Below are positions 1 through 64,000 of a DNA stretch of 64,000 nt, in pieces. The position numbers and the translations under genes are program-made. Numbering within the stretch: the stretch's first letter is position 1; each line of letters opens with the position of its first letter. The DNA is taken from contig CDMY01000499.1 of the NCBI GenBank assembly GCA_001179505.1, positions 186,001 through 250,000 of the forward strand, read 5' to 3'. The notes below the pieces were generated by a model that saw nothing but the letters and a program-made list of their open reading frames with translations, searched no databases and was not told where the DNA came from. The stretch comes from Vitrella brassicaformis CCMP3155. Lineage: Eukaryota > Protista > Chromerida.

Positions 1-350
1 TCTCACCATCAATACGCCTCCTCCTGACGACCAGGCCTTCACCACTCGAGTTGCGATGGAAAGAACAAAGCCTAAATCATGCTATTCTGCCATTCCTTCA
101 GTAGCGATCGAATGCGAGACAGAATTCCTGGCCTTGGCCAGCCTGCGCATGCACTCGGCTCCATGCCTACTCCTCACTCGGCAAATGCCGAACGGATTGA
201 AAAGGTTGCGGGGGTTGCATCCACATCCCGGTATCAGCTTCTCAGGTGAATGCGTGCACTTTGCCATGCGGCTACACAGTCAGTTGCTATGACGGTCGTA
301 GCAGTCCATAGACTAAATGCATTCACCCACTCATCATGAGATCCATCGAG

Positions 351-1578
351 TCAATATCCATAGTGCATCTGACGGAAGCGTTCCGCCATGAGAATGCTGC
401 CAGCCACCCCTGCATTCAGGCTGTCAGCTGTATGTGCCGCCATGGGGACGTATAGAGGCTGTATGCTGCCGTCATGAATGCTCTCACGCACCTGATACAC
501 ACACAGGACACCAAGATGTGTCTGCAGTCTTCGTGTCGTTGTGTTTGACCATCGTTTTAACCGACCGGCTCACTGAGGCCATGCGGCTCGCCACCGACGA
601 TGATTGACGAGGGTTGTGTCAAATCAGCCTGACACGTACACAGACAGGCAGGCAGACAGGTAATCCGTGCGACTTGATGCAACCTCCCCCACCCCTTGCA
701 GACCTGGTAGCACACAATTGGCTGCCTCTCTGCTTCTCCTCTCTCATCCGCATCTCCAGTGGCCGACGCATCAGCCGCAAATAGGCGAAGGTCCCTTTCC
801 CTGTGCTTGACAAGCGTGTGCGTCTTCCATCCATCTGACATGACAATGGGGAGGTGGAAGGTGGCGCCCATAGCCGCTCGCAGGCACTTTTGGCTCCATG
901 GGTCGGCTGTATTGGGCAGGCACTCGATCCAATCGATGTTGAAGGCCCTGCAACAAGACAGCGCATGGCAATGCCACCCTTATGTGCACACACAGGGCAG
1001 GGCAGTGTCTGTTCTCACCTTGCGCTGCGAATGAGAGTGCCGACGTTGCCTGGGTCGCGAAGGCCATCCAGCACCAAGACCAAGCGTGGCTGCGCAGGCA
1101 GTCTCCATCGAGGCCGCTGGACGGCCGCCACGAGCATCGGAGGCGTCTTGACATCGCTCAACAGACGCATCAACGAGCTGTCCACCCTGACACAAGCGAA
1201 CAAACGCGCGTAGACGCATGGGTGCAATGCATCGACCATTGTTGTGCGCACGTTTGTACGAGCGTACCTGATCACTTTGCCTGAGTCCAGCCGCCCAAGG
1301 AGGTCCCTCACCCGCCTTCCCGCACCGCCTTCCAGCGCACGGTCCGCGAAAGCAATGGACTCCACTACAGGCTCCTGCAAGAGGCAGGGATGGGACGAGC
1401 CGACGTTGATGGTGTCCTCTAGAATGCGAATGCCCTCCAGCAACACCAAGCCGCTCTCCTCTCGAGCACTCTTGTCGCGAAGTGCCCGAAGTCGCTTGAG
1501 GGATGGGTGCCGAGATGACGTGATGGGCGGGAGAGCAAGGGGTTCGAAGAGCAGCAGCAGGGGCAGGCATAGGTGCAT
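351..1578 (-). CDS. SpoU/TrmH-family (SPOUT) RNA 2'-O-methyltransferase, multi-exon
   Basis: Spliced translation gives LVLVLDGLRDPGNVGTLIRSA, PKVLRAAMGATFHLPI, IIVGGEPHGLS and VPMAAHTADSLNAGVAGSILMAE, which are SpoU motifs I-III. N-terminal ITSSRHPSLKRLRAL resembles the SpoU substrate-binding domain. Stop TGA at 351-353. Start codon uncertain. Confidence 0.9.
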
Positions 1579-1804
1579 AGGGCGGGAGATAAATGCCGGA
1601 CGGGCGGACGGGCAAAGGAAATGGAGGGATACGCAGGCAGGTAGTGGGTGGTCAGATCACTGAGGCCGCACGCGGATCTTCAGATCAGAGCATTTCCGAG
1701 CGAAAAAGAAAAAGCTCGTCCCTATTGCGAGCTGTGAGAAGTTGCAGACCTCCCGCCTTCTTCCGGCGAAAGCAGGACATCTAAACAGCCTCACGGCGGT
1801 GGAG

Positions 1805-3559
1805 ATGAACCATTTCCGCCGGCGCACATTCATCCCAGCTTCCCGGACGATGACCCTCTCATCGGCCCAGCTGTCGGCTGACGAAGGAAGGCGCTCCAAG
1901 CTGGTTGCACGTGTGGTGGCTGCGTGCAAGAACGAGAGCATGGTCGATGCGCGGCACTGGGAGAGGCTGGCAGTGGACCTGAGGGCCAGCACAAGGGATC
2001 TGGGCGTGAGTGATCTCTTGCAGTGTGCTGAGGCGTTGAGGGGCAGCATGAAGCAGCGGAGATCTGCAGCAATGGAAGAGGTGCGCACCTGCAAAGACAA
2101 CAGACAATTCTCTTGACATCTTGTCTTGTCCTGTGTGTCAGGTTGCCACCGGTCTGTCTGAGCTGCTGCAGCCGGCGGGCGGCTCTCTGTCTATGGACGA
2201 GACTATCGCTGCTGTCGTCACTCTAGGCGCCGTCAAACTCCGCCATCCCTCCTTCTGGCCACGAGCAGCGGTGCACCTGACTTCCCTTCTCGATGCAGCC
2301 GCCCTTGATGTGCCCTCCCTCGCCGATGTCCTTGCCATCGTTGATGCGTTCAGCCGGGTCCTTCATCATGACCATCATCTCGTGGACGCACTGCAGAGGA
2401 GGCTTGTCGCCCGAGAAGACGAGATGACGCTGCAGCAGCTGATTGACGCGTTGGCCAGCCTGCAGCGGCTGCAGAGAAGGGATGTTGGGCTGGCGAGGAG
2501 GTGCTGCGCTATGGTGACTTCCTGTGTAGAAGGTGGTGGTGATGATGAGGGTCCGCCGATCTTGCCGACGCACATTGTGGATATGCTGTTGAAAGTGCTG
2601 CGGCCACATGGGAGACCCGATGCGTGTCTGGCCCTGCCGGCCATGGCTGGTGCGGACGATGGACACATCGAGGGAAGGGGTGATGGTGGTGCAGAGGGTG
2701 GGTATCTTTCTGATGGTGAAGTGTCTGCGGCAGTGGATCGCCTGGCGCGTTGGTCGAGGCACCATGTGTGGGAGATGAAGGCAGAGGAGAGAGCTGCGGT
2801 GTTCCTGGGGCTGGTCACACTCAAGTGTAGACAGCATGAGGTGCTGGTAAGCATGAAAGGGGACAGCGAAGAGACGCTTTGTTGGATTGTGTGTGTGTGT
2901 GTGTGTGTGTGCAGAATGCGTTACTGACGACGATACAGCGGTTGAGCCTCCCCAAGTTGAGGCGTGATGGCTATCTGGCGACTCTCAAGGCGCTCACACT
3001 GCTGCTGACCCACCCGCTGCATCATGAAGTACACAGACACACGCATCCACTCGTCCGCGCGTGTGATTGATGATGTCTGTGTGTCCACGCAGGGCGAGCT
3101 CACGGCAGGGCGGCTTCGGGCGGCGGCCAACCAGATCATACACCGAATGAACAAGGTGAGAGCTGCGTGTGTCCCCTGATGTGTGCATCTACCCCTTCCT
3201 CTCCATCTCTCTGTGTGTGGCGTCTACTAGGTGGGTGTTGTCGACAGTTTGCTTGTGGGCCAGCTGCTGGAGTTCCTCGTCTGTGTCGTCACCCTGCAAT
3301 ACCCACTCATGGTCAGCACGGCACCTAGATGGACACATCAAGCTTTGCAGGGGTCTGTCTGTCTGTTCGTGTGTATGTCCGTGTGCAGGAGAGTCTGTGC
3401 ATCGCTCGAGTGCTGCGCTCGAAGGCCATGTATCTGACCGAAGCTCATCTACGGCAGCTGGAGGACATCCTGCCGTCACTGAGTGAGAGCAGCAGCCACG
3501 CCGATCGGTTGCTGGAGGAGCTGAGGGGCCAGGGGAGACAGCAGGGGGGTGCTGAGTAG
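1805..3559 (+). CDS. Alpha-helical repeat protein (HPR/OPR-like), probably organelle-targeted RNA-binding, multi-exon
   Basis: Arg/Ser-rich N-terminus MNHFRRRTFIPASRTMTLSS. ~36-aa helical units such as LADVLAIVDAFSRVLHHDHHLVDALQRRLVAREDEM / TLQQLIDALASLQRLQRRDVGL. GT-AG introns join ORFs 1742, 2121, 2879, 3231 and 3329. Family call is by eye. Confidence 0.55.
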
Positions 3560-3951
3560 AGCGATGCAGTCATCCTACATGACATTTGTGGCAATGAGCG
3601 CACAAACCTTCACACGCGAAGTTCGAAGGACCTGTCTGTCTGTATGTCTGTCCATTTACTGCACCACGTACGTCGCATAAAGTCCCTGAGGCTCATTCGA
3701 CGACTGAAACACGCTAGCACACAAATGAAGACTTTCGTCGCGCGATGAATACACAAATACAGCGAGTATACTAGAGGCAGAAACGTTCGTGTGTACAGTA
3801 TTACGTGGGCCGATACAGAAGGCACAACAGCTGTGCACATGAAAGTGAATTGGCAATGAGGGAACATCTACTCACAGGAGAGTGCTACTGAAGTGACACA
3901 TTGAGATACGCTACAACCACCAAAACTTCCCCGCCATCCGCTTCGCTTCAC

Positions 3952-6796
3952 TCACAAGTACACCTGCTGAGTGTCTGTGATGGGCTGTCGACATCTCGGG
4001 CACAGCCGCTCGGCCGGGGGACCGCTCATCAACACGCCAGCACACCCACCACACAGACAGATGTGGCGCTGCATGCACACGTGGGCACCAAACAGACATG
4101 GGATAATGACGGCAGCACGGCGTGACACTGTTGTGCTTACACATGGGACGAGTAGAGTTGACTTGTAGTTGTCCATGCACACATCGCACTTCAAACCGTC
4201 GTCCGCTGCTGCCGTGGGGGCGGCCGGTGGGGTATCAACGCCGGCCTGCTGCTGCTGCTGCTGCTGCTGCAGGTGGTGACTCGACTGGACAAACCTGGAG
4301 GACAACAAGATGGCATTCATACACGAAGAGACATGTGGATGGATGTCGCTCTCATGTCGATTGGCTCACTTCCACTGGACCTCTTGCAGCTGCCGTATCA
4401 GCGCATCGTTCTCCTGATCCTTGTGGCTCAGTTGTCGGCGGAGCTGACCCACCAGATGCTCGGCAGCAGCAGCACTGTCCGTCCCGACCTCGCCCTCTCC
4501 CCCGCCACAGCGCCCTCTCTGTCCATCCGCTGTGTGTGAGCTGCTGCCGGCCGATACGGACGTCCGCTGTGCGAATGCCGTGTTGGTGTCAATGGTGCTG
4601 GGCGATGCTGCTGGTCGATCGGCACCCTGACGCTCAGATGCGGCGAGTGGGCGCACAAGTGCGTGTGGAGGCGGGTGCTGCGGTCGGGGGGGCAATGCCG
4701 AGGAGCCGATGGACGGCGGCATAGCAGCCATCAGGACGAGGGGCGGGGGGCCGCTGACCACAGCACGATGCACACACATGACATACAGATGATGCACATA
4801 TCTCTCTCTCTGTCTGTCTGTAAGTGTCTGTGTACCGGTGTGAGCGTGTCTGGGTGGGCACGTGAGTGACCAGCCCACGGCCAGCAGCGGGCCGCCGTGC
4901 AGCAGACGACGAGAAAGGCCGACCACTGATACTACACCACACACACGGATGCACCCATGGAGTGGGCAGCCATCCGAGTGAGTATGGTATTCGACTTACC
5001 TGAGCGGCTGTGTTTGGGTCACAGGTGCATGCTGGAGTGTAAGGGCCGGCTCTTGTTGGTCTGGGCGTGCCTTCTTGTTTGGTTTCTTTCGACCCCTGAC
5101 GACGGGCACGAACTCTCCATCGCTGTCCTCACGATCGACAGGCGAGGTGGCGGGGGCAGGGACGGCAGATGAAACATCACACGACGGTGAAGGGGCAGCA
5201 CTGCACAGACACAGAAGGGAGAGGGAGAGAGCGTGTCAGTGAGGCAATGAGGCCGTCTTCACTGTGGCTGTGTGTGGTTACGGTTGGGGGTCGGCAGATG
5301 AGGCGGAGGGCGGCTGCTCGTCTGCGTCGGTGTCGACGACACCAGTGCTTACACTAAAGACAGACAGACCGACAGACCGACAGAACACAAGTCCTCCCCG
5401 ACAGATCTGATGGCCACTCGTGGGTGTATGGGTCAGCCCACCTGCTTGGTTCCTCGTCATCAATCGCCTCACTCTCTATTGACACTGACTGCTGCTGCCC
5501 GTGCTGCTGCTGCTCGTGCTGCTGCGGGTGTCCGCCGCCCTTGCCGTCCTTCTTGCCGCCCCTTTTGGCTTTCTTGGCCTTGTCCTTCACCTCCTCCCCG
5601 ATGAGCCTCGCCGCGATCTTCGCCGCTTTGGCGGCACCACTCTCCTGCTGCTGCTGCTGCTGCTGCTGTGGTGGGGCGCTCGGCTGGTTCATCTCCTTGT
5701 GGATGTCCTGCACGAGTTTGCGGACGTAGCGCCGGCGCGGTGTGGTGGTCCGAATGAGCTGGATGTCGGCACCGTGCCGCAGCAGTGTGCCGATCACCTG
5801 CCTGGCCCTGTCGACCGCCTCCGGTGCTGCCTTGTCTCTCAGAAGCAAGGACAGCACAAACCCAGCATACTCCAGCAGCGAGATGCCCTCTGCGTTCGTG
5901 TGCTGCCTCTTGTTGATCTCCTCCCTCCCGAGACGCTGGCACAGCCACTCCACCACACACGGCGCACCCGCGTGTACGGCGCTGCCAAGGGGCGTATATC
6001 TATCACCAGTCCTGGCGGTAATGGAAGCGCCGTGCTCGGCCAGCAGGGTGAGGTAAGAGCGCAGGAACTCCGCCGACATGAAGCCCTCCGCCGATCCGGA
6101 CATGTGGATGGGGGTCATCGTCTGCTTGCCGTCGCGGTACTCCTCACTTGCAAGTGTGGGATCCTGTTGAAGCACACGACGGTACGCCTTCAGCAGAGCG
6201 GCCTCGTACTGGAAGGAGGGAGGGAACGGAAGGTAGGGCTGGTTTGGCAGGAAAGCCAGGTACATCCCTTGGGTGACCGCACCAGCCCTGAGCAGCGCAT
6301 CGACGGCCGTGACGTTGGCACACGAGCGGGCAGCCGGCAGAGGCCGAAAACCTTCACCCGGCCGAAAGTTGGCATTGGCCCCGGCATCGATGAGTGCTTC
6401 GAGCACCGCCTGCTGCAGCTCGCGAGATGGCCACGGAGGGAGGGTCAAACGCGTGTCGGTGTTGCGGACGACGATGGCGTCGATGATGACCAAGGACAGC
6501 AACCCAACAGGCGGCACTCGACGGGACGCCAGGTGCACCTCAATGGCCACGTCCGCGTCGGCCCCCTCTCTACACAGACGAGTGACATCGTCAGCCGATG
6601 TGATGGTGCGGCAGGCGGCTCGGGCCGCCAGCTCCATGGTGGCAGGATGACTGCCACCCTCGCTGTAGTCGACCTGGACGACCTTGGAGCAGCCCTGGGG
6701 CTCGAGCAGCTCCCTCAGGCTGCGAGAATGAGGGTCTTCCAGTGCAGGCTCCCACTCCTGGTCCCATATGGTGTAACTGTGGGGCTCCTCGGACAT
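3952..6796 (-). CDS. Ankyrin-repeat protein with coiled coil and C-terminal C3HC4 RING (putative E3 ligase)
   Basis: ORF 5354-6835 has ankyrin-like units (ALIDAGANAN, LLAEHGASIT...TPLGSAVHAG, LLRHGADI). Spliced C-terminus reads CDVCMDNYKSTLLVPC/RHICLCGGCA...CPRCRQPITDTQQVYL*. Poly-Q and Lys-rich linkers lie between. Confidence 0.8.
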
Positions 6797-7958
6797 CTCA
6801 CCAGGGTAACGGCAAGCACCGGCCGTCTGCAGCAAAGAGGAACAAAATGAAGAGAAGTGAAGGGAGATCTGTGCAAGGACGGGAGGCTGACCTGTGATCT
6901 CAACACGACGTCAGACGGTTGGTTGGTTGTTGTGTTTAACGGGACTCGTGTCTGTAATCCCGAGGGGATCCTGTCCAGGTCACGCACTAAACTAGCAGCA
7001 TGCCCATGCATAAAAGCATGCACACGGCCTGTCTCCCCATCCCACCCACCCACCACCCACTCGACACGCACGTGCCACCCTATGATGGTCAGAAAATCGC
7101 TGTCGGCAACGGTTGCAGGTATATGAGAATGACAGCCAGACATAGGCAAGACACCCAGAGGCTAGTCAGAGAGCTCGACGTCGAGCGCCCACTGATCTAA
7201 GACATGCTGTTCGTACAGCAGCTCGTCGGGGCGACGCGGGAGTTCAGATGCGAGCTATTCCAAGTAAAGGGCCCCCGCAAGCGCGTGCCCTTAGAGCCGC
7301 GCATCGGGCGGGGAAGGCGGCAGTGGTGCTTGCAGTGGCAGTACGATGATGAGTGGCACGAGTGGCTCCAATGGCCGTCGAGAGGTATCATCGCTTCATC
7401 TCATATATGGTCAGGTCCGCAATGAGCTCAGTGAATTCTGTGGCGTGTCAAGTGCAGGAAGGAACTCGCTAGGATTACACTCATGCAGACAGGCAGGCGA
7501 GTGAGACACGGGGTCAGTCCGAGAAAGCATGGAGTATGCGTGTGAAGTATGTGTGTGAAAGATGTATGTATCATGTGCATCTTACGATGTCCCCTCTCCC
7601 AACTCGCACTAATGACATACCCACACAATAATTCATGATGGGATGGATTGAAACATAACATATCCATGTACACATGCACACAGGCAGGGGCACACAGTCA
7701 TACGTCACACAGTCAATACGTCTTAGCTTGCAGCACTTCGACTGCTCCAATGACACGCTGCACCATTAATGGCTACAGACAGCATCACTCATATCATGTG
7801 AGGGCTTACTTCTCCTCCCATACCCATCCATACACACATCCATCCATCCAGGCAGACAATCAGTCAGTCGTACGCACCCATGGACGAACACGCAACACAT
7901 CCATCGAAATACACATGGGCACGAGCAGAACAAACACTTTGTGCTCCCAGACAATTGA

Positions 7959-8006
7959 CACAAACGTCGGCTGCGCACACACGACAAACATCGGCTGCGC
8001 ACACAC
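7959..8006. repeat. ~24-bp tandem duplication in intergenic DNA
   Basis: acaaacgtcggctgcgcacacacg followed by acaaacatcggctgcgcacacacg. Confidence 0.8.
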
Positions 8007-8909
8007 GCGGAGGCGGTGGTCACTGGGTTGCGGGAACACCCACATACAGGTCGGTTGTGTGTGCGGCAGACGGTCGATACACATCCATTCACTCCATGTC
8101 AACGTCCTCCTGTCTGTCTGCTCTACCTTCCTGTTCGTACGCACCTTGTCGGAGGGATAGGCGGAACTCGTGACACAGATCCACAAAGACAAACACGATG
8201 CGAGATGTCCACGTCGAATCAAGATCAGATGTATTCTCACCCTCCACAAAGCTTGAAAGCCACAGCATCAGACAGCCACAGACGAACACTGTTGCAGAGT
8301 TGTGTGTTACTGTATGTACACACAGACACCAACAACGTGTGCTGGAGTGATCACCACGTTGTGCGTCGCTCAATGTGGCACACGACAGGGATGACGGACA
8401 GGCACCTTGACATACATCAGTTGCCTCCTTCCTAATGTGTTTGTTCGTGTTCTTGCAGGCCCTCCGTCGCCGTGACCACCCTCATGCCTTCTTCGGACTC
8501 GATGCTGATGCACTGTCGCTTGTGATGCCAGAAGAAACACCTTTTCTGCCTCTTCTTTCCACTTGTCATCTTGATCTTTACAGTCTTCGCTCTCGACGCT
8601 CAAGAGAAAGATCCGCAGCAAAGATCCGCAGCATGCAGCGGTTTCAGGAATTACCCTAGGCAGCCAGGCGGCAACACCCATGTTGTCAAACTCGCTGCCT
8701 TTTGTCCTGACGTTTCAACGCGCTGGGTGAGTAGTGGGGGTGCCAGCAACAGCACTGGTGTGGGGTGACCCTTTGTTTTTTCAGTTCGACCGTGATCGAC
8801 CGTTTTGTCTGACCCGGACGCCCTCCGTCTGAGAAAGACGACGACCGTGCTGAACTGTCAGCCCGATTCGCGAACTCTCCCCTCTGCATGATAAAGGTTT
8901 CGCTCTAGA

Positions 8910-9919
8910 ATGGGCAACGTAGAGGGAACAGTGACCCATCGTTGGTTTCAGGGAAGAATTGGGTTGAAGGAGGAGAGGGCTGTCCACCAAGCACTCAACC
9001 GGACGAGTCTGAGCGAAGTGGACAAGGCTGTGCATTATCGGTACCTCTTAGACCACAAAGTAAGCAAGCAACAACACACACAAACGAAAACATGATGTAC
9101 ACACGCCCTTTCCTTGCGCCTTTTCTGCGGGCCGCCTGTCTGTCTGGCTGGCTGGCTACTAGTACCTCTTCACTGGCCTCGCTCGCCACCTGGATGATGA
9201 TGAGGCCTTCCTCGACTACCTGCAGACACACGTGCGCCCAGAATCTGTCCAAGGTAGGCAGATAGACAGGTCTGTACAGCCGGTGTTGCCCAGCGGCCCG
9301 CCATCGATGGCGCTGGTTGTGTTGTGTTGTGTTGTGTGCTCCGTTCAGAATGGAATGAGTGGGCGGAAGAGGCGAGGCAAGTCATGGAGGCAGGTTTGTG
9401 TACACATGTGGGAAGGGGGGAGGGGAGGGGGACTTTAGATGTGTGCGCCGCGCCGCCCACACATGAGTATGTCTATATCTGTGTTGTCTGTGCTGATTGG
9501 GGGGTGCAGATCAAGAACAACGGGAGGACACGTACGTACGCGGGCGTGCATTGATTGCAGCTGAAGGACTCACTGACTCACTGATGACTGACTGCAGAGA
9601 TGTAAGTGGTGCTGATGAGGTGCTCCCCCACATAGACGACGAGCTACTCCCGACAGGCAAGTGAAGAGAAGAGCGAGGGAGGGAGGGATGCACGCCTTGC
9701 TTGATTGGTGAGTGACCTCCACCACCTCTTTCTTTTCATATCTACCTATGTCTCTATCTATCAGATATCGGTGAGAATATGTCGGTGGGTCAGCGGTTTC
9801 TTCCTCAGCAAGCAGCTGCAGGGGGCCCGTCGAGCGCTGCCTACCAACGGAAAGGCACAGGATCTCAGCATTGCATCGAGGCTGATGCTGACGACAGTGT
9901 TCGGCGTAAGAAAGAGTGA
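8910..9919 (+). CDS. Hypothetical protein, multi-exon
   Basis: Exons MGNVEGTVTHRWFQG...LLDHK / YLFTGLARHLDDDEAFLDYLQTHVRPESVQ / EWNEWAEEARQVMEA / DVSGADEVLPHIDDELLPT / DIGENMSVGQ...RKKE* joined by plausible splice sites. No recognisable domain. Confidence 0.5.
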
Positions 9920-10264
9920 CTGATTTCCACACTTGCCTTCTGTGTGTTCGGGTCAATGACAATGCGCGCCGTGTTTCGTAGTAAGGGACACTCATGTAGA
10001 GAAGAGGAAGGGGCCGAGGTGACGTTTGTCTATCCATGTGGTGCGTGCTGTGTCCGGCGTGGGCACATGGCGATGCGTTGGTGTATGTGCGACAAAAGGA
10101 CAAGGCGATGGACGTTCAATGTCTTGTGTATGTGGCCGGGGGAAATGCTCGTCAACTGTGCCCTCTGTTGTCATCTGCAGCACGCGACTCAGAAATAAGG
10201 GGGCCAGGGGGCAAGGTCGCGAGCTTAGCGCGCGCGTTTGGTCGATTTGTTTTCCCGTTGCCAG

Positions 10265-13200
10265 TATGTCGTCAGACGTTGCCCAGCTGCTCAGCCGTGC
10301 CCAGAGGAACGCATCTGCAATGGCGGCCAGTCTGGCAGCCGCCACCAAAAGCGACAACACTCCCGAGGGCTCACCTCAGTACCGCAGCAAGGCCGTCGGT
10401 GCTGAGGTCCTGCAGCTGCCGCCCTCGCCCCAGTCACAGCTACCGCCCTCACCCACAAACATCGACGTCACCAACGGGCCCAGCATTTCTGTCGCAGCCG
10501 CACAGGCGTCTGTCGAGGGCCGGGACAGTCGATTTGGGGCCAGCGGAGGGGCTGATCAGTTGCTGGCGAGTGGTGCGGGCAACACGATGAATTGGCGGTC
10601 GACAGGCGGGACGGAGATGCGGCTCGGTGATGTGACGGCCGACGTCAATGCCAACACAATGGACTTCCTCGAGGTGAGTGCTCGGACGGTTGACGATTTG
10701 CTTTGTGTGTCTGTGTGTGTATGTGTGCAGGAGCAGAATCAGTGTCGACTGCTGCGTGTGAGTGACCCTGGTGGCCAGCTGGATGTCCTCGACTACATCC
10801 AATATTTGGGAATCGACCTGCAGGTCAAAGACATACGCAATCACGCAGCAAAAAGAGAAGGACAGATGCATATTGGAGTGTTTGCGTTTTTTGTGTGTTT
10901 GTGCTTAGCTGGAGCCTCATTTGAGTTGGATAGCCCGCGAGATGCTGGCCGCTCCCATGCCTCCAGGTGCCGAGATGCTCAGTAAGTAAGCAGACACACA
11001 AGCAACAAGCAAGGACAGACAGCATAGACCATCCTGGTCTCGTGTGAGCAGTCAGCAAGCTGGGCATAGTGTACTTCTATGACGTCGAGAACGATTTCTT
11101 CACGCTCGAGCACCCACTCACACAGAGGTGACAATCAGTGGCTATCAAAAGCAACCCAGTCAGCTTGTCACTCTCTGTCTCTCTGTTAGGTACCTGAAGG
11201 CTCTTGAGAAGAGCCGCATCGAGACCCTGGCACTGAGCATATCGCCGCTCACACAGGGTCTGCTACTGCGGCAGCCCGATGTGCTCTTCCACAGAGAATT
11301 CAGGACGCTGCAAATACCCTGCCAAGTGAGATCGATGCGAGACGGGTGGAGAGATGGCCGCTTCATTGATTGAGTGTGTGTCTGTGTCAGGATTGCGGTG
11401 TGTTTCCGTCGGCTTTGGTGTGTCGTCAGTGTCTCATGTCGTTCTGCGACAATTGCTTCCAGCTGCTGCACAACAAGGCAAGACAAGCACACACAGCGAA
11501 TGAGTGTCTCCCGACTGCATTGTGGGTGTCTCTGTATGTCAAGGGTCGTCGCGCTGAGCACCAGTGGCAGAGAACAGTGATGGGCAGCTCGTGCTCCGTC
11601 TTCACCAATAAGAAACCACAATGCTATTGCGCCGCCTGCGAAGTCAGTAACAGAACAGAATATGGCAACCGCCCAGTGTCATGAGCAGCCTGACTTTTGT
11701 GTGTTGTGTTCGTTGCAGGATTTCTTCTCTTTCGAAGGCTACAAGAGTGTGCATTCTCGTGGCGGCCGCACCAACCATGCCGCGATGCTGCTGCCAGTGG
11801 CCGACAGCGAACTCATCGACACATCGGTCGGGAATAACTGAGAAAGCGGAGGGCAGATTTCAAATGCATGGAAGCACTGCCGTTGCAGGTTAAGTGTGAG
11901 GAGTGCGATGACCGTCCGGCCGCCTTCCTGTGCGATCAGTGCGGCGATCGGTTCTGCCCGCCATGCTTCTGGAGATGCCACTTCAACGGTAATCACTGAC
12001 ACACCGAGACACAGATTACCCATTCGATGGCTGTGTCTGCGTATGTGGGTGCAGGGAATCGGCGGTATCACACGGTGAGCAAGGCCGCGGTGGCGCCTCT
12101 TTGCTCCCAGTGTGAGGAGACCAGGGCGTCCGTCTTCTGCGAACAGTGCCAGGTGAAGTCAGCTCTTTCTATCTGATACCTGCACAGGCGCATAAACAAT
12201 TGTGCTATGTTGTGCCAGGAATTGTACTGCACGGAGTGCTTCACGCTGATGCACGTCAAGGGCAACCGCCGCCTGCACCTCTTTTCTGACGCCATGAACT
12301 TCCTGCTCCTGCTCGAAACCATGGACCCACACATGCACGTACGCACAAAGAGACACAGACTATGACCGCTCCAACAGCGCACACTCATCCATGCGTCTGC
12401 TGTGGACACAGGAGGCGTTTCGACTCGCCCAGCGTCGCATCATGCGTCAGATCTGTCGGCTGCAGGCGTGGATGCGGGGCATCGATGCCCGTCGGTACTT
12501 CACCAAACACAGGGCGACGGTGCTCAAGATCCAGAGGATGTGGCGCGGGGCGAGGGCCCGCGCCAAGCTGGCTCGCGTCCTGGACCACCTGAGGTGGCGG
12601 CGGAAGAACATCAACGACTGGCTGCTGGACAAGGAAGTCCTCAGGCAGAGACGCCAGCTCAAACAGATGTTCAAGACGGAGAAATTCAAGGAACAGCTCG
12701 TCCTCAGGAAAACCAAGAGGACCGTCGACGTAGGCCGACAGGACACAGACACACACACAGTCAAGACACAAACGCACCGGTGTTGGTTGATGCAGGCGCT
12801 GCGTGGTGCGATCGAGGAGTCCGCGGGTGTGAATCCTCTGGAGGACATCGAGACGCTGAAACGGACTTTGCAAGCTCAACCACCGAAGCGCAGAGAGGAG
12901 AGGGAGGAGGTGCCAGCGTCACCAGTCGACAAGACGGCCAAGTGGGAGACGCTGCGGCGTGCGCTGGTCGCCCCACCTGAAGGCACGGGACCCATAGCAT
13001 TGCCGCCCCCGCTGCACGGACCTGAGGGCCCTGTGGCTGAGTCAGTGATCAGGAAGATGGCCGCACTCAAGAAGAAGGTGACGAGATACCATATCCGTGG
13101 CATTTCTGTGAACAGTCGTGGTCTGCGTGCAGGAGCCCGGTCCGTCTCTGTCTCTCCGTTTGCGCGACGAGGCGGCCCAACGGCGGCTAAGCGGCACCAA

Positions 13201-13769
13201 AGCCACGAGAATCAAAGGTCAGACCGAATGAGAGGACGAGGCACCTACAAAGCCTGCCATGTCTCCCTCCTCCCCATCCCATCAGAGTTGACAGACAAGC
13301 TGCGCATGTCAGCTCGGCAGCTGCTGACGGTCGACCAGCGAGTAGAGTACGTCCATCCACGAGCGTACTCCAAGCCGCCGAAGGAGAGAAGCGAAGGCGA
13401 TGCGTCCAGGTATCCATGTCTATCACAGGACGGAGGGAGGGAGACACGACCTCATTCATGTGCATTGTGCTGGGTGTCAGGGTGGATTCGACTGACCAGG
13501 CCACGGCGCAGCAGCGCGGCACGAGGTCCACTTGGCGCAGCAGCGCCAGAAGGGTCAGGAAATAGCCCAACACGCACGTACATTTTGCTGCACCGTGTAT
13601 GTGGTTGTCTGTTGTGTTATAGTCCTTCCGAAGTGGGAAGACCGTTACGTTGTGTGACGGCGAGGCACAAGGGCTCACCGCAGCCATCGGGAAGGGGCAA
13701 CCAGCGGCCGTTGCTAATGAGGGAGACAAGGAGGAGGGCGGGCAGTTGGAGGAAGGAGGGCCTGCCTAA
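10265..13769 (+). CDS. CEP164-N-like degenerate WW domain + four B-box zinc fingers + IQ motifs + coiled coil
   Basis: DVLDYIQYLGIDLQ/LEPHLSWIAREMLAAPMPPGAEML/ISKLGIVYFYDVENDFFTLEHPLTQRY resembles the CEP164 N-terminus. B-box-like units include CQDC..CRQC...CDNCFQLLH, CEEC..CDQC...CPPCFWRCH and CSQC..CEQC..YCTECFTLMH. IQ motifs RLQAWMRG and KIQRMWRG. Confidence 0.75.
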
Positions 13770-13950
13770 GGGGGACTGACTCGTGATTCATTCGGTGGTT
13801 GGAAATGGGTTAACTGACTCGATGGACGTTTGTTTGTATTTGTGTGCTGGTCTGTCGATTGGTTGCATGTCGTTGACACACACACACACGAAGAGATCGA
13901 ATGTCTGCATACATATGAATGTATCCATGTGTCAGTCAGTCAGTGTCTGT

Positions 13951-16712
13951 CTATACGATTGATTGATACCACAGGACCTAACCAAACACACCAGTGGTCC
14001 TGTCCTCCCATCCGTCTTCTATATATTCACACACACACACCATCCACCTGGCTGCCCGCTCGGACGACCTTGTCGCCCGCCCGCATCTCCACCCACCCAT
14101 CACCATCGCCACCGCCATGCGGGCTGCTCCCATACCGCAGCAGCACCCCAAACCTGCCCACGCCCCTCTTGCGGCCCGACCCATCCTCCATGCCCTGGGT
14201 GATGGTGGTCAGGGACTGCAGCACCGATGCCGTCACGGTGCCAGTCTGCGGGTCCACATTGATCGACGGGCACCTCTTACAGGAGCCCAGCGAGTAGAAG
14301 TCCAGGTTGCCGATGTGCACGGGAATGTCTGGCGAGTCGGCCCAGCTGTTCTCAATCAGCGGAGGCAGCCCACTCACAATCAGGTTGCCGCGAAACCTGG
14401 AGAGGGAGAGAAGCAAGCAAGGAAGACACCCACACCCACACACACGTGAGGCTCACTCACTTGCAGTCAGTGTGTCTGTGTGTGGCCGGCCCGGTGTGTT
14501 GTTTAACAGCGTACCTGTCGGCCTCCATGATGCTAAGTCCCGATGTGCGCTGCAGGTGGTCGAGGGAGCTGCTGGATACCAGCAAAAAGGGCGACGTGTT
14601 GGCATAGTTGCTAAGCAGCCGACGGCCATCGCCACCACCCTCTCCCCCAATGTCACTGTCCCCCTCTGAATCCACCAGCCTGACGCCATAGCCGAGACGA
14701 TCACCGAACCACCGCGCAACCGCCTCGTCGCCTTCCCCATCAGCACCCACACCGGTGCCACTTTCACTATCTTGATGATGCACCATTAGGCGGATGACAG
14801 ATAGCAGGGCTGACGGGCGGCCCCGCAGGGCTATGGGTATCCTCAGCGACGACTCACTGCGCCCCTCATCGGCGAATGACAGCACCATGACCAGTCGGTC
14901 TACGTCACACTCCAAAGCCACCCGCAGCTGCGCCAGCTTGGGCTCGCTCGTCCGGCTGATGACCCGGGGCATCTTCTCGGCACTGGTAGTGCGCTCGAGC
15001 CGGAATCTTCTGTCGAGCAGCAGCCCGCCTGTGCGAAGGTCGATGACCCATCTGGCTAGCGACACGCCGCCGCAGCTCTTGATCGGATATATACAGAGAG
15101 ACGACAAGACACCCTCAGCCGCATGATGGCCATCAGCAGGGGGAGAGGGAGTGGAGGCCGGCGGCAATGCTGGTGGCGTGACAGGGCCGTCTTGTCTGAG
15201 GGAGCACTGGGGTGCGGGGGCCGGAGTGTCTGGCTCATTCATGACGTCTTGTCGGATGAAGTCGATGAATCGGTCCACATCAGCCAGGGTGGACGAGAAG
15301 CCGAACGACAGCCGGATGCACCCCGTCGGCTGCCCGTCGATGGTGTCCACGTCGTCACCACACACATGCCCCGACATGAAGTGCCGCTCGAGGTCAGCCG
15401 CGGTCAACTGCAGGTGCGTCTGGCAGCCGCCCGTGTTGCAGTGGCACCCAGTGCGAAACACAATGCCCCTCTCGCGCGCCTTTCCCGCAACCGACGAGTA
15501 CGGCAGCACATCCCCGGTCGGTGACAAGACCACGCAGGCGACGACCGGCCCCTGCCGCCTCGGCCAATCCTCCTTGTGGTGGTCGCCGAATATCCGGAAG
15601 ACGCGCCCACCCTGCCGCCATGTGAGAGCCGCCATCCTCTGGTAGGCGTAGTGCGTGACAGCCTGCATGTGCTGCTCCAGCTGCTCCATGCTGAAACGGC
15701 GGAACACCGCCTCAAAGGCCATGGGGACGGCGGCGATGCCGAGGAAGTGTGGGCTGCCCGCCTCGAGCCTGTCGCATAAGGCGGCCTTCTCAGCCACGAA
15801 CGCCGATGTGGCCGCGACGGCCTGTACGGTGCCGCCACCGAAGGATGGTGGGGAGAGGAGGGGGGCGGCGCTGTGGCGCACGATGAGGCCCCCCAAGCCA
15901 GTGGGGTAGCCGAATACCTTGTACAGCGAGAAGACCATGAAGTCGACGGGCGTCCGGGAGAGGTCAATGCGGCTGGAGGCGGCCAGCTTGGATGCATCGA
16001 GCAGCACACGGTAATGTAGCTGATGATGCGGGATGGCGGGTTCCATCAGGGATGGGAGCAGCGACAGGTCGCCTTTGAGGCCGCTGAAATTTGACTCGCC
16101 CGTGACGATCAGCAGATTGGGGGGAGGGGGTGCGGACGAAAACGCCTCATGAGGGCACTGGGAGGGAGGGGGAGAGGGCGAGGGCGAGGGCGGCTCAATG
16201 CTCCGTCGGCCGATGTAGGAGGGATCGGCCACATCGGCGAGTCTGTCCATCTCGTAGGTCGCTACTCGCGCACCGTGCCGGAAGGCATACTGCCGCATGC
16301 CCACCACACTCGTGTGCGACTCGACAGGGTAGGCGAACACACTCCCAGGCCCAAAGGCAAACCCCTCAGCCACTACCCGCAGGCTCTCCGTCGCACCAGA
16401 AGTGAAGACCAGGCTGTACTCGTCCGACGCAGCCCCGAAGAAGGTCAGCAGCTGCCGTCGTGCCGTGTCGATGGCCTGCTCGGCTGCATGGCTGCTGTGT
16501 GGGTTGAGATGGAGGCCGGACAGCAAGTGCTGGCAGTGGTTGCGGACGAGGCTTTCGGGGTAGAGTGCTGCGCCGGCATGGTCGAGGTAGACAGTGTCCT
16601 GGAGGCGACCAAACTCCTCTGCGCGCCAGTCCTCGATGGCACGGCTGTAGCCGGCAGGGAGGGTAGATGCCGACTCATCGCTGGTATCAGGATGGCTGGC
16701 CGGCTGACCCAT
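13951..16712 (-). CDS. MOCOS: Molybdenum cofactor sulfurase (NifS-like PLP domain + MOSC_N + MOSC)
   Basis: YLDHAGAALY, FTSGATESL, DASK, FSLYKVFGYPTGLGGL (PLP Lys), RTGCHCNTGGCQ (persulfide Cys), IYPIKSCGG, DRRF, RFRGNLIV and CKRC. The last small exon (to 13951) is tentative. Confidence 0.95.
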
Positions 16713-17285
16713 GTGCAGTTAACGAGCGAAAAGGCCGGAGATCTGTCCCTTTCGCGCTGCTGCTTCGTATTTGAGCTCGCAAACGACAAGCCGATCAGGA
16801 GAGAGAGCCCTTTTTCTGCTTTTCGAGACAGCCCGACAGCCAGGGAAGCGTCCCTCAAGCCACAGATCTGTTATCCGTCCTCTCTTCCGGCATCTCGCTT
16901 CAGCAGCACATCTGCCTCGTCGCTGCTGTTTTCCCGCTTCTCTGGTGCGAAACACGCCTGGCCGTCGATTTAGATACCTGTGACGACGACAGCTCGTCCT
17001 CATCCCTGCGCCCGATTGCATCTCCGTCCGCCCGACTCATCGTTTTGCCGCGAGCGTGTGATGCTGATGCTGCGGTAGCCCGGCTGCTCAGGGGGATCTT
17101 CAGTGCGCGCGCCACAACGTAAGAAGAACAGGGCTTGCAATGGCAGATCTTTTCTTCGTTTGTGGTGCGGTTGTGTGTGTCGTCGATGGACTGTATTCTG
17201 TGTGTGTTCTGTATCGTCCATGACATCATCAGTGTGTGGGGTCGGTGAGGCGCGTGGGCTGGGCGTCGGTTGGGTGTGGTGTGCG

Positions 17286-20200
17286 ATGGGCAAGAACAAG
17301 GCCCATGCCGCCAAGGGCGCCAAGAAACCACACACAGACAGGTAGGTACCCACATCTCTCACAACCCACACACGCACAAAACACAAGTAGGCTGCCTGTC
17401 GTCTGTCGGTCTGTTTGTCTGTGTGGGGTGCACGGTTGCAGGGCAGCAGCTGCCGCGGCGGCTGCGCCTTCTGCCTCTGCTTCCTCTCGTCCGGTAGACG
17501 GCGTGTGTGTGAGTGAGCCGCCCTACGCCACGCTCCAGTGGCCCCGAGAGCAGCTGTCGATAGGCAGGGGGGAGGCAGGGGCGCTGGAAGGGAGGAGTAT
17601 TGGGGTGCGGAACCTCAGGGCGGTCTTCACTCCCACACTCATCGACAGGGGACATGGTGAGTCTGTGCGGTGTGTGTGTGTGGTGTATGCGATGGGGGCG
17701 GTGTGTGTATGTGTGTGTGTGTGCAGATGGGCCAGAGGGTGGTGGTGGTGGTGGTGTGTGTGGGGTTGGGATGCAAGTCCATCTACAGCCGCTGCAAGAC
17801 GATGGGCAGTACTGGTGAGGCAGCCAGCCAGCCAGCCAGCCAGAGGGGTAGATATGTGTGTGTGCTGCCCTTCGCACTCAGGTGCAGTGTGAACGTGCTC
17901 GTCCGCATCACGCTCGTCAACCACAAAGACGACAACAGATCCGTCACACAGGTACATACCCGTAGGCACAGCACAGGATAACACAGGACAGGACAGGACG
18001 GATAATACGGCCTTCCTTCTAATGTGGTGCCGTATGGCTGGCTGCGTGTGCAGGGTCGTGTGTTGACAACAGGCCAGGGGTGCCCGCCCTACACCTTCTG
18101 GCCCTTCATCGGCCTCGACAGGCTGCAGACGCCCGACGAGGGATTCGCAACCACACAAGGTACACATTGGATCCATCCATTCATCAGGGATTGTGTCTGT
18201 GTCTGTCTGTGCGTCTGAGTGAGTGCAGGCGTCGTGACGTTTCGCGTGTGTGTGGTGCCCCGGTTCCAGTGCGACATAATCGCGCAATTGGACAAACCAC
18301 AACCATCGCAAGGTCAGTCAGAGGGGCCGACAGACAGACCTGACCCACCGATGCAGGGTCCCATTGGTTGCGGGTGTGTCTGGTCTGTGTGCAGGTGTGG
18401 ATCTGGTTGCGGGCGATGGCTGCCATTCGTCCATTCTGCCCCGCAGCATTGTCCCAAAACACAGACCCACACCACCACTGCTGCAGGTACCTACCTACTT
18501 GAGACAGACCCACCCGACGACAGAGTCTTTCGGTCCTCACCTCTGTGTGTATGTGTGTGTGTGGGTGGGTCAGCCTCTGCTGTGCATCCCCTCGGTGCGC
18601 TCCATGTGTCTTGACCGGTGCAACGCACTCCGGGCACATCAAGATGGCTACACAGACCGTGAGATAGATACCTGTGGAGTGGACACACACCCCATCCACA
18701 CCACACACGAAACAAGGAGTCATATCCCTTGCTGTGCTGTATTTCATTTCTTTCACAAACTGGTCAGATCCAAACCTGCTGTCGTCGCTGGTGTCGCTGT
18801 GTGAGCACTTCGCCGCCATCGACAGGCTGCCAGAACCATCTCCTCCTCCCCAACCTGCGCAGAGGGGCGAGCCTGCAGAGATGGCGTGGCGGTGGCCGCC
18901 AGCTGATGGGCGTGACGGTGCCGGGGGCATCACTGCATCCCAAGCACATATGCTGCAGATGGACATGGCTCTGCAGGTGATTCAGTCACACGCACACACG
19001 CATCATGATGTCGTCATGCTATCACAATTGTGAGGTCGTTCGTGCTCTTGTCAGAATGTCTTTGAGTCGTTTGTGCACAAGTGTTGCGATGGCGATCTGG
19101 CCAAGATGACCGACCCGGCGGCTTATGTCGACCGATTCACCCCGTTCCTGCAACACGCACTCACACCGACGCCCCCATCGCCATCGCAGCAGCGGCAGCA
19201 GCAGGAGCATCGACACCCACAGACGCCCGCAGACACCCACACCAACGGCTGCACGCCTCCTGTGACAGACAGGGACCAGGTGGCCAGCCATGCAGCTGCA
19301 AACACGACAGCAGGCGGCACCGTCTGTGTCTGTGCGGTGTGGGGGCGATCAATCAGGATGATGCTGCTGCGGGTGCGATCGAGATGCCTCCGGAAGGCTC
19401 AATGGCAGTTGACGGCGAGGGCAATCTGCCCCCAACGAGCAGTCCACTGGAGGTAAGTGGGTGAGCAGGGTGAAGATCAAAGAGGGAGAGAGGGAGAGGG
19501 GTGAGGGAGGGAGGGCGGCGTACGACAGCATGGCCGAGAGGTATGTGGGCTTGTGTGTGTCTGTCTGTGTGTGTGTGCAGTGTCGTGTGATTCATCGGGT
19601 CTCCTGTCGTGGGATGAGGTGCAGCTACGCCTTTGCCACCACATCCACCGCCATCGACCTCGATGTCACCAAACAATACTCGTACGATGGATGGACGGAT
19701 GGATGGATGGACTATAGGTGCCGCAACGTTCCCTGTTGTCCAGGTCTGTTCCTCAGCTGCTCCGCGAATACTGCCGGCCACAAGAGATCGAACGTACACA
19801 CACACCCTTCCACCATCAACACACCTTCACTACCCCTTGTTTGTCAGCTCTCCCTCCTCGTCTGTCTGTGCTTCCGGTGTGTCTGTCTGTCTGTGGCACC
19901 TACCCAGGTTACAACCTGAGCCTGCTTCGTCTCGGCGTCCAGCGTGTGGTGCGGCAGAGGTCCTTCGACCCAAACGCACAGATCATCTGCATGCGATTCA
20001 CATACACCAACGGCACCGCCACACCACCGCCACCACCAGCGGCCCCAGCCCCAGCACCGGTATCGGCATCGGCATCAGCTCAGCCCGGCCCCAACCCCCC
20101 CATTTTGCTGGTCCCCGACGGCATGGACCTGTCGGCCATCGAGCCACCACCACCTCCCACACCGCCACATAGGCGCCGCAAACACGCAGACCAACACCAA

Positions 20201-23200
20201 CCACACGAGCTACCAGCTGCTGCGGCAGCGGCAGCGGCACCAGCAGCTGACGTGGGGGCGGACGGCACCGACGGCCACACAGAGGGTCGCGTCTATGACC
20301 TACACAGCCTGCTGGTGGCCGCTGAGGGGTTTGGGGGCGGTCGTGTGCTCATGTCGGTGGTGCATCACCGCTTCAGACGGGGAAACTGGCGCGTCTTCTA
20401 CGATGGGACGGTCAGTCTCGCCGCAGGGTGCCCTGCCCGACAACCACCCAGGATGTGTGCGGTTTGGTGTGTGGTGTGGTGGATGCGATGCAGGTGTCGG
20501 AGAGGGGCATGTGTGAGCAGCCTCTCTTCCACTCCATCCCTGATGTGGACCACTCGTCGTGGGTGTCATGTCGGCCCGGCTTCACCATCCTCCAGGCCAT
20601 CTACATCAAGGCGGGCGTCTTCGCGGGGGAGGAAGGCGGCGGCGTGGTGTGTCCTAGCTATGTCGAGAGCCCGCTGGACCTCACTGCCAGCCCACCATAT
20701 GTCGGCCGGGAGGCACCATTGCAGGCCATCAAAACCAGAGAGGTCAGAGAGGGAGAGGTCACCCACACAAGCCACAAGCCACAAGCCAACAAGACGGCAT
20801 ACGGCATGGGTGTGATGTCTTGTGATGTGTTGTGTAGGTGAAGGTCGTGTCGTGTGATGCGCTGCGTCGTCTCCGTGGCGGTTGGTGGCGGCTGACCTGT
20901 GACGCCATGCAGCACGTCCCGCTGCCCACCGAGGCCGTCACCACCATCACTGCTGACAGGTGAGGTGGGTCGGTGCAGTGCAGAGGCACTCTGGCTGGAT
21001 GGACGGATGGATGGCAGACCCCCTCATGTCACGCGTGCGGGGTGGGGGTGGGTGTGTGGCTTGTGTGTTCAGGTCATCGACATTGCGTCAGATCAGCGCC
21101 AAGTACATCAAGAGGGACAAGGCAAGCAAGGACCAACACATGGCGGCCAATGACTCCACGGCCAGGTCTGTCTGTCTGTCTGTCTGTGTGGTGGCATCAA
21201 TGCAGGCGCAGCAGCAGGACAGCGTCAGGAGGCCTGTGAGCACACACACACACAGTGCCCATGGACACCCTTCGTGTGTGTGTGTGTGTGTGTGTTTGTT
21301 GTCAGCCTGACGTGTCTGAGTGGTATCTCTTCCCGAGCGGCGGCAACAGCGCCGCCCTGATGCTCCTCAACATGAACGACAAACCTGTAGAGATGGCCGC
21401 TGTCATGGTCAGCCACATGACCACACACATACACACACACACACACACACAGAGAGAGAGGGGGGAGATTTCATGACGGTGTTGGTTTTGTTTGTGTCTG
21501 TGTTGCAGCGTCTGTTGGGCAATGGGTGTGACGGTGTGTGGCTGCTGGCCGTGTCGCACTGCGACAGCCTCACCACGGTCAGCACAGTTGGCCATGCCCC
21601 CAGACCGCCCCCCCCAACCACTGTGTGAGTCTGTCAGGCCCAGGCCGTCGAGCGTGATTTGGTCAACGGCACCCTCTCGGATGAGAAGCCATTCACTCTC
21701 ATAGTCAAGGCAAGCCGGAGGGGGTGTTGGCGAACGAATGCGTGTGTGTGTGCATGTGTGTTGCTGACGTTCTGTGTGCAGTACTTCGACCCCGCCAAGC
21801 TCGTCATGTTCTGCCTGGGCACCGTCGTAAGCAGCAGCAACACAGACACAGACAGACAGGCAGACACAGATACTCATGCAGCCGGCCTGCTGCCCTTTGC
21901 TGCCTTCCCACAGGCCCTTGGTGCCGACATGCCTCTCGGACATATCGCGTAGGCCCCCACCCCACCACCCTCCCCCGCCCGCAATGCCTCACACACACCT
22001 GCTCCCCCGCCTTGTCCTCTTGTGCGTGTGTGTGTGTGTGTGTGTGTGTGCGCAGGCGGTGGGTTGTGGAAACGTTGCGCGAGGCGCGGGATGATGCCAA
22101 TGCAATCCCGTTGCCCGCCTTCCAATGGCCGACGGATGCCAAAACTCTGGTCGGTAGCCATGAGGCAGGCACATAGATAGCCACACGCCGGCAGCCAGCC
22201 ATCTACCTACCTACACGCCATGCTCTCTCTCTCTGTCTGAGTGTGTGTGTGCAGATGTGTCAGTTGGAGCATGTGTGGACGCCCTACCTGTCGATAGCGA
22301 TGCGCCATCCCGTGGGGAGGATACTCAGCAACAAGACGGTAGGCAGGCAAGGAGTGAGCCCAGCCCACACTCCATCAACATCCATCGTGCCCTCATTGCA
22401 ATCGTTGCGAGACTCTCTCTTCGTGTCCGTCTCTCTGTGTGTCCGTCCGTCCGTCCGTCCGTCCTGTCCGTCAAGGTCTCTGTGGTTGTGTATCAGCCGG
22501 TGCCCGATGGCTACCAGGCCTGCCGGCTGTGCGGCAGATACGAGGCCGGCAGCACTATCAACACACACGAGGGGTCAGCCAGTCTGAATGAGCCCCCCTC
22601 CCGACGCACACACACCCCTTAAAGCCACGGTGTCATGTGTGGTCTCAGTCACTGTTCGTTGGAGTGTTTCCACCTGGCCTGTCTCGACAAGATGCGGCCG
22701 CAACTCACCAAACTCATCGACACGTCTGCAGCCACACAAGACAAGACACACAGCCAGACGCGCACACACACAGACAGACAGACAGCCTGCACTCGTGTGT
22801 GCCTGCCTACAGAGGTGCGTGCGAGCGCAGCGACGTCAAGCACGCCAACTTCCCTGGTAAGGACACAAACACACACACACACACAAACAACATGTCCTCT
22901 CTCTCTGTGTGTGCAGGCTCCCTGCCCTGTTGGGTGACGGTGTCCGACCAGCCCCCACCGTGCAGCGAGGTCAACGGCGACTACATGCTCCAGCCACAGC
23001 TGCTCGACCAACATCCCGCATGGAAGAAACCGCCCCAACGCTCTCTCTCACCCCCACACCCACCAGGGGCGGGCAATATGGGCTTGTCGGCATTGCTGCG
23101 GAAGAACCCCCTGATGCTGCGGTACGATGGTGCGATGGGGTATTGGGAGGTGGTCAGCACCGCACCGGACGGCAAGACCTACTGCATCGCACGAGCCACC

Positions 23201-26200
23201 AGCGGCTCACGGTCGGCAAGAGGACGGACTGCTGGACAGGGAGGGCATCCTGAATGGGCGGATAAATGTGTGTGTGTGTGCAGTGTCGTTGGAATGGATC
23301 CTTGTACGATGGGTCTGCAGTGGTCGGTGTGGGACGGCGACAACGCCGCCTTCAGGGACAGCCCCACCATGACGCTCACGCCCAAAGGCGAAGGTATGGC
23401 CGCACGCCACCCATCACACCACACACACCCTCCCACACACATCTCACACACACCACACCACACCACACACACCCTTCCTCCATGTGTGTGTTAGGGAGAT
23501 TTGGTTGCCATGAGGCGCTGATAGTGTGCGGCCGCGAGGGCAGCAACGCGGCCCTCAACGGCGACTACGAGCTGATGCCACAGCGCTGGAACGGCCGGCC
23601 CGCCTACAGGAAGGCCACCAACACACACGGACAGATGGCCTTCCTCTACTTCAGGCAACACACACATACACACACACACACACAGAGAGGGAGAGACGGA
23701 CGGAGAGAGACCGTCTTCCTTCTGTTGTCGCTTTGCTGTGTGTGTGGCGTGTGTCAGGTCAGAGGTGGGTTGCTGGCAGATCTCACCTGTGCTGGGGTCG
23801 GCCCAGAATACCGTTGCGTCGTGCGGTGGGTGCGGGACGGTCTGGTGCCCGTCGGAGTGTGTGGCGGTGTGGGAGGTGTGGGACCCGGACCGACAGACAC
23901 GCACACTCGACAGGGGTATTCTCATCACACCCAGAACAGGTAGGTACCAGTGCATCCCCATCCCTCTCTGGGCGCCGCAGCCAACACCGCGAGCGACACA
24001 CCTGTGTGTGTGTGTGTGTGTTCGTGTCGATTCATCGTCAGCTGACTGCAGTCGCGATGGTGCGGGTGGGTCCGCCCCTGCCGTGGTGACCGTCTGGCGC
24101 CGCAAGGGAGAGGGAGTCGACACAGCCGACACCACAGACATGACGGGCGACTACTTCCTCACCGACCGCACTCACAACGGCCGCCCGTGCTACAAGAAAC
24201 ACGGCCCCACCATCCCGCCACCACCAGCAGCACCAGAAGCAGCAGGGGTGGAGGGTTGTGCAGATGGCGAGGGTGTTGGGGTGGACAGGTGGCTGTATTA
24301 CGACGCCAGCCGCGGTTTCTGGCAGATCGCGCCCGAGCTGGGAGACAAAGAGATCCTGGCCGAGGGAGGCAGAGAATGGTTGGTCTGCACCCGCTCACCA
24401 CCTCAGGCACACACACAGATGGTGTGTATGGGCGTGTGTCAGGTCTGCACTGCATCCGTGTGCGGAAACTCTGCGGTGGTGGGTGTGGGACGGCAGCAAA
24501 GAGGCCTTCGTGCAGGACCACCAGATCGCCCTCACAGAAGGTGCCATGCCCGCATCCCATCCCATCCACCCTCTCGTCCCTCGTCGATCTATCTAACCAT
24601 ATATATTCCCTCTCTGTGATGTGGGTGTGTCAATCAGCGTCGGGTTTCCCCGCGGCTCTCGAGGTGTCGGGTCGTGTCGGCTTCAACAGCCACATCAACG
24701 CCGCCTACACGCTCATGCCAGATCTGTTCGACGGCCGACCGGCATACAAGTCCGCACCATCGCACAACCGCCCAGAGCATCCCCCACACCCGTCCCCCGC
24801 CACCCCTTCTCCCCCACGAGTCACTCCCGACTCGCCACCGATGCCCAAGGGCCAGAAGCGACACCGGGCAGCGTCGATGGGCGACGGCAAGGCGGCTGTG
24901 AGGGCGGTCAAGGGCAGCAGTGGCAGCAGCGGTAGGGTGAAGGGCACCAGCACCAGCAGCACTAGTGGCCCGTCGGTGTACCTCTTCTTCCGCGCGGCGA
25001 CGGGGAGGTGGGAGCTGAGCGCTGAGCTGGGGTCGCCTCTCACACTGGCAGAGAGCACTGTCCAATGGTCAGCCTGTCACTCAGTGAGAGGTTTCGGTGA
25101 AAGTGATGTGTTGATGGTACTGGCCGATTGCTGACTGATGTGTGATGTGTGTGTCAGGTCGGCGTTCTCGCCGCACACGATCTCTGGCGTGTGGTGTGTG
25201 TACGACGGGGACGCCTTCAGACCCGACGCCAACATCGTCATCAAGCCGCTTCCCAAGCGTACGCACAGACTCAACGCAACACAACACAACACAACACAAG
25301 CACATCGATCCTTGCTCTCCTTATGCAGAGGATGGTGATGGCGGCTCCCCTCCCCTGTGCTATCTCCGTGTGACCCACGGCGCCCCCCGTCTGGCGCCCG
25401 GCACCACCGCCACCTCAGGCCCCCCTCTGCCCACATCACCCGCATCGCACATGCACCACCAGCCATCACCACATGCGTCACCATCACCACTGTACAAGAC
25501 CGAGGACCCTCACAGGGCAGCCGGAGAGTCGGCGCATGCGGCCGACGGACAAGAGGCGCGTGAAGGGGAGCCGCCAATGTTGGCTGCAGCAGCTGATGGT
25601 GACGGTGATGACGAGATAATTGACTTGCCCCCTGCAGCTGATGCGTTGGCAGAGGAGGCCAATCACAGGGAGGCGGCCACGCATGACCTTGACGCATCCG
25701 ACTCGGCCTCGCCCCATGACCATGACGAGCACGACCATGAGCAGGAGGACAACGTCCCGTCGCCTTCAGGCGAACAGCAGCCACAGGCGCATGACGATGA
25801 CAATGAAGACGAAGACGACGACGCTCACGACGACGATGCAGCTGGTGCCGCCCATCCGGCGAAATCGCAGCTGCGCAACGCCAAGCGGAAGGAGAAGAAG
25901 CTCCGTCGTCAGCAGGAGAGGGAGGCGGCTTTGGCCAGGCAGAAGGTGCAGCAGGCTGCCGAGAAGGCCGAGCAGCGACGGCAGAGGAAGATGGAGAGGC
26001 AGCAGAGAGAGAAGGAGAGAGAGGAGCAAGAGCGCAAAGAGAAGGAGGCGGCCGAGCAAAGAGAGAGGGAGAGGGAGGAGAGGGAGGCGGCGGCAATGGT
26101 GCACAAGTCGGTCCTGTCGGCGGCCGTGAACGCCAAGAAGACCACCGCCAAGGCCGACAAGGACAAAGGCAAAGACAAGCGTGGCACGAAGGCTGACGCT

Positions 26201-29200
26201 GAGGCCAACCAGGCCCCACCCCCACACCCGCCGCCGCAGCAGCAGGAGCAGGAGACCAAGGCAACGGGCCCTGCCCCTAGCAGCAAGGCGGCAGCGGCTG
26301 GCCGTGTGAGCCCCAAGGGGCAGGAGCAGCCGGACAACAAAAACACACGAGCACAAAAGGTGGGAGGGACGCACTCAACTCGACAGGGGACGGGCAATGG
26401 TGGATGGATGGATGGATGGACGCTCCTTTGGTGTGCTGTGTTTCATGAATCCTTTGTTTGTCCTTCCTCCGTCCGTCGTCATGCAGCAGCGTGTGGGTCA
26501 TTCGAACAGCGCTAGCAGCGTGCATCAGCGCTGGCTGCCCAAGGGGTCCCCTCATCAGGAGGCCATGTCGGCCGTGTCATCGGGAGCGGCCACCCCCACA
26601 CAGGCCGCACCTGCCACGGACAAGAGCAAGCGGGACAACGCAACAACCATGACCATCGAACGGTCCGTACACATGCGCCCCTCCATCACGTGCACCGTTG
26701 CACCTTGGTGTCTGTCTGTGTGTGTGTGTGTGCCAGCGCTGAGCGAGAGGTGTACTACGGCGCTGTGCAGCACCTCTCCAGCCACCAGTGAGCAGCCACC
26801 AACACACACACACACACACGCTCCCTATCGTGCTGTCACGGCCACTGAGCTGTCCTCTGTCCGTGTGTTCCGGTGGGTGGGTGCAGTTCGGTTCCCCTCA
26901 GTGAGCTCGCCATGATCCTTCAATCCAGTGCTCGTCCGGCGATGGACCACCTGGTGCTTCATGTGGGGCCGGAGTCCCTGGTGCAGCTGCTGCGGCGCTC
27001 TCCGGTGTTCATCGTCAGCGACGGCATGATACAGACAAATGTCGAAAGTGAGCTAAACGGCGATAGAATATTATGCTCTTAATGGATCCCTCCCTCCCTC
27101 CCTCCCTCCGTGTGTGTGTCAGTGGTTGGTTGGGACACGCTCAAGGGCCGGATCATCGCAGAGGCACACATGGCGCTCGAACGAAACACGTAAACGACTT
27201 ATATTCTACAAATTGACCACGCATGGCTTCATTCTCTTTCTTTGGCTCCTCCTTCTGTGTGTGGTCTTTCCCTTTCACATGTGCAGGTTTCTCGACGCAC
27301 GCTCGCTGCTCGACATCCTCTCGCAAGGTAGGGAGCCTCGCTACACCCACCCTCTCTGCCAGCGCAATCATCACCCTAGCTCCATCTCTGTCTTGCCTGC
27401 CCTCTGCCCTCCTGTGTGCAGCAATCCCCGGTGTGGAGCAGCTGCTGCATCACCGCAGCCAGGCAGCCACGGCCGCCAACATGCTCCACCCGCTTCATCG
27501 GCCCGCCAGGAATCGCAAGAGGGGCTCATCGCACGCCCATAGCCACCACACACACGTGACGGAGACCTTCATCGCCCATCTGTTAGGCCGCTCGGCTGCT
27601 CCCGGCGTGCATGTGGCGATGCGCCTGGACAGTGAGGGGCGGGAGGTGATGCCGGTGATGTCGCTGCGGCCCCTGAGGGGCGCGGGTCGGCAGTATCTGC
27701 CCTTTGAGGTGTCGGATGAGGTCAGATTTGACGGCCGGCCTGACCCTTCGTCGTGTGAGCCGGGGAGGGGCAAGAAGAAGCGGCACAGCGATGGCGATAC
27801 CCCACACAACGACATCGCACACGAGGCCAATGGGTGAGAAACAAAGGGATGGGCGGGGCGGACACACCACGATTGATAAACACATAATGCCTGTCGTCTC
27901 TTTCTCTCAGGTCTGGTGTTGCGAATGGCCACAATGGACTGCCCGTCATCCTTCCCCGGCACAACAACGAGCCCTCCCTCACCCCACCAGCCGAGCCCAG
28001 CACCACATTGGCAGCCCCTCCTCTCAACAGGTTCTTCATGCCGACTCCCCGGCCCCCACAGCCGCCCCCTCCTCGATCCGCCATCCTCCCCGCTGCCGCC
28101 AGCGAAAGAGCCACAGACGGACTGCAGGGCCGCCACGTGTACCATGTTCCTGTGAGCGGCATGCACATGGTACACGTGGCGGCCCTGGGTGGCGTCACGA
28201 GTGAGATCGACATGGGCCGGGCCATGTATGTGGAGCAGCTGGAGCAGCAGATGATTGAGAGCTCGCGGGCCGCGCACAGCGCGACACCTGACGCATCGCC
28301 ACAAGCCGCGCCAGCCCAGCAGCAGCAGCAGCAGCAGCCACAGGCGCCCCCTTTCTTGCAGCAGCAGGTCGAGCTCCGGCTGCCCATTTCAGCTGCCCAT
28401 CACCGTGAGGAAGGTCTCCTTCCCTCACCAAGTGGCGGTGTGAGAGGAGCGATGGAGGTGAACGATCTGAGGGAGCTGCCGGGCAGCATCGCCAACATGG
28501 CGGCCATGTCGATCATCAGGAACGCCGCGACCAACACCCCTGAGGCGCAACACATCCGGCCACCGCTGCCACATGCCGGTGGCCCCACCCCTGCATCAAC
28601 CCCGACGCCCTCTTACTCGACCAATGCTCGCATGGTCGGGATGCCCTCCCCCGCCGCCCGCCCCCCTCCGCCACCACCGCCGCCCNNNNNNNNNNNNNNN
28701 NNNNNNNNNNNNNNNNNNNNNNNNNNNNNNNNNNNNNNNNNNNNNNNNNNNNNNNNNNNNNNNNNNNNNNNNNNNNNNNNNNNNNNNNNNNNNNNNNNNN
28801 NNNNNNNNNNNNNNNNNNNNNNNNNNNNNNNNNNNNNNNNNNNNNNNNNNNNNNNNNNNNNNNNNNNNNNNNNNNNNNNNNNNNNNNNNNNNNNNNNNNN
28901 NNNNNNNNNNNNNNNNNNNNNNNNNNNNNNNNNNNNNNNNNNNNNNNNNNNNNNNNNNNNNNNNNNNNNNNNNNNNNNNNNNNNNCATGCCGTCGCCACT
29001 AGCAGCGCCGCCGGGCCCTCTCCTACCACCTTCGATGCCCATGCCGATACCTGTTTCTCACCAGCACGGCTTCACGGCTTCCAACATCGCATTCTCTCAG
29101 TACACGGCTTCGCTGCATCAGCAGCAGCAACAGCAGGCCCAGCTGCAGCAGGGGTCACCACAGGCACTGCACCAGGACGAGCAGGGTAGCAACCACCACA

Positions 29201-30751
29201 ACCGCATTGTGGAGCAGCGCATCAAGCAGATGCTCCACATCGATGGTGGCCCTGCCCCTCCTGCTGCTCCTGCCGTCCCGGCTGCAGCTGCCGCCCCCAG
29301 CCCCTCATCCCACGAGGCAATGAGTGCTATCCCCTCGCCACGCTCGCCACGCTCATCGGATGTGCACCCTTACCCACCAGCACCAGTGCCCTTGCCGATG
29401 CCCATTGCGATGCCGCTGCCGCTGCCAGCACCGTCGTCATACCAGCAGCACCCGCTGCTGCACCATGTGGACGATGTGAGCGTCAGCATGTCGGGACCGA
29501 TCGGCTCGCATCACTCAGGTGTGGGGTTGAGCTCGAGCCCCTCACTCGACAGCAGGGGGGAGGGCGACAGCACACACCTGGGTGGAGGAGCTAGTGGCGA
29601 GCCAATGCCCTGGGCGAGCCCAGCAGGTGAGAATGAATAATGTATTTTGATCCACATGAGCTCAGCTGCAGTATCTGCCATGAGCACCCGCCGTCTGTGT
29701 GTGTGTTGGTGTCTTTTCATCAGGTGTCCCCCTTCCGTCAGCCCTTCACTTCGGCGGCTCTCCCCACCCGATGCTCGTCGGGCGACCCAATGGCGTCGTC
29801 CCTCCCCCGCCCCCTGCTCACATGCAGCCCCGGCCCCGACCAACACCCCTCCCCATCCGCCCTCTGCAAAGCTACGCCGGCTCCTCTCTCCACCACCACC
29901 ACCACCAGGACACAAGAGTGCCCATCCACCAGACCAGGATAGCAGCTCCGGCCAGCAGCGCCAATCTGGTGTCGTCTGATGGAGGCGTGGGCCAGCAGAT
30001 GTCACCGACTTCAGAGTCGAGTGGCCCTCCATCGTCTGTGGTGGACAACCAGCCGGGCGGGGCGCCGCCGCCCAACGGTGTGTGGCAGCAGGTGCCCAGT
30101 GGCCCCACGAGCGACTTCGAGAACCTGCCAAAGGCCATTAGGAGCCACGAGCTGCCCGTCACTAACCAATACCAAGCGGTGAGTGAGTCAGGGAGGTAGC
30201 GGGATGGACTGAACGCATTCGCGAATGTGTGTGTGGTCCTTCCTAATTTGTATGCGAAGGCTGGTGAGGCCTCGCCGGGTCTATCTGAGTGGGACACGTG
30301 TGTGGAGGTGCGGTGTGTGGCGGCGTCGGTGGATGTCCAGACCATCCGGGACATCGCGAGAGAGTCGGGCGCCGCCCAGTGGTACGCCGACGTCGATGCG
30401 GCCCGCAGTTGGGACCGCCGCTGCCACGTCATGACACTCTACTTCCTCTTCAGCACGGTACAACCACCCAAAGACACCCACACACCCACACACACGGATG
30501 TTTTCTTGTCTATGTGCAGGCTGAGGATGCGTCGGTGGCCGCGAATCGTTTCCCGCGCGACGCCCGCCTCCACATGCCGCACCCACCACCGCCGCCACTC
30601 AAGCACTGGACAATCAAGGTACGCTCTCGCAATCGCGCACAGCCTAACGACGGCAGGGGAAGTGTGTGTGGTGTTGACGGATGCACAGGTGAGCCAAGGC
30701 AGGTTGACCAACATCCAGGGACCGCCGCTGCCGTCAGGGCTGTTCAACTAG
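17286..30751 (+). CDS. Giant USP7-like pseudo-deubiquitinase: MATH - inactive USP fold - UBL1/2-like - PHD-like - 4x unknown repeat - acidic/coiled coil - wHTH-like - Pro/Gln-rich - RRM-like
   Basis: About 40 exons splice in frame from ATG 17286 to TAG 30751; most junctions were checked by hand, and the 300-N gap is unresolved. MATH: VRNLRAVFTP, WCSVNVLVRITLVNHKDDNRS. USP: LLQPLLCIPSVR, IDLDVP..SVPQLLREY, PNAQIICMRFTY, YDLHSLLV, WRVFYDGTVS, QAIYIK. UBL-like: VKVVSCD, LIVKYFDP, VVVYQP. Confidence 0.75.
28686..28985. other. Assembly gap (300 N) inside the Pro-rich part of the USP7-like gene
   Basis: Run of N flanked by C-rich, poly-Pro-coding sequence. Confidence 0.99.
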
Positions 30752-31219
30752 CCAGACAGACAGACAGACATCCATCGTGGGTTTGCAAAGGAATGCAGCG
30801 GTGGTTGGTGTCCACATCTGCATGAGATGAGCTGAGCTGAGATGGAAGCGAAGCAAGGAAGAGTGAGTGCATTGATTCATTCCTTCGTTGATGGTGACAC
30901 ACACGCGATGGGTAGGTAGAACGGGGGGATGCATGCATGGATGGAGACGTATACACACATACCTATGCAGACAAGGATTGCGTAGCGACGGACTCTCACT
31001 CCCGGGCGGCGGCTGTTTTTGCGTGTGTGGACGACAGACAGGGGAAAGACCACAGGGTGTCGGTGTCGTGTTCAATGCACGGTCATGTCGCAGCATTTCT
31101 GGCTAGATCGGCCGTTGCGATCGGCCGTTGTCGGCCGTTTCGAGCGTACGTGTAGAAAAACGTTGCAGAAGTTCCGTCCAGCTGCAGGCTTGTCCAACTG
31201 CCCCCTTTGACGCTTGGAT

Positions 31220-32839
31220 CATGGCCCGACTTGCCCTTTACCTGGTCTGTGTTTGCTGTGTGTGTCTTGTTGCGGCATCCGTCGACCCCGATGTCACGGA
31301 GAAGCTTGAGGGGCTGCTGGAGTTCGTCCTGAACGTACTCGCACGGACCAAAGGTGATGGCGCGGACGAGGCCAACGCAGCTGACGCAGATGAAACGGGT
31401 GGGCCTGGATGAGGTCAAACACACTGTATGTATCTATGTTTTTCCCGCCTACCATAGCTGTTGCGCATGCTCCCAAGGCCAACAAGGGCGAGGTGTGCCC
31501 CGTCCTGAGCATGGAGGCCATGGCCGAGGAGGACGGCAACGGGCTCTCGTTGCCGAGCGCGATCGTGTCCGCACGCAGCGAGCACTACATCGACCTCCCA
31601 TTGGTAAGGCTAGGACCACTCTCGAGGTGGCGGACAAACGGCCGGACTGGAGTGCGTGCAGGGCATGGCGAGAAGGCTGGGATACACTGAGATCGTCATG
31701 GCCGTCCATTCGCACGAGGGAGATGCCAACATCATAGTGCAGTCGCAGCAAGGGTGAGTGTGCGTGTACCACATCTTCAACTGACAAGCACGTATCCTGA
31801 TGTCACCTGGGCCAGGCACGTGTATGGCAGCTCGACGGCGCCTTCGACAAAAAAAGCCAGCCTTTTCGAAGACACCATCATCGTGCCCACCGCAGCCAAT
31901 GTGACTGCACATGCTTTCGTGGTGCCCGCTGGCGGCGAAGATGCCAATGTGGTGAGACAGAAAGGCCGCCTCAGAGACCATTCCGACGTCCATACGTATT
32001 GCCGTGTACCTGCTCTGTGTGGGTGTGTCACATGTGTCAAACAGACGGTGTTGCTGTCGTTGCGGAATGAGGGCTGCAAGGTGCCCTTCGCAATCCCCGG
32101 CATACACAACAAGACAATCGTCGACCTCTCTGCGGACCTGCGTGACGTCATGCTGCCTCCTCCGCGCGACGACATGAGCCAGACTTTCGCCTACTACAGA
32201 AAGCTGTCGAGCGTGTCCGAGAAAGACGTGGCCATAGCAGAGAAGCTTATTGAGGAGCTACGCAAGGGCCACGATTCTGAGAAGCTGCTGGCGAGCAGCG
32301 GACTGGAGCCCTTTGAGTACCGACTGGACGCTAAGGACACTCAGAAGCTCTGGAAAGACAAGGTGAGGGACACAGCAGGACAGAAATACATCGGAAAGAT
32401 CAGATGTGTGGCTGACTCGATGCGTTTCTGTGGTGTATTTGTGGTCCGTGTTGCACTTTCGCTCCCCCAGGAGACGCCGGTGCCCAGGAGCCGATTGACA
32501 ACCAGAGAGCAGGGTAGATTGACGAACTGCGAAAGAGTGGCGATGCCCGCATGTGTGTGTGTGTGTGTGTGTGTGTGGTTTTTGGCTGCAGCTGAAGTCG
32601 TTACATCCGAAGTAAACTGTCCCACATCTTGTTGCTGCTACTGCTATTATCAGAATTGTCCGGACGGCCGCGGGCTGACACGGCCATCATGCGAAGAGGG
32701 TGCGGATCGCAGCCCGTGCACATTGTTTTCCGTCTCCAGCCCGTGTTTGAATGCCCCTGCCTCGTGCATCTGTCCCTGCACCAACACAGAATATCAGATC
32801 TCGTGTGAGTTCGGCCCACTCGCCGATGGAATGTGCTAG
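31220..32839 (+). CDS. Secreted hypothetical protein with Cys-rich C-terminal domain
   Basis: Signal-peptide-like MARLALYLVCVCCVCLVAAS. Several spliced exons. Terminal exon CPTSCCCYCYYQNC...CICPCTNTEYQISCEFGPLADGMC* with 14 Cys. Confidence 0.6.
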
Positions 32840-33289
32840 TCAGTCTATCTGATCGGTCAGGCACCTTCACCTTCACCTGCACAAAATTTTCCCCTTTCTG
32901 AATGCTCGGGGCTAGGTGTTGCTCATGTGTGTCTTGTTGAGAGCCCCTGCTTTTGTTTTTGCTGTTTTTCTGCGCGAATGCACGGCGTGGGGGCGGGAAG
33001 GAGGAGTATTCTATGTATGTGTTGTCTCTTTGAAGAATTTTCTGACTGATGGATGCACGTGTTTTTGAAAACCTGCAGCCTTTGCGCCATCAGTGCTAAA
33101 GTTTGCCTGTCTCTGTCTGTCTATCTGTCTGTTTGCCTTTGTTGCCTAACTGTCTGGCTTCCCCTTCGCTAATGGTTGGCATCGAGCCGGCAGGGCCGAA
33201 ATGAAACGCCAAAAGGATGATGACTGAATGGCGAGAAGAAACGTCTCCTTGCCTTGTATGCTTGCTTGTAGGCATGCTGTCTGTATGGC

Positions 33290-34185
33290 TGATTTGTCTG
33301 TCCCGGCTGGCTGTGTTTCCGTCTCTGTGTGTCCGTCTCTGTGTGTCCATGTCTGTGTGTGTCCGTGTCTGTGTGTGTCCGTGTCTCTGCGGCCGTGTGT
33401 GTCTGTCTCTGTCTGTCTGTCTGTCTCTCTTCTTCGTGTACACACACGAGTGCATGTACTGCGCTCTCTGCCTGCGAGCCGCAATTGGCTCAGGGACAGA
33501 CCCACAATTGAGGGAGTGCGCTATGGCGTGGCAGGCCAAACGAAGGGGTGCAAACATGGGGTATGTAAGACTCGAAGCAATGAGGTATCTGTGAGAGGCC
33601 GTGTTTGAAGCAATGAGGCTGTGACTGAAGGAATGAGAGATGTGGTGTGTGAGTATTGACCGATTATCAGCGACATGTCTTGTCTGTTGTGCGGACGTCG
33701 CCGCCAATCGTGGAGGGGCGACCACACAATGACTGGGTTCGGGGCACGTGTGTGTGGCTTGCCTTCATCGGTGCGTTTGGTGCATGAGCATGAGTCCGAG
33801 CCTTCTGGAGCGATTGGTTGGCAATTCTGAGTGACATATAGCCCAAGGCATTGGTTGGATGAGTGAGTATGTGTGTGGACTAGGGGGGGGTGGGTGAGTG
33901 GTCGGAGTGCTCGGTTGAAGCCATTCAGATCGTCGTCACGCAATCGCATACACACATGCATTCTTCACTCATGCATCGGGGAGGTCTCCCATCTAGATTG
34001 AACGCAGGTATGCGCGGCCTTCACCACCACTCAAATTAATGCATACGAAACTTTGATTAGGGCTTAGCGAGTGATAGGTCGGTCGGTCTGAGACACACAC
34101 ACAGACCGACCGACCGATACACAGACCGACACAGACAAGACAGACAGACAGACACACACACAGACACAGACACACGCACCACGCA
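33290..34185. repeat. Intergenic microsatellite tracts: (TGTC/TG)n at ~33290-33430 and (GACA/CA)n at ~34085-34185
   Basis: Directly visible degenerate di- and tetranucleotide arrays. Confidence 0.8.
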
Positions 34186-34572
34186 TATTCGTCATGCTGG
34201 CACTCCTCGAGGGGATGTGTCTGTGTGTTTGACAGCCAATAAGACCCACACATTCACACGCCGCTAGTGATGGAAACTAGACTGGCTGTCAACTGACTGT
34301 GCAAGACACGTGAATGCAAAGCACTCGGACGTCAACACCATGCCATGCCCTGCGGCAATAACACGATGTACAGGCAAGCCTCTTCCCTAAACAGGCACAC
34401 ATTCCACAGGCACACATTCATAAAACGCATGACTCCGCATGTAGCCAGTTGATGCTTAGAGACACCTTTTTGCCCAGCCCATCATCCAGAAAAGAAAAAG
34501 AAGGGGAAAAACTTGATCAGAGATACATGCATGCCACTGAGACACACCCAAACAGACGAGACAAGCTCGCCA

Positions 34573-35706
34573 TCACAGTGCACCAGCCGGAAAGTACATC
34601 GACAGACCCTGAGCCCGCAGCCACTTCGGCAATTTAGGCATCCCTCGGTCGCCGGGCACCTTCTTGGGTACTTTCTGCCCCGCCTCCCACGGTATGGGTG
34701 TGACGGAATGCCCGGGAGCGTAGGTGCCGTCAGGGAAGAGCGTGCCGCTGTGGATCATGTTGTCCCTCCATTCACCGTCGAACCACAACACAGCACTCAA
34801 GGTCGTACCCCCAAGGATATAGTACGCCTTGCCGTGGCCGTGCCGCTTGCCCGCCTGCCATCCACCTCTGAAGAGGATGAATCTGCCACAGGCGTCTCGC
34901 ATTTCCCCCTCACCGTGTGCCTTTCCGTCGAGTGTGGCACCATGATAGAAGCCCAGCCACTTCCCGTCGTTATCGAAGAGGTTGAGGTTGGTGATGAGGC
35001 CCGGTCCTCTCAGCTCGCCATCACCCCACTGACCCTCATAGGTCGCAAGGCCGCCATCACCCCACTGACCCTCATTGGTCACACGGCCGCTTGTCGACTT
35101 GCCGCGGCCGTGCCGCTTGCCCTCTCTCAACTCGCCCTCGTAGATCTTCCTCTTGCCGTCCGATGCATACTCAATGCCCGTTCCGTGATATTTGCCGGCC
35201 TCCCATTCTCCCTCGTAGATCTTCCTCTCGCCGTCCAATGAGCGCAGCACCCCCGTGCCCTCAGGCACTCCGTTGGCCACCGTGCCGTCGTACAGACCCC
35301 CATCGTACACGATCTTGCGCTGAATGATGTGAGCAATCTGTCGTAGCTCGGCCTGCGCTTGATCCCGCTGGGCTGTCAGCTCCTCAACGCGCTTGTCATA
35401 CTGCTCCCGTACAAGCTCTGTCAAGTGACGGTTGTCTGCATCACGAGAACGCACCCATACACACGAACAAACGGCAAATCATCGCGTACCGTCGACGATG
35501 GTCTGCAGCACTTCGGCCGGGATGGCGGCGCTTGAAGCGGCATGAGAAGAAGTACTAGAAGAGGCATGCGACTCGCTGTCTTCAGGCTCAGGTAGATCAG
35601 GCAAGTTTGGGAATTCCCCATGGAAACCAGCGGGAGGGGATGAGATTGCCCATGAGGGGAGATGAGAGTGGGTGTAGAGGATCGCTGTCGTTGCCCGTGA
35701 AGGCAA
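34573..35706 (-). CDS. MORN-repeat protein with N-terminal coiled coil
   Basis: YDGTVANGVPEGTG, YEGEWEAGKYHGTG, YEGELREGKRHGRG, YHGATLDGKAHGEG and FRGGWQAGKRHGHG. One short intron near 35437-35489. Start codon tentative. Confidence 0.9.
35018..35089. repeat. In-frame ~36-bp tandem duplication within the MORN gene
   Basis: gccatcaccccactgaccctcat occurs twice 36 bp apart, encoding EGQWGDG twice. Confidence 0.8.
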
Positions 35707-36384
35707 CAGATGAGCCAGAGGGACGAGTTCGAGAGTCTCGAGTTCAGAGGGCCATTACACGGAGGGATCCACCCCAACTCAAACGCAGGTTCAACAGCGC
35801 TGTGTCCTTCATCGCATTGCAGCGTGTTGCGCGACAGGAGGGGGGCTCCTGGGAGTTGCCAGATATCGTGATGCGCTACGGCGCCAAGGGGGAGTCTATC
35901 AAGCCGCTCGACCCTGAACGAAAGGTGTCTACTGGTTGTGTGCATACTGCTCAGTTGTTGCCAGTGCTAGTGTTGAGCGACTCGTCTGCACAGGTGCAGG
36001 GCACCGGTGTGTGCATGACATGGGGAGGAGCGGCAGGAAACAACGGAGGGAAGAAGCGGCCAAAGCGGCCAGGAAACTGCGAATGTAGCCACCAACGCAT
36101 CCGAGCGTCAACATACCAAATGCCGTTCACGTAGCCAGCGAATTAGTCGTGCAGGGTAGCATCCACTGGTTGTCCGCCCGCACACAGACAAGACGAGACG
36201 CAACAAGGCATGCAGCAATCCACACGCAAGACGAATCATCCCTAGCCCCTACAGTACAGGGCCCATACTCCACATACTAACCCTCACAAACCTGACAGGG
36301 AGGTGTTCACCTCAGCACCGCACCCACCCTCCCAATGCAGCTGCTCATGCAGCTGCCGCAATCTCATGAGCTTCATTGGGCCCA

Positions 36385-38599
36385 TCACTCGACCCGCCGC
36401 ACTGACATGGGCACACGTAGCGCCACTCGGCCCGACGTGACGGCAGAGCCCCCATGTTTGTCTCTGTCGCACCAGCAGCAAGCTGACGTAGATGGGGACG
36501 GTCGTGGTGGTTGCGGGCTGGTGGGAGGCTCTGTGGGGATGAGCCGGATGAAGAAGGCGCCGTGAGGTGGGATTCCGGGAATGCTGTCAGATGGGATGGT
36601 CTCGTTGAAGTGGCCTGAGGCAACCAACCCAAGCCACACACAGCACAGACAGGCATAGCCCTGTGCACTGCAAGAGACTGGAGTGATGGTAGCGCACATA
36701 CCGATGTCAATTCGCCTCCAGAGGTCACGGGCCCTGTATGAGTCTCCGGGCGTAAGGCCTATCTCGGACCACCTGAGCTGCGACACGGCGAGGGTCTCGC
36801 TGCCGACATTGACCAAGGCGACCGCCACATCACCGCCGGCCAGCCGCCGCACCCAGACGTCGTACGTTCGTGTGCCGTTGTGCGAGTATGACTGCACCCG
36901 CCGCCCCTGGTCTACAGCCGGGTCCTGGTCTACAGCCACCACCTCGGGATTTGACACCACCTCTGCACACAGGCATGTCCACCCATATATATCCACCGAC
37001 ACAATTGGGAAGGACACAAGTGTTCATCCTGCCTACCAGTGCCTACCGAGGGTGTCACTTGTCATAGTGAGGGGGTCGTGGCCGAGAATAAGAGGGGCAG
37101 CCAGGATCGACTGACATTGGATTGGCACACACGCAGACACACAGAAAAGGCAAGGCAGGCCCACAGACACACAGACAGACACAGGATAGCGTACGTGGTA
37201 TATATTTCATGTCGGTCCTTGTGTGTCGAGTGTCGCGGTACCGTACCCAGATGGCCATTTGTGTCTGTCCCTCTTCCTTGGTCAGCCCATTGCCGACCTC
37301 GAGCATGTCGGGATCGTTGAAGCTGCACATATGATACGTACGATCACATATATAAAGGACCGAAAGGACCATGAATGACATGCACGGTTGCATGTCTACC
37401 TGTCGGGCCCAGCAATGGGGACAAGCACGTCCTGGTGCTCGGCCCTGCACTCGCAACAGAAATAGCCACGCAGCAGCGAGAAATGGTCGAGCGGTTAGTT
37501 GGTTGGTCGCCTACAGGCTGCATACCACCAGTCAGCAATGGCCATCACGCTGCTCCAATGACCAGAGATGTCACCATAAATGCGCCATAGATCACTGACC
37601 AACACACAACACACGGCACACACATTTCCTGCGCATGTATCCTTGTGTCCGGCTCCCTTCCTCCCTCCCACTCTTACCTACCAAATCTGTGATACGTATG
37701 TGAAGTTGAAGTGCTCGGGCTTTTGGGGATCGATGGCGTATGCTGGCCAACTGCAGCTGAAGACGATCCCCCTGCCGCCCCTCTCCTCACGCACGCCCCT
37801 CAGCAGCTCAGACCAGTGCGTGTAGAGAGCCTTCATGTCCTTGGTGCTCGCCCAACAGCCGTCAAGCTTCAGATAATCGACTATATAACCGAAAAGAAAT
37901 GACGCGTAGACCCCTGTGTGTATGTGGGATCGTTCGTCACTGACTCACCCCCCCAGTCGGCGAACGTCTTGACATCGAGCGCCTCACTGCCCATGGAGCC
38001 GGCATAGCCCTGACAGGTCCTTGTGCCGCAGTCGGAGTAGATGCCGTAGAGCATCCCCCTCTCATGCAAGTAGTCGCCCAGCGCCTTCATGCCGCTGGGG
38101 AAGCGGACAGGGTCGCCCTGCAGCGGGGCGCTCTTGTTGCGGGCGCCATGAACGGCCCCCCAGCAGTCGTCGAGGTTGACATATCTGTAGCCGATATCCC
38201 TTAGGCCGGTGCTGACGAGCACCTCGGCCACCTGGTGGATGGTCGTCTCGGTCAGCTTCGATGTGTGGCAGCCGTATGAGTTCCAGCTGTTCCATCCCTG
38301 CAGGCACAGCACAAATGAATGAATGCATCACACACACACACACACACGACTCATGAATGTCGGTTTAGGCAGGACTCATGCTTGTTTCGTGATCTGTGCA
38401 GTCATGCATGTGTTCACTCACGCACCATGGGCGGCTTGGACAGCATGCTGGCATCCTTCGCAGCCTCTCCCAGTGCTGCCACAAAGGCAAAGAACAGCGA
38501 GCACAGCCAGAAAGCGCCTCGGGAGCGTTCGATATCAAATCTCCGTCTGCCTTCCCTCTCCTTTGGCTTCATTTCACAGCTCATTTGCCCTCGGCCCAT
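36385..38599 (-). CDS. GH27 alpha-galactosidase / alpha-N-acetylgalactosaminidase family, secreted
   Basis: Signal-like FWLCSLFFAFVAALG. Motifs KPPM/GWNSWN, YVNLDDCW, YGIYSDCG, DYLKLDGC, FSCSWPAY, CDLWRIYGDI, FNDPDMLEVGN, APLILG and VVAVDQDP, plus a melibiase C-terminal domain. Exact termini uncertain. Confidence 0.95.
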
Positions 38600-38775
38600 T
38601 GCGGAGAGATCTTCATTTCTAAGCTCGCAGATCCCAGTGCCGGACTGAAACCGCTGCTCTCTCCTCTTCTCTTTGTAGAATCGCCGCAGTGACGTGCTGA
38701 AACACGAGATATAGAAATAATCAAGTTTTCCACACGCATCTCTTCCTTGTTGCCTCTCTTATCTGGATCTGTGAA

Positions 38776-39349
38776 ATGCGGTGCCTCCCACTTGTGTCTT
38801 TGGCGTCGTTCGTCTCCTTCCTCAGCACAGCGGTGGGACTGAGCGACATGGGAGCCTTCGTGCCTTCACTGGGGATGGAGGAGGGTGCACCAAGACGGCG
38901 GCTGTCGCTGGCGAGACGGACGCACAGAACTGCTCTCACAATGGCAGAGGAGGGTGAGGAGATCACACCAACCTGCCAAATGAGGCATGGCGCACTGGCA
39001 CACGACAGCTCGTTGGGTGCTGGCATGTCTATTGATTCTCCCAGGTCGCTCGTCGACGCGCCCGAAGTCGGATGAAGAGGACCTCTTCCCCGAGGCGCCG
39101 CCCTCATCCCCACAGCAGAAGGACTCGCCGGCCACGCCCACGCCATCGTCGTCTTCCTTCACCCCCTACCCCTCCCCGCCCCCACTAGACGACGACAAGA
39201 AAAGCGACGACCGAGCCGACCCCCTCCGCACCATCTTCTACGTCATCATACCGCTCATCGGGCTCAGCGCACAGCTGTACTTCGCGCTCAGCCGCGACAG
39301 TCTGCCGCAGGAATACCTCGGGCCGGCCGTTATGGATTTGCTCATGTAG
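38776..39349 (+). CDS. Small plastid-targeted single-pass membrane protein
   Basis: Signal peptide MRCLPLVSLASFVSFLSTAVG, then AFVP motif and Arg-rich transit-like segment (RRRLSLARRTHRTALTMA). Intron 38954-39044 joins in frame. TM helix TIFYVIIPLIGLSAQLYFAL. Confidence 0.7.
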
Positions 39350-40162
39350 AGAGAGACAGGGCGGGAGGGAGGGCGGGCGGGAGGGGGTATTGCTGTGTGC
39401 ATGTGTGAGAGTGGGTCAAGAGAGAGTGTCCCAAAGGGACGACTTTTCGACGTGGCTTGACGTTCTCGTTGCCTGTGTGGTCCTGTCTCACTGATGGTCT
39501 CCCAACGCATCATGTGATTGGTGACACCACCGAATCGCCTGAAGCGTGGGGAGCGTTCTGGTGGGCGAGGCAGTGCCACACGGCAACTAGAGCTCGGCAA
39601 GCGTCGATCAGTGAGGAATCGACACACAACACACACACAGTCATTGAGTTTTGATGCTGCTGGGTCGGGGATGGTGGGGTAGATAGAGTGGGTTAGTTAG
39701 GACCACTGGCTGCGGTGCATTGGGTGTTTTGATGAGCATCTTTGCCGGACTCTCTCCCTTCATGGCTTCCTGTGTCCCCCGTCACTGAGTTCGTGAACCT
39801 TGCGGTGATCCTTACCTTTCGCTCCTTTGCAGCGAGCGACAGGCAGGGATGCGCCGTGGGGTGGCCGTACTGGAGCGGGGGAAGATGAGCTTTGGTGGGA
39901 GGAGAGACCAGCGGGACTTACGTCCAATTGCTTATGTCATGGGTGAGCTTCTCGAATGACCACACCAAGTGAGACATACATGCCGGTGTGAGGTTGGGCG
40001 ACGTTTTTGCGTGTCAGTCATGTCCATGGCTCATACACAAAGGACGCCTTCTTCATGAAACGATCGCGTTATTTCGGCTCGCAGTCGAGACGTTGCGGAT
40101 CTCTTGACTTTCCCTTCCTGCGTCAAACGCTCTCAGGAAGGCGCTCCGCGCCTCGTGGCCGT

Positions 40163-43372
<3,210 letters not shown>

Positions 43373-44175
43373 TGGACAGAGGAGGGGAGTGAGGGGCGAG
43401 AGGGGGGAGACAGACAGACAGACATCCGGGTGTCTGTTTACGTGGGCGGCCCGTGTGTGTAAATAGTGGATGTCGGTGTATTTGGTTGACGTCTAGGTAG
43501 GTGTTGTGTGTTCCCTGTGTGTGTGTGTGTGTTGCGTCCCTGTGCACAATAGTATAATTCGTTTGCAATTCGTGTGTGTGAGTTCAGGACGGAGGTAGAA
43601 CGAACTGTAGCCGTCGTCTGTGTGCCCATAGTGAATGGAGTGAATGAGAGTCCACCCACGATCGGCGCGAGCAATGCAAGCCAGAAACACAATCGCGACA
43701 CAACCGACCGACAACCGAAGGAGGTCTTTCCTCCGTCTTGCGTGTTAGATGTGTGTCTGTTTGTTTGTCCATGCTGATGGCCACCCCACGCAGCGAGTGA
43801 TGACGCTCACCCACCGTGCGGCATCACCATCGTCAAAGACAGCCACCACATCACACCACACAAGCCAAATCAACATCAGGAACACTTTAGGCCTCCCTCT
43901 GTCACGAGACATATCAACATCTTATCACATAGGTGGGTGATTCAGGGCCGGATGCATCGCGCCGTGCGATTCCTTCCGGCTCGCCAGTGCCGCCGTGGTC
44001 AGCCACGCACCTCACCCGCAACGAACGCATTGCCCGCTCGCAACGCAGTCATGACGGATGCAGTGTGTGATCAACTACGACGGCACGGAGGAACCAGGAA
44101 GAAACAAGCAGGCCTTATCTCGCACTCGCAATAGAACAGCACGAGACACCGACAGACAGGCTCTCCGTCTCATCC

Positions 44176-47100
44176 TTAGAGTCCGGATGCGGTCGGCTGT
44201 TTCTTCAGTGTGGTAACGTAGGCCAAGTGGTCGCGCATCCGCTGCACGTTCTCACACCGCACCCGCACATCCTCCACCAAATCAGTGAACACATCGAACC
44301 TGACACACACACACACACCGACAGACACACTTGGATCTGGATGCACCTCACCGGTCTGGCTGGTCTGACTGACCTTTTGATGGTGATTTTGTTCTCGACG
44401 GCTTCTCGGATGGCTGGCGGCTGCACCCCGACTTGGAAGGCGTAGACGGGGCAGTAGCCGTAGTTGCGCTCGACGTCGGCGTGGGTGATGTCGCCCTTGA
44501 CCACCGTTCCCACACCGCCGTGCACTATTGGAATGCGCATGGCGTACTCGCGCTGAGACCACACACACACACGCGTGTCGTGAGCCTCTGTGGTGTGTTT
44601 ATGTGTGTGTTGTGCGGACCTGCAATTGCTCGAATGTGTCCATGAAGACGTCAAAGGTGGACATGCTGTCGGTCTTGAGGATGACCGGCACCACCGGCGA
44701 GTTGACCGTCGGAATCGCAAAGGGCTCCTCGCCCTCCTCGCCCTCCCACCCCTCACCATCACCATCACCCCCGCCGTCGTTGCTGCCCTTGCTGCGACGG
44801 CCGTCTGCCCTGGCCAGCTCGTCCATGAGGATGGATTTCTCCTCTGGCTGGGCGAGGGGCGGCTCCCCGCGTCCCTTGCGGCGGAAGTTCTCGGTGGCGA
44901 TCTGCAGCTGCACCTCGCGGAACACCGCACGCTGCTTCTCAAGTTTCTACAACCGAGACAGAGACAGAGAGAGACAGAGACAGAGCGTGGGCGATGCATT
45001 GATTGACACCAACCTACCTACCTGGTCCCTGTTGCGCCGTCTCCACCTCTCCCTGAGCCGTTCGTTGTACAGCTCGGCCTCCTCGTGCCAGGTCTCACGG
45101 TCGGCATAGTACACCCATGGCACACCCAGCCGGTCGCCGCTCACACCCGCCGATGGTCCCGATGATCCCGATGATCCCGATGGGTTTGGCTGCCCCTCCG
45201 CCTCAGCTTTCGAGAAATCGGCCTCGTTGGCGCGCCGCTCGTCGTCGAGGAAGGTGCGGTACCTTGAGTAGAGGGCCTCGTCGTCGCCCTCGTCGAAGTA
45301 GTAGTGGTCCGTAAAGACCTTCTGAGCCTTCAGATCGGCGTCGGCATCATCCTGCTCGCGGTCATCGTCACCTTTTGTTTGCTCCTGTTGGTCTTGGTGT
45401 GGTGGTGGTGGTGGTGGTGGGACGTAGAAGGGCGGGTCTGATGCACGCGATGTCGTTGTTGTTGCTGCTGCTGCTGCTCGTCGTCTGGACCTGCGGCCGA
45501 CGGATGCCGGTGGGGGCGGGGGCGGGTCGGGGGGATCGATCTCGCCGGCTGGCGGGATATGGATGGATCCAATTCGGGTAGTGGTGGCGGCGGATGTTGA
45601 GAGACTGCACACACGCACAGATTGATGAGATGAATGAATCGCTTGCTGGGTCAGTGCAGTGCACCCGCTCTCTCCTTAAGGTACCTGTGCAGCTCCTCAG
45701 TGGACATGTATTGGTCGTCCCTCCCCCTCGGGCCCTTGTCGGCCCCCCTGCGTATCACCTCGAGACCCTCCAGTTCCTCCTCCTCCCAGCCCCCCTCGTC
45801 CCCAGCTGCTGCGTCGTCCCCATCCGCCTCGCCCTTCCTCTTGATGGCTGCCTTCATCTCGGCATCAAAGCCGATGGTGGCGTCCAGGGGCGACTCGAAC
45901 TCGTCACGCGTGGCCGTCGAGAAGATGCCGCCCACACCTACACGTCAATGTGAGCGGTCAGGAAGAGGGAGGGATGGAGGGAGGGTGGGTGGATGGTTGT
46001 GTGTGTGGTGGTGTGTACCAGGGGCATGTCCGTATTCCTCGATAGCTCTCCGCAGTTTGTGCGATGTCTTCCGATTCTCCATTCCCATGCTCACCTGTTC
46101 CCTGGTGTTATCGAGGGGGCTGTCCGACTGGAAGGGCATGGGCATCGGCGGCCCCCTCACCTGCACAGCCTGGGTCGCCTCAAGACGCTCACGATACTCA
46201 AACAAACGCCATGCCCTGACCAAACAGATACACAGACAGACCTCACTCTTGTGTGTATGTGTGTGTGTGTGTGTGTGTGTCGGGAGTGAGAGGGCCGGCC
46301 TGCCTGAGGTCTGGCAGCGTCATGAGTATGTCGTCGGGGGCACAGTCGCCGCCGAATGTCTTCATCTTGATGCCCTTGACACGCGCAGCCACGCCCACAC
46401 CGGCGACCCTGACAGACACATTTATTGAAAGATAGAGACATCGATCCACACAGCCACACCAACCACACGTGCAGGCGTCGCCACGACGCCCCGCCTCGCC
46501 CTGCCTCGCTGTTGCTGACTCATGACTCACTCGAGTGTGTCGAGTGTGCGGCCGAGGTCGTCTGTCTTGAGTTCGGCCACTTTGCCGATGGCCGACCCAC
46601 ACACAAACCAGTGCCCAACTTGCACCCGACCGTGGCGAACCAACACCGTCAGGATCACTCCCCTGCACACAAAGAGCATAGCATCAAGCGTGGTAGGGTG
46701 TGGTGTGTGGTTTGGTGTGGGGTGGGTCGTGATATGATTACTCAGGGTCGGTCTTTGTGACGTCTACGACGACCCCGACACCGTATGGCAGCACATGGGA
46801 GTCGATCAGGGAGAAGGTGCGCCGCCGGAACTTGGAGGCTATGCGGCTGCCGACTGACGTCACGTCACACAGCACAGCACAGACACACAAGTGAGAGGAG
46901 GGAGGGAGGGGAAGGGGGCAGGGCTTGGCTTGGCTGAGCTGACTGGCTGACCTACCTGGAGTGGTGCAGAGTGAGTTGACTGGGTTTACAGGAAGGGACA
47001 GGCCTGCCAGCCGGGCACTCAATGCCGCCAACAAATCCTGCACACACACACAGATCGATAAACACAGAGTCGCTCGCAAGCGGCACACTCTCTCTCTCTC

Positions 47101-48603
47101 TCTCTTTCTCTCTCTGTGTGTGTGTGTCTCTCTCCCTATGTGTGTGGTTGTTAACTCATCCATCCATCCATCGCACACACACGCAAGGACGGACGCACCT
47201 GTATGCCCTTCCCCGTGAGTGCCGATATGGGGACGGCCTCCCCCACCTCAGCGGAAAAGTCACGGGACACCGCACCGCCCTCATGCAACTCCTACACACA
47301 CACACACACACACTTGCAATTCTGTGTGCCTGCACTGCATTCATTGTGCCTGGGAGGGTGCAGGCAGGTCTTATTTACAGAGCATTGTCTCCGGAGCTCG
47401 GCCTTGACCAGCTCGACGTTGGTGAGCGGCAGGTCGATCTTGTTCAACGCAAACACAACCGGCACCTACAAAGCACAAACAAAGAGAGAGAGCGACAACC
47501 ACATAAATAAAGTTCCTTCCTCTCTCTCTGTCTCTCTGTGCAGCGCGACATGCGGAGGCATACACACACACCCACTTTGAATCTGTCGGCCTGTGTGATG
47601 ATCTCGCGCGTCTGCACCTCAGCCCCCCTCTCCACCGACACCACCAGCAGCGCCACGTCGGCCGTGGCCGTGGCCTGCCCACGCATTATCTCAAACACCT
47701 CGTGGCCCGGCGTGTCCAGAAATGTCAGCCTGTGGGTCGTCTGTTGCTGCTGCTGCTGCTGCTGCTCGTCGGTGAGGGTCACGGGCATGGGCATGGTGGT
47801 GGCTCGGATGCGCTGCGTGATGCTGCCTGGCTCGTGGGCGGCCGCACAAGTGCCTGGCATGCCACACACAGATACAGACACACACACGTAGAATGATGCG
47901 TTGAAGTGTTTGTGTTGCCTTCGAGGAGTGTGCTGCCAGCCACTTACCTTGTATGGTGTCGATGAGTGTGGTCTTGCCGTGGTTGATGTGTCCGAGCACG
48001 GCCACCACAGGGATGGCCTTCTCCGACTGGGGGAAGTCGTCACGCGTCTACAGCACAGCACACAGCACACAGACCAAGTCACGTCACGTCCGTCGTGTCA
48101 GTCAACTTGAGGCATCCGAGCTGTGTGTTGGTGTGTGTCAGCTGTGTGTGCACACTGTGGGATACATACCCAGTAAGGTTCGGGGTCGACCTTCCTCGGC
48201 CTGAAGTTGAACATCTCTGCCGCGTGCGCCGCCAACTCATACGGCACCGCCACCTTGGCCTTGCTCCTGCACACACACGACAGATAGGTACCCCATTGCA
48301 TGCCAGTGGACAGCCTCCACCACAGCTCAGCTTTGCTGCTTTGCTCACTCACACGGTCTCCCACTGCCTCCCCTGTGTGTCGTTCCAGAGGTATCGCCTT
48401 TGCACCAGCCGAACATTGCATGCCTTCATCATGCTGGCGGGCTCCATCTGCACCATGCGGCGCAGCTCCTTGACGTGCACATAGGGCGGCAGGAGCAGCA
48501 GCCGGCTCCTCTCGCGATGCCCGCCCTTGACGTTGTCCACCCACTGCTCGCGCCCTATCATCCGCCACTTCTTGCCAAACAACACACGGCTGGGCCTCAG
48601 CAT
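44176..48603 (-). CDS. Divergent organellar (likely mitochondrial) translation initiation factor IF2-like GTPase
   Basis: PVVAVLGHINHGKTT (G1), EPGSITQRIRA, LTFLDTPGHEVF (G3) and NKID (G4). Domain II: GVILTVLVRHGRVQVG. Domain III: VPVILKTD...IVHGGVGTVVKGDI...FDVFTDLVEDVR. N-terminus MLRPSRVLFGKKWR is presequence-like. Confidence 0.85.
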
Positions 48604-48855
48604 GATTCTGAGCACAGATCTATCGGGTTCAGGATCTATTCTTTCGACATCAGGAAGGGACTCTTGCGTCGGAAGAAGGCCTCCTCTCGGACCTGCGAGC
48701 TCAGCCCCATCTGGACACCACAAGCTCGCAAAATTGGATGCGCAGTTTTTTGGTGACCGTCTTCAGCAGGAGACTGTCTGCCTGACGGAGAGCCTCGAAG
48801 TTCTTCATCTTGATAGCCTTTTGCTTTCGTCCCATTCGTTTTGACGACTCGGCGA

Positions 48856-51800
48856 TGTCCGGCCCTCCCCCGCCCCCGTCAGGGCCGCCAAAGGGATCAG
48901 GGTGACCATGCCACACACTCACGCACACTCCCAAGGCCTTGTGTCACTTCTTTGGCCTGTCCGTGTGTCTGTGTGTCTGCGTGCCTGTCAGCAGGGATGG
49001 CGTGAAGCCCGCGATTTGGACGCCGTCTGGGCAGGTGCCCGTGACGACGAGGGAGACCACTCGGCGGACGCAGCGGGAGTCCACGCGGCAGGAGATATTT
49101 CGGAAGCTCACCCACGACTACAGGCGGGAACCTGGTGAGGGAGGGACTCAAGAATGACTGAAGAGTGACTCGCGAGACAACTCTCTGTCGCCTGGATGGC
49201 CACCTCTCCCTCCCCCTCCCTCTCTCTCTATGTGTGTGTGTGCAGGCGGGCTAGACCCCAATGACGTGTCGATGACCCTCGAGGAAGGTACCTAGGGAGA
49301 CGGGGGCGGCTGGGGGCGTGAGGCGTCAAATGAGTTTCCGCCTTTGTGCTGAGTGCGTGGCTGCGTGTCTGCAGAGACCAACCGGCTGTTCCCCGAGGCC
49401 ACGGACGCCAAGACCTACCGGAGAAAGATCGTGGAGGTGCTGCAGAAAATCAACGTACGAAAGGCTCTGTGTGCGTGAACACACAACCCGGCTGAAGTAG
49501 CACATGTGCAGGGATCTCTCTCTCTCTCTCTCTCTCCCTCCGGGCGTGTGTGTGATGGCCTGCCTGCAGGGCCACAAGAACCTGAACGTTCGTCGACACC
49601 TGATGGCCGGCACACTCGACGCCAACACGCTCATCACGTCCAAGGACTCGGTGAGCAGCGGGCGGGCGATTGAGTCTCTCCCACTAGTGACACTCATTCA
49701 CCCCTCTGTCGTATGTGTGTATGTGTATGTGTGTGGCTGCTCGCAGGACTTGAGTCGGTGGCGCAGCGAGCCGCCCCCCACAGGCAGTGCCCTGCGCGAG
49801 AGGGGCGAGTCGACTCTCTCACCGAAGGCGCCCCTACAGACCACTATGACGTCCACGCAGCCAGGCGCCTCCTCAGGTGCGCCAGCACGATGATGCCATC
49901 CAGCGATCGATTCAGTCACTGCATGAGGTAGTTTCTTTGTTTCTCTCTGTGTGTGTGCCTGCAGGTGGCGGGACCCCTGAGAGCCCGACGGTATCGCAGG
50001 GCAACGGGACGCCCAGCACGGCGGCCAACATGATCCCCCCGACCCACCTCAGGCCGCGCGCAGACGGGGTGCAGTCACACTCCACCGTCATTCAGCCGCC
50101 CGGTGAGTGAGCAAATGGGCAGGCATCTCACGCACACACACCCTTGACACACACACAAACCCTTCTCTCTCAGACAAAGCCGCCAACCCCCGTGTGTCGC
50201 TGCCCGAGAGCGAGTCGATGCCCACCTCCCCACAGATCAACATGGCCAAGCGCGACTCCATCACCATGAAGTCTGTCGGCATCATGTCGCCGTCCAAGGC
50301 CCCGTTCCCCGTCCCCGCCCCGCCCACCAACCCACACGCACACCGCCTCAGCATCAGCAGCCCCTCCATCAGAGACGCCCTCGCGGGCAGCGGGTTCGGA
50401 GGCGTCGGGCCGCTCTTGGCCAGTGCTGGTGCCGTTCCTGGTGGGCGCATTGACGAGAGCGACCCCGAGACACAGGCCGACAGGAAGGTGCGTCTCTGTG
50501 TGCGTGTGCGTGTGGCGTGCGTGACCGAGGCAACATCGGTGTGTGTGTGTGTGTTGTGTGTGCAGGTGTCGACACCGCCCCCTCCGTCGTATCCTGCTGC
50601 CTTTCACAACCAGCACCAGCAGTATCAGCAGCAACAGCAGCCGTATGGGTTTGCGACGACGGAGAAGTCTGTGAGCGCCGGCAGCTCGCCGCTGCCCAAG
50701 AGCGACGACAGGGATGAGTACACTGACGAAGAGGGGGGCGCTGGGGGAGCAGGTACAAACACACAACTCGACACACCAACACCCCACATGTCGTTCGCCC
50801 GTTCGTTCCTTCGTGTGTTGTGTTCGTGCAGTATACCACCCGGACCTCCAGCCGGACATGGTGCCCGACCAGGCCCCATCCCGTTCGCAGCCCACCCCGC
50901 CCAGCAGCACACAGCAAGAAGACAAGAGCGAGGGCGAGGAGGAGCCGTCGCCCCCGCCCCCACTCTCACCCACGCCGTCGCCCGCCCAGCACTACAGAGG
51001 CCGGGACACAGACACAGACAGAGACAGAGGCACTCTCGGGAGCCCTGAAGCACCGGCGACGCGAGATGGGGGCGACCAGTTGGGAGATGAGGCCGTTGAG
51101 GACGCCATCGTGGCTAGGGAGGGGCTGGGGGCAATGCGGCCACGGGGCGAGGCCGATGAGCGGTAGGCAGACACACACACGGCCAGTGGGTCATGCGCAC
51201 GTGTGTGTGAGTGGTGGTGTGTGTGTGTGTGTGTGTGTGTAGGTATGAGCATCACCAGGAGGTGGCCAGGGCGTTTCAGAACTTCTGGCGGTGGGCGGCC
51301 GACGAGCTGTCCAGGCGAGGCGCCAACGACAGCGACGGTGTGGAGGGCCCCAAGACGCTGGAGGAGCAGATCGAGGAGGCGCGCCACGCCATCGCACACA
51401 AGAAGGACGCACTCAAATGCATGCTCACACAACTACATGTACGCCGACCGCTTCGCTTCGCACACACAGCACACCAACACCAACACCAACACGCACACAC
51501 ACAAATCTCTCTCTGTGTGTCATGGTGTCGGTGTGATTAGTCATTGCGTGGCGCCTCATCGTCGATTGACGAGGCCGAGATGGACCGCGACACCCGGCCG
51601 GGCAGCGACATGGACAAGATCAAACAGGCCGCCGGGCTCGAAATACTCCAAATGAGACTCGTAAGCACACCGACACCCTCTTTACCCTCTGCCCCTACCT
51701 CCCCAAACATGTGTGCGTGTGGCCACCCGTCCCGTCCGTGTGCAGAGGATGAATGCGTTGGTTTCACGAGTTGAGGAGCTGGCTCACGGCCGCCAGGAGG

Positions 51801-52569
51801 ACAGTGACAACGCCGACATTGTCGAGAACCACAGGCGCATCAAGCGGCTCGAGGACGAGCTGAACACTATGCACCAGCAGATGGCCGAGAAAGAGAGGGT
51901 CAGTGCTGTGCTGTGCTGTTCTGGACACAGAATCGCGACTGTCACGTGTCTGTGTGTGTGTGTGTGTGTAGGAGGTTCGTGTGTTGAGTGAAGAGCTGAA
52001 GCGACTGCGTGAGACGGAAAGGGGCGAGATGAGCCCCTCTCGCGACCCTGCCCACAACCAGGCCCTCATCGATGACCAACAGAAGCAGATCCGGTGGAAG
52101 CCGTCCGTCTCACACACCAGCGAATCTCTAGAGACAAAGGCATGGATGCCTCTGTGTGTATCTGCGTGCATGGGCGTCATGTCAGTGACCTTCGCGAGTT
52201 GGTCCAGTCGATAACACGCAGCTCCAAGGAAGAGGTGGACCATCTCAGCGACGAGGCAAGCACCACGCCACACCACAGCCCCCCACACGCAGTCCTGACA
52301 CAACCGCAGACACACACACACACACGTCGGCCTGTGTATTGTGTCCAGATTAAGCGCCTGATGTCGGAGTGTGCACCCCTTCGCGAGCGGCGCGACCACC
52401 TGGAGGGCCGGTGCGCTCAGCTGGAGGCGCAGTTGGAGCAGGCCCGAGACGACGCCCACCAAGCCCGCATCCAGATGAGGGAGCGGGAGCAGCAAATCGA
52501 AACCCTCAAGATGGAAAACGCTAGACTAGTGGTCAGTGTAAGTGTGTAAGAGGAGCCAGCTGTGGTGCA

Positions 52570-52609
<40 letters not shown>

Positions 52610-55600
52610 TGTGTTGTCCTATGTGTGTGTCATGCAGACGTCGTTGAGCGAGGGTACGGTTGACGAGGGCACACGCACCGAGCTGGCCTGTCTGGAGGGC
52701 GCCAAGAGGGCGCTGGAGGAACAGCTTCAGGACAAGGAGGCTACCATACGGGTGAGCTGAGCTACTAACTGATGGGAAAGGGGCACCAACGAGAGATAAG
52801 TACTCATTCATGGTGACGTGTTGTGTCGTCTTGTGTCGTGTGCAGGAGTTGGAGTCCGAGCGCGGTCGTCTGACCGAGGGCATGGCATCGCTCGAGAAGC
52901 AGCTCGCCACGCAGCAAGAACTCATCAACAGCGTATGCACCTCACAAGATCCACACCGCCTCTGTCCTGATTCATGTGTGTGTGTGTGTGTGTGTGAATG
53001 CATTCCGCAGACCCCCACACTGATGGAGGCCTGCACAAGCCCCCTGTCGAGCCAGTCGCCGCTGATGCAGCCGGACCAGCCACCGCGCCCCAGTTCGCCC
53101 ACGTACGAGAATGAGCGTCTGCTGGCGATGGGGCGCATCGAGCGGCTGCAGGCGATGCTGCTGGAGAAGGAGGAGAGGTACGGGGAGCTGCTGCTGCAGC
53201 TAAGGGCCGCTGAGGAGAGGGAGCAGGCACTGATGGACCAGATGGACAAGATGGGACAGGAGGTAGGTGGGTTGGCGAGGGAGCGTAAGCCGGCACTTAC
53301 TTACTTCATCGGTCTCTGCCTGTCTGTCTGCCTGTGCGTGCAGATGTCAGGCATTGCTTCGGCGGGCGGCATGTTGGCCACTTTGGATGAGGACCTCACG
53401 GCCGTCGAAGGGTTCGCACCCGACCAGCAGATGAACGCTCAGCTCGCAGACGCCAAGCGAGAGGTACACCACGCACACACACACACATGCACCCACACCA
53501 CAAGGGCAGGCCATGCTCACATCCTTTGATCCATCCCTCTATCTGTCATCAGGCGTCAGACGTGCAGCAGCAGCTGATGAGGCTCACACAGTTGCTCTCG
53601 GACCGTGACACCGAGATCGGCCGGCTCAACAACGCCCTCTCGGACAGGGCCACCCCACACCCAGCTACAGCCACAGCAGCCGCACCCTCACCGAAGCACG
53701 ACATCACAGCCGCCCCACCACCAGCAGCAGCAGCACCAGCCGCTGCAGCAGCAGCCACGCCAGCAGCGGCACCGTATTCGACGTTCGCTCTGCGGCAGCC
53801 CGATGTGTCACCCCCTGGCCAGACGTCCCCTGACGTCAGCAGGCCCGTCCCCGCCCTATCCATGCCGTCACCCGCTGCTGGCGGGCTCGACACTGTGATG
53901 GATCACGCCAAGGCTGCCATGGTGTCAGTTCCCCCACCCCAGCAGCAGCACCAGCAGCAGCAGCAGCAACAGCAGGCGCCTATTGTCCCGCCGCAAGCAC
54001 CGCCGTCTCCCCCTGCAAAGGGCGTGGAGGGTCTTTTTGACGACAGTGGCGAGAGGGGAGTCGACCTGTTCGGACCCGAAGTGACGCAGCGCAGCGCGCA
54101 CGACGACCGGATGACAATGACAGCTGTCAACCCCCCACTGCAGCTATCGTCGCCGCCCGCAAGGCCTGGCGGAGTGGAGGCCCTCTTCGCTGAGCGGTCG
54201 GTAGAGGAGGCCTTCCCGGTCCCCCCACCCGTGCAGCAGCAAGTGCAGCAGGCCGCCGCGGCGCCCTTCCTGGTCGAGCAACAGGGCGGCTCGCCGGTCC
54301 TCAGCACCACCACTACTCCCGCGGCCATCACTGTAACGAGCCCTGAAGTGGCCGCTCAGCGACAGCAGGAGCCTGCAGCAGAGACGGCCGAGCAGAAACG
54401 CGCAACTGTGAGCGACTTCTTTGAGCCTGAGGGCGAGCGCGGTGGCGGCGCCAATGGGTGGATCGACATCGAGCCGGACGAGTTTGAGGGCTATCCACAG
54501 GGCGGGCACCTCGCCATCAGCCAGGGCGCCCTCAAGAGCGAATCGAGCTCCCCACCAGTCAACTTCACCATGTCGAGACCCACGCTGAGCGGCCTCAGCC
54601 CGCCGCTTCCGCCATCCGAGGTGACCGGCGAGGAGAGGGAGCCGGAGGGCGGAAGGGGCCAGGGAGGGCCGGGCATGACGCTTGCTGTGGAGGAGACCAG
54701 GGCCGAGGAGAGGGAGGTGGCGGCCCCGGCTGTCGTCACCCCGCCACCCCTGCCCCCGGCAATCGCTCAGATGTCTCCCGATCGCACTGTGGGTGACCTC
54801 TTCGGCGGACCCCCACCAGACCACGGCAAGGCAATCGGAGCGCCAGGCGATGAGGTGCCCGTGACGGCCATGGCGCCCCAGCCGAGCCTCCCTCTGCTGA
54901 ACGGCACCACGGGGGTTGAAGGCGGCCACCCCGAGCAGACGGGCCAGGGGGAGAGGGAGAGGGCCAAGGTGGATGACCTGTTCGGCATGGAGGCCGGCGG
55001 TGAGGACATGGAGGCGTCAGGGTGGGACGTCGGCCACGACGAGTTCGCGCTCCCGGCGACCGACAAGCCTGCCTCGCCTGCAAAGGACATTGTCCGCGGT
55101 GCTGGCGAGGAGGAGGAGGGACCCCGTTCGCCCATCCCCAACAATCTGTTCGGTGACAACACGGGCGGCGTGTCCGATTGGCTGCAGGAGCTCGAGAGCG
55201 GCGGCAAAGGAAGCGCGGCAGCCAACAATGACGAGGAGGACTGGATGCATGGCGGGGGCGTCGGGGGCGGCTGGGATTTCAACATCGGCACGACATTCGG
55301 AAACGACCTCCAGCAGCACCAGCAGCAGCAGGACCAGCCCATGGCAGCGAGCCCCGTACTGTCCCCTCCCCCTCCGGCACAGCCAACCGCCACCACCATG
55401 GCCACCATGTGGGGCCAACACCCGCAGCCATCCGCTGCGATCCCTGCTCCCGCACCAGTGACCCATGCGGCCGTGCCCCAGCCGACGTCTGACATGGATT
55501 TCTTCGCATCGATGGGTCTGGTCAATGGTGAGGATTCGCGGCCGGCCTCGTCTCACCCATCGCCGCAGACGGTCCCGTGGGGGGCGCCCATGACGGCCAG

Positions 55601-55658
55601 CACAGGCAGCGAAAAGGGCAGTGGAGGCAAGAAGGACCTCGGCTCACTCTTCGGCTAG
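48856..55658 (+). CDS. TFIIS-central-domain-like N-terminus + long coiled coil + disordered tail with acidic-aromatic motifs
   Basis: Spliced N-terminus RQEIFRKL...SMTLEE/ETNRLF..KTYRRKIVEVLQKIN/GHKNLNVRRHLMAGTLDANTLI resembles TFIIS_M. Heptad-rich exons at 51750-53640. The 723-aa ORF 53487-55658 ends DLGSLFG*. Confidence 0.65.
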
Positions 55659-56950
55659 GAGAGAGAGGGGAGGGGAGAGGGCAGGCAGGCATGCATGCGA
55701 AAGGCTCCTGGCCTGGCCTGGCCTGCTGCCGATGGGTCTGTCTGTCTGTCCGTGTGTGTGCGTGTTGCGATTGGCCGGTGTGTGTCGTTCGTTTTGCATG
55801 TGTGGATGCTATGCATGCTGCATAGGTAGGGGCAGGCAGCGTTGGGTTGGGAGTCTGTCTGTCTGCGTGTGTGGATTGTTGGCTTGGCTTATTGATTGCT
55901 TGATGGTCTTCATCCCTGCCTGTCCGCCTGTCTGACTGCCTGCGGGCCTGCCTGCGGGCCTGCGTGTCGTCTCTCTCTAGCAGACACGTTTTCTTGGCTA
56001 ACTCTCTGTCCGTCTGTCTGGCTGGCTGAGAATCTGAGTGCCTATCTGTCTGAGTGAGTGCTTATGAGTGGCTGGCGGATTTCAAGGAGGAGGTGAGGTG
56101 CTGCAAACGAAATGTCACATCGCATTTGAGCACAGCAAGCAGACAGACCAGACAGACCAGACAAGCCGAGCCAGGCGTCACTCGCTGCCAGTGAGGGTGT
56201 GCTCTCTCGGCATGGCCATGCACACACAGGATAGCGATGATATATAGCAATTCTGCTCGTCGGCTGGCGAGCGAGAGCGCTCTATGGTGAGAGAGAGAGG
56301 AGGAATTAAAGGAAGGATTCGTTGGGGCCTATTGGGTGGATGGACTGGTTGGTGGTCGGACAATCGACTTTTGCTTGAGAGACAGACATCGCTGCTGCGT
56401 GGAGGAAGGACTCTTCATGTGTGTGTCCGTATGTGTCTCCATCCCCCCGCTGGGTGAGGTGATTCAACCAAATATCCCAGAACAGCCAGCCTACATGGTA
56501 GCTGGCGGTACTAGGAACAAAGACCCCTCCCAACACACACACACACACGCAGCACAGGCAGCACACACAGTCAGCGGTGCAATCAGCTACTCACTCACTC
56601 ACAGCAGCACAGCCACGTCGACATCAGTAAGAGCCAACCCAAACAAACCAAACCCCCAAAACGGACGCAGCTAAATACGAGACAGGCACGACACTGCCAT
56701 TTCGACGATGCGAGAGAAAGAGACACGCAAACACACACACACGAATGAGCTTCTAGTCTAGCTATGGCTTGCCACTATTCTTCGTCTCCGTAGCCATTTC
56801 TGTGTGATGGTGTTGTTCGTCCATGATGTGAGTGCATTCACACGAAACACATCTCTGTACACGCACACATCCCCGCGACCCCACCCCCCCACCCCCACCC
56901 CACCCCACTGATTCGTGTGTCCTTGTGGCTAGACTGCCCTAATCGATGGC

Positions 56951-59776
56951 TCAGGTGACCTGCCACACCTCGATCGCATCCCACCCACCACGCACAAAGT
57001 GAGTGCGACCATCAACGGTCGATGACGGGCCGCTAAGAAAGGGCCTCTCTGTCCCACTGATAGCCAGCAACGCGTCAGAGTCGAAGGGTAGCGCCTGCCT
57101 CACACACAGGGTGTGCGAGACATTGTGGCCTCTGGACTGAGGCCGCACACTGATCTTGAACTCTCCGTAGGACACCCGCGAGACGCTGATAGTCGACTGC
57201 TGTGCTGTCATCTTGCTGACGGTGCCCCCCTCGACGTCAATCAGCTTGAACAGGAACGGGATGGCGGCCTGCGTAAGGGAGCGGTCGTAGACACTGTCGT
57301 AAGTAAGTAAAGTCATGTCACCCATCACACACACACGACACAAGACATGTGCGCTTGGCTGCCCACAGGCGTGGCGTGCCACACACTCACTGTTCGTAAG
57401 AGTCGTTGAGCCCTGGCGTGCATGTATTGAGCCCCTCTGGGCTGGCAGCGCCCAGGACCTCACCACTTTTCTGCAGCAGCACCACCTGCACACCACATGC
57501 AACGCAACAGACACATAGGCATGGCTCGCGTGGCGTGGTGTGGCGGTTGTACTGCTCACCCAGCCCTTCTGTTCCTCTGGAGGGGGGATGCTCGCCAGGA
57601 AGGCAGCGCCATCATACACACCCGATGAGCAACAACTAATGCCATGAGGAGCGAAAGAGCATCGTGCACCCTGCCAGTGATGTGTGGTTGTCGCCCACCC
57701 CATACACACCTGTATGTGCACTGTATGTCCTCTGCCGGCTTCTTCGACTCCTCCTCCAGCCACATGACCAGCCGGTTCATCTGCGATCGCCCTCCCAACA
57801 GCCCCATCTCCGCCCCCCCTCCCAAAGGCATCGACGGTGCAATGCGCTGCACACAGTCCTCACGCGGCCCACACAATCCAAACATCTCGAGTGTCCGGCG
57901 CAGCTCGTGAGTGTCCGCCTCGGTGGCCGATGAGTGTTGCGGTGGCGAGATGGTGAGGGATTGGGAGGGGGTGAGTCGGTGTCGGCGGGCGAAGTTGATG
58001 ACCTTACGGACGATCGCAGGCGACGTGGCGTCTAACGAGCCCCTGCGAGGGAGGCGGGGAGGGAAAGAGGGAGCATACATGTTGAGAACAGCTCGTCTAT
58101 GTTAGGCGATCTCTTACCCATCAAAGCGATTTGCGAACTGCGAGTTGTCTCCTCCACACGCCTCCACAGTGGCCGTGGTCGTGCTCAGCGTCATCCCGAT
58201 CACACGCAAACTCCTGACCTCCACCCCAACACCCGTAGACGGCTGAAGCCAGGGCTCGGCCAGCCTCAGACGCTCCCTCAGCTCTTGTGTGACGCTCTTG
58301 ACTGCATCCGTCTGCGCGTCAATGGCCGCGTGCTCCTTGGCATAGCCGATGGACAGTGACTTGACGGCTTCCATGACAGCGGCATGTGACGGCACGGCGT
58401 AATGCATCTGGCGCGGCAGCACTGGTGCATGCATGTGTGGGGGAGGGGGGCCGGGGGAGGGGTTCACGGTGGGTAAGGGCTTGTTGAGAAGCATGTCTAC
58501 AAACAAGGCCTCGTCCACATCAGGGGCACCACTGCTGCTGCTGCTGCTGCCGTCGTATGTTGAGAGGGCGTGGATGATCTTGTCAAATATAAGATTGTCG
58601 AGGTCCAGAAATATGCGGTTGGAGTCGTCGTGGCACCGGACGAGCCGCCCATCGATGTGACCGCTGAAGATGAAGGCCAACAAGCTGTCGGCCTTCTTGG
58701 TCAGCCACCCGCGGGAAACCTCATACGGCGCCCCGCCCACCGACAGGTGCAGCCTCTCATCAGCGCGACCAACGGCGGTCTCCTGCCACCCACTCTCACT
58801 CAGCAGCTGCTGCTTGGCGCTTTGCAGCTCGTCGAGCACTCGCTGCTTAGCTGCGAGGGCTCGCCCGGCATCTTCGACGGCGGCAGTGAAAGACTGGATG
58901 GCACGCTCCGCGAATGCTGGGCGTGACGCGGCCGAGGGAAGCTGCTGGCCAGCACTGTTACCGTCAGACTTCGACCCCGCCACAGACACATCCCTGATGG
59001 ATGCTCACACGACGAAAGAACACCATCACGTCTTAACGCTCCTCCCTGTTGACTGTCTGGGCTCCGCTCACCTGATGACCTCCCTGCCCAGCATGAGCAC
59101 TGCCTGCCCGTGTGAGCTCAGGTACTCTTCGATAGTGGTGACTATGTCGTCGTGGGCCTGCGAGAGGCCGCTGACTATCTCCTGCAGGCGATTCCGTTGC
59201 TGCGCCAGCTCACGGATCACACGCAGAACGATGCTTGCGTGGGCGGCGCTTGTCCGACCTGAGCAAACACACCCACACCCACCCACCCACTCACCCATCC
59301 ACACGCACACATGAGGATAGGCACAGACACAACGGTAGTTGCTGACCGGCCCTGAGCAGGCTTGGCAACATCTCTGGCCACCCCTGGGGGAACTCGCGCA
59401 ACGCCACCTCAGACAAGGCGCTCGCACACGCCTGCTGCACACTGGGGGAGGTGAAATGGCCGGCGGGCAACTGAAGGTAGGAGAGCAGCTTCTCTTTGAG
59501 CTCACGGGTGTTCTTCTGCTCGGTGATCCATTTCTGCCACTGCTTGCGGATGGCCTCGCGGAAGAGCGTATACCCGAAGCACCGCACTTGATGGACCAGG
59601 ACGGCGTCGAGCTGCCAGCCGTCGTGCGTGACGAGTCGGTCGGCAATCCCGCAGGCATTCGGGTGCTCATATAAGGCCGTGCACTGCTGTTCGGCCGCCA
59701 CTCGGTCAGCATGAGACACATTCGGCTGCCCGGAGACCCTCAGCGCTTCGATGACCGACCGCGCGATATCATCCAT
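56951..59776 (-). CDS. Chimeric protein: exportin-5-like N-terminal HEAT segment + coiled coil + BTB/T1 + second BTB-like + TLDc-like domain
   Basis: VRCFGYTLFREAIRKQW...LSEVALREFPQGWPEML (IBN_N/Xpo1-like). LHLSVGGAPYEVSRGWL...IFLDLDNLIFDKIIHAL (BTB/T1). KGW/VVLLQKSGEVLGAAS..PFLFKL..DAIEVWQVT* (TLDc-like). GT-AG junctions checked in frame. Confidence 0.75.
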
Positions 59777-60239
59777 GGTGCCAGCAGTTGGATGAGATCG
59801 GCGTGAGGCGAGATCAGGGAGCTGGATGCAGGCAAGGCCAGATACGTGGCCAGATCTCATCCCTCACCGCCGAGTGGTCGTTGATCGGGGTCTCCCTGGT
59901 GTGTTTGTGGCCATATGGCATAGCTGTTGCTGGGGAGCTGTTGTTCACCAGATGCGCTGGTGCCGTGCTTCTGTGAAAGCCAACGAGCTCACGGATTGCA
60001 GAGACCGCAGAGAGCTGTCTTGCAGAAAGGAGCAAGGTTGTGCAGCGTCGAGGGGCGGCTGGGGCGCGGTCTTGTGCTTGCTGCGCCTCAGATCGATGAG
60101 TTGACTGACAAACATCATCGCCTCCGTCCGTTCTGAGGTGCGCCAGGCAGAGAGAGAGAGGGTGGATTGACCATCGGTGCCGCCCTCACGTGGTGTGCGT
60201 GTTTGTGCGTCAAATAGCGGCCTCAGAGAAGGTTTTGGC

Positions 60240-60313
60240 AGAGAGAGACCGAGCCGGTGAATCAGATCTACACTACAGAGAGAGACCGAGCCGGTGAATC
60301 AGATCTACACTAC
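60240..60313. repeat. Perfect 37-bp tandem duplication
   Basis: agagagagaccgagccggtgaatcagatctacactac x2 (60240-60276 and 60277-60313), 7 bp upstream of ATG 60321. Confidence 0.95.
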
Positions 60314-60320
60314 AGCCATC

Positions 60321-62494
60321 ATGGAGGGCGGTGGACAGGTGAGGCGCATCACAGCGCCGCTTGCAATGGGTGGCGCATCTCACCAAACCGGTGTTGACTG
60401 TGTTGTTGTGAGTGTCTGGGTGCAGAGCAGAAGCTCTCGCCGTGATGACGCGCCGGCTGCTGCTGCGGCTGCTGGTGTTGCTGGTGGTGGTGACGAGGAG
60501 CGGCAGCGTCGGGCTGAGAGAGAAAGTCGCTTTTGCAAGAAGATCAGCGACACGGTGAGCACCCCAGACACGCAAAAAGGCGATTCCTGTCCACGGCTGC
60601 GCGCGTTTCAGGAGGGTCTTGTCAGCTACATGATGGCCTTCCTGCCCATCAACCTGATGGTGCAGCTGGCCAAGTCCGTCTGGCAGCACGGCGCGCCCGA
60701 CCTCTCGGACGTCACCATCAGCGCAGCGACCGAGGAGGAGCGGTCCTTTTGGCAACACGTCCACCTCGCCTTCGTCAACGAGCTGGCCGCCCGACTCACC
60801 CACCTCACGTCAATCACTCTGCGGTACCCTGACTGGTTCCCCTGCTGGTGTTTCGACGTGTTTGTGGCCATGATCGAGGGCCACATTGCCGGCCGACGTG
60901 CAGCCAACATGCAGGGAGGGACCCTGCACACCATCACCATCGAACAGGGGGCTCGGCTGACCGGCACAGCACGGCAGACCGTCGCAAGGACTCATCCCCC
61001 CCTCCCACCCCCTCCCACCCCGGCCCCGACCCTCAATGCACTCACCACCATTAGCGGCCTGACGAGGGACCATCAGGGGCTGGCCGACCGACGCTGGGAG
61101 ATGCCCTCACTCGCCTTCGTGGAGCAGGAGGAGTGGGACAGCTGAAGGCTGGCCCCATTCATCAGCTCGTCCCGATCCCTGCGGCGTGTGGACGGCAGAT
61201 GGGGCTAATGGGTGGTTGGAGGTGTTTGAGTACATGGCTGAAGACGTATTTGAGCACACCCCTGAGGCACTGGGTGGGCAGCAGGGGGGGCCACTCGCTA
61301 GGCTGGAGGACATCGGCACCATCGCATTCGTCGAAATCTCTCAGGCGCGCGTCAGCTCGCTTCAGGTGCCCACAAAGGACAGGACAGTAGTAGCGGCTGT
61401 GTGGGTTGGCTCATGATGTCCTCCTTGGATGTGTGTGTTCTTGTCGCATTCAGGCAGTGCTCGTTGAGCTTGGCTGCCGACGGTCGCTCAGGCAGCTACA
61501 CGTGGACTCCAGCTATTTCACCTTCAGCCGCCCTGGCGGCCCTGGACCGGCTCGTCGGCACGTGCTGTCGACCAAACGCCCCAATCATACTTGATGAATT
61601 AACGACCGCCGACGGCGGTTGGGAGTTCGACCTGTCCATCTTCGACCATCCCGAGTTCCCCTCCCACCCATCGCCCGGATTCGAGACCATGATTCAGCAG
61701 ATGGCACGGGAAGCCGACGGGTTGCAGTACATCTTCACTCAGCAGGGCCTCACAGACCCGCACACCAGCCCTAGCCCATCGGCCATCGAGATCGCATCCA
61801 TATTGTCATTCGACAATCTGCGTGGTTCGGTGGAGGTCAAAAACGATTGGCCTGACTTCAATCCCCCGGCCAACACCCCGTCGCCCCACCCCGCCATCAT
61901 CAGCCATCTGCAGCCCTTCCCAAGCCATGCGGATCGCCTTAGCCTGGAGGTCTCCAGCAACCTGGGCGGTCCTGCCGGGCGGCTGCTGGCCGCCAAGATG
62001 CCCAAGAAGGTGGGGCGGGTGGACATCGGAAGGATATCGTCTGAGGAGAAGGTGGGCGTGTTGACGGCGCTGGGGAGGGAGAGAGAGGTGAATTTGGTGG
62101 TGGGGCTGGCGCAAGTAGATGTCGATCAGCTGGTGGAGGCGGCAGACGGGTTGCCGATGATCAAGACACTAGCTTTTACCATGACACGTACGCCAACAGA
62201 AAGGCCATTTGTGTCCTCCCGTCCTCAGTGGTGCCTTCTGTGTGTTAACCTCCAGTGCCCGATGATGGGCAGTCTGCGGCCAGCGCCGTCCACAACCGCC
62301 TCTTATCGCTGATCCCGCGCATCAGGGGCCTGCAGTATGTGACGCTCACGGTCCCCAGCACGACAGCTGAGCAACATGATTCCATCAACTCCTCCCTCCC
62401 TGTGGGAACCAACATCGAGGGCTTGAGCATCACCGGCGTCGGCCATGACAGGGGGGACACGTGTGTGGAAATGGCTGCACCTTCCGATGCCTGA
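60321..62494 (+). pseudogene. Probable pseudogene of a lineage-expanded hypothetical protein family
   Basis: Protein-like reading continues through an in-frame TGA at 61143-61145 (EEWDS*RLAPFISSSRSLRRVDG). Apparent frameshifts follow near 61190-61205 and 61515-61530, with no usable splice sites. The final exon ends at 62494. Confidence 0.6.
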
Positions 62495-63313
62495 AGGTGA
62501 GAGAATGGCACTCATTCATAAGAAGGGCTGATTCTGTGACCGTGTTAATGTCTGCCCTCTATGTTTTGGTGTTGGTGGTGTTTGTCAGGCTGGCCAGTTG
62601 TGTGTGTGTTGACAAGTGACTGACTGACTAACTGACTGACTGGGTGGGTGGCTGGACAGATTTGGCGGACGGGGAGCTTCAATGCAAGCCAAATGCGCTT
62701 GGTACTCACCTCTTTCTTTCGGATCTTCGTTTGCCGGTGGCCGACCATTTGTGTGATGCGTGTGTTGCTTTGGCAGACATTTATGTCGTTATGCCGTCTT
62801 CGCTGTGTTATTGCCATACCTTATCCCTCGCCCCCCTCCCCCCTGTCGACCGACCCGACCCACAGCGGCGGCAATCCGCCCGCCCGTCGAGACAGTGACG
62901 TGTCGGTCGGTTTAGGTGGTCGGGGGAGGGCGGGGGAGAGGGGCAGGACAGGACCATCGAGGCGGCCGGCCTGCATCGGTCATCGTTTGATTTTTTGGTC
63001 AAATGCTGGTTTGGTGCTGCTGAAGTGGCCAGACACAGATTGAGCATCAGCGGCAGAGTCTCCACACACACACACACACGCACAAGACATAAGAACGGCC
63101 AGAAACAGGTAACCCTTGACTCACTGCATGCGCAGTCCCCTGCATCGCTGTGTCAAGGGTCACACCATCCATCCCCTCCCTCCCTCCCTCCCTACATTAA
63201 CCCCACCCACTATCACACCACCCTAGGCAGCAGCTTGTTCTCGATCCCAATCCACACCTCTGCACACACACAGAGACAGACAGACAGACAGACAGCACTG
63301 GAGTGTGAGGTCT

Positions 63314-64000
63314 GGTGGGAAGGGGCTCGTTGAGAAGCATGTCGCAGAACAAGGCCTCAGCCACATATATCACGGTCACCCCCTCAATACATCCCGAAGC
63401 CCCCAGGGTATGTCCTCTTCTTCAATGACTCCCTTTTCCCACAGCGTCTTGACCAAGTGCTCCACCTTCTCCGCTGTGTCAGGCAGCTCCTCCAGTTCTC
63501 CCATCAGCCACTCGAGAGAGTGACAAAACCTCTTTCGGAGCAGTGGATTCCGCGCCTGCGTGTCCACGATGCGGTCCTTTATCTCAGATAGCTCCGCCGC
63601 TCCTTCCTTCATCTCACGTAGCTCCTTGACCTCCTCCCTCTTCGCGGTTCATCATCTTTGATCCCTTCCCTTCGCTCAAGTGAAGAAGGCAGATCGTCCT
63701 CATCAAGCACTCCCTTCTTCACCAAAGCGGCGGAAAGTCCGCAGCAGCAGTGGCGGTCTGCACGTTTGCCGCCGTTTCCTCCAGCCGCTCCTTCAGCTTC
63801 TTGACTTGCTTCGTGAGCCGTTGCACTTGCTCCCTCAGCTGAGTGTCATCACTGGCCCCACTGCGGCGGGCCGTGGCGCAGATTGGCCTCATTCGGGTGA
63901 GCAGCAGACGATTGTCGGGGACGAAGGCATTGGCGAAGGAGATGCCATTGGCTGCAAGAAGCGCCAGAAGTGAGACGACGAGATGGGCCGTCTTCCTCCG
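63314..64000 (-). pseudogene. Degraded plastid-targeted coiled-coil gene abutting a fragment paralogous to the BTB gene; runs off the window edge
   Basis: Leader LVVSLLALLAANGISFANAFVPDNRLLLTRMRP and coiled coil LREQVQRLTKQVKKLKERLEE. Two related units, LVKKGVLDEDDLPSSL and LWEKGVIEEEDIPWGL, lie in different frames. 63314-63366 matches 58468-58520. Confidence 0.5.

What the first reader, a model, noticed from the sequence alone, without database searches (positions are those of the whole stretch)
17286..30751. 13.5-kb gene encoding a pseudo-USP7 scaffold fused to chromatin- and RNA-binding-type modules
Seen: about 40 exons splice in frame into one protein of roughly 3,000 aa (estimate). The N-terminal half follows USP7/UBP12 colinearly (MATH, USP fold, UBL1-2-like). 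The C-terminal half replaces UBL3-5 with a PHD-like finger, four copies of an unknown ~110-aa domain, an acidic/coiled-coil stretch, winged-helix-like segments, a Pro/Gln-rich region and a terminal RRM-like domain. Known: USP7 MATH and UBL1-2 are substrate-docking hubs. Inference: a non-catalytic adaptor that couples USP7-type substrate or ubiquitin recognition to chromatin or RNA. I do not recognise this architecture from any described protein.
Basis: partly seen in the sequence, partly recalled or inferred. Interest (0 to 1): 0.82.

Follow-up and report, generated by a model that had tools for sequence, protein, structure and literature searches.

The report
Giant inactive USP7-like scaffold gene
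This alga (Vitrella brassicaformis) has one 48-exon gene for a protein of about 3,000 residues whose front end looks like a catalytically dead copy of the deubiquitinase USP7, joined to four copies of an unnamed beta-barrel domain and a long disordered tail; a parasite relative has the same layout, and what the protein does is unknown.

Summary
The annotated Vitrella brassicaformis protein CEM18313.1 (2,449 aa) maps exactly onto 45 + strand exons starting at 17286. Spliced cDNA-type contigs from two studies show that its last intron is false.

The 300-N gap (28686-28985) is really 17 bases, seen in both an RNA-type and a DNA-type contig. With those bases the frame runs on to the stop at 30749-30751. 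The gene has 48 coding exons and encodes about 3,008 aa.

- **MATH domain:** supported, and it is of the USP7 type.
- **USP core:** invisible to Pfam and to PDB sequence searches. Support comes from a profile-profile match of its His-box block to Vitrella's own USPs (P 1.4e-4, z about 8 against shuffles) and from protein-language-model neighbours that are nearly all UCH/USP7 clusters. The catalytic His position holds Val, no Cys box is detectable, and the MATH DWGF peptide-binding motif is absent.
- **UBL1-2 and RRM:** only sub-threshold Pfam hits, and only in a colinear 3,366-aa Digyalum oweni ortholog.
- **PHD-like and winged-helix labels:** unsupported.
- **Four repeats:** real. One folds confidently (pLDDT 95) as an all-beta domain with no Pfam family and no clear PDB match, and it is widespread in protist proteins.

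An intact canonical USP7 lies elsewhere in the genome. I class this as a new variant of a known kind, the pseudo-deubiquitinase scaffold.

The parts
17286..30751 (+). Whole coding region: 48 exons, about 3,008 aa, from ATG 17286 to stop 30749-30751. Transcript contigs end at about 31065-31092.
   Evidence: Exact mapping of P0001; spliced contigs and gap bridge; frame check.
17443..18314 (+). MATH-like domain of the USP7 type (residues about 40-200, five exons). The DWGF peptide-binding motif is not conserved.
   Evidence: Profile A1 hits 11 PDB sequences, all USP7 MATH, best E 0.017. BLASTP to the Digyalum ortholog gives E 7e-7. The ortholog scores 31.5 bits on MATH_2.
18397..20748 (+). Degenerate USP (UCH-fold) region, residues about 208-745, with long low-complexity inserts. 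No recognisable Cys box.
   Evidence: ESM-Atlas neighbours are UCH/USP7 clusters, scores 0.93-0.94. No Pfam UCH hit. A Cys-box profile finds nothing.
20288..20628 (+). His-box block of the USP-like region (residues 620-705, across one intron). The catalytic His position holds Val639 (codon 20345-20347), next to Arg638.
   Evidence: hhalign of A3 against 15 Vitrella USP His boxes: P 1.4e-4, score 29.0; shuffles 10.8 +/- 2.3, max 20.8. Whole-protein scans give their top hit here and at the matching place in the ortholog.
20841..22338 (+). Region after the USP core (residues 745-977), possibly UBL1-2-like. It contains the 'YFDP' motif block at 21638-21826.
   Evidence: The motif block aligns to P0004 1427-1445 (E 0.07). 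That ortholog stretch is the Pfam USP7_ICP0_bdg hit at E 0.27. No hit in Vitrella itself.
22497..22858 (+). Identity unverified.
   Evidence: No Pfam hit at E <= 10. The spacing does not fit C4HC3. No counterpart is visible in the Digyalum ortholog sequence.
22919..25257 (+). Four tandem copies of an all-beta domain of about 110 aa (residues 1044-1613): 22919-23395, 23497-23938, 24041-24539 and 24637-25257. Each copy is split by one intron.
25331..26359 (+). One 1,029-nt exon: Pro-rich, then Asp/Glu/His-rich, then a Lys/Glu/Arg-rich stretch that is probably coiled coil (residues 1615-1957).
   Evidence: Translation; covered by spliced contigs.
26487..27834 (+). Middle region (residues 1958-2260). 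It holds a block of unknown fold conserved with the ortholog (residues about 2017-2100, 26738-27190). The winged-helix label is unverified.
   Evidence: Weak colinear BLASTP match, E 0.9. Alignment A7 has 28% identity. No PDB or Pfam match.
27912..29626 (+). One large exon, Pro/Gln-rich and probably disordered, that contains the assembly gap. The annotated intron 28458-28519 is not used.
   Evidence: Unspliced coverage by X6 rec15 and X7 rec18; gap bridged by X7 rec19 and X2 rec4; in frame.
28686..28985 (.). Assembly gap written as 300 N. Its true content is 17 bases, which keep the reading frame open.
   Evidence: read laying tables 5, 5c and 8: an RNA-type and a DNA-type contig both show 17 letters between; frame check.
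29724..30178 (+). Exon 45, a continuation of the Pro-rich disordered tail.
   Evidence: Joints 29627-29723 and 30179-30259 in X6 and X7. No Pfam hit.
30260..30751 (+). Unverified in Vitrella.
   Evidence: Joints in X6 and X7. No Pfam hit exon by exon. The ortholog C-terminus gives RRM_1 at E 0.14. No alignable similarity to the ortholog beyond poly-Pro.

Best explanation
This is a single expressed gene for a protein of about 3,008 aa. Its first 950 or so residues most likely descend from a USP7-type deubiquitinase in the order MATH, USP core, first UBL region, and have lost protease chemistry.

**What has been lost.** The His box is still detectable as a block, but the catalytic His position holds Val (Cys in the Digyalum ortholog). 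No Cys box can be found. The MATH domain also lacks the DWGF peptide-binding motif.

**What replaces the USP7 C-terminus.** USP7 normally ends in UBL3-5 and an activating tail. Here the protein carries instead:
- four copies of an unannotated all-beta domain;
- a charged stretch that is probably coiled coil;
- a conserved block of unknown fold;
- about 700 residues of Pro/Gln-rich disorder;
- a small C-terminal domain.

**Proposed mechanism (inferred, not shown).** The protein is a non-catalytic scaffold.
- The dead USP/MATH/UBL module keeps a binding role, for ubiquitin, a ubiquitin-like protein or a new partner. This would parallel the inactive USP domains of PAN2 and USP39/Sad1.
- The beta-domain repeats and the tail recruit other partners, possibly RNA through the terminal domain.

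An intact canonical USP7 elsewhere in the genome supplies the enzymatic function.
For: **One gene**
- Exact exon mapping.
- Spliced contigs from two studies, the gap bridged by 17 bases in both RNA-type and DNA-type contigs, and an unspliced read-through of the annotated last intron.
- An open frame to 30751.
- A k-mer share of 0.51-0.52 in X6 and X7 against 0.518 predicted for spliced RNA.

**USP7 descent**
- The MATH profile hits only USP7 chains in the PDB.
- Language-model neighbours of residues 1-760 are MATH+UCH+USP7_ICP0_bdg clusters (0.93).
- 24 of the 30 neighbours of residues 205-760, which exclude MATH, are UCH clusters (0.94).
- His-box hhalign gives P 1.4e-4 and z about 8 against 150 shuffles. 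Unbiased whole-protein scans put their best hit at that place in both orthologs.

**Colinear Digyalum oweni ortholog, P0004**
- Repeats match at BLASTP 2e-35 and MATH at 7e-7.
- These E-values are corrected for 24,736 families. For a family named in advance the per-family p is about 1e-5.

**Dead enzyme**
- Val639 sits at the catalytic His column, and Cys in Digyalum.
- A Cys-box profile finds nothing in P0001. Its best, non-significant placement in P0004 puts Ala at the Cys column.

**Canonical USP7 with intact Cys and His boxes** lies at C182.
Against: - Pfam finds no family at all in the 2,449-aa model at E <= 1, nor in its segments at E <= 10.
- Six-frame UCH, MATH, USP7_ICP0_bdg and USP7_C2 searches of the genome give no hit in the window.
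- PDB sequence and profile searches of the USP and UBL regions find no USP.
- The His-box profile does not retrieve Vitrella's own USP genes.
- Pairwise alignment to the canonical USP7 exons is not significant.
- A profile of the central 'fingers/palm' block does not land in the expected place.
- The only structure prediction of residues 1-1045 failed (pLDDT 35), so the USP fold has not been seen.
- I chose the His-box block by eye before testing it.
- Language-model hits at 0.93-0.94 also occur for 4-10% of shuffled sequences.
- There is no evidence here for binding to ubiquitin, substrates, chromatin or RNA.
Confidence: 0.6

Rival explanations
1. Only the MATH domain is USP7-related. The 550 residues after it are a lineage-specific, largely disordered region, and their USP resemblance is chance. 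The protein would then be a MATH-domain adaptor, not a pseudo-USP7.
For: - There is no Pfam UCH signal at any threshold.
- PDB searches find no USP.
- The Cys-box and central-block profiles fail.
- Pairwise tests against canonical USP7 are not significant.
- The AF2 model failed.
Against: - The His-box profile-profile score lies far outside the shuffles, and unbiased scans find it at homologous positions in both orthologs.
- Language-model neighbours of the region without MATH are mostly UCH clusters.
- The region sits exactly between a USP7-type MATH and a stretch that gives USP7_ICP0_bdg as one of only two Pfam hits in the ortholog.
Confidence: 0.2
2. There are two genes: the annotated 2,449-aa protein ends near 28540, and a separate gene after the gap encodes the Pro-rich and C-terminal part.
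For: - The public annotation stops at 28540.
- No single contig spans the whole locus, and contigs break at 28632-28665.
- A Met codon begins the post-gap frame at 28987.
Against: - The annotated terminal intron is unspliced in two RNA-type contigs.
- X7 rec19 joins 38 letters left of the gap to the right side, and the frame is kept.
- The DNA assembly breaks at the same Pro-codon repeat, so the break is an assembly effect.
- The Digyalum ortholog is a single complete ORF of 3,366 aa with a comparable tail.
Confidence: 0.07
3. The USP-like domain is still an active cysteine protease that uses non-canonical residues, for example the Cys in the Gly-Asp-Gly-Cys-His stretch at residues 215-219 (about 18418-18432).
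For: A Cys lies just after the MATH domain, roughly where a Cys box would begin. USP53 and USP54 were long thought inactive and later shown to be active (my own knowledge).
Against: - There is no His at or next to the catalytic His column in either ortholog.
- The Cys-box profile does not recognise that stretch.
- The Digyalum ortholog has no Cys there.
Confidence: 0.05

Closest known systems
USP7/HAUSP (plant UBP12/13): MATH, USP catalytic core, then five UBL domains
   Same: N-terminal MATH of the USP7 type, then a region with a USP His-box block, then a stretch that in the ortholog weakly matches USP7_ICP0_bdg (UBL1-2). The order is the same.
   Different: - No Pfam-detectable UCH domain.
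- No Cys box.
- Val or Cys at the catalytic His column.
- No DWGF substrate-binding motif.
- No USP7_C2 (UBL3-5) and no activating C-terminal peptide.
- About 2,000 extra residues of other modules.
- The genome keeps a separate canonical USP7 at C182.
PAN2 (USP52) and USP39/Sad1: proteins with inactive USP domains used as structural or binding modules in RNA metabolism
   Same: A USP-fold domain without catalytic residues, embedded in a larger non-protease protein. A possible link to RNA through a terminal RRM-like domain.
   Different: Those are not derived from USP7. They have no MATH or UBL modules and pair the dead USP with WD40 and an RNase D domain (PAN2) or with a ZnF-UBP (USP39). Their architectures and partners are known from experiments; none is known here. 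The comparison rests on my own knowledge.
Digyalum oweni EP00916_P027035 (P0004, 3,366 aa; transcriptome of PMC6733595)
   Same: Colinear uncharacterised protein: MATH, His-box-like block, 'FFDP' UBL block, five to six copies of the same beta domain, a conserved middle block, and an RRM-like C-terminus.
   Different: Much longer spacers in the USP-like region. More repeats that carry fewer insertions. No Cys/His-rich stretch before the repeats. 25-35% identity in the conserved blocks only.
Unannotated all-beta domain in ESM-Atlas protist clusters, combined there with EF-hand, EGF, TSP1, LDLa or RING domains
   Same: Same predicted fold as the repeat (TM 0.76-0.85, rmsd 1.4-2.4 A over about 100 residues). 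The same sequence core (Asn-Gly-x-Tyr, Gly-Arg-Pro-x-Tyr, then a conserved Trp) appears in P0003, P0006 and P0008.

Membership tests
USP7/HAUSP-type deubiquitinase | N-terminal TRAF-like MATH domain | tested here: met
   A two-ortholog profile hits 11 PDB sequences, all USP7 MATH, best E 0.017. The ortholog scores 31.5 bits on Pfam MATH_2 against a cut-off of 32. The Vitrella protein alone gives no Pfam hit, so this is marginal but specific.
USP7/HAUSP-type deubiquitinase | MATH peptide-binding groove with the DWGF motif | tested here: not met
   In the HMMER alignment to USP7 MATH together with alignment A1, the DWGF columns hold Pro-Pro-Tyr-Thr in Vitrella and Met-Ser-Leu-Gly in Digyalum. 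The alignment could be off by a residue or two, but no DWGF lies nearby.
USP7/HAUSP-type deubiquitinase | USP (Pfam UCH) catalytic core recognisable by profile | tested here: not met
   No UCH hit in the window in the six-frame search, in P0001 at E <= 1, or in its segments at E <= 10. Only language-model neighbours and a His-box profile-profile match point to the fold.
USP7/HAUSP-type deubiquitinase | Cys box with the catalytic Cys | tested here: not met
   A profile of 17 Vitrella Cys boxes finds nothing in P0001. In P0004 it finds only a non-significant placement, with Ala at the Cys column.
USP7/HAUSP-type deubiquitinase | His box with the catalytic His (Gly-His-Tyr) | tested here: not met
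   The block is homologous (hhalign P 1.4e-4), but the His column holds Val639 in Vitrella and Cys in Digyalum.
USP7/HAUSP-type deubiquitinase | UBL1-2 (Pfam USP7_ICP0_bdg) | tested here: inconclusive
   The ortholog gives a hit at E 0.27 on residues 1419-1453. That stretch aligns to Vitrella 888-906. The Vitrella protein gives no Pfam or PDB hit.
USP7/HAUSP-type deubiquitinase | UBL3-5 (Pfam USP7_C2) and the C-terminal activating peptide | tested here: not met
   No USP7_C2 hit in the window or in P0001. The corresponding position is occupied by the beta-domain repeats.
Pseudo-deubiquitinase (inactive USP domain, as in PAN2 and USP39) | USP fold present but the catalytic triad incomplete | tested here: inconclusive
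   Triad loss is shown for His and is likely for Cys. The fold itself is inferred, not seen, because AF2 without an alignment failed.
PHD finger | C4HC3 zinc-ligand pattern and a Pfam PHD match | tested here: not met
   No Pfam hit for residues 975-1045 at E <= 10. The spacing between the fourth Cys and the His is 1 residue instead of 4-5, and the last ligand pair is Cys-x6-His, as read.
RRM | Beta-alpha-beta-beta-alpha-beta domain with RNP1 and RNP2 motifs (Pfam RRM_1) | tested here: inconclusive
   The Vitrella exons give no hit when searched exon by exon. The ortholog C-terminus gives RRM_1 at E 0.14 and 12.5 bits, against a cut-off of 20.7. The two C-termini do not align. The joined Vitrella domain was neither searched nor folded.
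Winged helix | Match to a winged-helix fold or profile | tested here: not met
   No relevant Pfam or PDB sequence match for residues 1955-2265 or for the two-ortholog profile A7. The fold was not predicted.

The most novel reading that the evidence does not exclude
Relatives of apicomplexans keep a giant pseudoenzyme derived from USP7. In this reading a dead USP7 module still reads ubiquitin or a ubiquitin-like mark, or USP7-type partners. It is wired through a previously unnamed beta-barrel repeat family and an RRM-like tail to RNA or chromatin complexes. That would make it a ubiquitin 'reader' scaffold with no counterpart in animals, fungi or plants.
Probability: 0.25. Interest if true: 0.65.

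Novelty: new variant of a known kind. Interest (0 to 1): 0.45.

Why it matters
- **Pseudoenzyme evolution.** Inactive USP domains reused as binding modules are known (PAN2, USP39). I know of none derived from USP7 that keeps its MATH and UBL parts, and a full-text search for one found none. A case conserved between a free-living chromerid and a parasitic squirmid would add a new example in the lineage that leads to apicomplexan parasites.
- **Annotation fix.** The public protein CEM18313.1 lacks its last 560 or so residues because of an assembly gap that is really 17 bases.
- **An unnamed domain.** The repeat is a confidently folding all-beta domain with no Pfam family and no solved structure. 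It recurs in many protist proteins, so it is a candidate for a new domain family.
- **Limits.** Function is entirely inferred, and the USP fold rests on indirect evidence.

Tried and rejected
**Searches that found nothing useful**
- Pfam on the whole annotated protein and on nine segments: nothing.
- Six-frame searches of the genome with Pfam UCH, MATH, USP7_ICP0_bdg and USP7_C2: no hit in the window. The MATH and ICP0_bdg searches found nothing anywhere, so they say nothing about absence.
- phmmer against the PDB with the whole protein and with the MATH, USP and UBL segments: no relevant hit.
- Two-sequence profiles against the PDB for the His box, the UBL block and the middle block: no relevant hit.
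- Word-index homology searches with residues 1-1000, with residues 1-760, and with the Digyalum repeats: each found at most the query protein itself. The last one missed a known ortholog, so these blanks mean little.
- Search of the genome with residues 1-1000: no paralog.
- His-box profile against the genome: it did not retrieve the canonical USPs.
- Smith-Waterman of the canonical USP7 exons against the USP-like regions of both orthologs: not significant and not colinear.
- Profiles of the Cys box and of the central USP block, scanned over both orthologs: no support.
- Foldseek of the repeat model against the PDB: no hit below E 0.2.
- BLASTP and Smith-Waterman of the C-terminal halves of the two orthologs: only poly-Pro.
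- The look-up of encoding contigs for P0001: not on record.

**Failed prediction**
- AF2 of residues 1-1045 without an alignment gave pLDDT 34.7, so no fold search was made with that model.

**Rejected lead**

- The joined 3,008-aa model, and the joined C-terminal domain, were not handed to any search or folding tool. Exons were searched one by one by reference.
- Joining was done only inside scripts, for the frame check and local alignments.
- The 17 gap letters have no reference. They were used only in the frame check.

Full report
**Where we are.** The window is contig C499:186001-250000 of a 72.7-Mb, 1,064-contig assembly. The region has about 60% G+C and many chance open frames, so open frames alone prove nothing.

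**The gene model.** An exhaustive HMMER search with one repeat exon (window 24035-24379) returned a 2,449-aa protein, P0001. It maps with exact identity onto 45 + strand exons from the ATG at 17286 to 28540.

Runs X6 and X7 come from different studies and hold 0.52 and 0.51 of the sampled 31-mers of 17286-26500. The share of 31-mers lying wholly inside annotated exons is 0.518. These runs therefore behave as fully spliced RNA, and the annotated exon set is right in aggregate.

**The gap, tested first.** I laid X7, X6, X5 and X2 on 25700-31600.
- X6 and X7 contigs carry GT..AG joints at every annotated intron of that stretch. X2 and X5 do not, so X6 and X7 are cDNA-derived and X2 and X5 are DNA.
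- X6 rec15 (7,898 nt) runs from upstream of the start codon to 28632. X7 rec18 covers 28178-28665. Neither splices the annotated last intron (28458-28519).
- X7 rec19 (spliced) and X2 rec4 (DNA) both join 28685 to 28986 with 17 letters between. The 300-N gap is therefore 17 bases long.
- The last codon before the gap ends at 28685. Seventeen bases shift the frame so that it continues at 28987, in the only coding-looking frame after the gap.
- Both X6 and X7 show the further introns 29627-29723, 30179-30259, 30458-30519 and 30619-30688.
- The RNA contigs end at 31065-31092, and another transcript starts near 31213.

The result is 48 coding exons and about 3,008 aa. The public model is truncated by the gap.

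One caveat remains. The contigs break in a Pro-codon repeat at 28632-28665, where the DNA assembly breaks too, so no single contig covers the whole gene.

**The N-terminal half: standard searches fail.**
- Pfam finds nothing in P0001 at E <= 1 or in nine segments at E <= 10.
- Six-frame Pfam UCH, MATH, USP7_ICP0_bdg and USP7_C2 searches give no hit in the window.
- PDB sequence searches find nothing relevant.
- AF2 without an alignment failed (pLDDT 35).

Four more sensitive lines nevertheless agree with it.

1. **An ortholog exists.** P0004 is a complete 3,366-aa ORF from the Digyalum oweni transcriptome (source paper PMC6733595). It shares the repeats (BLASTP 2e-35) and the MATH region (7e-7). 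It also shares a motif block, 'IVKYFDP' against 'IIKFFDP' (E 0.07).
2. **Pfam on the ortholog.** Pfam gives MATH_2 at 2.4e-7 (31.5 bits, cut-off 32) and USP7_ICP0_bdg at E 0.27, on exactly that motif block. It gives RRM_1 at E 0.14 at the C-terminus. The latter two were among the only two hits listed for their segments. Their E-values are already multiplied by 24,736 families, so for families named in advance they are worth noting, though each is below threshold.
3. **The MATH profile.** A two-ortholog MATH profile (A1) finds 11 PDB sequences, every one of them USP7 MATH (best E 0.017).
4. **Language-model neighbours.** Residues 1-760 give MATH+UCH+USP7_ICP0_bdg clusters (0.93). Residues 205-760, which exclude MATH, give 24 UCH clusters among 30 neighbours (0.94). 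The tool itself warns that 4-10% of shuffled proteins reach 0.9.

**A direct test of the USP core.** I built profiles from Vitrella's own USP genes, using the loci.
- **His box: supported.** The aligned His-box-like block of the two orthologs (A3) matches the 15-sequence His-box profile with hhalign P 1.4e-4 and score 29.0. In 150 column shuffles the scores were 10.8 +/- 2.3 with a maximum of 20.8; the reversed alignment scored 18.1. I had picked that block by eye, so I also scanned the whole proteins. The best hit is 649-665 in P0001 (P 0.06) and 812-859 in P0004 (P 0.02), which are homologous positions.
- **Catalytic residues.** In the alignment the catalytic His column holds Val639 (next to Arg638) in Vitrella and Cys in Digyalum. 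The conserved Trp, the Asp-containing motif after it and the closing Tyr-Ile-Lys/Arg motif are kept.
- **Cys box and central block: not supported.** A Cys-box profile finds nothing in P0001. In P0004 its only placement is non-significant, just after MATH, with Ala at the Cys column. The central block is not recovered.
- **Other negative tests.** Pairwise tests against canonical USP7 exons are not significant. The His-box profile does not retrieve canonical USPs from the genome or from the PDB.

My reading is that this is a very degenerate USP core without protease chemistry. I give about 75-80% odds that it descends from USP7.

The MATH DWGF substrate-binding motif is also absent.

A canonical USP7 with intact Cys and His boxes lies at C182:106-115 kb.

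**The four repeats.**
- An HMM from the Digyalum repeats finds four units in P0001 (residues 1044-1613) and five to six in P0004. It also finds related units in three other proteins from public assemblies: P0003, P0006 and P0008.
- With a 21-sequence alignment (A4), repeat 2 folds at pLDDT 95.3 and pTM 0.88 as a nine-strand all-beta domain.
- Foldseek finds no PDB match below E 0.2.
- The ESM Atlas holds many protist clusters with the same predicted fold (TM up to 0.85), without a Pfam family, combined with EF-hand, EGF, TSP1, LDLa or RING domains.
- Vitrella has further copies at C581, C878 and C379.

The repeat is therefore a real, unnamed, widespread domain, presumably a binding module.

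**The rest of the protein.**
- The acidic and Lys/Glu-rich exon and the Pro/Gln-rich tail are plain in the translation.
- The PHD-like stretch has no Pfam hit and the wrong ligand spacing. I see no counterpart to it in the ortholog sequence.
- The 'winged-helix' region contains a block conserved with the ortholog (28% identity) but matches nothing.
- The Vitrella C-terminal domain gives no hit exon by exon and does not align to the ortholog's. Only the ortholog's weak RRM_1 hit speaks for an RRM.

**Verdict.**
- The gene most likely encodes a USP7-derived protein without protease chemistry, with an unusual C-terminal extension, conserved between a chromerid and a squirmid.
- That it acts as a scaffold is inference by analogy with PAN2 and USP39 (my own knowledge). 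Nothing here shows a link to chromatin or RNA.
- A full-text search found no description of a USP7-type pseudo-deubiquitinase.

Noticed in passing
window 28458-28540 and 28686-28985: The public protein CEM18313.1 ends in a false 7-codon terminal exon (28520-28540) created by a false intron. The cause is the assembly gap, which is 17 bases long, not 300. About 560 residues of the real protein are missing from the annotation.
   Followed up: yes
G000:C182:101000-119000 (L020, L021): This is the canonical USP7-type gene of Vitrella, with intact Cys and His boxes. It carries a low-complexity insert of about 90 residues between the His box and the following Trp/Asp motif, an 885-codon open frame downstream, and N gaps of its own. 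Its UBL region is not detected by Pfam USP7_ICP0_bdg in six-frame search.
   Followed up: partly
G000:C581:166459-169064, C878:136676-136930, C379:83229-83880: Further copies of the same all-beta repeat domain lie in other Vitrella loci (E 1.6e-10 to 8e-3 with profile A4), so the domain is a small family in this genome.
   Followed up: no
introns throughout window 17343-27911: Many of the 60-160-nt introns contain (GT)n or (CA)n dinucleotide runs, seen as Cys-Val or His-Thr runs in the frame translations.
   Followed up: no
window 31213-31600: A separate, much more deeply covered transcript starts near 31213, where a contig ends in an adapter sequence. It has an intron at about 31398-31457. 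This is the next gene downstream on the + strand.
   Followed up: no
P0008 residues 380-500 (assembly GCA_963575745.1): This 533-aa protein has three short copies of the repeat's N-terminal half, followed by two copies of a 50-residue unit of its own. Its gene call spans 187 kb.
   Followed up: no
window 14457-16712, minus strand: A 751-codon ATG-started open frame on the opposite strand lies just upstream of the gene. It is probably a neighbouring intron-poor gene.
   Followed up: no
window 42774-43073: A second 300-N assembly gap in the window. Its true length may also be much shorter than written.
   Followed up: no
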